Below, one piece after another: positions 1 to 30,248 of a stretch of 30,248 nt of DNA. The position numbers were made by a program, and so were the translations under genes. The stretch lies in IMG/VR virus record IMGVR_UViG_3300030319_000074, positions 1 to 30,248 of that record. The stretch is one strand, 5' to 3'. Below the pieces are notes generated by a model. That model saw nothing but the letters and a program-made list of their open reading frames with translations. It had not been told where the DNA came from and ran no database searches. The number at the start of each line of letters is the position of its first letter. The first letter of the stretch is position 1. Source of the DNA: a virus.

Positions 1-99
1 GTCAAGGCCATTGTTCAGCAGCTGGAAATACTCACCTGCGGAATATCCTGCCTGTGCAAACTTCCCGGCATATTCAGACAGATTATCGCCTAGTTCATC
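1..99. repeat. Left copy of the 99-nt terminal overlap (identical to 30150-30248)
   Basis: Base-by-base comparison of both window ends. It lies inside an open reading frame, so it looks like a circular-assembly overlap rather than a physical terminus. Confidence 0.95.
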
Positions 100-1095
100 C
101 GTCTTGTCCAGGCCGTTCTGTGTGCCTTTTACCACGTAGTCAAGGGCTTCGGCTGATGTCAGACCAAACTGCTCCATTAGACTGTTGACACCACGCATGG
201 TTTCTGACAGGTCAATTCCATAGGATTCTTCCAGTGTGGTTCCGATCTCAGTAAGATGTGTGAGGTCTGCCTTGGACAGATCTTCAAAGTTCTTCTTAAC
301 TGTAATCACAGAATCTGCCACGGTGTCCATGCTGTCACCAACACCATTGCCGTATACATCTTGGATAATGTCTGCTGTTTCTTCTGCTGCCGTTCCTGTT
401 TCTCCAAAGTAGGATACCGCTTTTCTGGTGGCATTTTCCGTTTCATTGAATTCGTCCATAGACGCTTTGCCAATTTCCACGATTTTATCTGCCACGCCGG
501 ACAGTTTTTCAGATGCGTCCATAAATGCACTGCTTTTCAGCGTTTCTCCAGCTTCGTCAATGCTTTCCTGCATCTTGTCTGCGGCATCTGCCATGTCCTG
601 CATACTGTCTGCTGCCGGCTCTGCGGCATTATCCATTTCTGATATGCTCTGTGCAGCACGTTCTGCGGATTGCTCCACATCACGCATATCCTCTGTAATT
701 TCATTGACACCGCTGCCACTGTCCAGATTCCGCAGATCATCTTTCAGCTTTTCCAGAGATTTCGTTGTCTGAATAATTTCACGCTGCATAGCGTTTTGCT
801 GATCTGTATTGTCTACACCTTTTGCCGCCTGCTCTTTCAGCTGTGCAAGAACTTCTTTTTGCTTTTCCAGCTTTTCTGCGGTTTGTTCTGTCATTTCACC
901 TAGATACCGCTGTTTTTGTGCAATGAGTTCCATATTGCCGGGATCCAGTTTCAGCAGCTTGTTGACATCGTTCAGCTGTGACTGCGTAGATCGCAGGCTT
1001 TTTCCAATGTCAGACAGCGATTTCATCAAACCAGACGCATCACCGTCCAGTTCAATTGTAATGCCACGAATCTTTTGATTTCCGTTTCCTGCCAT
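1..1095 (-). CDS. Tail tape measure protein, 5' part (continues in frame at 30149 across the circular junction; full gene 2,808 nt, 935 aa)
   Basis: ATG at 1095 with GGAGGTG at 1101-1107. I checked every in-frame triplet from 1095 down to 1 and found no stop. Translation starts MAGNGNQKIRGITIELDGDASGLMKSLSDIGKSL and is coiled-coil rich. It is missing from the ORF track because it has no stop inside the window. Confidence 0.85.
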   Translation of the reverse strand, partial: MAGNGNQKIRGITIELDGDASGLMKSLSDIGKSLRSTQSQLNDVNKLLKLDPGNMELIAQKQRYLGEMTEQTAEKLEKQKEVLAQLKEQAAKGVDNTDQQNAMQREIIQTTKSLEKLKDDLRNLDSGSGVNEITEDMRDVEQSAERAAQSISEMDNAAEPAADSMQDMADAADKMQESIDEAGETLKSSAFMDASEKLSGVADKIVEIGKASMDEFNETENATRKAVSYFGETGTAAEETADIIQDVYGNGVGDSMDTVADSVITVKKNFEDLSKADLTHLTEIGTTLEESYGIDLSETMRGVNSLMEQFGLTSAEALDYVVKGTQNGLDKTDELGDNLSEYAGKFAQAGYSAGEYFQLLNNGLD

Positions 1096-1106
1096 GATTT
1101 CACCTC

Positions 1107-1705
1107 CTAAAAAGCATCAAAGTCTGCCTGCACCGCAAGGCTAGGATAATCGTAAGAATCGTTCAAGGATTCTATTATCATATCACTCACCATGCCGATG
1201 GTCAGCAGACTTAGATCTGTCATATGCAGTCCCATTTGCGTACACCGCAGGAGAAACAGTGCGGTATTTATTTCTCGGTCAATGGGTCTTTCTTTTTTTT
1301 TACATCTGAGGTGGACTGTGTGTTGATTCCCCACAGTTCCAGAATCTGCGGCAAAACACTTACCAAAGACATAATGCCAAACTGTGCAAGCCAGTCCTCA
1401 ATATTGTCCGCTGTATTTTCTCGATCAGCGTGATATGCCATGATATACGCAATATTTTCCAGTGCTTCCGTATTCATTTCGCCGAAGTCTACGCTCTTTT
1501 CCAGTTCTTCCGAATTCTGCTTTGCGATTTCTTCTACGTTTTTATTCGGTGCAACCTGCTTTATCAATTCTCCCATATCTGCAAAAACGTCACGCCCGAA
1601 GTGGATACGATACAGACGGGGGATAGACGCATCTGCACGGAACAGTACCGGAACACCATCAATCATGATTTCCTTGGTCATGCCCTTATCAATTTTTACA
1701 TTCAT
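1107..1705 (-). CDS. Tail assembly chaperone, -1 frameshift fusion product (G-T-like)
   Basis: ORF 1107-1334 is in the -1 frame relative to 1268-1705. The two overlap at an A9G run (minus strand) just before the upstream stop. It sits between the major tail and tape measure genes. Confidence 0.6.
1268..1705 (-). CDS. Tail assembly chaperone (G-like, unshifted product)
   Basis: 145-aa acidic protein directly between the major tail protein and the tape measure gene. It ends ...STSDVKKKKDPLTEK at the slippery run. Confidence 0.7.
   Translation of the reverse strand: MNVKIDKGMTKEIMIDGVPVLFRADASIPRLYRIHFGRDVFADMGELIKQVAPNKNVEEIAKQNSEELEKSVDFGEMNTEALENIAYIMAYHADRENTADNIEDWLAQFGIMSLVSVLPQILELWGINTQSTSDVKKKKDPLTEK
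1292..1298 (-). promoter_or_regulatory. Slippery heptamer A_AAA_AAG for programmed -1 ribosomal frameshifting
   Basis: Plus strand reads c-ttttttttt (1292-1301). On the minus strand GTA AAA AAA AAG is in the zero frame, and the -1 frame stays open to 1107. Confidence 0.6.
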
Positions 1706-2298
1706 TCTGTCGTCTGTACCTCCGTGGTTGTGTCGGGCATGTATACTTTGCCAAACCAGCTATTGTATACGTCAGCAGTGGTTTCAGAACCGGAACGGCA
1801 CTTTACCAATCCGTTCGGCAGCGGTGTTGCAGACAATTTCAGCGTATCTGTCTGCGGTGTCTTTGTGGCTTCTGTGGTCTTGCCTGCCACAGACGGACGG
1901 GAAGCACTGCAATTGTACAGCCAGTGTCGGATGTGCTTACGGTCGCCCTTGAACTGGAATCCAAGTGCAAACTCTTCCAGCTGTGCATCAGCATTCTCGA
2001 TCAGCACGCCATTCTTGTCCTTGGTCTGATTCAGGATGTCTGTAGCAAATGACTCCGGAATCATTGCAATTTCCAGATCACCGTCATAGCCGTTGTTGTT
2101 ATTGATAACGAAATACACGCCGTCATCTGCGTAGAAGTTCTCCGGTTCGCCGTTGGCATCCATGGACAGGTTGACAGCACCCGGAATTTTGACCGGTGTT
2201 GCATAGGTGATTTCTCCTGCTTCGCTCACTGTCTTTTTGGCGTAGACAACGTTTTCCAAACCGTATTTCACTTTGTTTGGGGTATTGGTATTAGCCAT
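1702..2298 (-). CDS. Major tail protein (phi13/TP901-1-like family)
   Basis: 198 aa. The N-terminus MANTNTPNKVKYGLENVVYA...ITYATPVKIPGAVNLSMD resembles phi13-family major tail proteins. It sits upstream of the chaperone/TMP genes. Confidence 0.8.
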   Translation of the reverse strand: MANTNTPNKVKYGLENVVYAKKTVSEAGEITYATPVKIPGAVNLSMDANGEPENFYADDGVYFVINNNNGYDGDLEIAMIPESFATDILNQTKDKNGVLIENADAQLEEFALGFQFKGDRKHIRHWLYNCSASRPSVAGKTTEATKTPQTDTLKLSATPLPNGLVKCRSGSETTADVYNSWFGKVYMPDTTTEVQTTE

Positions 2299-2620
2299 TG
2301 ATAATCAGCTCCGTTTCATATGTGATTTCATACATCTTTTCCGATGCGATATAGGTTTCTTCCTTGGTGTACACAATGCCGTTCTGTTCCAGCACCTGTT
2401 CCACCATTGCTTCTGTTTGCAATTCTTTTCTGTCGGTATACAGATCTATTTGCAGGGCAGTGATCTTCTGATAGATGCTGTCGTCTGCAAGAAAATCATT
2501 CTGCGCCGGATAGTCAAACACGATCCACGGCAATTCCGGTACGTTTTCTTCGTCCCAGTGATGATAGGTGTACGGCAGACCAATTGCATCAAGCAAATCT
2601 TTGATAGATTCATAGGTCAT
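2291..2620 (-). CDS. Tail terminator / tail completion protein (position-based)
   Basis: 109-aa ORF immediately upstream of the major tail gene, with 4- to 8-nt overlaps to its neighbours. No diagnostic motif recognised. Confidence 0.45.
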   Translation of the reverse strand: MTYESIKDLLDAIGLPYTYHHWDEENVPELPWIVFDYPAQNDFLADDSIYQKITALQIDLYTDRKELQTEAMVEQVLEQNGIVYTKEETYIASEKMYEITYETELIING

Positions 2621-3030
2621 GTGCCGTTCTCCAATCGCCGCTTTACGGTCTCTACAAATTCTTCAGTATACTCTGCTTCTGCCGGTCTGATATGTTCGAT
2701 GCCGTCTACCATGCCGCCATTCCGCTTTGCGTGTCCGTATTCCAACAGGTGGGCAATTTGCGGCTTGTTCTTGTTGTGGACAACTGCCGTCTTGATCAAA
2801 CTGCCAGTTCCTCTGCGGTCTACCAGTTTGCACGTCCAGCCGTTTCGGTACGGTTTCCGCTTTGATCCGCCTTTCGGGGAACTTTTCCGCAGTGCCTTTG
2901 CACAGGCTTCACCGGATTTTTCGGCTTCTTCGTTCAGCACCTTTACGGCATGATCGCCGTAGTCTGCCAGAATCTGTGCGATTTCATCAGCCACCTGTCC
3001 GTAGTTGACGCTGCCTTTCATATGGCTCAT
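2617..3030 (-). CDS. HK97 gp10-family head-tail joining / neck protein
   Basis: 137 aa with the ...KPQIAHLLEYGHAKRNGG... segment typical of HK97 gp10-family proteins, and matching gene order. Confidence 0.7.
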   Translation of the reverse strand: MSHMKGSVNYGQVADEIAQILADYGDHAVKVLNEEAEKSGEACAKALRKSSPKGGSKRKPYRNGWTCKLVDRRGTGSLIKTAVVHNKNKPQIAHLLEYGHAKRNGGMVDGIEHIRPAEAEYTEEFVETVKRRLENGT

Positions 3031-3344
3031 GGCTGCACACCACCTTTCTTTTTGACATACAGTTCCAGTGTGTCGTTTTTCCCTTGGTACGTTCGGTATA
3101 CGCTGTAGCGGCTGCCGTTGTACTCACAGACTGTTTCACCGGCATAGTCCGGTGCAAATACGGTGAACCGGTATTCCGGCTTAATACCGTTCCTGCCGGC
3201 TTCCAGCCACTCCATACCGGATACACTGGACACATTGCAGAATACTTGTCGCTTGGATTTGGATTCGTCCTGCTGCTTTTGAATGCCGTCTGCACCCTTG
3301 GAGATACTCTGCCGGATCAAAATCAGTACATCACTGCGATCCAC
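3027..3344 (-). CDS. Head closure / head-tail adaptor protein (SPP1 gp16-like)
   Basis: The track ORF is 3027-3401. I prefer the GTG at 3344, which has GGAGGG at 3351-3356 and only a 14-nt overlap with the upstream gene. Size and position fit gp16-like stoppers. Confidence 0.55.
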   Translation of the reverse strand: MDRSDVLILIRQSISKGADGIQKQQDESKSKRQVFCNVSSVSGMEWLEAGRNGIKPEYRFTVFAPDYAGETVCEYNGSRYSVYRTYQGKNDTLELYVKKKGGVQP

Positions 3345-3621
3345 TCGAATCCCTCCAATCTGTGTATCCGGTAGCCATGGACAACTGTGCCTTTTGTTCA
3401 TCGTAGGATGCTTTCAGCCGGTCGTAATCGTCCGGCTGTCCGAAATTCATCCGGCAGTAGGTGACAATGGCACGACTGACCAGATGGTCTGTTTCTTCGG
3501 TTTCTGATACACCGGCAATGCCCAAATCCAGCTTTGCCGCTGCGATCAGATCTAGGATTTCATCGTCAAACGCATCGGTGCAGACACGCAGTGACAACTT
3601 TGCCTTATCCAGCATTGCCAT
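3331..3621 (-). CDS. Head-tail connector protein (gp6/gp15-like DNA-packaging adaptor)
   Basis: 96 aa, MAMLDKAKLSLRV..DDEILDLIAAAKLDL..., a typical N-terminal pattern for this family. It lies directly after the capsid gene. Confidence 0.65.
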   Translation of the reverse strand: MAMLDKAKLSLRVCTDAFDDEILDLIAAAKLDLGIAGVSETEETDHLVSRAIVTYCRMNFGQPDDYDRLKASYDEQKAQLSMATGYTDWRDSSGSQ

Positions 3622-3634
3622 GGTGCATCACTCC

Positions 3635-4816
3635 TCATTCGCCAGTGGTTTTGAATGTTACCTTGACAAATGCCTTGGGATTTTCCAGACCGGCATCAAA
3701 CAGGGAATAACCGCCAACGACAGTGTTGAACGTCTTTGATTCCTGCTGATTGGAGATGTACAGCTCCTCAAAGTTGTTCGCCAACAGACTGGACGGCACG
3801 CCGACATAAGCAGTGTTGTCCGCTACATTTTCATCAATCTTGACGGCTGCACCATAGATATAGCCTGCAATTTTCGGATCACTTGTCTGATCTGGCAGGA
3901 AGATCGGTCGCTTGTTTGCGTCCTGAATGCCAAACAAACCGTTCCATACAGTGTTGCTGTTGGCATAGACGCATCTTACGCCTTCTTCCTTTACCTTTGC
4001 CATAATGCTACGGATCGCCGCATCATCGTATGCCTGATTGGTCAGCACATTGTCAGTATCAATGCCATAGGTGGTGCTGTCCAGCTGTGTGATGCAACGC
4101 TTGTCCTTTGCATTACCGATACGCCGTGCCAGATGCTCTGCGATCCATGTTTCAAATGCAGCAATAGACTGCCATGTCATCTTTCTGGTGATGACCAGAT
4201 GCTTTTTGATCTCTACGCCGTCCAAAGCAAGCTGATCCCATGTGTCCTGTTCGTCATCGTTTGCCACACCTTCGGCAGTTTCTTTGGCATCACCCTGTTT
4301 GATAGCCTTGATTCGGGGAATTGCAAAACCGCTTGTCATGCCGGACTTGGTAGCATCGGAATAGATTGCAGTAGACGACTGTACCAGGTCGGCAATGCGG
4401 TTCATGATCTCTGTCGGGACAGGTGCAGCAGTGTTTGCTGTTGTCATGGTATATGCCGCACGTTCCTGCTTGGTCATTTCGCCCAGCAGATGCACACCGT
4501 CACGCACGGCCATGTTTTTCAGCCATGCTGTGCGGTATTCCGGACTGTTGCGATTGTAGGACTGTTCTGGTGTGTCGGTGTTGTCTGCGGCAAATGCTCT
4601 GGTGACAGTACCCTCCGTGCCTGCTGCTACACGGCTTCTCAGCTGTGCTTTCCGCTGTGCCACATCGTGCAGCTGCTTACGCCGTGCTTCCAGTGCGTCC
4701 ACCTCGCTTGTCAGTGCGTCAATGTCGGCACTCTCGGATTCCATCTCAGTGCGGATCGCCGCAATACGCTGCTCTACGCCCTCAATAGTCAATGCTCTGA
4801 TTTCTTCCGGTGTCAT
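3635..4816 (-). CDS. Major capsid protein, HK97 family
   Basis: 393 aa with an N-terminal coiled-coil delta-domain-like region (EIRALTIEGVEQRIAAIRTEMESESADIDAL...), directly downstream of the prohead protease. Confidence 0.85.
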   Translation of the reverse strand: MTPEEIRALTIEGVEQRIAAIRTEMESESADIDALTSEVDALEARRKQLHDVAQRKAQLRSRVAAGTEGTVTRAFAADNTDTPEQSYNRNSPEYRTAWLKNMAVRDGVHLLGEMTKQERAAYTMTTANTAAPVPTEIMNRIADLVQSSTAIYSDATKSGMTSGFAIPRIKAIKQGDAKETAEGVANDDEQDTWDQLALDGVEIKKHLVITRKMTWQSIAAFETWIAEHLARRIGNAKDKRCITQLDSTTYGIDTDNVLTNQAYDDAAIRSIMAKVKEEGVRCVYANSNTVWNGLFGIQDANKRPIFLPDQTSDPKIAGYIYGAAVKIDENVADNTAYVGVPSSLLANNFEELYISNQQESKTFNTVVGGYSLFDAGLENPKAFVKVTFKTTGE

Positions 4817-4819
4817 ATC

Positions 4820-5485
4820 TCATACCTCCATAAGTCTTAGTTTGAGTTCCAGTTTCTTTCGTTTGCGTATGTGATCCAGTGCTTTTTTGCGCTCCGCCGC
4901 AATCTCTCTGATCAATCCGTCAGAGATACTGCGTGCACTGATCTGTGTGGCATCATTGGCAGGGATAGATACTGCACTGACATCGTACAGCTTTCGAATT
5001 TTTGTGATAGTCCGTGTCACCGTAATGGTGTTGTGTTCCTTGTCCTCCACATACTCCGATTTCTGTTCTCCTACTACAAATCCAAACGACATTTTTGTCG
5101 TGTAGCCACCCTTGATTTCCTCGTACAACTGATTGCCGATGGTCGTACCAGACAGATCTGCCCGGAAATACAGCCCGATGTTGTCCGGGCTGAGTTCCAG
5201 TGTCTTGTTTGACGTTCTGGCAAACACTCTGCCCCTGTGGTCATACTGCATGATCACGTCAGACATATCGCAATCATCAAATGCTCTGCTGTCAATCTGT
5301 TCATAGACCTTGTAGTCCCCAAAATCATACAGCAGATATGGTTGATTGAATGTTGTTGCATAGCCGTCTGCGATCATGCCGGAATCATTATCGGAATTGC
5401 TGCACACGGAAAAACTCTGCATCAGCCGGTATTCCCGTCCGGCACTGAGCCGCTGCATCAGTTGTTCCATTTCCTGTTCTGTCAT
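4820..5485 (-). CDS. Prohead maturation protease, HK97 family (S78/U35)
   Basis: 221 aa. It has GYATTFNQPY...AFDDC...QYDHRG... motifs and a basic C-terminal tail. It lies between the portal and capsid genes. Confidence 0.85.
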   Translation of the reverse strand: MTEQEMEQLMQRLSAGREYRLMQSFSVCSNSDNDSGMIADGYATTFNQPYLLYDFGDYKVYEQIDSRAFDDCDMSDVIMQYDHRGRVFARTSNKTLELSPDNIGLYFRADLSGTTIGNQLYEEIKGGYTTKMSFGFVVGEQKSEYVEDKEHNTITVTRTITKIRKLYDVSAVSIPANDATQISARSISDGLIREIAAERKKALDHIRKRKKLELKLRLMEV

Positions 5486-6660
5486 TGCTCCACCTCGTCT
5501 TTCTGGTTTTCTTCGGTATCTTCCAGTTCCTCTGTGCGTTTATATTCGCCACGAATGGTGCGGACATCGCCGCCTTCCACTGGTGCTGCGTTGAATATCT
5601 CACGCACTTCATTGACGGAAAAGACACCTCTGTCCATCATCTGAGATGCCACTTTCAGTTTTTCTGTGGTGGACATATATTGCAGCCGGTTAGATGTCAG
5701 CATGATGCCGTTCCCGTTGGTGCGTTCCACAGGTGTGTAGACGCATTTTGTCATCACATCGGAAAACTGTATGGCAAACGGTTCTATGCAGCCCTCGTAG
5801 AACGCCTGCCACGCATCGCCGTATGCCTTACTTTGCAGCACATCTTCGTTCACGCCAAAATAGCTGTATACGTTGTTCTGAATCTGTGCCGCCTGCTCTT
5901 TGTCTACCGTGTAGGACGTTTGGGACAGCTGCTTGATGTCGCTGTAGGTGTTTGGGAACAACAGGATTCCGCCGCCGTCCGCTTCAAAATTCTCTCGTGA
6001 GAATCGCTTTCGCTCTTTCGCAAGGTCTTCCGGTTTGGTGAAATTGTTGATTCTCGCCATGAACCGGTAGGTGTTGCTGTTCTTAACTGCTTCGGTTATC
6101 GCCTGATTTTGTAAGTGGATCAATTCCATAGTCGGAGTCAGAGCCGCATTGCTGCTGCCGAAGAAATCGTCTTGATACTGAAATTTGGTCAGTATCCCAC
6201 AGCTGAGAAGTTCCACCGCTGCTGTTTCACCGGATGAAAACCGATACCGCAGAAACGGTTCGCCGTGTACATCAATGATGCTGCACTGTGACGGCAGCAC
6301 GGGATAGTATCCGGTGATTTCATCGTATGCTCCGAACACAGGGACAATAAACGCCGTATTCTGCATATCCAGAATGGTGGACAGGCGATAGAGAAACTGT
6401 CCCCACGTCTGCCACTCGTTTGGGCTTTGTTTCAGTCTTGTCCGCAGCTTGGGCTTTGCCGTGCCCATGATGTCTGCTTTCAGCTTGGAAATGTGCCTTG
6501 CCCGGACATCAATGGCAGACCGCACAAGTGCCGATTCGTATAGGCACCCGTGCCAGTTGGTGAATACCGGTGCATATCCGGTCAGCGTGCGGAAATACGA
6601 TGCAGCTGCCGCAGTGGATTTCGATGGACGATTGCCCCATAATTTTTGAAACAGCCCCAT
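5482..6660 (-). CDS. Portal protein, HK97 family
   Basis: I prefer the ATG at 6660 (MGLFQKLWGNRPS...), just after the TerL stop at 6665 and with GGAG upstream. The longer track ORF (to 6753) would overlap TerL by 89 nt. Confidence 0.85.
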   Translation of the reverse strand: MGLFQKLWGNRPSKSTAAAASYFRTLTGYAPVFTNWHGCLYESALVRSAIDVRARHISKLKADIMGTAKPKLRTRLKQSPNEWQTWGQFLYRLSTILDMQNTAFIVPVFGAYDEITGYYPVLPSQCSIIDVHGEPFLRYRFSSGETAAVELLSCGILTKFQYQDDFFGSSNAALTPTMELIHLQNQAITEAVKNSNTYRFMARINNFTKPEDLAKERKRFSRENFEADGGGILLFPNTYSDIKQLSQTSYTVDKEQAAQIQNNVYSYFGVNEDVLQSKAYGDAWQAFYEGCIEPFAIQFSDVMTKCVYTPVERTNGNGIMLTSNRLQYMSTTEKLKVASQMMDRGVFSVNEVREIFNAAPVEGGDVRTIRGEYKRTEELEDTEENQKDEVEQ

Positions 6661-6664
6661 GTAC

Positions 6665-8320
6665 TCACGCTCCGTTCTGTAGCTGTATGCCGTATTGGTC
6701 GTAGTATTTCTGCCGGACAGTGAAGGCATCTGCCAGAGCCGCACAGCCGTCAATGTGTGCGTTGGCAGACAGCTTTACCAGTTTGCCCCGTCCTCGTTCG
6801 TTGTTCATTTTGATTGCTGCATTCAGCAGATGCAGCTTTAACAGGTCGTTGTCACCGATGCAAATTTTTTTGTCCTTGAACAGTCCTTCCATTTCCAACA
6901 GCACCGGATAAAGGTTGTCACCCTGATACACATCATCGGTGCAGAATCCATACGTTTTCAAGTCCTGAATCAGGTACTGTGCAGAGTAACGGTCATATCC
7001 CACCATTAGCGGATAGATCTCATACTGTTCGATCATGTTGCACAGCCAACGATAGCAGTCATGGTAATCCACAAAGTTTTCGCCGGACAGTTCCAGCAAG
7101 CCACGCTGCACATAGATCTGATAGGGAACACCGTCCCGTGCAGTGGCTTCCTCCAGTTTTTCCGGCGGCAGCCAGAACTTTGCAAACACATACAGCACAC
7201 CGCCTTTTTCAATGACGATCGTTGCTGCTGTCAAGTCCGTGGTCTGTGACAAGTCTACGCCGGCAACGCAATAGCTGCCCCGGAATTCTTCCAGATGCAG
7301 CGGCTTTCCGCAGGCATGTTCCACTGCCGTTGCCTTTAGCCATGCCTGAGAACTGGACTGTTTGACGTTGCAGTATTTTGTGAGAAATTCCGCTTTCTTG
7401 GACAAGCTGCCCTCTGCAACTGCGATTTCTTCCAGCATATAATCTACCGATACAGAAACACCCAGATTCGGATTGGATTTTCGCAGTTCATTGATGTCGT
7501 TCCACTTCTCAATGTCATCGATCATGTATAGCAGGGGAAACAGCCGTTTTTCTTTACTGTCGCCTTTCAGAAATCGGGTGCACCGCTTGATCAGTTCATC
7601 ATAAATGCCGTCATTGACGTATCCAGAGGTTGAACAACTCAGCAACAGCGGCTGCCGTCTGGCTCCAAATGCGGACTTCATGACCTCGTACTGTTTCAAT
7701 CCGGTGTCTCCAGGCCAGCTTGCAATCTCATCACAGATGACCAGATGCGGATTGAATCCGTCAGACTTCTTAGCGTTAAATGCAATTTTCTTGACGCTGC
7801 TGTTGGTGGATTCCACATAGTAGTCAGACTTACGCCGCTTGATCAGATCCATTAGTTCCGGTTCGCTGGCAATGGTTTGCCAAATATCGTGATAGACAAT
7901 ATCTGCCTGATCCAGCTTGGGAGCAACGCAAAATATACGGGCACCATATTCGCCGTCCATGAATAGACAGTACACAGCAATGCCGGATAAAAACAGTGTC
8001 TTGCCGTTTTTCCGCCCGACAACAATCGGGACTTCCCGAAACTGCCGGTTGCCATTGTGATCCAGAATGCCGAATATGACCGAAACACAAGCACGCTGCC
8101 ACAGTTCCAGCCGGAGCAGCTGCGGTGCAAGTGCACCCTCGCTGTGGTGGCAAAAGCTTTCGATGAACCGAATCGCACGAGATGCTTTCTTCTGGTCAAA
8201 GGTAAATTCGCCGCTTTCCAATCCATGTATCACATAGCGATATGCCAGCCGTACCCATTCGCCAACCGGGATTGTGCCGTCTTCGATCTGCTGATAGTAG
8301 GCGTAAATGTCATTCGTCAT
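6665..8320 (-). CDS. terL: Terminase large subunit
   Basis: 551 aa with a Walker A-like VGRKNGKT and a C-terminal nuclease-type region. It sits between TerS and the portal gene. Confidence 0.9.
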   Translation of the reverse strand: MTNDIYAYYQQIEDGTIPVGEWVRLAYRYVIHGLESGEFTFDQKKASRAIRFIESFCHHSEGALAPQLLRLELWQRACVSVIFGILDHNGNRQFREVPIVVGRKNGKTLFLSGIAVYCLFMDGEYGARIFCVAPKLDQADIVYHDIWQTIASEPELMDLIKRRKSDYYVESTNSSVKKIAFNAKKSDGFNPHLVICDEIASWPGDTGLKQYEVMKSAFGARRQPLLLSCSTSGYVNDGIYDELIKRCTRFLKGDSKEKRLFPLLYMIDDIEKWNDINELRKSNPNLGVSVSVDYMLEEIAVAEGSLSKKAEFLTKYCNVKQSSSQAWLKATAVEHACGKPLHLEEFRGSYCVAGVDLSQTTDLTAATIVIEKGGVLYVFAKFWLPPEKLEEATARDGVPYQIYVQRGLLELSGENFVDYHDCYRWLCNMIEQYEIYPLMVGYDRYSAQYLIQDLKTYGFCTDDVYQGDNLYPVLLEMEGLFKDKKICIGDNDLLKLHLLNAAIKMNNERGRGKLVKLSANAHIDGCAALADAFTVRQKYYDQYGIQLQNGA

Positions 8321-8672
8321 TTGTAAATGCGTCCAGCTTGGATTTCTTCTGCTCCGGCGGCAGCATTTTGTCTAGCTTCTCAATGATCGTGGTGTAATTT
8401 TTCAGGGACGTGTTGTAGGCAGAAATTTCTGCACTGGCTTTCTTGCCGGATTGTGCCTTGCCGTTCTGGTAGGTGTCCACACACCCTTGACTGTTGATCT
8501 CGGTTTGCAGATCTTCCAGCGTGACTTTCAGGAACGCTGCATTCTGGATCAGCGGCGTGACGATCTCCAACTTGTTGGCAGGCAGGGCAGCATACAGTTT
8601 CAGCAGTCTTGCGTTTTCTTTTCGGATTCGGTTCTTTACGGTCACTTTCGGACATCTCCTTTCCGGACACAC
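8310..8672 (-). CDS. terS: Terminase small subunit, P27 family
   Basis: Resembles P27-family small terminases (...ENARLLKLYAAL...QNGKAQSGKKASAEISAYNTSLKNYTTIIEKL...). An alternative GTG start at 8645 lies 10 nt after AAAGGAG. Confidence 0.7.
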   Translation of the reverse strand: MCPERRCPKVTVKNRIRKENARLLKLYAALPANKLEIVTPLIQNAAFLKVTLEDLQTEINSQGCVDTYQNGKAQSGKKASAEISAYNTSLKNYTTIIEKLDKMLPPEQKKSKLDAFTNDE

Positions 8673-8753
8673 CCCTTACGCACGCATGGAGAGGAAAATT
8701 GACCTCCACCCATCGGTCTCCACAAGGGTATTCCAAATTTTCAAGTGGGGGGA

Positions 8754-9044
8754 CTACCAGCGAGCCGAAACGCTGCCGTCTGCATTGATGCGACAACGTT
8801 TGCCGCCGTGCAGTGCGGCATGACAGTCACGGCAGACCAGCTGCAAGTTGTCCCAGCACAAGGACATAGCTGGATCATGGATATTGTCCGGTGTCAGATG
8901 CACCTTGTGGTGTACGATCACGCCGGCAGTGTGCAGCCCTCGTGCAAGGCAAGGTTCACACAGTCCGCCTACCGATGCGGCATACGCATCACGGCATTCA
9001 CGCCATGCACGGGACTTGTAGAACGATTCTGCAAACGCCTGCAT
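8754..9044 (-). CDS. HNH endonuclease (packaging-associated)
   Basis: ATG at 9044 with AGGAGG at 9051-9056. The 96-aa product is MQAFAESFYKSRAWRECRDAY..GGLCEPC...VHHKVHL...CRDCHAALH. The 225-aa track ORF is an unsupported N-terminal extension. Confidence 0.85.
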   Translation of the reverse strand: MQAFAESFYKSRAWRECRDAYAASVGGLCEPCLARGLHTAGVIVHHKVHLTPDNIHDPAMSLCWDNLQLVCRDCHAALHGGKRCRINADGSVSARW

Positions 9045-9055
9045 TGTAATCCTCC

Positions 9056-9089
9056 TAACACAAATACCGGCACGTTTCCGTACCGGTAT
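9056..9089 (-). terminator. Intrinsic-terminator-like hairpin between the late regulator gene and the HNH gene
   Basis: Minus-strand RNA AUACCGGUACG-GAAA-CGUGCCGGUAU forms an 11-bp stem (one G-U pair) with a GNRA loop, followed by UUUGUGUU. Confidence 0.45.
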
Positions 9090-9105
9090 CTTGGTTTCTA
9101 TTCTC

Positions 9106-9134
9106 ATTATACACAAAACAGGACTGCCATTCAA
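9106..9134 (-). promoter_or_regulatory. Candidate late promoter (TTGAAT-17 nt-TATAAT)
   Basis: The minus strand has TTGAAT (plus 9129-9134) and TATAAT (plus 9106-9111) with a 17-nt spacer. The -35 lies within one of two 14-nt direct repeats. Confidence 0.4.
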
Positions 9135-9460
9135 TGACAGCGAGTGCCATTCAGTGACAACTTTTCCAAAGCGTCTGTGTGGCGGCGTAATATCGTCCGG
9201 ACAGAGTAGTGCATTTCCTCTGCAATCTGTTCCCAACTTTGGAATACGATGTACCGCCGAATCAGCACAGCTTCCAGTTCTGGATTGTTCAGAGCGGCAA
9301 TGCAACACTTGATCTCTCGCTGTGTCTGCTGTACGACCTGCTCTGTCTGGGAACATTCTGTTTCTGTATACTTGCCGCACATCGTCATGGCTTCCAGCTT
9401 CTGCGTTTCGTGCAGGCAGCGTTGCAGCCATTCTTTTTTCTTTGCCTGTTCCTGTGTCAT
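9131..9460 (-). CDS. Late-gene transcriptional regulator, sigma-70 region-4-like HTH (ArpU/RinA/DUF1492-like)
   Basis: 109 aa. The C-terminus ELEAVLIRRYIVFQSWEQIAEEMHYSVRTILRRHTDALEKL resembles sigma region 4. It is the last gene before the packaging module. RBS GGAGGTG precedes the ATG at 9460. Confidence 0.65.
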   Translation of the reverse strand: MTQEQAKKKEWLQRCLHETQKLEAMTMCGKYTETECSQTEQVVQQTQREIKCCIAALNNPELEAVLIRRYIVFQSWEQIAEEMHYSVRTILRRHTDALEKLSLNGTRCH

Positions 9461-9487
9461 GGCTTCACCTCCGACCTGCTCTTTGGG

Positions 9488-9802
9488 TTATTTTACATTA
9501 CCAACCAATCTGTAAAGTTCTTCTGTAGTTCGCTTGATTTTTTCGTCAATGTATTCTTTTAAGCGTTTTTCTCGGTATTCTTTTAAGCGTTTTTCTCGTG
9601 GTGTATAAAACCACTTTGCTTTGAATTCTTCCACAGTTTTGAAATAGCTTTCTTTTGAAATATCGCAACTATCAGCCCACTCCAGATCATGTGCCAGTTT
9701 CGCAACATCCTGCATAAGGTCATTCAGTTCTGCATCTTTCATCTGTCCGCACAATTCATCTTGAATCGCTGAATAGATATATCCATGACTTCCACCGCTC
9801 AT
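9488..9802 (-). CDS. Hypothetical protein (contains a duplicated REKRLKEY octapeptide)
   Basis: 104-aa ORF with RBS GGGGGTGAG and tight packing with its neighbours. Confidence 0.6.
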   Translation of the reverse strand: MSGGSHGYIYSAIQDELCGQMKDAELNDLMQDVAKLAHDLEWADSCDISKESYFKTVEEFKAKWFYTPREKRLKEYREKRLKEYIDEKIKRTTEELYRLVGNVK

Positions 9803-9808
9803 TTTATC

Positions 9809-9958
9809 TCACCCCCACAACAGTGCAGCTATTCCAAGCATCACAGTCGCCCCAAGCAGAGCAAGTGCCGCCTTGTTCCAGCCTGCTCTGCTCAGACATT
9901 TTGCAATCAGCAGTCCGCTCGGAATCAGCAGCACAAGGATCAATGTCATCTGTCCCAT
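9809..9958 (-). CDS. Small membrane protein (two hydrophobic helices)
   Basis: I prefer the ATG at 9958 (GGAGGTG 8 nt upstream). The product is MGQMTLILVLLIPSGLLIAKCLSRAGWNKAALALLGATVMLGIAALLWG. Confidence 0.5.
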   Translation of the reverse strand: MGQMTLILVLLIPSGLLIAKCLSRAGWNKAALALLGATVMLGIAALLWG

Positions 9959-9965
9959 ACCGCAT

Positions 9966-10277
9966 TCACCTCCGCACCATGATTTCTTCTGTTGTGGTCG
10001 GGTATGCTTCGGTTTCTCCGGAAAGCACAGCATTCAAGTGTTCTTTCGCAGTTTCATACCTTGTCCTTGCTGCCCGCACTCGCTGTTCTGCTTCATCGAT
10101 TTTTCTGGCTGTGGGAAGCATGTCCTCGATCAGGCGGATTCCGCCAATTGCCCAGATCAGAGCAATGTCCGCATGTGTCACAATGCCGGGGTAAAAAATG
10201 TACACATAGTGGATCTTCTCAAATTCTTCTTCCGTGAACGGTTTGTCTGTCAGTCTTTTGAATTCTTCTTGCAGCAT
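9966..10277 (-). CDS. Hypothetical protein
   Basis: I prefer the ATG at 10277 (AAAGGAG 7 nt upstream), giving MLQEEFKRLTDKPFTEEEFEKIHYVYIF... The Arg-rich N-terminal extension in the track ORF looks non-coding. Confidence 0.55.
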   Translation of the reverse strand: MLQEEFKRLTDKPFTEEEFEKIHYVYIFYPGIVTHADIALIWAIGGIRLIEDMLPTARKIDEAEQRVRAARTRYETAKEHLNAVLSGETEAYPTTTEEIMVRR

Positions 10278-10405
10278 TTGCCTGCTCCTTTCTGCATATC
10301 TCGTTCGTAATATTCTGCCATGTATCTTCCGTAGCTTACGCCGTAGGCAGCTGCCTGCTTGATGCACCAGTTCAGCGTGCCTTTCTGCGGTTTCTTTTTC
10401 GCCAT
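10250..10405 (-). CDS. Small hypothetical protein (51 aa, below the ORF-track cutoff)
   Basis: ATG at 10405 with GGAGGAA at 10411-10417. The product is MAKKKPQKGTLNWCIKQAAAYGVSYGRYMAEYYERDMQKGAGKCCKKNSKD. It fills an otherwise empty gap. Confidence 0.4.
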   Translation of the reverse strand: MAKKKPQKGTLNWCIKQAAAYGVSYGRYMAEYYERDMQKGAGKCCKKNSKD

Positions 10406-10406
10406 G

Positions 10407-10610
10407 TTATTTCCTCCGTTTCTTGTACAGATCCCATTTTACTTTTCTGGCGGATTCTGCGAGAAATATGGTCGGGTCTGCAAGCTGCTCCTGCTTTCGA
10501 TTCTCCCGTATCTTCTCACGCTGCTTTGCGTACCGGATATATCGGTCACACATACTATGGCAGCCGATTTCACGTTCCAGACAGTTCTTGCATGGTGCTG
10601 TCATGGTCAA
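10407..10610 (-). CDS. Small Cys/His-rich hypothetical protein
   Basis: 67 aa with a CKNCLEREIGCHSMCDRY motif and a basic C-terminus. Its start overlaps the stop of the upstream gene. Confidence 0.6.
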   Translation of the reverse strand: MTMTAPCKNCLEREIGCHSMCDRYIRYAKQREKIRENRKQEQLADPTIFLAESARKVKWDLYKKRRK

Positions 10611-11140
10611 CCTCCAGATTTCGCATCACTTTTTTCAGGTTCATCAGCTGCCATTTTCAGCAGCCGCTTTAACTTCTCATTTTCCTCTTGCAACTCGATG
10701 ATGTATTCATCTTTGTGATCACAATGCACGCAACACAAGCCGGAGATATTTGCAAGCGGACTTTTGATTGCCAAGTTAATTCTCCATTGCTGCAATCGCT
10801 TTATGACACATTCTCGCTCTGCTTTTTCTTTCCGCAGTTTTTCTATGGTTTCAGCGGCGATGAACAGTGACTTGATTGCTTCGGTTGCAATGCTATCCGT
10901 TACTTGATCGGAAAGCTTTTTTCGTTTCCCAGTTTCATTTTCCTGTTGCCGTCTGTTCCAAGCCAGACACGCCTTGTACTTATTCTCATACCATTCGCCG
11001 GTGCTGTTATGCACGCCGCATTTAGAACAGAACAGCTTGTAATCATGTCCCTCACTAGGGTCAATTTCATAAATATCGCTGATTACGGGAACAGCACCAC
11101 ATACTGCACACCGCATCAGATGTTCTACCAGTTTTCCCAT
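10607..11140 (-). CDS. Lar-family (restriction alleviation)-like zinc-ribbon protein with coiled-coil C-terminal half
   Basis: The N-terminus CAVCG...YKLFCSKCGVHNSTGEWYENKYKACLAWNRR matches the Lar-family pattern C-x2-C...C-x2-C...A-x2-WNRR. Confidence 0.5.
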   Translation of the reverse strand: MGKLVEHLMRCAVCGAVPVISDIYEIDPSEGHDYKLFCSKCGVHNSTGEWYENKYKACLAWNRRQQENETGKRKKLSDQVTDSIATEAIKSLFIAAETIEKLRKEKAERECVIKRLQQWRINLAIKSPLANISGLCCVHCDHKDEYIIELQEENEKLKRLLKMAADEPEKSDAKSGG

Positions 11141-11141
11141 G

Positions 11142-11579
11142 TTACCACCTCTCTTGTCCTTTTGGGCTTAATGCCATTGCTTCTGAAATGTCCACGATCC
11201 GCACATACAGTCCGGGGTGTTCCTTGTGCCAGATTTTTTCGATGTGCTCTCTGGCTACCAGTGCATCATCTTTCCAGTATCCCAAACCGGTCATGACATC
11301 TTTCAACGCTTTGTTCAGATTGTCTGTGTCCGGTCGGGTGGTCTTATACTCGCCGTCAACGTGCGTCTTTCCCTTGTACGGGAATCGCCATGTGACATAC
11401 AGTGCCACTGCTCCGGTCAGCGGCTTTCTGGGCGTATACGGTGCAAGCACCAGCCGGAGCAGCTGTTTCGCCGCTTTTGCCTGTTTGCTTTCGTATACAA
11501 TCACTCTGCCGTTTTTTTGAGTGTACTGCTTTTCTTGGGCGGTGGAACGGGGCGGGTCAAACTGTACGTTGATTTCCAT
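11142..11579 (-). CDS. rusA: RusA-family Holliday junction resolvase
   Basis: 145 aa. The segment TTRPDTDNLNKALKDVMTGLGYWKDDALV is the characteristic RusA motif. RBS AGGAGG. Confidence 0.85.
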   Translation of the reverse strand: MEINVQFDPPRSTAQEKQYTQKNGRVIVYESKQAKAAKQLLRLVLAPYTPRKPLTGAVALYVTWRFPYKGKTHVDGEYKTTRPDTDNLNKALKDVMTGLGYWKDDALVAREHIEKIWHKEHPGLYVRIVDISEAMALSPKGQERW

Positions 11580-12288
11580 GAGTATCCTCCTGCTCTGTGT
11601 TAAAGATCAGCTGCCGCACAGCATCATCTCTGCCGCCCCATTGCTGTGCCATGGCTTGTGCGACGCCTAAAAACGTCTTGCTCCTGCTTTTGGCTCTGTC
11701 TTTTGTAAAAAGCCCTTTATGCTTGGCATTGTGCTTATGGCTGTAGCTGCCGGATGGGCAAAAAGTACTGATAGGCTCGACTGTTTCGGTTGGCACCAGC
11801 TTCGGAAGATTTTTCAGCCAAAGGCATGTCCTTTTGCTGTACGGATGCCCGAATTCATACGGCTGTATAGTCTGCGTATATCTCGGCAGCTCATACACTT
11901 TGCTCGGGACAGGATTTTCGACGCAGATTCTTTCGCAGTCTGCATTCAAAAATTCCATAAAAAAAGCTTTGCCCGTCAATCCTTTTTCGTACCGTTCCCG
12001 ATTCAAAACGTGATTTTTCCACAGATGTCTTGCTCCCGCATTGCTGAGATAGGTGCACGGCGGATGTGCAATCAGTATATCCCATCTTCTGTCTATTGTA
12101 TGTGACTTTCCGTCACACGTAGTAAATGTGCACTTCCCATTTATCAGAGGGATAACATCCTGCATAATATGCCACTCTGGATGTCCGCCGGAGCACTTCT
12201 GCACGTCACAGCTGTATGCTTCGTGTCCTAGCACTCTAAATGCGGTACACACTCTTTGAGATTCTTCACATGCTACCAGTACTTTCAT
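11557..12288 (-). CDS. DNA cytosine-C5 methyltransferase-like protein, atypical motif I
   Basis: It has AHPPCTYLSNAG (motif IV-like PC), ENPV (motif VI-like) and FLGVAQAMAQQW (motif X-like). The N-terminus reads VLVACEESQ instead of the usual F-x-G-x-G. Confidence 0.55.
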   Translation of the reverse strand: MKVLVACEESQRVCTAFRVLGHEAYSCDVQKCSGGHPEWHIMQDVIPLINGKCTFTTCDGKSHTIDRRWDILIAHPPCTYLSNAGARHLWKNHVLNRERYEKGLTGKAFFMEFLNADCERICVENPVPSKVYELPRYTQTIQPYEFGHPYSKRTCLWLKNLPKLVPTETVEPISTFCPSGSYSHKHNAKHKGLFTKDRAKSRSKTFLGVAQAMAQQWGGRDDAVRQLIFNTEQEDTHGNQRTV

Positions 12289-13360
12289 TTTCTTTCACCT
12301 CTTCCAGGCATCCGGGAAAAGCCAGTTGCTTTGGCTCGTAGTACTCATCTTCCCACTCGACACCAATCCAGTCCAGCACACGTCCCCAGCCGTATTTCTC
12401 CCCATTTGCATCAGTACAGCAGCGGTACATCCAGTACTCCCACTCTTTGGGATTGTCCTCCCGCAGACGGTCAAACCGATGCGGGCGTTTTTCGATATGG
12501 ATACCGAAGCCACACATGGAACAGCCTGTGCGTTGTGCTCTTGTGGTGTACAACGTCCCGTCAGGCTTTCTTGCGATTTCGCCGTATGCTCTCGGTACTG
12601 GTACATCCAGATCAATCGCCAGCTGTAGCAGATCTTGTCTGGTGAAAGTCGCAAACGGGCAGCTTCTGGTCACGTTTTTTCCGTAGTAATTGCACCCGTT
12701 TTTTATCAACGCCATTTCCCGTTGTCCGCCTTCCGATGCCATAAGTCCAAGATACGGCACGCTGTTGTGTGCTTTTGCCCAGTCATCACAAGGCTTTTCT
12801 TTCATGTAGTAGCAGCATCGAGATGACACTTGAAAATCCGGTGCCGGTCTGATTTCCAGATCTGGCCTCATGTCGCGGTAGTTACCACCAAAAAGCTTGA
12901 TCCACTTGTCTTGCAGCTTGATGCGGTCACTGTGCTTATATCCGCCCTGCTTGCCCATATCTCCGGTCATGATCGCATGGATAAACGTCTGCTTTTCTGC
13001 ATCCGGATGTAGCAGATAACTGATTTTGGTCGCCTTTGCCTTGCTTACCACAGGAAACCCGAGTTGCTGCAAGACCTGTGCCTTGCCCATGTACGGCTTG
13101 ATACTGATCACGCCAAGCTGCTTGTGAACCTCCTGATTTCCCTTGTCCTCCAGTACACTGACGGAAATTGCCGGCACATCAATGCCGATGCTCCGCAAAA
13201 AAACCAGCAGCGTGATGCTGTCCAGTCCACCGACGCTGACATGGCACTCTTTGCCCTCTCTGGTGATCTTCTTATAAAACTCCCACGCTCTGCATTCAAC
13301 AAATGTTAATTTCTGTGCATACGGCAACGACTGGATTTGCAAAAAATCCCTGATGTTCAT
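12266..13360 (-). CDS. PAPS reductase / PP-loop ATP pyrophosphatase family protein (DndC/IbrA-like)
   Basis: PP-loop-like HVSVGGLDSITLL and a C-terminal RTGCSMCGFGIHIE...RFDRL. I prefer the ATG at 13360 (GAGGTGA 8 nt upstream) over the TTG at 13384. Confidence 0.8.
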   Translation of the reverse strand: MNIRDFLQIQSLPYAQKLTFVECRAWEFYKKITREGKECHVSVGGLDSITLLVFLRSIGIDVPAISVSVLEDKGNQEVHKQLGVISIKPYMGKAQVLQQLGFPVVSKAKATKISYLLHPDAEKQTFIHAIMTGDMGKQGGYKHSDRIKLQDKWIKLFGGNYRDMRPDLEIRPAPDFQVSSRCCYYMKEKPCDDWAKAHNSVPYLGLMASEGGQREMALIKNGCNYYGKNVTRSCPFATFTRQDLLQLAIDLDVPVPRAYGEIARKPDGTLYTTRAQRTGCSMCGFGIHIEKRPHRFDRLREDNPKEWEYWMYRCCTDANGEKYGWGRVLDWIGVEWEDEYYEPKQLAFPGCLEEVKENESTGSM

Positions 13361-13368
13361 GATTGTTT

Positions 13369-14160
13369 TCACCTCAATCTCCAATTCTTTTCATCACTTC
13401 TCATTATCGCGAACAGATACCCGCCGCAGCGTTCCTTGATACGTCCTGCCAACGCTTTGTCCGCCGCCAGCAGATCCCGAAAGATGCGCTCACTGGAAAC
13501 GATGGTGACCATGTTCCGGGTGTACCGCTCATTCAGCAGCTCAAACGCAATGCTGATTTCTTTTGGATTTGTATCACTGACATTGCCGCCGATCGGCTTC
13601 AGGAAATCGTCTATGTACAACACTTGTGCCTGTGTCAGCTGCTGAAAACGTTCCTGTCTGGTAGCAAATTGGCTTAGATCGCGAAAAACTGTCTGCCACA
13701 TCTCATACCGCACTTGCAGTCCTCTCTGGAGCAGGACACCACAGACAGCAGTGCACAGATGCGTTTTGCCTGCTCCACTTTGTCCGCCGATATACAGCCA
13801 TTGCGAACGGTTCTTTTCCGCATAGTGCATCACGTTTTCTTTCAGTGCGGTTTGCCAGTCTTCTTTGCACTGATATGCATCAAATGTTTTGGTGCGTATC
13901 GTTTCTGCCAATCCGGACTGTGTGATGTTGGACTGATTCTGCCGAATCGCCATGCACTCGCAGATACGGTGCATTTCTACGCCGTCCTGCAAGTAGGCGA
14001 TGCTGCCCTTGTTCCGGCACTTAGGGCAATCATATCCGGTAAGGCTGCCCCGTGATTGATTGTACCAGTCACACCGCATCTTGTCATAGGATTCCGGTGT
14101 GATTCCGGCATCAGAATTTTGTTTCCCAGCGATCTGCAACAGGTTCTGAATTGCTTCCAT
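13369..14160 (-). CDS. DnaC/IstB-like AAA+ helicase loader with N-terminal zinc ribbon
   Basis: Walker A GGQSGAGKTH, Walker B VLYIDDF, and CPKCRNKG...CEC near the N-terminus. I prefer the ATG at 14160 (GGAGGTG 6 nt upstream). Confidence 0.8.
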   Translation of the reverse strand: MEAIQNLLQIAGKQNSDAGITPESYDKMRCDWYNQSRGSLTGYDCPKCRNKGSIAYLQDGVEMHRICECMAIRQNQSNITQSGLAETIRTKTFDAYQCKEDWQTALKENVMHYAEKNRSQWLYIGGQSGAGKTHLCTAVCGVLLQRGLQVRYEMWQTVFRDLSQFATRQERFQQLTQAQVLYIDDFLKPIGGNVSDTNPKEISIAFELLNERYTRNMVTIVSSERIFRDLLAADKALAGRIKERCGGYLFAIMRSDEKNWRLR

Positions 14161-14920
14161 ACTTTTCACCTCCACGGTTCCACTCACTCCGCTCCCACGT
14201 TCTCACAGCTGCTTTCCAGTCTTTCATAGGGGACTTTCCAACACGCCATCCGTTTGATTCATAGTAATTCCAAAATCGTTCTGGATCTACGCTGTTTTGC
14301 CTGCTCTGACAGTAGACTCTGATATCTTCCAGCGTTGGCTTTACAAATCGTTTTTTGGGAGGGTGTGTGTCAGTCGGCTTGTCCGACTGTGCACCTGTAC
14401 TCTCCCTCTTATCTACTCTTATCTTATCTTCTCTACTCTTCTCTACGTTACCTGTAACGTTACAAGGCGTTTCTCCTGTGTTACATTGTAACATTTCAGG
14501 CATTTCTGCTGTACAAGGCAACGCAACAGTAACTTCTGCTTCCAGTTGTTTCTGCTTTTGTTTTTCACGGAATTTCCGTACTCTTTCCGCGCTGCTGCTT
14601 TCCGAGCCAATGGCTTCATTGGCTTCCGGCATAAAGTAAACTGATTTACTTTTTTCAATCAACTTGCCGGAGCGCAGCAGAAAACCGATTGCAACTCTGA
14701 CATTATCTTCATCTTCGTCCAGGGCAAGTGCCAGTTCAGCCGCAAAGTCGTTTTCAATGCCGTCAAAGTACAGTTCGCCCTCTGTCTGAATGCTCATCAG
14801 CATCATTTTTAGATAGATGATGACATAGGTGTCACCTCCGGCAATGCGCCGCATTTTCTTCATGGCTTTATCGCGGAAAAAGTCTTCCCGGAGTTTCAGC
14901 CAAAAATATCTTCTTGACAT
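14111..14920 (-). CDS. Phage replisome organizer (DnaD-like N-terminal domain)
   Basis: The N-terminus MSRRYFWLKLREDFFRDKAMKKMRRIAGGDTYVIIYLKMML matches the phage replisome-organizer N-terminal family. It lies upstream of the DnaC-like loader. Confidence 0.75.
   Translation of the reverse strand: MSRRYFWLKLREDFFRDKAMKKMRRIAGGDTYVIIYLKMMLMSIQTEGELYFDGIENDFAAELALALDEDEDNVRVAIGFLLRSGKLIEKSKSVYFMPEANEAIGSESSSAERVRKFREKQKQKQLEAEVTVALPCTAEMPEMLQCNTGETPCNVTGNVEKSREDKIRVDKRESTGAQSDKPTDTHPPKKRFVKPTLEDIRVYCQSRQNSVDPERFWNYYESNGWRVGKSPMKDWKAAVRTWERSEWNRGGEKYGSNSEPVADRWETKF
14371..14520. repeat. Cluster of inverted and direct repeats inside the replisome organizer gene (candidate origin)
   Basis: Inverted repeats: CAGTCGG-5-CCGACTG (14371-14389), ACGTTAC-ct-GTAACGT (14445-14460), the palindrome GTAACGTTAC (14454-14463) and TGTTACA-t-TGTAACA (14479-14493). 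Direct repeats: CTACTCTT twice (14413, 14433) and TACAAGGC twice (14461, 14512). Confidence 0.4.
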
Positions 14921-15138
14921 GATGATCCCTCCTGTTTTCCCATCTTACAGCCGTTTTCTTCTGTCCAGTCGCAGCTGTTTTCTGTTTCCTGGCATTCGCT
15001 GCACAGCATGATTTTTTTGCCGCAAAATGGGCAGTATGCAGCAAAGCCGTCCTGCGCTGTGTCCCAGCGTACAGTGACTTCATTTGTGCAGTTTGGGCAT
15101 AATTCCGTGACAAAATCTGTTTCGCAGTAAAAATACAT
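14896..15138 (-). CDS. Small Cys-rich zinc-ribbon protein
   Basis: I prefer the ATG at 15138 (GAGGTG 9 nt upstream). The product starts MYFYCETDFVTELCPNCTNEV...YCPFCGKKIMLCSECQ... The upstream part of the 143-aa track ORF has no RBS and a poor composition. Confidence 0.55.
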   Translation of the reverse strand: MYFYCETDFVTELCPNCTNEVTVRWDTAQDGFAAYCPFCGKKIMLCSECQETENSCDWTEENGCKMGKQEGSSCQEDIFG

Positions 15139-15619
15139 GATTGATATCACCTCTTTTGCAATAGATTTGTGGATGGACGCTGATCTGCTCAACGTCCCAG
15201 AAGCACCAGCACGGCTAAACATGGCCATGCGTTTACAGGTATTCAGCCGCCTGTGGTCGCTGTTGCACCGTATGAACGGATTCCGCAGTTCTGGCAACTC
15301 AGATGGTGGAATGATCCGGAATTGCACCGGATGTGCTGAGACTGGACATTCTCTGCCGTGACTACACCATTCCGTCTGCGGCAGAGTAATTCCGCCGCAG
15401 GAGTAAGAAGGGGAGACCTATGTCAATTGAAAATGTTGGAACAGCGTGCCGGAGTTGCACCGGCAATCCGTGGGGATGGAAGTCCCACAGTATGACTGCA
15501 TCGCTGTATATGCGGCGGCATTGCCAGTACCACCGCATAGATAATAGAAAGGAGGTTTGCCATGTAATGGCTTTTGAAGATGTTGGAGAGCGGTTTTGCG
15601 TCATGCTCAGGACGGTGTG

Positions 15620-15811
15620 TTATTTCTCCAGCAACAGGTCTTTCAGTTGTTTCATCCGGCATTCCACCTGCTCATGTGTATCGAATGTTTCTGTGGCTAT
15701 TGTCTCTATTTCTGAGAGATAGCATACTTTGTTTAGGATGTTGCCGGCGACAATGGCTATTACAGCATCTAAATTTATTAGATCACCGTCCTTCAATTCA
15801 ATCCATTTCAT
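15620..15811 (-). CDS. Hypothetical protein
   Basis: 63 aa with GAGGTG 5 nt before the ATG, and a start/stop overlap with the upstream gene. Confidence 0.55.
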   Translation of the reverse strand: MKWIELKDGDLINLDAVIAIVAGNILNKVCYLSEIETIATETFDTHEQVECRMKQLKDLLLEK

Positions 15812-16104
15812 GCAGACACCTCATGATTGGTATGTTCAAGTTCTTCATCGGCATGGATATATTTGTTTAGATCCTGTCCGTCATAGTCTTCCAAAAATTG
15901 CAGGAAGGTGGACACGCGGCATTTGTAAGATCCAAGCTTCATGAAGCGGATCACGCCGGCTTGACGCAGTTTATGTACCGCAGCAATGTTGCATTTTAGC
16001 AAAGATGCGACATCTTTTACTGTGAGCAGCTGTTCTGGAATGGGCTGCAAAGTGATTGTCGTGTCTTTCGATGTAAACACATCTTCTTTAATGATTTCTC
16101 TCAT
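15808..16104 (-). CDS. Excisionase-family (MerR-like) HTH DNA-binding protein, candidate Xis
   Basis: LLTVKDVASLLKCNIAAVHKLRQAGVIRFMKLGSYKCRVSTFLQFLE matches the excisionase-family HTH pattern. Confidence 0.6.
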   Translation of the reverse strand: MREIIKEDVFTSKDTTITLQPIPEQLLTVKDVASLLKCNIAAVHKLRQAGVIRFMKLGSYKCRVSTFLQFLEDYDGQDLNKYIHADEELEHTNHEVSA

Positions 16105-16279
16105 GGGTTACTCCTTCCTTGAAAATGTCCGCTTGTATGGGACTTCCGTGCTTGTCCAGCTGTGCAAATTCTCGGTGCGTAGTGTGCCGGCACTGCCACT
16201 GACAGGCAGCTTTGCAGCAAATGGTGTTCTTCTCTGGATTGCATAGGAATACGGGTTTTTGATATGAGATCTTACGCAT
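16088..16279 (-). CDS. Small Cys-rich hypothetical protein
   Basis: ATG at 16279 with GAGGT 8 nt upstream. The product contains FLCNPEKNTICCKAACQWQCRHTTHREFA. Confidence 0.45.
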   Translation of the reverse strand: MRKISYQKPVFLCNPEKNTICCKAACQWQCRHTTHREFAQLDKHGSPIQADIFKEGVTHERNH

Positions 16280-16502
16280 CTTCAATTACCTCACCGTACA
16301 GGAACTCTTCCAGATTTTCCAGTGTTGCCCCTGCATTCAGCAGCTGTTTTCCTCTTTTTTCGTAGTACCGAAGTTGATACAGATACTGGCGGCGTTTGTA
16401 CTTGATTCGCTGTTCCCTTCGTGCGATCTGTACTTCTTCAGAATTGCTTAGACGTTGGATTTCCATTTCAATCTGTTCGTCTGTCAGGTCTTCTTTTCGC
16501 AT
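16272..16502 (-). CDS. Hypothetical protein
   Basis: 76 aa, charged and helical, with AAAGGAG upstream. It overlaps the end of the Cro-like gene. Confidence 0.6.
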   Translation of the reverse strand: MRKEDLTDEQIEMEIQRLSNSEEVQIARREQRIKYKRRQYLYQLRYYEKRGKQLLNAGATLENLEEFLYGEVIEDA

Positions 16503-16696
16503 AGATACATATCTCCTTTCAAGATCTCATCTGTTGTACAGTGCAGGATTTCTGCCATTTCTCTTACTTTTTGCAAACTTGGATTGCGCACTCCGGTTTC
16601 CCATTGGCTAATTGCGTTTGGTGTTACATGCAGCAATTTTGCAAGTTTTACTTGTGACAATCCTTGTGCTAGTCGGATGTTTCTAATGTAAATCAT
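16484..16696 (-). CDS. Cro-like XRE-family HTH regulator (first gene of the lytic operon)
   Basis: 70 aa. IRNIRLAQGLSQVKLAKLLHVTPNAISQWETGVRNPS is a canonical XRE HTH. It is divergent from the repressor gene. Confidence 0.8.
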   Translation of the reverse strand: MIYIRNIRLAQGLSQVKLAKLLHVTPNAISQWETGVRNPSLQKVREMAEILHCTTDEILKGDMYLCEKKT

Positions 16697-16714
16697 TTCG
16701 TCACCTCTGCATTG

Positions 16715-16832
16715 CTAACGTTCTGTTAGGATTATAACACACGTTCCGTTAGAATGTCAATAGTAATTCTAACTTTTCGTTAGTATACACAAAACGTGAG
16801 CGATTTTATTGACAATTCTAACAGTTTGTGAT
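16715..16832. promoter_or_regulatory. Operator set: 15-bp CTAAC-N5-GTTAG palindromes
   Basis: Perfect copies at 16715-16729 and 16769-16783. Degenerate copies at 16738-16752 (CACAC-N5-GTTAG) and 16818-16832 (CTAAC-N5-GTGAT). They overlap both promoters. Confidence 0.5.
16731..16760 (-). promoter_or_regulatory. Early lytic promoter (TTGACA-18 nt-TATAAT with TGn)
   Basis: The minus strand has TTGACA (plus 16755-16760) and TGtTATAAT (TATAAT at plus 16731-16736). Confidence 0.6.
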
Positions 16833-16837
16833 ATTAT
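16809..16837 (+). promoter_or_regulatory. Lysogeny-operon promoter (TTGACA-17 nt-TATTAT)
   Basis: TTGACA at 16809-16814 and TATTAT at 16832-16837, upstream of the repressor RBS. Confidence 0.6.
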
Positions 16838-16860
16838 AACAATAGACGGAGGTGAGATCT

Positions 16861-17202
16861 ATGTTTGCAGATAAATTAAAGGAATTGCGTGCGATAAATG
16901 GACTGACTCAGGCAGAATTTGCACATGAGTTTTCTATTTCTAACGGAACAATTGCGATGTGGGAAACAGGAAAACGGACACCTGACATTGAAACAATCAA
17001 GCGTATTGCAAACTACTTCAACGTTTCCGTAGATTATCTCGTTGATAACGATGAAGAAAGGCATTCTGTGTCGGAGAAAGACATCAAATTTGCCTTATTC
17101 CACGGTGCTGATGGAATCACCGATGAAATGTATGCAGAGGTCAAGCAGTTTGCTGAAATGGTCAAGCTGCGTGAGGAAAATAAGCGAAAGGATAAAAAAT
17201 GA
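16861..17202 (+). CDS. CI/ImmR-like XRE-family repressor (no S24 peptidase domain)
   Basis: ATG at 16861 lies 6 nt after GGAGGTG (16848-16854); the track start at 16852 is a GTG inside the RBS. HTH: LRAINGLTQAEFAHEFSISNGTIAMWETGKRTP. Confidence 0.8.
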   Translation: MFADKLKELRAINGLTQAEFAHEFSISNGTIAMWETGKRTPDIETIKRIANYFNVSVDYLVDNDEERHSVSEKDIKFALFHGADGITDEMYAEVKQFAEMVKLREENKRKDKK

Positions 17203-17609
17203 ACCTCGATGATCTATATCATATTGCAGACGTTGAAAATATAGAAGTCATACCGTTTCCGCTTCCAAAGACAAAATCCTTGTCGATACAGACCGATGAT
17301 TTTGATTGCTATATTGGCATGGACGACAGCGAAATGCCAACCAATGCAGAAAAAAAGACCCGGCTCGCTCATGAGCTGGGTCACTGCACACAGGGTGCAT
17401 TTTATAATCGTTGGAGCAACTTTGATTTGATCAGTCGCCACGAATACCGTGCTGACAGATGGGCTTGTGAAAAGCTGATCCCGAAAGAGGAAATGGAAAT
17501 TGCTATGAAAAAAGGGTATTGTGAAGTTTGGCAACTTGCAGAATACTTCGATGTGACGGAAGAACTGGTGCGAAAAGCGTGCTGGATCTATTTTGATAAG
17601 ATTTTTTGA
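17199..17609 (+). CDS. immA: ImmA/IrrE-family zinc metalloprotease (anti-repressor protease)
   Basis: HEXXH motif in RLAHELGHC. 136 aa. ATGA start/stop overlap with the XRE repressor gene. Confidence 0.8.
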   Translation: MNLDDLYHIADVENIEVIPFPLPKTKSLSIQTDDFDCYIGMDDSEMPTNAEKKTRLAHELGHCTQGAFYNRWSNFDLISRHEYRADRWACEKLIPKEEMEIAMKKGYCEVWQLAEYFDVTEELVRKACWIYFDKIF

Positions 17610-17630
17610 GATGAAACGGGGTAAAATACA

Positions 17631-18980
17631 ATGATGAATACATTGGGATTGACAGAGCAAGAAAAAATAGCTCTGAAAATAATAGAAAAGGCTTTTGAAT
17701 CGAATAACTTGGATTTTGCAAAAATCTCGTTGGATCGCAGAAGTTCCAGCTATCTTTCTTTATTGACAAAAGAAGAATGGGAGCCGGGTGCTGATTTTTG
17801 CAGATTAAAAGCTGGTGTAAAATCTGTATGGATTTCTCTGGATACTTGGTGTTGTCCGAAAGAATTTACTTCGAGTGATCGATTCTCTAATGTTGTAAAT
17901 AAGAATCAGAGGCATTGGAAAATAGATTTGCCTTCTTTGAACAGCATTGCTGAAATTTGCGATCTAATCATAGATGTGTACTTGTATTCTATCGGGGAAT
18001 CTCCTTTAAAGAATGCATTGCAAACTCCTGATCTTACTGAAGAAAGTACTTCCAATAGTCAAAGTACATGCAGAAAGAAAGGGCATCGCTTAACAACATT
18101 ACCGCAGGATTATGTGGTGATTGATTTGGAAACAACAGGCTTAGATACAAGATTCTGCGAAATTATTGAACTGTCTGCTGTTCTTGTACGTAATGATGAA
18201 ATCGCAGATATTTTCCATTCTCTTGTGAAGCCAGTTGAAAAAGTGGGGGAGTTTGTTGAAAATTTAACGGGAATTACAAACGAAATGCTGACAAATGCAC
18301 CTAGTGTAGATGCTGCACTTCCAGAGTTCCTACGTTTTGTTGGAGATAACATTGTGATAGGTCATAATGTTAATTTTGACATCAATTTTATCTATGATTA
18401 TAAAATGAAAATCGATGGCAATCCATTTCGCAATGATTATGTTGATACTCTGCAAATTGCAAGAAAAGCATTGCCGCAATTATCGCATCACCGCTTAAAA
18501 GACATTGCTGAGTATTTATCCTTTGATTTTGCTACACAGCATAGAGCAACCGAAGACTGCATGATGACATATCAATGTTATCTGAAACTAAAAGACATTG
18601 TAATTGAAAATGGTATCGATTTGACTAGCTTAAAAAAGGATCACAACAAGATAAAAGCCAAAAATGTACTGGCTGCTACTGAAAATTTTGACGAAAACCA
18701 TTTGCTGTTTGGAAAAGTTTGCGTTTTCACAGGAAAGCTTGAAAAAATGGATCGTGCAAAAGCAATGCAAATTGTTGCAAATATCGGCGGGATCAATGCA
18801 GATAACGTTACGAAAAAGACGAATTATTTGATACTCGGAAACAACGATTTTTGTAGTTCACTAAAAGGCGGGAAAAGCTCGAAACAAAAGAAAGCAGAAA
18901 AGCTTGCATTAGAGGGGCAAGATATTCAGATTATATCTGAGAATGTATTCTATGAGATGGTTTCAGAATCACAGGGATAA
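17631..18980 (+). CDS. Three-part protein: unknown N-terminal domain + DEDDh (DnaQ-like) 3'-5' exonuclease + C-terminal BRCT domain
   Basis: ExoI VVIDLETTG, ExoII IGHNVNFDINF, ExoIII HRATEDC. BRCT-like LFGKVCVFTGKL...KKTNYLILG...KAEKLALEGQDIQIISE. I recognise no motif in residues 1 to about 150. Confidence 0.75.
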   Translation: MMNTLGLTEQEKIALKIIEKAFESNNLDFAKISLDRRSSSYLSLLTKEEWEPGADFCRLKAGVKSVWISLDTWCCPKEFTSSDRFSNVVNKNQRHWKIDLPSLNSIAEICDLIIDVYLYSIGESPLKNALQTPDLTEESTSNSQSTCRKKGHRLTTLPQDYVVIDLETTGLDTRFCEIIELSAVLVRNDEIADIFHSLVKPVEKVGEFVENLTGITNEMLTNAPSVDAALPEFLRFVGDNIVIGHNVNFDINFIYDYKMKIDGNPFRNDYVDTLQIARKALPQLSHHRLKDIAEYLSFDFATQHRATEDCMMTYQCYLKLKDIVIENGIDLTSLKKDHNKIKAKNVLAATENFDENHLLFGKVCVFTGKLEKMDRAKAMQIVANIGGINADNVTKKTNYLILGNNDFCSSLKGGKSSKQKKAEKLALEGQDIQIISENVFYEMVSESQG

Positions 18981-18983
18981 TCT

Positions 18984-19559
18984 ATGAAATACTGTATGAA
19001 TTGCGGTACGCAAAATGAGGATACGGCAAAACACTGTTCTAACTGCGGCAAAGCATTCCCAGCTCCGCAGCCAGACTTCATCGCTCCGAATCTTCCGGAT
19101 CCGGATGACTGGCACTGGGATAAGTCGAAAAAACGGCATAAAAAATCCCACCATTCGTCAGGACGAAAAGTGGGTGCTGGGTTCGGCTGTCTGGTCGTCA
19201 TTGTCGTAGTTGCCGCTGTGATCACAGTGCTGTGTATGCTGTTTTCCAACGGGAAAAGTAAGAACGATGCCGCTGTAAAGCCGCAGTCCAGTTCAGAAGC
19301 GGAACAGCCGGCTGACAGTGGTATGATTTCTCCGGAACTGTTTCGGGGCATTCTGGAAGATTCGTTTCAAAACCAAGAGGGGTTGTCTGATGTATCTGTA
19401 CAGTATGACAGTGATCTGAATTATTACACGATCAATCTGACGGCAGACGGCATCGTTGTAGATGTGACAAAGTCCAAGCTGACCGGGGACATCCAGAAAT
19501 GGAATGAGTTGCTGTCTGTCATGAATGGTACGACATTGTATGATTGCATGGAGGAATGA
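18984..19559 (+). CDS. Zinc-ribbon, single-pass membrane protein (candidate superinfection-exclusion factor)
   Basis: It has MKYCMNCGTQNEDTAKHCSNCG, then a TM helix GFGCLVVIVVVAAVITVLCMLF and a C-terminal domain of about 100 aa. The start is 3 nt after the upstream stop. Confidence 0.65.
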   Translation: MKYCMNCGTQNEDTAKHCSNCGKAFPAPQPDFIAPNLPDPDDWHWDKSKKRHKKSHHSSGRKVGAGFGCLVVIVVVAAVITVLCMLFSNGKSKNDAAVKPQSSSEAEQPADSGMISPELFRGILEDSFQNQEGLSDVSVQYDSDLNYYTINLTADGIVVDVTKSKLTGDIQKWNELLSVMNGTTLYDCMEE

Positions 19560-19602
19560 ACTAATATTTTAAACCAGCAGCGAAAGGGGGTGAGAAATTA
19601 AA

Positions 19603-20853
19603 ATGTCAAAAAAAGTTATGACACGAAAGCGTGGCAATTGGTGGTCATATCGTTTTGAAGGTGCAATGGTCGATGAAAAGCGTCAGTGGATCACACGGAG
19701 CGGCTTTCACACGAAGAAAGAAGCCTATGATGCGGGGATTGCAGCGTATCAAGAATACCAGAGCAGCGGCTTGAAATTAACGCCTACAGAACTATCTGTT
19801 GCGGATTTTATGGACTACTGGCTCAAGGAATACTGTGAAGTGAACCTAAAAGAAACGACTGTTTTAAATTACCGCAAAAAAGTCAAGAATATCATTAAGC
19901 CACATATCGGGAAATATCGTCTTCGTTCAATTCAAACAGCTACAATCCAAAAAATGATCTATGATCTGTTTCAAAGCGGTTATGCTAGGAACACATTAAC
20001 CGTTGTAAAAGGGATCCTGACAAAATCTTTTGCTTATGCAAAAGCAAATCATTTTATCAAGGACAATCCAATGTGTGAAGTGGAACTACCTCGGAGTACG
20101 GCAAAGCCAAACGTAAAAAGCCGCAGAAAAGAGAGAAGCTACATTCCAAAAGAACGTATTGCAGAAATATTTCAACGTTTTCCGGAAGGCAGCTCTACGT
20201 ATTTACCGTTGTTGCTAGGCTATCGATGCGGCTTGCGTCTTGGTGAAGCGTATGCACTTCAATGGAAAGATATTGATTTTCAGAAAAAGACATTGACTGT
20301 GCAAAGGCAAATTCAGTATGTCGAAAAGAAAATCGATACTTTTCAAAAAAGCGTCCTGTATTTTTCAGAACCCAAGTATAATAGTTTTCGGACAATTCAG
20401 CTGGATTCCGAAACACTTGGGGTACTGGAAAAACTGAAAAGTCAGCAGAAAAGCAACCGTGAAGAATATGCAGAGTTTTACTGCCGCTATTTTGAAACGC
20501 CGGAACGAACTGCTGCCAGTGATCCAGAACCACATATATTGAATACTGATGGTATTGGTGAGGAAATATTCTTTCTGAATGTAAATGCCGATGGAAGCTA
20601 TATACGCCCACGAACGATGCAACACACATCTTATGTGATTCATACGGAATTGGACTTCCCTGAGTTTGACTTTCATAGTCTGCGACATACGCACTGTACA
20701 GAACTGTTAGAAGCCGGATTTTCTCCGAAAGCAGTTCAGATGCGTTTAGGTCACAAGGACATCAAAACTACTCTGAACATTTATGAGCACATCACACAAT
20801 CACAAGAAGATAAAGCCGCAATGATATTGGAAGATATGTATTCTTCTGATTGA
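19603..20853 (+). CDS. int: Tyrosine site-specific integrase
   Basis: 416 aa. It has LLLGYRCGLRLGEA (Arg box), HSLRHTHCTELLEAG and LGHKDIKTTLNIYEH (His/Tyr box). RBS AAAGGGGGTGAG. Confidence 0.9.
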   Translation: MSKKVMTRKRGNWWSYRFEGAMVDEKRQWITRSGFHTKKEAYDAGIAAYQEYQSSGLKLTPTELSVADFMDYWLKEYCEVNLKETTVLNYRKKVKNIIKPHIGKYRLRSIQTATIQKMIYDLFQSGYARNTLTVVKGILTKSFAYAKANHFIKDNPMCEVELPRSTAKPNVKSRRKERSYIPKERIAEIFQRFPEGSSTYLPLLLGYRCGLRLGEAYALQWKDIDFQKKTLTVQRQIQYVEKKIDTFQKSVLYFSEPKYNSFRTIQLDSETLGVLEKLKSQQKSNREEYAEFYCRYFETPERTAASDPEPHILNTDGIGEEIFFLNVNADGSYIRPRTMQHTSYVIHTELDFPEFDFHSLRHTHCTELLEAGFSPKAVQMRLGHKDIKTTLNIYEHITQSQEDKAAMILEDMYSSD

Positions 20854-20872
20854 CCACATTTTGACCACATTC
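20848..20872 (+). repeat. Two tandem copies of the 11-mer TGACCACATT(T/C), overlapping the int stop codon
   Basis: The 24-mer GATTGACCACATTTTGACCACATT at 20848-20871 recurs exactly at 21168-21191. Confidence 0.7.
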
Positions 20873-21125
20873 TGATTCTATTCAATAAAATTTGGAACGA
20901 ATCAGAAAACAATGATTTAAAGCCGACAATTCGAGAAAACAACGCATTTTCCATTGTATTTAAGCATTGGGAAATCTTAATTTGATATAAAAAAGAAAAT
21001 GCATTTAGCATGGGCAACAACCCGATGGTTGGCGCGACTGTTGCTGTTGCAGTATCTGTTGAAGAAGCTGCTAAGGCTGGCAAATTCTAAGCAATTGCGT
21101 GGTTTTTTTCGAAACAGCAAAAATG

Positions 21126-21164
21126 AGCGTATCCCGACCAAATAGGTCGAGATACGCTTTTTTT
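21126..21164. terminator. Bidirectional intrinsic terminator
   Basis: AGCGTATCCCGACC-aaat-aGGTCGAGATACGCT forms a stem of about 14 bp with one mismatch. It is followed by T7 on the + strand and preceded by A5, which gives a T-run on the - strand downstream of the endolysin. Confidence 0.7.
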
Positions 21165-21167
21165 GCC

Positions 21168-21208
21168 GATTGACCACATTTTGACCACATTTTTTGAAAT
21201 GTGGTCAA
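21168..21208. repeat. Two tandem direct copies plus one inverted copy of the 11-mer TGACCACATTT
   Basis: Direct copies at 21171-21181 and 21182-21192. Inverted copy AAATGTGGTCA at 21197-21207. Confidence 0.7.
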
Positions 21209-21248
21209 TCCGTATTTGGTATTTGCAAGCCAATTTGCCATTGGCAAA

Positions 21249-22136
21249 TCATTTGAAATTATCCCACGACACATACCCTGTGACATACTTCCCGACTGGT
21301 GTCCTGCCGCAATTCGCCGCCGTAGTGGTGATGCGGTAGCGCCCCAGCTTGCACGGTACGCCGTCGTAGATGTAATATGTACCGGCACTCAGACGTGCAG
21401 ACGGTGTGGTTGCAGTTTCATTTGCAAACAGTGGTGTATTGCTTCTGATCTTCACCGCCTGACCTTTTACCCACTTCTTAGCCGGTGCAGCCTGTGCAGG
21501 CTTAGCAGATGCAGCCTTGAACCCGTTCAGCCCCTTTTTCTTGATAGCTGCCGGATAATCTACATAGCATTCGTTCACGTCCGCATTGCCGGAGATGCCA
21601 TAGACCTTGCCCGTACTGGACTTCTGCCATATGCCGTACTGTCCGTGGTAGGTGGTCTTATCCACGCCGTAGTGTGCCACCCAGACAGCATACCGTGCCC
21701 GCAGTTCTTCTGTGATGCAGTTTTCCAGATGTGCCTTGCTGGAGTAGATCCCTACGAAATAGCCTGCCTTTTCTACCGTCTCCAGAAACGCCTTTGCAAT
21801 GGCGGTGCAGGCGGTCTTTCCCTGGGCAAGCACCTTTTGTTCCTCAATGTCGAAGTAGATCGGGAACGCAAAGGTTTTGCCCTGGAGGAAGCTCAGGCAG
21901 ACAGCAGCTTCCTGTCTGGCTTCTGCCGGGGTAGTGGCGTAGCTGTACCAATATGCACCGCAGGGGATGCCCTGTGCCTTGCAGCCGGCGTAGTTGGCTT
22001 CAAACTGCGTGTCTTTCTGGGAGGCTTCCTTGCCGTAGCCTGCCCGGAGAATGGCGAACTGTACGCCGTCCGCCTTGACCTGCGCCCAGTTTACAGCGCC
22101 GTTGTGTTTGCTGATATCGATTCCTCTCATATTCAT
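21249..22136 (-). CDS. Endolysin: GH25 muramidase with C-terminal SH3b-like cell-wall-binding domain
   Basis: GH25 N-terminal signature MRGIDISKHNGAVNWAQVKADGVQFAILRAGYG, an Ala/Pro/Lys linker, then a C-terminal domain of about 80 aa. ATGA overlap with the holin stop. Confidence 0.85.
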   Translation of the reverse strand: MNMRGIDISKHNGAVNWAQVKADGVQFAILRAGYGKEASQKDTQFEANYAGCKAQGIPCGAYWYSYATTPAEARQEAAVCLSFLQGKTFAFPIYFDIEEQKVLAQGKTACTAIAKAFLETVEKAGYFVGIYSSKAHLENCITEELRARYAVWVAHYGVDKTTYHGQYGIWQKSSTGKVYGISGNADVNECYVDYPAAIKKKGLNGFKAASAKPAQAAPAKKWVKGQAVKIRSNTPLFANETATTPSARLSAGTYYIYDGVPCKLGRYRITTTAANCGRTPVGKYVTGYVSWDNFK

Positions 22137-22549
22137 TCATCCTTTCCCTTGCTTTGCAGCAAGTCAATTGCTTTTTTTAACGCCGCCGGCATGGGGATTC
22201 CCATCAACCCGGCATTTTCCAGAATTGAGATCAATTCATTGCACGAGAATGCAATGCAAACAGCATCTCGGATGTATGTTGTGTCAAGGATCAGATCCAG
22301 TTGTGCGGAAATCAGCACCAACAGCAATGTTACGCCCTTGCGAGCAATCCCTTTCCATCCGATTTTTGATTGCAGTCCGCCAGATTTTGTCTTAGGCGAT
22401 TTGCGGAATACGCCTGCCAGGATCAAGCCTGTTGCGTAATCGACTGCCATAAACAGCAGCAGTGCTCGAATGGACGCATCCCATCCGCCGAACAGCCATG
22501 CGACAAAGCTGCCACCAACGCCGACGGCTGTGCAGATTGTTTCTTTCAT
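22133..22549 (-). CDS. Holin (toxin-secretion/phage-lysis holin family)
   Basis: 138 aa with about 3 TM segments. AVDYATGLILAGVFRKSPKTKSGGLQSKIGWKGIARKGVTLL matches the holin_4_1/TcdE-like pattern. AGGAGG RBS. Confidence 0.75.
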   Translation of the reverse strand: MKETICTAVGVGGSFVAWLFGGWDASIRALLLFMAVDYATGLILAGVFRKSPKTKSGGLQSKIGWKGIARKGVTLLLVLISAQLDLILDTTYIRDAVCIAFSCNELISILENAGLMGIPMPAALKKAIDLLQSKGKDE

Positions 22550-22558
22550 AATTACCTC

Positions 22559-24490
22559 CTAGTCAGTCAATCCAGTGATCGTAAAATACAGTGTAGCACC
22601 GGCAGTGATTTTGCTGCCAAGAGCATACACGGATACAAGGTTATCTCCGCTGTAGTTTTCTACGGCAACATATGCCCCCACGCCAGACGATGAACGCCCA
22701 ACGCCGGAGCAGCCGACAATTTTGGAAAAGTCAAAGGTCGTTGAAGCGATGTACTGCGGTGCTGGATATGAGGTAGCAATATCGTTCTTTAGGACAACAC
22801 TTCCGGTTATCGTGATCTGTTTGCCGTAGGTGCGATACTTGACAGTGCCGGATTTGGCATGGCCCTCTACGGTCATGGCTACCCACCCGCTGTCGGTCAG
22901 GGTGTCGGCTCGGGCAGCATAGGACAAATCTACATCTGTAACCGACTTCGTACCGACAGTGGTTGCGTTTTTAGCATCACTATCACCATGTTTCTCCAAC
23001 ACCCAACGATTTGATAAACCACCAGTTAAGACCAAATCGGCGATTACATAATATGCGGTTTGATGCCATCTAGCCGACGTATAACACCACAACTCAAATT
23101 TTACGCCAGTTGATGATGCAATACCAACTAGTTTAAACTGTGCATGGTGTGGGCTAGAGTCTCTAACAAGCCAGCTGACTTTCATATTTTCGATGCCTGT
23201 TCCAGTGCTATCAGTTCTTGTATAAACGCCAATAACACCGTAAATATTATTTCCGTTACATATATGCATGTATAATGTCTCTGTATCATAGCCATTTTTT
23301 GAAGCTGTCATTGTTCCGATGCGGAACCATCGATAACCGCTATTTGCATTTGCAGCGTTGTTCACACACCAACCATAACGCATAGAGCCATTTGAGAGAG
23401 CCTTTGACTGGTCTGCCGTCCCGTGAAGCGGCAGATACTGCGACAAGTCCACCCCGTCTAGCTTCTTCTTATCCGCCGCAGTCATAAGCCCATGCACAGA
23501 CTGTGTGGCATCGCTGTAGGTAGTGTCAGTGAATTTCGCGTTTGCCGGGACATTGGCATTGATAGAATGGGATATGGGCGTAGCAGCACCGTTCGCAGCA
23601 ATGTAAACTGGTTTGGTAGCAGAACCCACCGCCGTGTTTGCTGTGTGGGTTACAGCCGTGGACTTGTCTTGTTTGCCGGAAATATCTTGATGTGCTGTGA
23701 TAACCGTACCCAGATCAACTACGCCGCTAGTACCCTTGCTTGCACCATTCATTTTGATTCCAGTGATTGTGCCAGTATTTTTAGTGTAGCCTAGTGATTC
23801 AACTTTTGACTTTATATAACTCCATAAAGTAGAAAATTTAACTCGACCAAATTCATTTTTACTTGACGTATCTTGTCTAATGAAATATGTATCATCTGTA
23901 GGAGTTGCAGTCCAGCTATTTGTTATTTTTGATAGCAGTGAATCTGCCCCTGCCGCAGTATTATCAACCTTTCCGGAAATATCTTGATGCTTTTGCAGTG
24001 CTGTATCTGCCTTACCCAGACTTGCCTGCACACTGCTTGCAAGGTCGCTTTTGGGGATACCTGTAGTGGGCTTGGTGTATGTTCCGTAGCCTGCATCGTT
24101 TTCCAGTTCGGATACCTTCTCCGGCACGGGAATATTGATAGCCTCATTTTCTGCTGCATTTGCGGAAAATGTCCCCACGCTCTTCCCGTTCCGCTGCACA
24201 GACAATGTGCCGTTTCCTACAGCCGGGATATCTGACTTGTCGGCTTTTTTTGCAATTTCTTTGGCGATTGCCTGATTCTCCACCGGATTGGTGCTTGTTT
24301 CGGACAATTCTGCATCTACTTCCACGGCTCCGGAAGGGATATTCACAGTGATCTCCACGCCGTCCAGACCTGTCCAGTACAGCGTGTTCTTGTCGGTGTT
24401 GTCCTGCCGCAGTGCAATGTTCTGTGACCGGTTGACGAGTTCCACCAGCCGTTTCAGTATTTTACTGCTGCCGTTGTACTGTATCTTCAT
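22559..24490 (-). CDS. Tail fibre / receptor-binding protein
   Basis: ATG at 24490 lies 7 nt after GGAGG; the track start at 24496 is a GTG. It is Ser/Thr/Gly/Ala-rich with a repeated HQDISGK motif, and it is the last structural gene before the holin. Confidence 0.7.
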   Translation of the reverse strand: MKIQYNGSSKILKRLVELVNRSQNIALRQDNTDKNTLYWTGLDGVEITVNIPSGAVEVDAELSETSTNPVENQAIAKEIAKKADKSDIPAVGNGTLSVQRNGKSVGTFSANAAENEAINIPVPEKVSELENDAGYGTYTKPTTGIPKSDLASSVQASLGKADTALQKHQDISGKVDNTAAGADSLLSKITNSWTATPTDDTYFIRQDTSSKNEFGRVKFSTLWSYIKSKVESLGYTKNTGTITGIKMNGASKGTSGVVDLGTVITAHQDISGKQDKSTAVTHTANTAVGSATKPVYIAANGAATPISHSINANVPANAKFTDTTYSDATQSVHGLMTAADKKKLDGVDLSQYLPLHGTADQSKALSNGSMRYGWCVNNAANANSGYRWFRIGTMTASKNGYDTETLYMHICNGNNIYGVIGVYTRTDSTGTGIENMKVSWLVRDSSPHHAQFKLVGIASSTGVKFELWCYTSARWHQTAYYVIADLVLTGGLSNRWVLEKHGDSDAKNATTVGTKSVTDVDLSYAARADTLTDSGWVAMTVEGHAKSGTVKYRTYGKQITITGSVVLKNDIATSYPAPQYIASTTFDFSKIVGCSGVGRSSSGVGAYVAVENYSGDNLVSVYALGSKITAGATLYFTITGLTD

Positions 24491-24492
24491 GG

Positions 24493-25887
24493 TCACCCCT
24501 CCGATATGGTATAGATCACTTTCATGGTCTGGGCGGCGGTCTTGGTGACTGGAGAGGATAGGTTGTTGATGGTGGCGAGATAGTTTGTCTGCATGTGAAA
24601 TGTGCCGGCTTCCGGTGAACTGCCTCTGTATGGACTTCGAAAAAACATAATGGAATTGCCGATAATCGGTACGATTCGATATGTAGCGTTATATGCCCAA
24701 AGATTTGCGCGACAGTTTGTAATGGATACAGTATTTTTTTTTGTGTCAACAACAGCATAGTTTTGAGTATCGTTTCCCGATGCAAAAAGTTGTGGGAAAT
24801 ACAGAAATCCATTGCGTTCAAAAATTCCAACATCATGATAACTCGAACTGTTGTATTTTGATGGTATCTTTAGTTCTGTTACATCTCCAGCCGCAGTAAT
24901 ATTGATTTTATGTACAACAGATGCACCGAAATGATATAGATAATTGTTATATACATAGCAAAACTGGCTGTAGAGAGCTCCGCCTGTTGTATTGGCAACC
25001 ACAATTTTTTCCAGCTTGAGTGTGTCCAGTGGAATGCGATACACTACAATATTGCTGCCGCTGGGTATATTGTAGTTAGAAACATTGTTTGCGACAATGT
25101 AAATTGCATTGCTGCTGCGATCATAATTCATAGCACGATAGGCGGTATAAATATTATCTGTTGATAATTCTACCTTTTCAATCAATGGTCTGTAGTTGTA
25201 CAGGTTGCGAAGCAGTGTAACACTTTTCAGCATTGCTTGTCTTTTGTATATGACTATCTTGTTGCAGAAACTTGTATTTTCCGGATTTGGCACAAATTCC
25301 AAAGAATACAGCACATCGTTTTTTTCATCGATTGCCAGCGTAAATTGTCCTTCATGTGTCATAAATCTGCTGCCGCCTAGGCTGTAAAGTAGAGATCCGG
25401 ATTGATCGCTGCTGTTGGTAGTGTGATCTTCGGGTTCTCCGTAGCTGTCAAAGCCGCCCCATTTAGAAGTCAGACATACGCTTGCAATTTTGCCGTTGCC
25501 CTTGGAAGTAGGGAAATCGTATACATACTTCATAGTTTTTGCATCTAAGTCCAGTTTGGATTCTTCGCTGTTGTAGTCGCCCCGAAGCAGACTGCTGACA
25601 GTATTCTTAATGCCATATACGCCAGATGCCGTCAGACGCACACCCGGTGGGGCATAGTACTTAGATGCATCTTCTTCCAGTGCTGTGTCAAACAGCAAAA
25701 TGCCGCCCAGCAGGGACGTGTACAGCGGCTGTCCGATGCTGCTGTACATCACACCGCAGTCTTTCATGTAGCCCTCCTGCTTGAAAATATCTGTCAAGGC
25801 ATTGGTCACCATGTTATGTTCCAACACTTTTTCCTGTGATCCGGTGCGGACATCGGTTAGGATCAATTCTGTTTTTCCTTTCAGCAT
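24493..25887 (-). CDS. Baseplate / tail-tip structural protein of unknown family
   Basis: I prefer the ATG at 25887 (AAAGGAGG upstream, just after the stop of the preceding gene at 25898). The 464-aa product is Asn/Tyr/Ser-rich and beta-rich in appearance. The call is from position only. Confidence 0.5.
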   Translation of the reverse strand: MLKGKTELILTDVRTGSQEKVLEHNMVTNALTDIFKQEGYMKDCGVMYSSIGQPLYTSLLGGILLFDTALEEDASKYYAPPGVRLTASGVYGIKNTVSSLLRGDYNSEESKLDLDAKTMKYVYDFPTSKGNGKIASVCLTSKWGGFDSYGEPEDHTTNSSDQSGSLLYSLGGSRFMTHEGQFTLAIDEKNDVLYSLEFVPNPENTSFCNKIVIYKRQAMLKSVTLLRNLYNYRPLIEKVELSTDNIYTAYRAMNYDRSSNAIYIVANNVSNYNIPSGSNIVVYRIPLDTLKLEKIVVANTTGGALYSQFCYVYNNYLYHFGASVVHKINITAAGDVTELKIPSKYNSSSYHDVGIFERNGFLYFPQLFASGNDTQNYAVVDTKKNTVSITNCRANLWAYNATYRIVPIIGNSIMFFRSPYRGSSPEAGTFHMQTNYLATINNLSSPVTKTAAQTMKVIYTISEG

Positions 25888-25897
25888 GTGTCCTCCT

Positions 25898-28060
25898 TTA
25901 TAGCGTGTAGTTGATTGCAAATTCTTTAAGTGTGGCGTTGCCCTCCAGCCATATGCGCAGGGCAATTGTTCTGGCTGTGGTCATGCCGCTGTAGAGTGCG
26001 TCAAGGTCTGTTTGCAGGAAGTCAGCCATAGGCACCTGCTCCGTCCATGTGCTGCCATCGTAGCTGTGCTGGACAGATACCAGTCCGGTGTAGGTGCATT
26101 CCAGAGATGTAATGCCGGTAATGCTGTTGTCTGTAAGGTCGGCTGTTTTGGCAATACAACTGGATATAGATTGATCTGACAGCTGATATACGCCGTCTGT
26201 AATGGTGATGTCGCTGTCATAAGTCCCTTTGCTGTCGGTAGTATTGATCAGGAATCTTGTATCTGCCAAAGAATTGGAGATTGCTTCGGAAATACTGCGG
26301 AATGTGATCTGTGATGCACCCAGCGTTAGGGCAAAGTGGTCTGTGAATGTCTGTGCAGCCGGTGTCTGCCGGTTCTCTGTGACAACTGTTTGTTTGATGT
26401 GGAACGTCATGTCTGCTGGTTCAAGTGCAATTTGCTGCTCCAGATAATCTTCCGCAGAAACCACACCGTCCCATGTGCCTTCTCCGGCAAGGAATGTGCC
26501 TTCCATGGTGGCGTTGAGTGCTTCTGCATCAATGGTGATCGTGCAGTCCTGGGTATAGAACCGTACGGAAAATTCCTCGGTGGTCGTGCCGGACACGGAA
26601 AAGTGGAAGAACAGGTGCAGGGTATGCACACCGTCCTGCAATGTCCACTGCGGCCGAACTCTGCCGATTTCTTCACTTCCCAGATAGTAGGCGGCTGTCA
26701 GAATGCCGTCTGTGCAGAGATATTGTTCTGCGGTATCCATTTCCACGGTATCTGCTTGCAGCTTGATTTCCGCAAAAAAATTGACCTGTGTGGTTTTCGT
26801 AGAAATAAATCGCAGACTGACAACTGTTTTCTGACTGTCGGTTCCCATGAAGATTCTGGCGGCGTTGGTGTAGTTGTAGTAGTGCATCTGCTGTGCATCG
26901 AGTGTACTGCTTAACCCGCTGAGAGCCTTGTCTTCGGCAGACTTCGCCCAGTCTATGGTTGGGTCGCTGCCATATCCGGCAATCTCATATTCCCCGTGAT
27001 ATGTCCACGTGTATGACATAATGCAGCCAATTGTATCATCAGGTGCAATGCCACCGGTAAACGCAATCACATCGCCTAGATCATAGGCGGGGTCGGCAAA
27101 CATTGATGCGGTAAATGGCGTGTAATGCAGGGCATGGGCAGTGTCTGATGTCGCATCATCGCTGCTGTAGCTTGTCAGTGCATAGAGTATCGTTTGCAGG
27201 AGTTCCGTTTTCTTGGCAGGCAATCCGTATTGTAAAAATGGGTTGGTGCCTAAGTCCATATAGGTGCCGACCAGCTCCGGTACCTTACAGTACAACTGTT
27301 TTTCCTGCACTTTGTCATAGCAGATAATACGGTTGTATTCCGTTCGAAAGTCAGAGAACTTTGCTCCGGTCAGCCGGTGTTCGCTGGAAACCGTGTCTGT
27401 GGCTGCTGTGGAGAAGCCGCGAAAGACCAGCTTTCCGCTGCGGTCAATGGTAGCAAATCCGCCGATCAGCTGTGCCAGATAGGAGATGATGTCACGGTAG
27501 GTGTCAATGTCGTTTTCCGGATACAACACAAAATAGCTGTATGTACCATTAGGCAGTGCTTGTACGGCGGCTCTGGTCATGCCGAACTCTATGCCGCATA
27601 AGCTGCATGCCAGTGTTGCCATGTCATAGATGCTGCCGGAAAATGCTTGTCCGTCATAGGTCTTATCCAGCTTGGACATGTTATCATAAGCAACGGTTTC
27701 CCAGCCGAACGCTGTTTTTTCCATGGTAGACATCGTGTAAGGTGTCAAGGGAATTTCTTCCCATGTGTCATCAGCCAGTCGTCTGGATATGTATGCCGTG
27801 ATCACAGTGCCTTCCCGATAGGGATTCCAGCGAAACCATGCAGGCAGTCCTGTAAATGCCGCCGAAAGTTCGCCGACATATACACCTCCGATTTTCAGCG
27901 TACTGGAAGCAGTGCACTGATTGGCAATGCGGAAACTCAGGACGTTTTTATCCGTAAAGGACAGCACTGTGCCCCTGTTGTTGTCGATCGTGCCGCGTAT
28001 GCGGAACTGCTGTACCGGTTGTTTCATGGCTGCTTTGTATTTTTGAGATACCGCATACAC
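25898..28060 (-). CDS. Tail-associated / baseplate hub protein (Tal-like minor structural protein)
   Basis: 720 aa with a GTG start at 28060, 7 nt after GGAGGTG. It is the second gene after the tape measure. The call is from position and size. Confidence 0.55.
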   Translation of the reverse strand: MYAVSQKYKAAMKQPVQQFRIRGTIDNNRGTVLSFTDKNVLSFRIANQCTASSTLKIGGVYVGELSAAFTGLPAWFRWNPYREGTVITAYISRRLADDTWEEIPLTPYTMSTMEKTAFGWETVAYDNMSKLDKTYDGQAFSGSIYDMATLACSLCGIEFGMTRAAVQALPNGTYSYFVLYPENDIDTYRDIISYLAQLIGGFATIDRSGKLVFRGFSTAATDTVSSEHRLTGAKFSDFRTEYNRIICYDKVQEKQLYCKVPELVGTYMDLGTNPFLQYGLPAKKTELLQTILYALTSYSSDDATSDTAHALHYTPFTASMFADPAYDLGDVIAFTGGIAPDDTIGCIMSYTWTYHGEYEIAGYGSDPTIDWAKSAEDKALSGLSSTLDAQQMHYYNYTNAARIFMGTDSQKTVVSLRFISTKTTQVNFFAEIKLQADTVEMDTAEQYLCTDGILTAAYYLGSEEIGRVRPQWTLQDGVHTLHLFFHFSVSGTTTEEFSVRFYTQDCTITIDAEALNATMEGTFLAGEGTWDGVVSAEDYLEQQIALEPADMTFHIKQTVVTENRQTPAAQTFTDHFALTLGASQITFRSISEAISNSLADTRFLINTTDSKGTYDSDITITDGVYQLSDQSISSCIAKTADLTDNSITGITSLECTYTGLVSVQHSYDGSTWTEQVPMADFLQTDLDALYSGMTTARTIALRIWLEGNATLKEFAINYTL

Positions 28061-28078
28061 GGCACAGCACCTCCTTTA

Positions 28079-28435
28079 TCATATTTCTTCGATTGTGAAG
28101 CTGACATTCCATAAACCGTCTGTTCTGGCGGTGCGTTCAGAGCCACTTTCCAAAGATTTTTCAAAATCCCGAATCATGACTGTGCGGCTTTCTTTCGTAT
28201 CGCCTTTCAGCTGCATCGTCAGTGTATCTTTGATGCTCAGGGCATACAATTGGTTTGCAAATGCAGAGCTGCACTGATAGCTTACGGATACGCTCAGCTT
28301 GTCATAGCGTGTGATGATCGTTGCAGTAGTTCCTGCTTCGGTTTCCTTGCTGTTCTCTACTACATCGTGGCTTTCTTTCCACTTCTGTGGATTCGGCAGC
28401 TGTACGCCGTTTAGTTTCAGGTATTTTCCCAGCAT
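28079..28435 (-). CDS. Putative distal tail protein (Dit-like, short)
   Basis: 118-aa ORF starting 2 nt after the tape-measure stop, with GGAGG 8 nt upstream. The call is from position only. Confidence 0.4.
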   Translation of the reverse strand: MLGKYLKLNGVQLPNPQKWKESHDVVENSKETEAGTTATIITRYDKLSVSVSYQCSSAFANQLYALSIKDTLTMQLKGDTKESRTVMIRDFEKSLESGSERTARTDGLWNVSFTIEEI

Positions 28436-28436
28436 A

Positions 28437-30248
28437 TTATCTTCCTCCAGAACGGTATTTCATTCGCTGCTCTTGTGTGACAACCGCCTGATAAATTTTA
28501 CTGCCGTCCAGATAAATCGGTATGATCGTATCACCAGTGTCGCCGCTGTACTGTCCCGCTGCCAATGCAGAGCGTATCGCAGAGGATATGCCGCTTGTGT
28601 CGATTGCCATGCTTTGTGTGCTGATCGGCACGCTTGGAGCTGCAATTGCCATTGTTCCGGCAAGTCCCTGCATGGCATTTGCCACAAGATACTGATTCTG
28701 TCGGATACCGTCTGCCAATCCCTGCATCATATCCGGCATCCACTTCTCATAATCTCGCAACGGTCCGATGTCCGGACGGGAAAAGTGGATATACTGCTTG
28801 ATAATGTCAGCGACTTCGCCGGCTGCTTCGTGCACCTTGTGAATAAAGCTTTCGATGCCGCCGACAAATCCGTCAATGAGGTCGCTGCCCCACTGGAACG
28901 CCTTTGCAGGCAGTCCGGTGATATAACTCCATGCACTTTCAAAGCCGCTGTAAATGTGGTTATACACGCCTACAGCCGCAGATGCAGCACTGCTGACAAT
29001 GTTGCTGAACTGGGTGGATACCGCACTGTACATGGAAGATGCATGGCTTGATACTGTGCTGTACGCATTTCCCATGGCATTGGAAATCGTTGATTTTACA
29101 TTGTCCCACGTGGCAGATGTCTGTGACTTGATATTGCTCCATGTTGTGCTGACAGAATTTCGCAAGGTCAGAAATGATGCCGCACCAAATGTAACCAGAT
29201 TGTTCCATGTACTTGACAGATACGTTTTCACACTTTCCCATGCAGATGCAGTGCTGGTGTAAATGGTCAGTCCGAAATTTGCCCAGAACGTAGAAAAGTT
29301 GTTCCAGAAAATCGCAGCCCCCTCAGAAATGTTTTCCCATGTCTGAGAAGCTTTTTCTTTGATCGTGTCCCATGTGTCAGACCAGAATGTAGAAATGTTG
29401 TCCCAGGTGATTTGTGCATCTTCTGCAAGCGTGTTCCATGTGTCAGACAGCCATGCGCTGATTGTATCCCAGTGTTTTACAACAGCAATCACCGCAGCGA
29501 TGGCTGCCGCAATTGCCAGAATAATCAGCAACACCGGACCAAGTGAGATGTTAAGTGCAGTATTGGCTACGGATATGGCGGTAATAATCGGTGCAATTTT
29601 CGCCATAGCAACAATTAACCCAGCAAGTATTGCAACAAAAGCTTTCATGGAATCTGGCATTGCTCCAAAAATTGTTGCTAAAAATTTGACTGCCGTAGTT
29701 ATTGGCGGAAGAACTGTATTCAATCCAGTCATAAGTGATTCGCCAATGGGGACAAGTGCCTGATGCAGCGTGCGGAGATTTGCTTCCAGCATCTGTGCTG
29801 GGGTGGTAGACTGATTGTAAAAGTCTGTGGCTGCACCTGTGACATCTTTGTATGTATCCCCGACAGATGTCAGTGCGGTGATAAATTTCAGGCTGCCGTC
29901 TTCCGCCATTGTGCCAAACGCTGTTGTGGCAAGATTTAGCTTGTCTTGTTGTGTGGTGGCATTGCTAATATCGCTGACAATGCTGTCAATAACGTCCTTT
30001 TGTGTGCCGTTTCCGTTTTTCCATGCTTCAAAAAACTGTTTGGTTTGGTCAGAATAAGAATCTAGGTTCTTTTCAATCGTACCGTCTGCAATGCGGTTTG
30101 TGACCTCGTTGATCGCATCATTGACCTTGTCCAGATTATACGCACCATTGTCAAGGCCATTGTTCAGCAGCTGGAAATACTCACCTGCGGAATATCCTGC
30201 CTGTGCAAACTTCCCGGCATATTCAGACAGATTATCGCCTAGTTCATC
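28437..30248 (-). CDS. Tail tape measure protein, 3' part (frame open to the window end; joins 1-1095 across the junction)
   Basis: I translated 30248 down to 29910 and found no stop (DELGDNLSEYAGKFAQAGYSAGEYFQLLNNGLDNGAYNLDKV...LATTAFGTMAEDGSL). It has a hydrophobic block LAGLIVAMAKIAPIITAISVANTALNISLGPVLLIILAIAAAIAAVIAVV and periodic Trp/Phe repeats. Confidence 0.9.
   Translation of the reverse strand, partial: DELGDNLSEYAGKFAQAGYSAGEYFQLLNNGLDNGAYNLDKVNDAINEVTNRIADGTIEKNLDSYSDQTKQFFEAWKNGNGTQKDVIDSIVSDISNATTQQDKLNLATTAFGTMAEDGSLKFITALTSVGDTYKDVTGAATDFYNQSTTPAQMLEANLRTLHQALVPIGESLMTGLNTVLPPITTAVKFLATIFGAMPDSMKAFVAILAGLIVAMAKIAPIITAISVANTALNISLGPVLLIILAIAAAIAAVIAVVKHWDTISAWLSDTWNTLAEDAQITWDNISTFWSDTWDTIKEKASQTWENISEGAAIFWNNFSTFWANFGLTIYTSTASAWESVKTYLSSTWNNLVTFGAASFLTLRNSVSTTWSNIKSQTSATWDNVKSTISNAMGNAYSTVSSHASSMYSAVSTQFSNIVSSAASAAVGVYNHIYSGFESAWSYITGLPAKAFQWGSDLIDGFVGGIESFIHKVHEAAGEVADIIKQYIHFSRPDIGPLRDYEKWMPDMMQGLADGIRQNQYLVANAMQGLAGTMAIAAPSVPISTQSMAIDTSGISSAIRSALAAGQYSGDTGDTIIPIYLDGSKIYQAVVTQEQRMKYRSGGR
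30150..30248. repeat. Right copy of the 99-nt terminal overlap (identical to 1-99)
   Basis: Direct comparison of the two window ends. Confidence 0.95.

Follow-up and report, generated by a model that had tools for sequence, protein, structure and literature searches.

DndC, SspD and BrxP are PP-loop iron-sulfur proteins of DNA phosphorothioation. DndC has been described with a CC dyad and an Fe-S centre that has three Cys ligands (PMC10853773), and the iron-sulfur cluster motifs of APS reductases read CCXXRKXXPL and SXGCXXCT (PMC3125206). The closest described coupling of a PAPS domain to a DNA methyltransferase comes from Vibrio crassostreae podophage 44E38.1, where p0018, which joins a PAPS domain to Dam, confers anti-Dnd infection together with p0019 (Piel et al., bioRxiv 10.1101/2021.05.05.442762; Nat Microbiol 2022); p0018/p0019 of Piel et al. 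is also cited as anti-Dnd in PMC13551039.

We focused on a block of four genes in the window, by which we mean the whole stretch of 30,248 nucleotides analysed here (positions 1 to 30,248 of IMG/VR virus record IMGVR_UViG_3300030319_000074), whose source is probably a temperate siphovirus of a human-gut Firmicute. Two adjacent genes of this block encode a PP-loop, PAPS-reductase-like protein and a miniature protein with a predicted C5-methyltransferase fold, referred to as mini-C5 here. Like p0018, this pair couples a PAPS-type domain to a DNA-methyltransferase module, by a 23-nt gene overlap in the window and by fusion in its relatives P0287 and P0391, and like p0018/p0019 it is carried in a variable phage region. 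Unlike p0018, the pair in the window is encoded by two distinct genes that overlap, its PP-loop protein has diverged beyond the reach of PF01507, and in place of Dam there is a C5-fold mini-enzyme that lacks motif I; the probable host is a gut Firmicute. The first-pass annotation had called the partnership of the two proteins unexplained, but the Vibrio phage PAPS-domain-Dam fusion in an anti-Dnd determinant is a published precedent for it. The explanation that we favour, at about even probability, is that this is an accessory block of the early operon, in which two of the four genes form a loosely coupled DNA-modification or counter-defence cassette.

All four ORFs of the block were confirmed on the minus strand (Table 1). 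The PP-loop gene begins at position 13360 with an ATG that follows a GAGGTGA ribosome-binding site, and on a metagenome contig an independent gene caller predicted an identical product of 364 aa. Mini-C5 has its own GAGGTGA ribosome-binding site, located inside the upstream PAPS-like gene. Overlaps also exist between the mini-C5 and RusA genes (23 nt, 11557-11579) and between the Lar-like gene and the gene after it (4 nt), but the RusA and Lar-like genes are 1 nt apart; the block had been described as four consecutive overlapping early genes, of which the four ORFs and the early operon stand while the overlap fails at this one junction. The replisome organiser and loader genes lie directly upstream of the PAPS-like gene. 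Farther upstream, the early promoter is a perfect match to its consensus and is divergent from the promoter of the repressor gene, and no convincing terminator was found ahead of the block. Together, promoter and missing terminator support the early-gene status of the block, and the reading of the sequence in which this promoter heads a leftward early operon that includes the block is likewise supported. The block would belong to the accessory, "nin-like" part of the early lytic genes, with replication genes on one side and late-gene regulators on the other.

Table 1. Coordinates of the block and of its upstream features in the window
Feature	Position	Strand	Basis
PP-loop "PAPS-reductase-like" protein, 364 aa	12266..13360	-	phrog_424, motifs, predicted fold
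Mini-C5 (miniature C5-methyltransferase-fold protein), 243 aa	11557..12288	-	phrog_757, motifs, predicted fold
RusA Holliday-junction resolvase, 145 aa	11142..11579	-	PF05866 1.6e-24, phrog_140 2.9e-31
Lar-like zinc-ribbon/coiled-coil protein, 177 aa	10607..11140	-	PF14354 1.2e-5 (below gathering score), phrog_599 1e-5
Overlap of PAPS-like stop region and mini-C5 start, 23 nt	12266..12288	-	Read in sequence
Consensus early promoter TTGACA-18-TATAAT with TG	16731..16760	-	Pattern match only
Replisome organiser (14111-14920) and DnaC/IstB-like loader (13369-14187)	13369..14920	-	PF09681 2.3e-19; PF01695 2.7e-8; phrog_50 1.1e-31

RusA resolves recombination (Holliday) junctions, and the protein of the block matches its model with 87.3 bits (gathering score 22.8). 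It had been counted as part of an anti-restriction block; it is an ordinary recombination gene and no anti-restriction gene, and would be unrelated to the cassette. The Lar-like protein consists of an N-terminal CxxC...CxxC...AWNRR zinc ribbon, a coiled coil and a second CCxxC pair. The signature that had suggested Lar is thus present, but the protein stays below threshold for both PF14354 (25.8 bits, gathering score 28.6) and TIGR03655 (23 bits, cut-off 39.6), and in BLASTP against Rac Lar, now named RalR, only the WN[KR]R motif aligns. Its role is uncertain.

The PP-loop protein matches phrog_424, "PAPS reductase" (2.8e-24). Although PF01507 had been named as the profile to search, no Pfam or NCBIfam profile matched at an E value of ≤0.1, PF01507 included. 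Its AF2 model (pLDDT 78) has APS/PAPS reductases as best, albeit weak, Foldseek matches (4bwv, 1sur and 2goy; E = 1.3e-3, TM(query) 0.34), supporting, at the level of a predicted structure, a PP-loop protein of the adenine-nucleotide alpha-hydrolase fold with APS/PAPS reductases as closest folds. The PP-loop and the C-terminal Cys cluster that had prompted the PAPS-reductase comparison are both confirmed. The motifs SVGGLDS, CCYYMKEKP, GLMASEGGQRE and TGCSMCGFG include the CCxx(R/M)Kxx(P), GCxxC and GxRxE(S/G) loop of CysH-type reductases. SVGGLDS, a PP-loop-type motif, and GCxxCG are found in 120/120 homologues and CCxx.K.xP in 118/120, and C182, C183, C223, C280 and C283 are invariant. CCYYMKEKP and TGCSMCG correspond to the APS-reductase Fe-S motifs and form a predicted cluster site; compared by description only, the invariant cysteines also fit the published account of DndC (PMC10853773). 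The likeness to DndC, SspD and BrxP comprises the PP-loop, the CC dyad, additional conserved Cys residues that would suit an Fe-S centre, and DNA-modification neighbours. Kinship with DndC or BrxP does not extend to the profile level, however, since none of the PADLOC models for DndC, SspD and BrxP matched at an E value of ≤0.1; the sole PADLOC match was a partial QueC (0.0084). In addition, DndD/DndE, SspB/SspC, DUF4007 and cysteine desulfurase are not among the block's neighbouring genes, and in most phages the PP-loop protein stands alone, unlike its phosphorothioation counterparts.

The PHROG and GenBank label "phosphoadenosine phosphosulfate reductase", and the treatment of phage "PAPS reductases" as auxiliary metabolic genes in the virome literature (PMC13369170), would make this gene a cysH that boosts the assimilatory sulfate reduction of the host. 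We consider this reading highly improbable. The alignment with E. coli CysH shows that the C-terminal ECGLH is missing from the window's protein, and an ECG[LIVM]H tail is found in 0/120 of its homologues and 0/113 of the phage proteins matching PF01507, i.e., it is missing from 233/233 phage homologues. Because this catalytic C-terminal Cys motif is missing, the protein could not be a sulfonucleotide reductase. It is also below the Pfam threshold for CysH and, owing to inserts, about 120 residues longer. Its gene lies in a replication/recombination module, beside DNA methyltransferases, a context of DNA replication and modification as opposed to the sulfur metabolism of CysH, and the recurrent neighbouring gene clusters contain no cysteine-pathway genes. 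Judged by its sequence, then, the PP-loop protein is not the product of a CysH-type sulfur-assimilation gene.

Mini-C5 is a clear member of PHROG 757 ("DNA methyltransferase", 5.7e-58) and keeps all invariants of a family that comprises 4395 clusters at 50% identity. Other members are Prochlorococcus phage P-SSP7 gp12, Bcep1 gp12-like proteins, "DNA methyltransferase" proteins of Arthrobacter and Flavobacterium phages, and accessory methyltransferases of Microviridae, some with genomes of only 5-6 kb. Compared with most of them, the window's protein has a C-terminal extension of ∼25 residues and a PAPS-like neighbour. Profile searches did not recover the C5 relationship: PF00145, named in advance as the model to check, was not matched, nor was any other Pfam (E ≤ 0.1) or NCBIfam profile, the family profile found nothing among PDB sequences, and hhalign against canonical phage C5 methyltransferases gave a probability of only 3%. 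Structure prediction did: with the AF2 model (pLDDT 80.6), Foldseek returned M.HaeIII, DNMT1/3 and M.HhaI (E about 1e-5), 50/50 of the PDB matches listed being C5 DNA methyltransferases or putative DNA-modification methyltransferases (E from 1.4e-5, TM(query) about 0.4), and a BFVD search agrees that mini-C5 resembles viral C5 methyltransferases. A C5-methyltransferase fold is thus supported for the model.

The motifs read earlier in this protein (ACEESQ, HPPCTYLSNAG with PPCT, and ENPV with ENP) are confirmed, and SCD, H40 and D44 can be added to them. P76, P77, C78 and T79 (motif IV, HPPCTY) are invariant across distant members, as is E124-N125-P126 (motif VI). The replacement of F-x-G-x-G by ACEESQ in motif I is likewise real; across the family this segment reads C7-E8-x-S10-[Q/G], in which C7 and E8 never vary, and the loss is family-wide and no local degeneration. 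Mini-C5 thus shares with C5 methyltransferases (PF00145; M.HhaI, M.HaeIII and DNMT3A) the predicted fold, the PC nucleophile, ENx, the acidic residue ending strand 2, the motif III Asp and a motif X-like C-terminal helix. It differs from them in having C-E-x-S for FxGxG and K-x-T for QxRxR, in lacking a target-recognition domain, in its length of only about 215 residues and in falling under every sequence-profile threshold. At motif VIII it reads SKRTCLW, with K152 and T154 invariant and no Arg pair, in a register inferred from the predicted strand 154-159, and a variable linker of about 40 residues (pLDDT about 50) takes the place of the target-recognition domain. Around the presumed cofactor site, C7, E8, C27, D28 and H40 are invariant; D28 and D44, also invariant, are the acidic positions at which SAM's adenosine is normally bound. 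Since motif I and QxRxR are missing, SAM binding and a cytosine target are only putative, and the literature searched contained no biochemical data on either the mini-C5 or the PP-loop family.

The missing target-recognition domain and QxRxR would be accounted for if mini-C5 acted on free nucleotides or RNA, not DNA. Several lytic phages have the gene in the midst of nucleotide-metabolism genes: in Pseudomonas phage TC6 it lies between nrdB and nrdA, near ThyX, and in a Rhizobium phage it lies beside a ribonucleotide reductase gene; the TC6 placement would also fit a nucleotide-level role. We nevertheless regard such a target as decidedly unlikely, given that the structural neighbours listed are all DNA C5 methyltransferases, that the slot of mini-C5 in temperate phages is a DNA methyltransferase slot in other phages, and that mini-C5-like domains also occur within large helicase-containing phage proteins. 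Tandem mini-C5/mini-C5 proteins (P0392, P0393, P0395 and P0396) point in the same direction, suggesting a dimer, possibly a DNMT3-like, DNA-binding one.

To what extent the two genes belong together can be read from their genomic neighbourhoods. A methyltransferase-class gene lies within 6 kb in 30/80 PAPS-like loci, including mini-C5 (about 12-13/80), PF00145 C5 methyltransferases (10/80) and SNF2 fused to N6_N4_Mtase (11/80). These genes were within two gene ranks of the PAPS-like gene in 26/30 cases, against 10.9 expected from random placement in the same loci; once duplicate contexts were removed, the numbers were 23/26 against 9.4, and 0/200,000 simulations reached 23, although the metagenomic loci behind these statistics share phylogeny and are not independent. 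Conversely, 15/80 mini-C5 loci carry a PAPS-type gene, counting two PAPS families (5/80 carry the window's own), and 12 of these 15 genes are within two ranks against 5.0 expected. Moreover, PF01507 and mini-C5 occur in one protein in the fusions P0287 and P0391. These observations support an association of the two gene families above chance. In other phages, the PAPS-like gene is followed by an AAA_23 ATPase, within the usual AAA_23-AAA_24-helicase replication module. That bona fide methyltransferases elsewhere fill the slot beside the PAPS-like gene argues for an equivalent role of mini-C5 there.

On the other hand, in both families the partner is missing from 65-85% of loci. Mini-C5's nearest homologue (P0004, 91% identity) has no PAPS-like partner, and the nearest homologues of the PAPS-like protein (L081, 97%, and L082, 90%) have no mini-C5 partner. 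Since both genes have a closest homologue that lacks the other gene as its partner, the pairing is optional, i.e., recurrent but facultative. The co-occurrence that the first-pass annotation proposed to examine is therefore borne out in part, by adjacency and fusions but not by most loci or the nearest homologues. L133, a syntenic relative, has a mini-C5 allele of only 58% identity between flanking genes of 88-98% identity, showing that mini-C5 is a swappable cassette. Such independence, with each nearest homologue alone in an unrelated phage, would also be expected if the adjacency were functionally meaningless, with two independent accessory genes sharing a recombination-prone early slot, mini-C5 being no more than an orphan methyltransferase and the PP-loop protein having an unrelated function. 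We consider this somewhat unlikely: random placement in the same loci would put far fewer methyltransferase genes within two positions of the PAPS-like gene, three unrelated methyltransferase classes recur in the same position, two-domain fusion proteins exist, and the PAPS-Dam precedent is experimental.

The fusions also bear on a tighter form of cooperation, in which the two proteins would jointly make a non-methyl DNA mark, sulfur-containing or adenylate-activated, with the PP-loop protein activating or relaying the group and mini-C5 using its catalytic Cys to flip and activate the pyrimidine, its former SAM pocket (C7, E8, C27, D28 and H40) having been rebuilt to take another donor. The family-wide C-E-x-S, two further invariant cysteines near the cofactor site and the loss of QxRxR are compatible with this, as are the Fe-S/CC motifs of the PP-loop protein, typical of sulfur-handling relatives. 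However, 81-94% of mini-C5 genes, including those in the small Microviridae genomes, have no PAPS-type neighbour, so that mini-C5 must use a ubiquitous cofactor. In addition, D28 and D44 at the SAM-adenosine positions are invariant, and fusion P0391 has lost the ENP glutamate. A joint mark of this kind thus appears unlikely.

In the explanation that we favour, one member of the loosely coupled cassette would be a PP-loop, iron-sulfur enzyme from the APS-reductase/DndC superfamily. The other would be mini-C5, in which the PPC nucleophile, the glutamate of ENx, D28 and D44 are retained while the glycine loop has become C-E-x-S. Both enzymes would be expressed early and would target phage DNA as it replicates. 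Mini-C5, probably as a dimer, may mark cytosines with low sequence specificity and thereby blunt restriction, and the PP-loop enzyme may counter phosphorothioate-dependent or other modification-dependent defences, as reported for the Vibrio phage PAPS-Dam fusion. Each gene could work alone, with juxtaposition, translational coupling or fusion as a recurrent option. The pair of PAPS-like protein and mini-C5 resembles a published phage counter-defence cassette.

The products, positions and supporting features of the four genes in the block are listed below, with the two genes at its center named here for the PAPS-reductase-like PP-loop protein (PAPS-like) and for a miniature protein of the C5-methyltransferase fold (mini-C5). 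For the PAPS-like gene, a TTG start would give 372 aa; the ATG at 13360 was preferred for its ribosome-binding site. On a 33-kb contig from a human-gut metagenome, which encodes an identical 243-aa protein, an independent gene caller predicted these same four products.

Genes of the block, with the features that support each call
Product	Position	Strand	Support
PAPS-like protein, 364 aa	12266-13360	-	ORF, ATG start, GAGGTGA before the ATG
mini-C5 protein, 243 aa	11557-12288	-	ORF, own GAGGTGA within the upstream gene
RusA, 145 aa	11142-11579	-	PF05866
Lar-like protein, 177 aa	10607-11140	-	CxxC...CxxC...AWNRR signature

The first-pass annotation described these as four overlapping early genes and as a possible DNA-modification or anti-restriction block. 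All the motifs that it quoted are present in the sequence. The overlap holds for the first two junctions (23 nt each, PAPS-like/mini-C5 and mini-C5/RusA), while RusA and the Lar-like gene are 1 nt apart. The term “early” is apt, since a replisome organiser (PF09681) and a DnaC/IstB-like loader lie upstream and a predicted perfect σ70 consensus promoter (16760-16731, minus strand), divergent from the repressor-gene promoter, faces the block. Downstream are small ORFs, a DUF1492/sigma-r4-like regulator, an HNH protein and the terminase, and on a related contig the integrase adjoins L-serine dehydratase genes. The window is a temperate siphovirus, and the block is an accessory part of its early operon, an ordinary accessory region apart from the two key genes. 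No match to the block came up when 50,697 phage records were searched by megablast.

Three neighboring features were also recorded. Positions 16731 to 16837, which separate the repressor gene from the early operon, hold two near-perfect predicted σ70 consensus promoters placed back to back (12/12 and 11/12 matches, each with an extended -10 TG); the arrangement resembles a textbook lysis-lysogeny switch. A 67-aa Cys-rich protein (10407-10610, minus strand; CxxC...C...C) immediately downstream of the Lar-like gene has no family assignment, and its homologues occur near mini-C5 or PAPS-like genes in six fetched loci (L007, L019, L022, L036, L117 and L133). Between the repressor/metallopeptidase module and the integrase, a 449-aa protein with RNase_T (DEDDh exonuclease) and BRCT domains (17631-18980, plus strand) is followed by a zinc-ribbon protein (18984-19559, plus strand); the two possibly serve in superinfection exclusion or defence expressed from the prophage.

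The PAPS-like protein is matched by PHROG 424 (“PAPS reductase”) at 2.8e-24. It had no match in Pfam, where PF01507 had been the family to look for, in NCBIfam or among the PADLOC profiles for DndC, SspD and BrxP, and phmmer and profile searches against PDB sequences returned only noise for both this protein and mini-C5. The solved folds nearest to its AlphaFold2 model (mean pLDDT 78) are assimilatory APS/PAPS reductases, in a weak match (E = 1.3e-3, TM 0.34 on the query), followed by PP-loop enzymes such as GMP synthetase, TtuA, NAD synthetase and LarE. Three motifs are conserved among its homologues: of 120 compared, all have S-[VG]-G-G-x-D-S and G-C-x-x-C-G, and 118 have C-C-x-x-.-K-.-x-P. 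The counterparts of the two cysteine motifs are CCXXRKXXPL and SXGCXXCT, the iron-sulfur motifs that tell APS reductases from PAPS reductases (PMC3125206); DndC, too, has been described as having a CC dyad plus an Fe-S centre on three cysteines (PMC10853773). Taken together, the protein is a PP-loop enzyme, probably with an Fe-S centre.

Absent from the aligned PAPS-like protein is the C-terminal catalytic ECGLH cysteine of CysH, the assimilatory sulfonucleotide reductase of E. coli. The ECGLH tail was found in none of the 120 homologues and in none of 113 PF01507-matching phage proteins (0 of 233 in total). Judged by the missing tail, the PAPS-like protein cannot be a sulfonucleotide reductase. 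Phage “PAPS reductases” are commonly read as auxiliary metabolic genes (AMGs), and virome studies routinely count them toward sulfur metabolism (e.g., PMC13369170), but for the PP-loop gene of the window a cysH-type AMG is a most improbable reading, which fails on the lack of the CysH catalytic tail.

The partner protein, mini-C5, is matched by PHROG 757 (“DNA methyltransferase”) at 5.7e-58. Pfam, including the C5-methyltransferase family PF00145 suggested by the first-pass annotation, and NCBIfam gave no match, PADLOC yielded no helpful hit, and no library profile describes the family. The family comprises at least 4,395 cluster representatives (50%-identity clusters, E ≤ 1e-3) and occurs in 161 phage records, including P-SSP7 (gp12), Arthrobacter, Flavobacterium, Vibrio and Pseudomonas phages and Microviridae, which ranks it among the most widespread phage “DNA methyltransferases.” Every PDB match listed for its AlphaFold2 model (pLDDT 80.6) is a C5 DNA methyltransferase or a putative DNA-modification methyltransferase (M.HaeIII, DNMT1, DNMT3A/B, M.HhaI and 3g7u; E ~1e-5, TM ~0.4), and its structure matches in BFVD are mainly viral C5 methyltransferases. 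At the sequence level, kinship with the canonical C5 enzymes is undetectable: a search of PDB sequences with the family profile came back empty, and hhalign put the probability of a match to canonical phage C5 methyltransferases at 3%, with only the motif III-IV region aligned.

Very distant members of the mini-C5 family share invariant C7, E8 and S10 (motif C-E-x-S-[Q/G]), S26, C27, D28, H40, D44, D70, P76-P77-C78-T79, E124-N125-P126, P143, G147, K152, T154 and W157. The nucleophile and the ENx motif are common to mini-C5 and canonical C5 methyltransferases, and the acidic residue ending strand 2 and the Asp after strand 3, which hold the ribose and adenine of SAM in the canonical enzymes, appear to be retained in a register inferred from predicted secondary structure. 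In contrast, mini-C5 lacks the glycine loop of motif I, QxRxR and a target-recognition domain. The first-pass annotation was correct that motif I is noncanonical, and the C-E-x-S-[Q/G] replacement runs through the whole family; since the loss is family-wide, the replacement is a conserved alternative and not a sign of decay. The existence of four proteins of ~471 aa built from two tandem mini-C5 domains, each with ACE[ED]SQ, PPC and ENP (P0392, P0393, P0395 and P0396), suggests that single-domain mini-C5 acts as a dimer, which could offset the missing recognition domain. In the simplest case, mini-C5 would be a methyltransferase with an unusual SAM loop. Alternatively, it would not depend on SAM, its pocket (C7, E8, C27, D28 and H40) having been rebuilt for another donor, so that together with the paired or fused PAPS-like enzyme it would place a new mark on phage DNA, sulfur containing or otherwise adenylate activated; we regard such joint non-methyl chemistry as quite unlikely.

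The genomic settings of mini-C5 are varied. In Microviridae it is an accessory gene of single-stranded DNA genomes of 5.6 to 6.8 kb (MG945386.1, 3790-4362, locus L176; and MG945261.1), and its carriage in such small genomes implies a strong benefit and a function without a PAPS-like partner. In Pseudomonas phage TC6 it lies between the ribonucleotide reductase beta (nrdB) and alpha (nrdA) genes (2495-3055, locus L175), near ThyX and a thioredoxin-like gene, and in a Rhizobium phage it adjoins a ribonucleotide reductase gene. This nucleotide-metabolism setting is unexpected for a DNA methyltransferase, and the position between nrdB and nrdA in TC6 suggests a role of mini-C5 at the nucleotide level, a reading to which we nevertheless assign a very low probability. 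Two BFVD matches place mini-C5-like domains inside huge phage proteins, one of them helicase containing (A0A6J5NPY6_2, 1,126 aa; A0A6J5SE15_1, 1,397 aa), reminiscent of polyvalent anti-restriction proteins.

To assess the linkage of the two genes, we took 80 IMG/VR loci per gene with 6 kb on either side of the homologue and clustered all ORFs. Among the mini-C5 loci, 5 of 80 contain the PAPS-like family of the window and 10 of 80 another, PF01507-positive PAPS family. Mini-C5 was found by tblastn in 12 of the 80 PAPS-like loci, and a methyltransferase-class gene by ORF cluster in 30 (by class: mini-C5 in 13, canonical PF00145 C5 enzymes in 10 and a fusion of SNF2 with N6_N4_Mtase in 11). The last of these, cluster 16, joins an SNF2-related helicase to an N6_N4 methyltransferase (~840 to 860 aa; 1,160 aa in L142) and lies at or within ~3 gene positions of the PAPS-like gene (L118-L120, L124, L132, L134, L142, L143, L152 and L158); it is a third methyltransferase class occupying the same slot. 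The methyltransferase was within two gene ranks of the PAPS-like gene in 26 of the 30 loci, whereas 10.9 would be expected if it were placed at random over the co-oriented ORFs of these loci; the figures are indicative only, since the fetched loci are phylogenetically nonindependent. With duplicate contexts collapsed, the count was 23 of 26, a level that no simulation out of 200,000 reached (expected, 9.4), and the reverse test on mini-C5 loci with a PAPS-type gene gave 12 of 15 within two ranks against 5.0 expected. Two proteins are full-length PF01507/mini-C5 fusions (P0287, 547 aa; P0391, 596 aa). A third candidate, a C5-methyltransferase-PAPS fusion (P0185), was not counted: its methyltransferase portion is limited to the C-terminal part of a canonical enzyme, its contig is 4 kb long, and it may be a gene-call or frameshift artefact. 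An AAA_23 ATPase often follows the PAPS-like gene; its reading as a DndD analogue was set aside as less likely, because AAA_23 belongs to a common AAA_23-AAA_24-helicase-primase replication module that also occurs without the PAPS-like gene.

Co-occurrence, which the first-pass annotation proposed as a check, shows as enriched adjacency and as fusions. The closest mini-C5 homologue (P0004, 91% identity) comes from an unrelated prophage that has a serine recombinase and no PAPS gene, and the closest PAPS-like homologues (97% and 90% identity), as well as the PAPS-like genes of the cultured Clostridium phages Villandry and Saumur, have no adjacent mini-C5. In the sole fully syntenic relative, L133, the flanking genes are 88 to 98% identical to those of the window and mini-C5 (L133 7042-7755 versus window 11557-12288) only 58%; the slot has been kept and the allele replaced. 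The link between PAPS-like and methyltransferase genes is real and recurrent but, given these partnerless homologues and the swapped allele, facultative. That the two are neighbors by pure coincidence is unlikely, though it keeps some credibility.

A precedent exists for the partnership, which the first-pass annotation had called unexplained. Protein p0018 of Vibrio phage 44E38.1 has an N-terminal PAPS-reductase domain and a C-terminal Dam methyltransferase, and a sensitive phage that received p0018 together with p0019 could infect a Dnd-carrying host (Piel et al., bioRxiv 10.1101/2021.05.05.442762). Later work cites this study as a phage PAPS reductase promoting Dnd evasion and lists PAPS reductases among candidate anti-defence genes (PMC13551039). 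The arrangement in the window is therefore a variant of a published type, from which it differs in three ways: the two genes are separate, the PP-loop protein is more divergent, and the partner has the C5 fold in place of Dam. Gut Bacillota include carriers of phosphorothioate systems (Dnd, Ssp and BREX type 4; PMC12914056), so that a target for this kind of counter-defence plausibly exists. Literature searches on the biochemistry of mini-C5 proteins and of phage PAPS-like proteins found no such study, only AMG-type statements, the genetics of Piel et al. and a general remark on Microviridae methyltransferases.

In our preferred reading, mini-C5 would be an orphan, low-specificity DNA cytosine-modifying enzyme that shields replicating phage DNA, and the PP-loop/Fe-S protein a DndC-like counter-defence or DNA-modification enzyme; their frequent adjacency and fusion would reflect simultaneous action on a shared substrate. 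We consider this joint reading evenly balanced between right and wrong.

The remaining two genes contribute less to an anti-restriction block. RusA (PF05866, 87 bits) is a recombination and replication gene and drops out of it. The Lar-like protein does carry the zinc-ribbon signature, but it scores under the curated thresholds of PF14354 and TIGR03655, and BLASTP against Rac Lar aligned WN[KR]R alone. Moreover, the Rac gene lar (E. coli K-12 b1348; locus L177, 2234-2428) is now ralR in RefSeq, an endodeoxyribonuclease (DNase) toxin of a type I toxin-antitoxin pair, so the Pfam family name “Lar restriction alleviation” may be misleading. On these three grounds, restriction alleviation by the Lar-like protein is a weak lead.

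Much of this is already known: both families are abundant and named in PHROG, PAPS-methyltransferase coupling is published, and the RusA and Lar-like genes are routine. Two points have wider reach: a huge “methyltransferase” family that no profile models has lost motif I and QxRxR throughout, and the evidence indicates that phage “PAPS reductases” are not CysH. Once its activity is shown, mini-C5 would prove to be either the smallest known DNA C5 methyltransferase or an enzyme with a new activity. The absence of the CysH tail from all the homologues compared, together with genes beside or fused to DNA methyltransferases, supports the minority view that phage “PAPS reductases” may be DNA-modification or counter-defence genes, which would alter the interpretation of a very common “AMG.”

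Follow-up and report, generated by a model that had tools for sequence, protein, structure and literature searches.

The window, our term for the whole 30,248-nt stretch analyzed (IMG/VR virus record IMGVR_UViG_3300030319_000074), contains a run of five plus-strand genes comprising an HTH_3 repressor, an ImmA-type metalloprotease (Peptidase_M78), an exonuclease, a zinc-ribbon membrane protein, and a tyrosine integrase (table 1). An earlier sequence-only reading had placed the exonuclease and membrane protein genes between the repressor/ImmA pair and the integrase, a gene order borne out by the open reading frames and Pfam matches. The repressor and ImmA genes overlap, at the stop codon of the former and the start of the latter. 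Two promoter-like sites were found by scanning, one on the minus strand (TTGACA-18-TATAAT, 16760-16731) matching the consensus at 12 of 12 positions and one on the plus strand (TTGACA-17-TATTAT, 16809-16837) matching at 11 of 12; these calls are pattern matches alone, with function suggested by their placement between divergent HTH genes. The plus-strand site would drive the immunity operon, and no strong plus-strand terminator was found from this site to the end of the integrase gene. We infer expression of the exonuclease gene in the lysogen from this operon layout only. The replication module (Phage_rep_org_N and IstB-like genes) lies on the strand opposite to the immunity operon.

Table 1. 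Features of the immunity region, in window coordinates
Feature	Position	Strand	Basis
Divergent promoter pair, putative lysis/lysogeny switch	16731..16837	both strands	Consensus scan
CI-like HTH repressor, 116 aa, operon gene 1	16852..17202	+	Pfam HTH_3, E 8.4e-17; Phage_CI_repr, E 8e-5
ImmA-type metalloprotease (Peptidase_M78), 136 aa	17199..17609	+	Pfam PF06114, E 2.5e-8
Single-gene cassette with exonuclease gene, absent from L021 and L022	17629..18973	+	blastn, junction alignment, GC
X-exonuclease-BRCT gene, 449 aa	17631-18980	+	ORF
Domain X, new alpha/beta domain, aa 1 to ~120	17631..17990	+	AF2 model; no family match
DEDDh (DnaQ/PolC-type) 3'-5' exonuclease domain, aa 160-326	18108..18608	+	Pfam RNase_T; catalytic residues intact
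BRCT domain, LigA/RFC1 type, aa 357-445	18699..18965	+	Pfam, NCBIfam, PHROG, PDB
Zn-ribbon / single-TM / ectodomain protein, 191 aa	18984-19559	+	Pfam Zn_Ribbon_1
Tyrosine integrase, 416 aa, last operon gene	19603..20853	+	Pfam Phage_integrase, E 9e-25; Phage_int_SAM_3, E 5e-13
attP region	20841..21210	.	Prophage/host junction near 21107; repeats

The prophage status of the element is established, as a 117.9-kb human-gut contig (L020) contains the same sequence in integrated form and continues into host genes beyond window position ~21107. Identity between the two stops at 21107, marking the prophage/host junction. On either side of this junction TTGACCACATTT is repeated, in five copies altogether (two, two, and one inverted) that are probable integrase arm sites. 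No close relatives of the phage were found among GenBank phages, the matches being only ~65-100 nt long.

All three DEDDh motifs and the C-terminal BRCT-like domain reported by the sequence-only reading were located in the 449-aa protein. Pfam RNase_T covers aa 162-316 (E 2.4e-37), and within this RNase H-like domain lie ExoI (VVIDLETTG, aa 162-170, with D165 and E167), ExoII (HNVNFDINF, aa 245-253, with D250), and ExoIII (HRATEDC, aa 304-310, with H304 and D309), that is, the DxE, NxxxFD, and HxxxxD signatures of the DEDDh (DnaQ-like) superfamily. By sequence, its nearest relative of known structure is the exonuclease domain of PolC (2p1j, E 9e-35, over aa 160-326). Pfam BRCT (PF00533) matches aa 362-420 above its cutoff (24.5 bits against 21.3, E 3.2e-5), the same region matches the NCBIfam LigA model (aa 340-425, E 1.4e-10), PHROG DNA-ligase families, and the RFC1 BRCT in the PDB (E 3e-6), and PHROG_192 spans aa 140-444 (E 7.5e-55). 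With its intact catalytic residues, DNA exonucleases as its nearest relatives of known structure, and its LigA/RFC1-like BRCT, the enzyme looks active and DNA-directed.

The N-terminal domain, which we call X, had been described as matching nothing recognizable, and residues 1-150 indeed returned no match in Pfam, PHROGs, NCBIfam, or PADLOC. Its members have the conserved motif ERRSxNYLTL..DFCRxK..KWxSLDxW..NKNQRHWKI, in which NKNQRHWK is invariant, and the AF2 model is confident (pLDDT 92) with the topology alpha-beta4-(alpha)-beta-alpha. Foldseek with this model did return matches, namely DR2400/DUF419, YjbR, the T4 MotA C-terminal domain, and a viral DUF5655 protein. These matches are weak, however: probabilities for DR2400, YjbR, and the DUF5655 protein are 0.97-1.0, yet TM is ~0.5, E values are 5e-4 to 0.04, and sequence identity to the YjbR/MotA-like matches is 12-15%. 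In predicted topology, an alpha-beta sandwich, X is weakly similar to the YjbR, DUF419, DUF1801, DUF5655, and T4 MotA C-terminal "double-wing" domains. The invariant motif is peculiar to X, and none of the PDB sequences was matched at E <= 0.001 in a profile search. A sub-threshold match to Pfam DUF5655 was seen in one of 143 domain X members. We also considered a PD-(D/E)xK nuclease, given the D..R.K motif and an alpha-beta-beta-beta topology, and rejected it, the Foldseek matches being YjbR/MotA-like folds and no nucleases.

Domain X was absent from 50,697 GenBank phage records searched by tblastn. It forms 334 representative clusters, mostly of stand-alone proteins; RNase_T is present in 27 and BRCT in 19 of 143 representatives. 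X is fused to the exonuclease and BRCT domains in every order, and some X proteins are also fused to HIRAN, which binds 3'-OH DNA ends, or to zinc-ribbon or TM modules, as in the arrangements Zn-ribbon-2TM-exo-X and X-HIRAN-Zn-ribbon-TM2. Every domain X locus examined occupies the repressor-to-integrase slot. This combination of fusions in every order, HIRAN, zinc-ribbon/TM anchors, and slot position means that X behaves like a module of conflict systems. X proteins that stand alone without a nuclease must have an activity of their own. At locus L005, a 154-aa protein encoded 3' of the exonuclease gene was tried as a divergent X and discarded, the alignment being poor (14% identity). Separately, this protein has a C-terminal Cys-rich module in common with neighbors at L010, L007, and L084.

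Comparison with sister phages L021 and L022 indicates how the exonuclease gene came to its present position. Both have the order ImmA, Zn-ribbon-TM gene, integrase, without the exonuclease, and their flanks on either side of the insertion are 85-91% identical to the window at the nucleotide level (by blastn, window 16931-17628 corresponds to L021 5298-6001 and window 18974-19518 to L021 5991-6535). The cassette is a precise 1.35-kb insertion between the RBS and the ATG of the Zn-ribbon-TM gene, with RBS-like microhomology at both ends in the junction alignment and a GC content of 0.359 (flanks, 0.41-0.48; whole genome, 0.47). Presence and absence between near-identical immunity regions, precise junctions, and low GC together identify the gene as accessory and mobile, in agreement with the earlier proposal of accessory cargo in this slot. 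Its layout is that of a "moron" (same strand, between repressor and integrase, variably present among collinear phages), and it is independently mobile single-gene cargo inserted into the immunity operon of a temperate gut Clostridia phage.

The exo-BRCT core belongs to a large family that is present in at least 292 IMG/VR contigs and whose genes closely follow the repressor gene; the carriers are temperate phages and satellites of Clostridia, Streptococcus, Staphylococcus, Campylobacter, and Moraxella. The gene comes immediately 3' of the repressor in the IPP phages of pneumococci, in S. aureus phi2958PVL, in Campylobacter CJIE4, and in all Clostridia loci looked up that have a site-specific recombinase. 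Moraxella Mcat9 and a Streptococcus satellite have it immediately after an unannotated gene, the first of the plus-strand operon at a divergent switch and probably the repressor. In the transposable phages looked up, the gene is instead found at one end of the element amid genes for HTH regulators. Among the best 79 IMG/VR loci, obtained with a small home-made query library and including some redundant phages, a same-strand repressor lies within 2.5 kb upstream in 57, a same-strand integrase within 4.5 kb downstream in 52, and at least one of the two in 63. The slot itself had been said to hold genes of host-protection type. This is supported by its contents in related phages, which include toxin-antitoxin pairs (among them HicAB) and full-length matches to PADLOC PDC-S25 (SIR2-like, E 9e-149) and PDC-S13 (Bro-N, E 8e-114).

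A role in defense or superinfection exclusion is the best-supported reading of the exonuclease gene. It is favored by the accessory and mobile nature of the gene, its conserved position across phyla, the defense-type cargo found in the same slot, the conflict-module behavior of X, the intact enzyme, and the precedent of TONDO (PMC13344964). Judging from sequence, we give an even chance to the specific proposal that the protein is a lysogen-expressed nuclease attacking free DNA 3' ends of superinfecting phage. Cargo on the immunity transcript would be made in the lysogen, and the protein would accordingly be present there from the repressor transcript. It would target free DNA ends, which are largely missing in a lysogen with a circular chromosome; the ends attacked would be those of the entering linear genome, or of replication or packaging intermediates, of a superinfecting phage. 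Resection of the 3' strand would fall to the exonuclease, and targeting or sensing to domain X. The RFC1 BRCT region has been reported to hold a 5'-phosphate end or nick, and by homology the BRCT of the window protein may do the same. The activity expected of stand-alone X proteins is left unspecified by this model. Several points count against a defense role: one exo+BRCT protein that has been characterized, DnaQ of mycobacteria, serves in replicative proofreading and not in defense, the PADLOC matches (Cas-associated DEDDh and the N-terminal 160-190 residues of PDC-S48) are at the level of the domain only, and X is only weakly similar in structure to the DNA-binding double-wing domains.

A more tentative extension, which we hold to be possible but doubtful, is that X defines a new modular family of prophage exclusion systems combining an end sensor with interchangeable modules. 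In this scheme, X would sense or target the free end of phage DNA as it enters the cell; its partners would be 3'-end modules (DEDDh or HIRAN) and a 5'-phosphate-end module (BRCT), with membrane anchors provided by Zn-ribbon-TM, TM2, or adjacent multi-TM proteins, so that injected genomes would be intercepted at or near the inner membrane face. The widespread repressor-linked exo-BRCT genes of streptococcal, staphylococcal, Campylobacter, and Moraxella prophages would then be a simpler, X-less form of the same defense.

The tight linkage to the repressor gene could equally be explained by a role in lysogeny control. The exonuclease might process lesions in host or prophage DNA and so tune the timing of ImmA- or LexA-type repressor inactivation; trimming of 3' single-stranded tails could dampen the RecA-dependent signal, whereas widening of nicks to gaps could amplify it. 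Both BRCT domains and DEDDh exonucleases are characteristic of proteins that deal with DNA damage and replication, the gene co-occurs with S24 and ImmA-type repressors alike, and it nearly always directly follows the repressor whatever the integrase type, even without an adjacent integrase. However, the sister phages have essentially the same repressor/ImmA pair without the gene, which is therefore dispensable for this switch, unrelated cargo fills the slot elsewhere, and the shuffling of X and the membrane-anchored variants are hard to square with regulation. We consider such a modulator rather improbable, though the likeliest of the rival explanations.

It is quite unlikely that the protein is a replication or repair accessory, that is, a trans-acting proofreader or repair exonuclease docking on the host or phage replisome through its BRCT in the manner of mycobacterial DnaQ. 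Such a protein would give the prophage or its host more faithful replication or better end processing, in keeping with the PHROG_192 and NCBIfam labels ("DNA polymerase exonuclease / epsilon subunit") and with an exonuclease domain closest to the PolC proofreading domain. Against this, scores for the NCBIfam epsilon and PolC equivalogs are all far below their cutoffs (PRK06195, 125.3 bits against 373; dnaQ_proteo, 70 against 222.7; polC, 154 against 1043), the gene belongs to the immunity operon rather than to the oppositely oriented replication module, it is variably present among sister phages, and satellites and transposable phages carry it too.

The Zn-ribbon-TM open reading frame begins 3 nt past the stop codon of the exonuclease gene, and the features attributed to its product were all located: a zinc ribbon (Zn_Ribbon_1, aa 3-24, E 2.4e-6) with CxxC motifs at aa 4-7 and 18-21, a single hydrophobic helix spanning aa 63-87, and a further ~104 aa as the ectodomain. 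Its homologues form six clusters, five of 225-229 aa and one a 167-aa gene call lacking the N-terminus; the window copy has a 38-aa in-frame internal deletion in the ectodomain. The AF2 model of the ectodomain is of moderate confidence (pLDDT 65-80) and had no credible Foldseek match in the PDB, PADLOC gave no match to the protein, and PHROG matches were to families of unknown function only.

The sequence-only reading had treated the two genes as a coupled module. An obligate two-gene system, in which the membrane protein senses or tethers at the envelope and neither protein works without the other, would account for the 3-nt spacing and for L026, in which the exonuclease gene is identical and the partner after it is intact at 229 aa. 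The association also recurs by other means, as zinc-ribbon/TM modules are fused to X/exo proteins in L025, L029, P0151, and P0271, and two further, unrelated Zn-ribbon-TM families adjoin genes of the exo-BRCT/X family, with Zn-ribbon-TM proteins following exo-BRCT in L047/L067/L075 and in L110. Each gene nevertheless occurs without the other. The membrane protein gene is present alone in L021 and L022, so the two are not an obligate pair, four full-length X-exo-BRCT contexts lack it, and zinc-ribbon and TM segments are absent from all of the 120 closest exo-BRCT homologues. The short spacing is explained by insertion just upstream of a pre-existing ATG, and the window partner is missing the 38 ectodomain residues. 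Coupling is thus not upheld for this pair, although the recurrence of zinc-ribbon and/or TM modules with this family, by adjacency and fusion, lends the idea partial support. We find obligate partnership quite improbable; the comparisons point to the Zn-ribbon-TM gene as separate, older resident cargo of this phage lineage and to its product as at most a facultative membrane tether. A counter-defense function, in which the exonuclease degrades host immune nucleic acids such as signaling oligonucleotides, retron msDNA, or CRISPR prespacers, and so protects the resident prophage, is highly unlikely: DEDDh enzymes do trim prespacers as Cas2-DEDDh fusions (PDB 8fy9 and a PADLOC DEDDh model match the window protein) and DEDD dinucleases occur on mobile elements (PMC11706625), but the BRCT and HIRAN associations suggest long DNA ends rather than small oligonucleotides, and no cas genes adjoin the exonuclease gene in the window. 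The diDNase family (PMC11706625) is a different DEDD subfamily.

If the defense reading is true, a very common prophage gene, found also in known prophages of pneumococci, S. aureus, Campylobacter, and Moraxella, gains a function. Its product, now mislabeled "DNA polymerase III epsilon," "DNA ligase," or "DinG," would be a lysogen-expressed nuclease shaping which phages can superinfect. A DNA-end-targeting nuclease would thereby join the prophage-borne defenses. Were one of the rival explanations true, the gene would instead encode a prophage protein that modulates induction or the mutation rate of the host, relevant to gut phage ecology. Domain X is itself of interest as a compact, confidently folding, unannotated module of ~115 aa confined to the immunity slot of gut and rumen Clostridia phages, and its fusions to exonuclease, HIRAN, and BRCT offer a testable handle on target recognition by such proteins.

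The earlier statement that no named defense system has the exo-BRCT plus Zn-ribbon-TM architecture holds in PADLOC, where only the exonuclease domain is matched. PDC-S48 and Cas-associated DEDDh (Cas2-DEDDh) match it with E values of 5e-30 and 3e-39, but the PDC-S48 matches cover model positions 4-161 of 411 or 8-168 of 512, the exonuclease domain alone, and the protein has no Cas2 domain and has ImmA and Zn-ribbon-TM genes, not cas genes, as neighbors. Slot position is all that the 191-aa protein has in common with Ltp and Sie2009; the PADLOC, PHROG, and PDB searches gave no sequence or fold similarity to a known exclusion protein. Ltp has a signal peptide with a lipobox; the 191-aa protein has neither, and its N-terminus is a cytoplasmic zinc ribbon.

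The genes of the IPP phages, phi2958PVL, S. aureus phage 47, CJIE4 ("dnaQ"), Mcat9, and the Streptococcus satellite Javan542 share the exo-BRCT core at 26-44% identity and, as in the window, lie on the same strand just after the known or probable repressor; unlike the window protein, they are without domain X. Annotations of these repressor-linked genes vary among exonuclease, DNA ligase, DinG, and epsilon subunit, and our literature search found no study of X-exo-BRCT or of the repressor-linked exo-BRCT family. The logic of an accessory gene riding the immunity transcript is that of lambda rexAB and of other prophage-borne defense genes such as BstA, which are not known to have sequence or domain similarity to the window protein. 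The rexAB genes are transcribed together with cI and encode a membrane-based abortive-infection pair.

The exo+BRCT arrangement is not wholly new. Mycobacterial DnaQ (PMC11348249) and PRK06195 likewise have a DEDDh exonuclease with intact motifs followed by a C-terminal BRCT in a core of ~300 aa. The window protein differs from them in its additional N-terminal domain X and equivalog scores, and its gene belongs to a prophage immunity operon whereas theirs are chromosomal housekeeping genes. Also comparable are the prophage-borne TONDO / ISG20-like DEDDh exonucleases, which have variable auxiliary domains and were shown to defend against RNA phages, and whose DEDDh domain is described as sequence-distinct from others linked to defense (PMC13344964). 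Both they and the window protein join a prophage DEDDh exonuclease to an auxiliary domain of unknown function. By these descriptions the two are set apart, TONDO being RNA exonucleases, while the PolC/DnaQ-like, BRCT-linked exonuclease domain of the window protein implies a DNA substrate.

The exonuclease gene of the window encodes an RNase_T domain at aa 162-316 (Pfam, E 2.4e-37) and a BRCT domain at aa 362-420 (24.5 bits against a cutoff of 21.3). All DEDDh motif residues are present, D165, E167, D250, H304 and D309 being the catalytic residues, and the active site is complete. The nearest relatives of the exonuclease domain are the PolC, DinG and DnaQ DNA exonucleases, and those of its BRCT domain are from LigA and RFC1. 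The neighboring Zn-ribbon-TM protein has a Zn_Ribbon_1 domain at aa 3-24 (Pfam) and a single hydrophobic helix at aa 63-87, followed by ~104 aa. What the sequence-only reading had described (both ORFs, DEDDh motifs, BRCT, an unmatched N-terminus and a zinc-ribbon, one-TM neighbor) was borne out, as was the placement of the genes, with HTH_3 repressor and ImmA (Peptidase_M78) genes upstream and a tyrosine integrase gene downstream (Pfam). A divergent promoter pair is predicted, no strong terminator was detected on the plus strand up to the end of the integrase gene, and we infer that the exonuclease gene is expressed in the lysogen.

Coordinates of features in the window and in compared loci (L-numbers)
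Feature	Location	Strand	Description
Divergent promoter pair	window 16731-16837	both	predicted site, near-consensus
Exonuclease gene	window 17631-18980	+	ORF, 449 aa
Inserted cassette	window 17629-18973
Zn-ribbon-TM gene	window 18984-19559	+	ORF, 191 aa
Deletion in Zn-ribbon-TM gene	window 19513-19518		in-frame, ~114 nt
TTGACCACATTT repeats	window 20850-20872 (two), 21170-21192 (two), 21197-21210 (one)		last inverted
Lysis gene terminator	window 21126-21158	-	14-bp stem
Cys-rich-module proteins	L005 7380-7844; L010 7182-7688; L007 5138-5920; L084 5888-6412
Multi-TM proteins after stand-alone X	L011 6398-6853; L013 3692-4147		151 aa
Tandem exonuclease genes	L006 5039-7383		two genes
P0114 gene	L014-L018, 5001-5936		311 aa
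X-HIRAN-Zn-ribbon-TM2 gene	L029 5914-7245		one polypeptide
PDC-S25 homologue	L043 6098-7636 (also L079, L080)		SIR2-like, E 9e-149
PDC-S13 homologue	L042 5945-6841		Bro-N, E 8e-114

Window 9631-21107 matches a 117.9-kb human-gut contig at 99.98% identity, where the element is integrated and host genes follow; the window is therefore a real prophage in excised or circular form. The junction of prophage and host maps to about window position 21107. Five copies of TTGACCACATTT flank it (window 20841-21210) and probably serve as attP arm sites for the integrase. A terminator for the minus-strand lysis genes lies nearby.

The exonuclease gene is an accessory, mobile gene on the immunity operon. Two sister phages, L021 and L022, have the order repressor, ImmA, Zn-ribbon-TM and integrase and lack the exonuclease. 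By blastn (89-91% identity), window 16931-17628 aligns with L021 5298-6001, and window 18974-19518 aligns with L021 5991-6535; the cassette is therefore a precise one-gene insertion. It separates the ATG of the Zn-ribbon-TM gene from the ribosome-binding site, with RBS-like microhomology at both junctions. The cassette is 35.9% GC, compared with 47% in the window as a whole and 48% in the Zn-ribbon-TM gene next to it, and the profile falls to 0.36 across 17500-19000. This composition would fit recent acquisition from a lower-GC donor. The proposal that the two genes form a coupled pair was not supported when co-occurrence was checked across prophages: the Zn-ribbon-TM gene stands alone in both sisters, and four full-length exonuclease homologues in other prophages all lack the partner. 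The genes are independent cargo, the 3-nt gap between them is a by-product of where the cassette landed, and an obligate pairing with the membrane protein is an unlikely explanation of the exonuclease.

Zn-ribbon-TM homologues form only six clusters, five of 225-229 aa and one a 167-aa gene call without the N-terminus. All six keep 38 aa that the window copy has lost by deletion, among them the copy in L026/L036, an IMG/VR contig whose exonuclease gene is identical to that of the window. The missing residues are a helix and strand of the ectodomain in a moderately confident predicted model, and their loss may have left the window allele non-functional. The ectodomain model had no credible PDB match.

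The exo-BRCT core is a widespread repressor-linked gene. The exonuclease query returned >3,000 protein matches, mostly exo+BRCT proteins of 300-340 aa at 50-64% identity. Among GenBank phages, this architecture is encoded directly after the repressor in S. pneumoniae IPP phages, in Campylobacter CJIE4 and in S. aureus phi2958PVL, with further matches in phage 47 and LH1. In Moraxella Mcat9 and a Streptococcus phage satellite the gene directly follows an unannotated first plus-strand operon gene, probably the repressor, at a divergent switch. Short Clostridia forms are found behind a LexA-like repressor in a prophage, and also in a transposable phage at five different chromosomal sites. Relatives are encoded on at least 292 IMG/VR contigs; among the 79 best loci, some from redundant phages and scored by means of a small in-house query set, a same-strand repressor-like gene ≤2.5 kb upstream was found in at least 57, a same-strand integrase ≤4.5 kb downstream in at least 52, and one or both in at least 63, all lower bounds. 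An identical exo-BRCT protein (P0114, listed in 132 contig-index blocks) is encoded in L014-L018 at one end of a transposable phage with an rve transposase and a diversity-generating retroelement (RVT_1 + bAvd), which has inserted at five different chromosomal sites. In L006, two tandem DEDDh exonuclease genes lie between an S24 repressor and a serine recombinase directly behind; the first encodes an RNase_T protein of 302 aa whose N-terminal extension is long, and the second an X-exo-BRCT homologue, X being the N-terminal domain of the window protein.

Between exo-BRCT and integrase the slot is hypervariable, carrying toxin-antitoxin pairs, ImmA genes, membrane proteins and lipoproteins. Full-length homologues of the PADLOC defence candidates PDC-S25 and PDC-S13 sit there in related phages, which makes the slot a cargo hotspot including defence-type genes and agrees with its earlier description as a home of host-protection genes. 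Proteins encoded directly beside exo-BRCT genes repeatedly contain a Cys-rich module (GCCxxYxxCSxxxxCxHxDxxxxxxCxYRxNLExGxxFYG) that Pfam does not match. It is present at one short exo-BRCT locus and in three of the four contexts inspected for full-length X-exo-BRCT genes, and it could accompany the exonuclease more consistently than the Zn-ribbon-TM protein does. In L011 and L013, stand-alone X genes are followed, immediately upstream of the integrase, by genes for homologous multi-TM proteins, 46% identical and unmatched in Pfam and PADLOC, with which X may form a pair.

Residues 1-150 of the exonuclease, which the sequence-only reading could not place, had no match in Pfam, PHROGs, NCBIfam or PADLOC, and only weak fold matches were found. 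They contain X, a discrete mobile domain of ~115 aa, which eight homologues carry at the N-terminus and eight others at the C-terminus, behind BRCT. Its AF2 model, a confident one (16-sequence alignment; pLDDT 92, pTM 0.86), has a predicted alpha-beta4-(alpha)-beta-alpha topology, with Foldseek matches at TM ~0.5 to DR2400/DUF419, E. coli YjbR, YdhG/DUF1801 and the DNA-binding C-terminal domain of T4 MotA. The best match in the viral library was weak, to a DUF5655 protein (E 5e-4); one X homologue has a sub-threshold Pfam DUF5655 match, and a profile search of PDB sequences gave none. Basic and aromatic residues occupy the invariant positions (R58, K60, W67, N90, W96, K97; motif NKNQRHWK), a composition that would suit nucleic acid or phosphate binding.

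When 1.84 billion representative proteins were searched in full with HMMER, 334 X clusters were recovered. Of the 143 best, 93 are stand-alone proteins (<170 aa), 27 contain RNase_T and 19 BRCT. The domains are arranged, among other ways, as X-exo-BRCT, exo-BRCT-X, BRCT-exo-X, exo-X-exo and BRCT-X, and further fusions are Zn-ribbon-2TM-exo-X (L025, P0151), Zn-ribbon-2TM-X, Zn-ribbon-X, X-2TM, X-HIRAN-TM2 (P0173) and X-HIRAN-Zn-ribbon-TM2 (L029). The last two are single polypeptides with a Pro-rich linker after HIRAN; the HIRAN region weakly matches PADLOC PDC-M03B, and the L029 gene lies between repressor and integrase on a viral contig. Every locus examined (about a dozen distinct contexts, fused and stand-alone) has the same layout of divergent HTH, repressor, (ImmA), X protein, (more cargo) and tyrosine or serine recombinase, the L032 contig following this order and stopping short of any recombinase. 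X is rare, occurring in 2 of 185,579 species-representative genomes (Oscillospiraceae, Clostridia; both metagenome-assembled) and eight IMG/VR contigs, and was not found in 50,697 GenBank phage records.

DEDDh exonuclease and HIRAN domains, the alternative fusion partners of X, both act on free 3'-OH DNA ends. We favor, at roughly even chances, a nuclease made in the lysogen that would resect the ends of an entering or replicating superinfecting phage genome, because the partners of X act on 3' ends, a BRCT domain is present and a lysogen with a circular chromosome would offer few free ends where the incoming genome brings them. As a homologue of the RFC1 type, the BRCT domain would hold 5'-phosphate ends, X would serve as a targeting or sensing module, and some family members may act at the membrane. 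Less probably, the enzyme could modulate induction, its gene lying beside those of the repressor and ImmA; it could have a counter-defence role; or it could be a proofreader like mycobacterial DnaQ (PMC11348249), although it scores below every NCBIfam equivalog cutoff, those of the epsilon/PolC-type families included. With resection of superinfecting DNA as the favored function, predicted from sequence, the exonuclease is a credible, general and experimentally testable defence candidate.

In lambda, rexAB is transcribed with cI, an arrangement paralleled by the exonuclease gene on the repressor operon. PADLOC gave domain-level matches only, in keeping with the earlier statement that no named defence system with this architecture was known. 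Recent work showed that DEDDh exonucleases of prophages, joined to auxiliary domains, protect against RNA phages (PMC13344964), but those are ISG20-like RNA exonucleases, in contrast to the DNA-exonuclease affinities of the window enzyme. Staphylococcal phage 80alpha reportedly carries an ejection protein presumed to protect the ends of injected DNA against exonucleases (PMC12323379). The exo+BRCT architecture is already known from PRK06195 and mycobacterial DnaQ (PMC11348249), and the literature searched yielded no published work on either X or the exo-BRCT family linked to repressors. Prophage immunity-operon cargo encoding a DnaQ-like exo-BRCT enzyme is thus the known part, and the fused, previously undescribed domain X with its informative fusion pattern is the new one.
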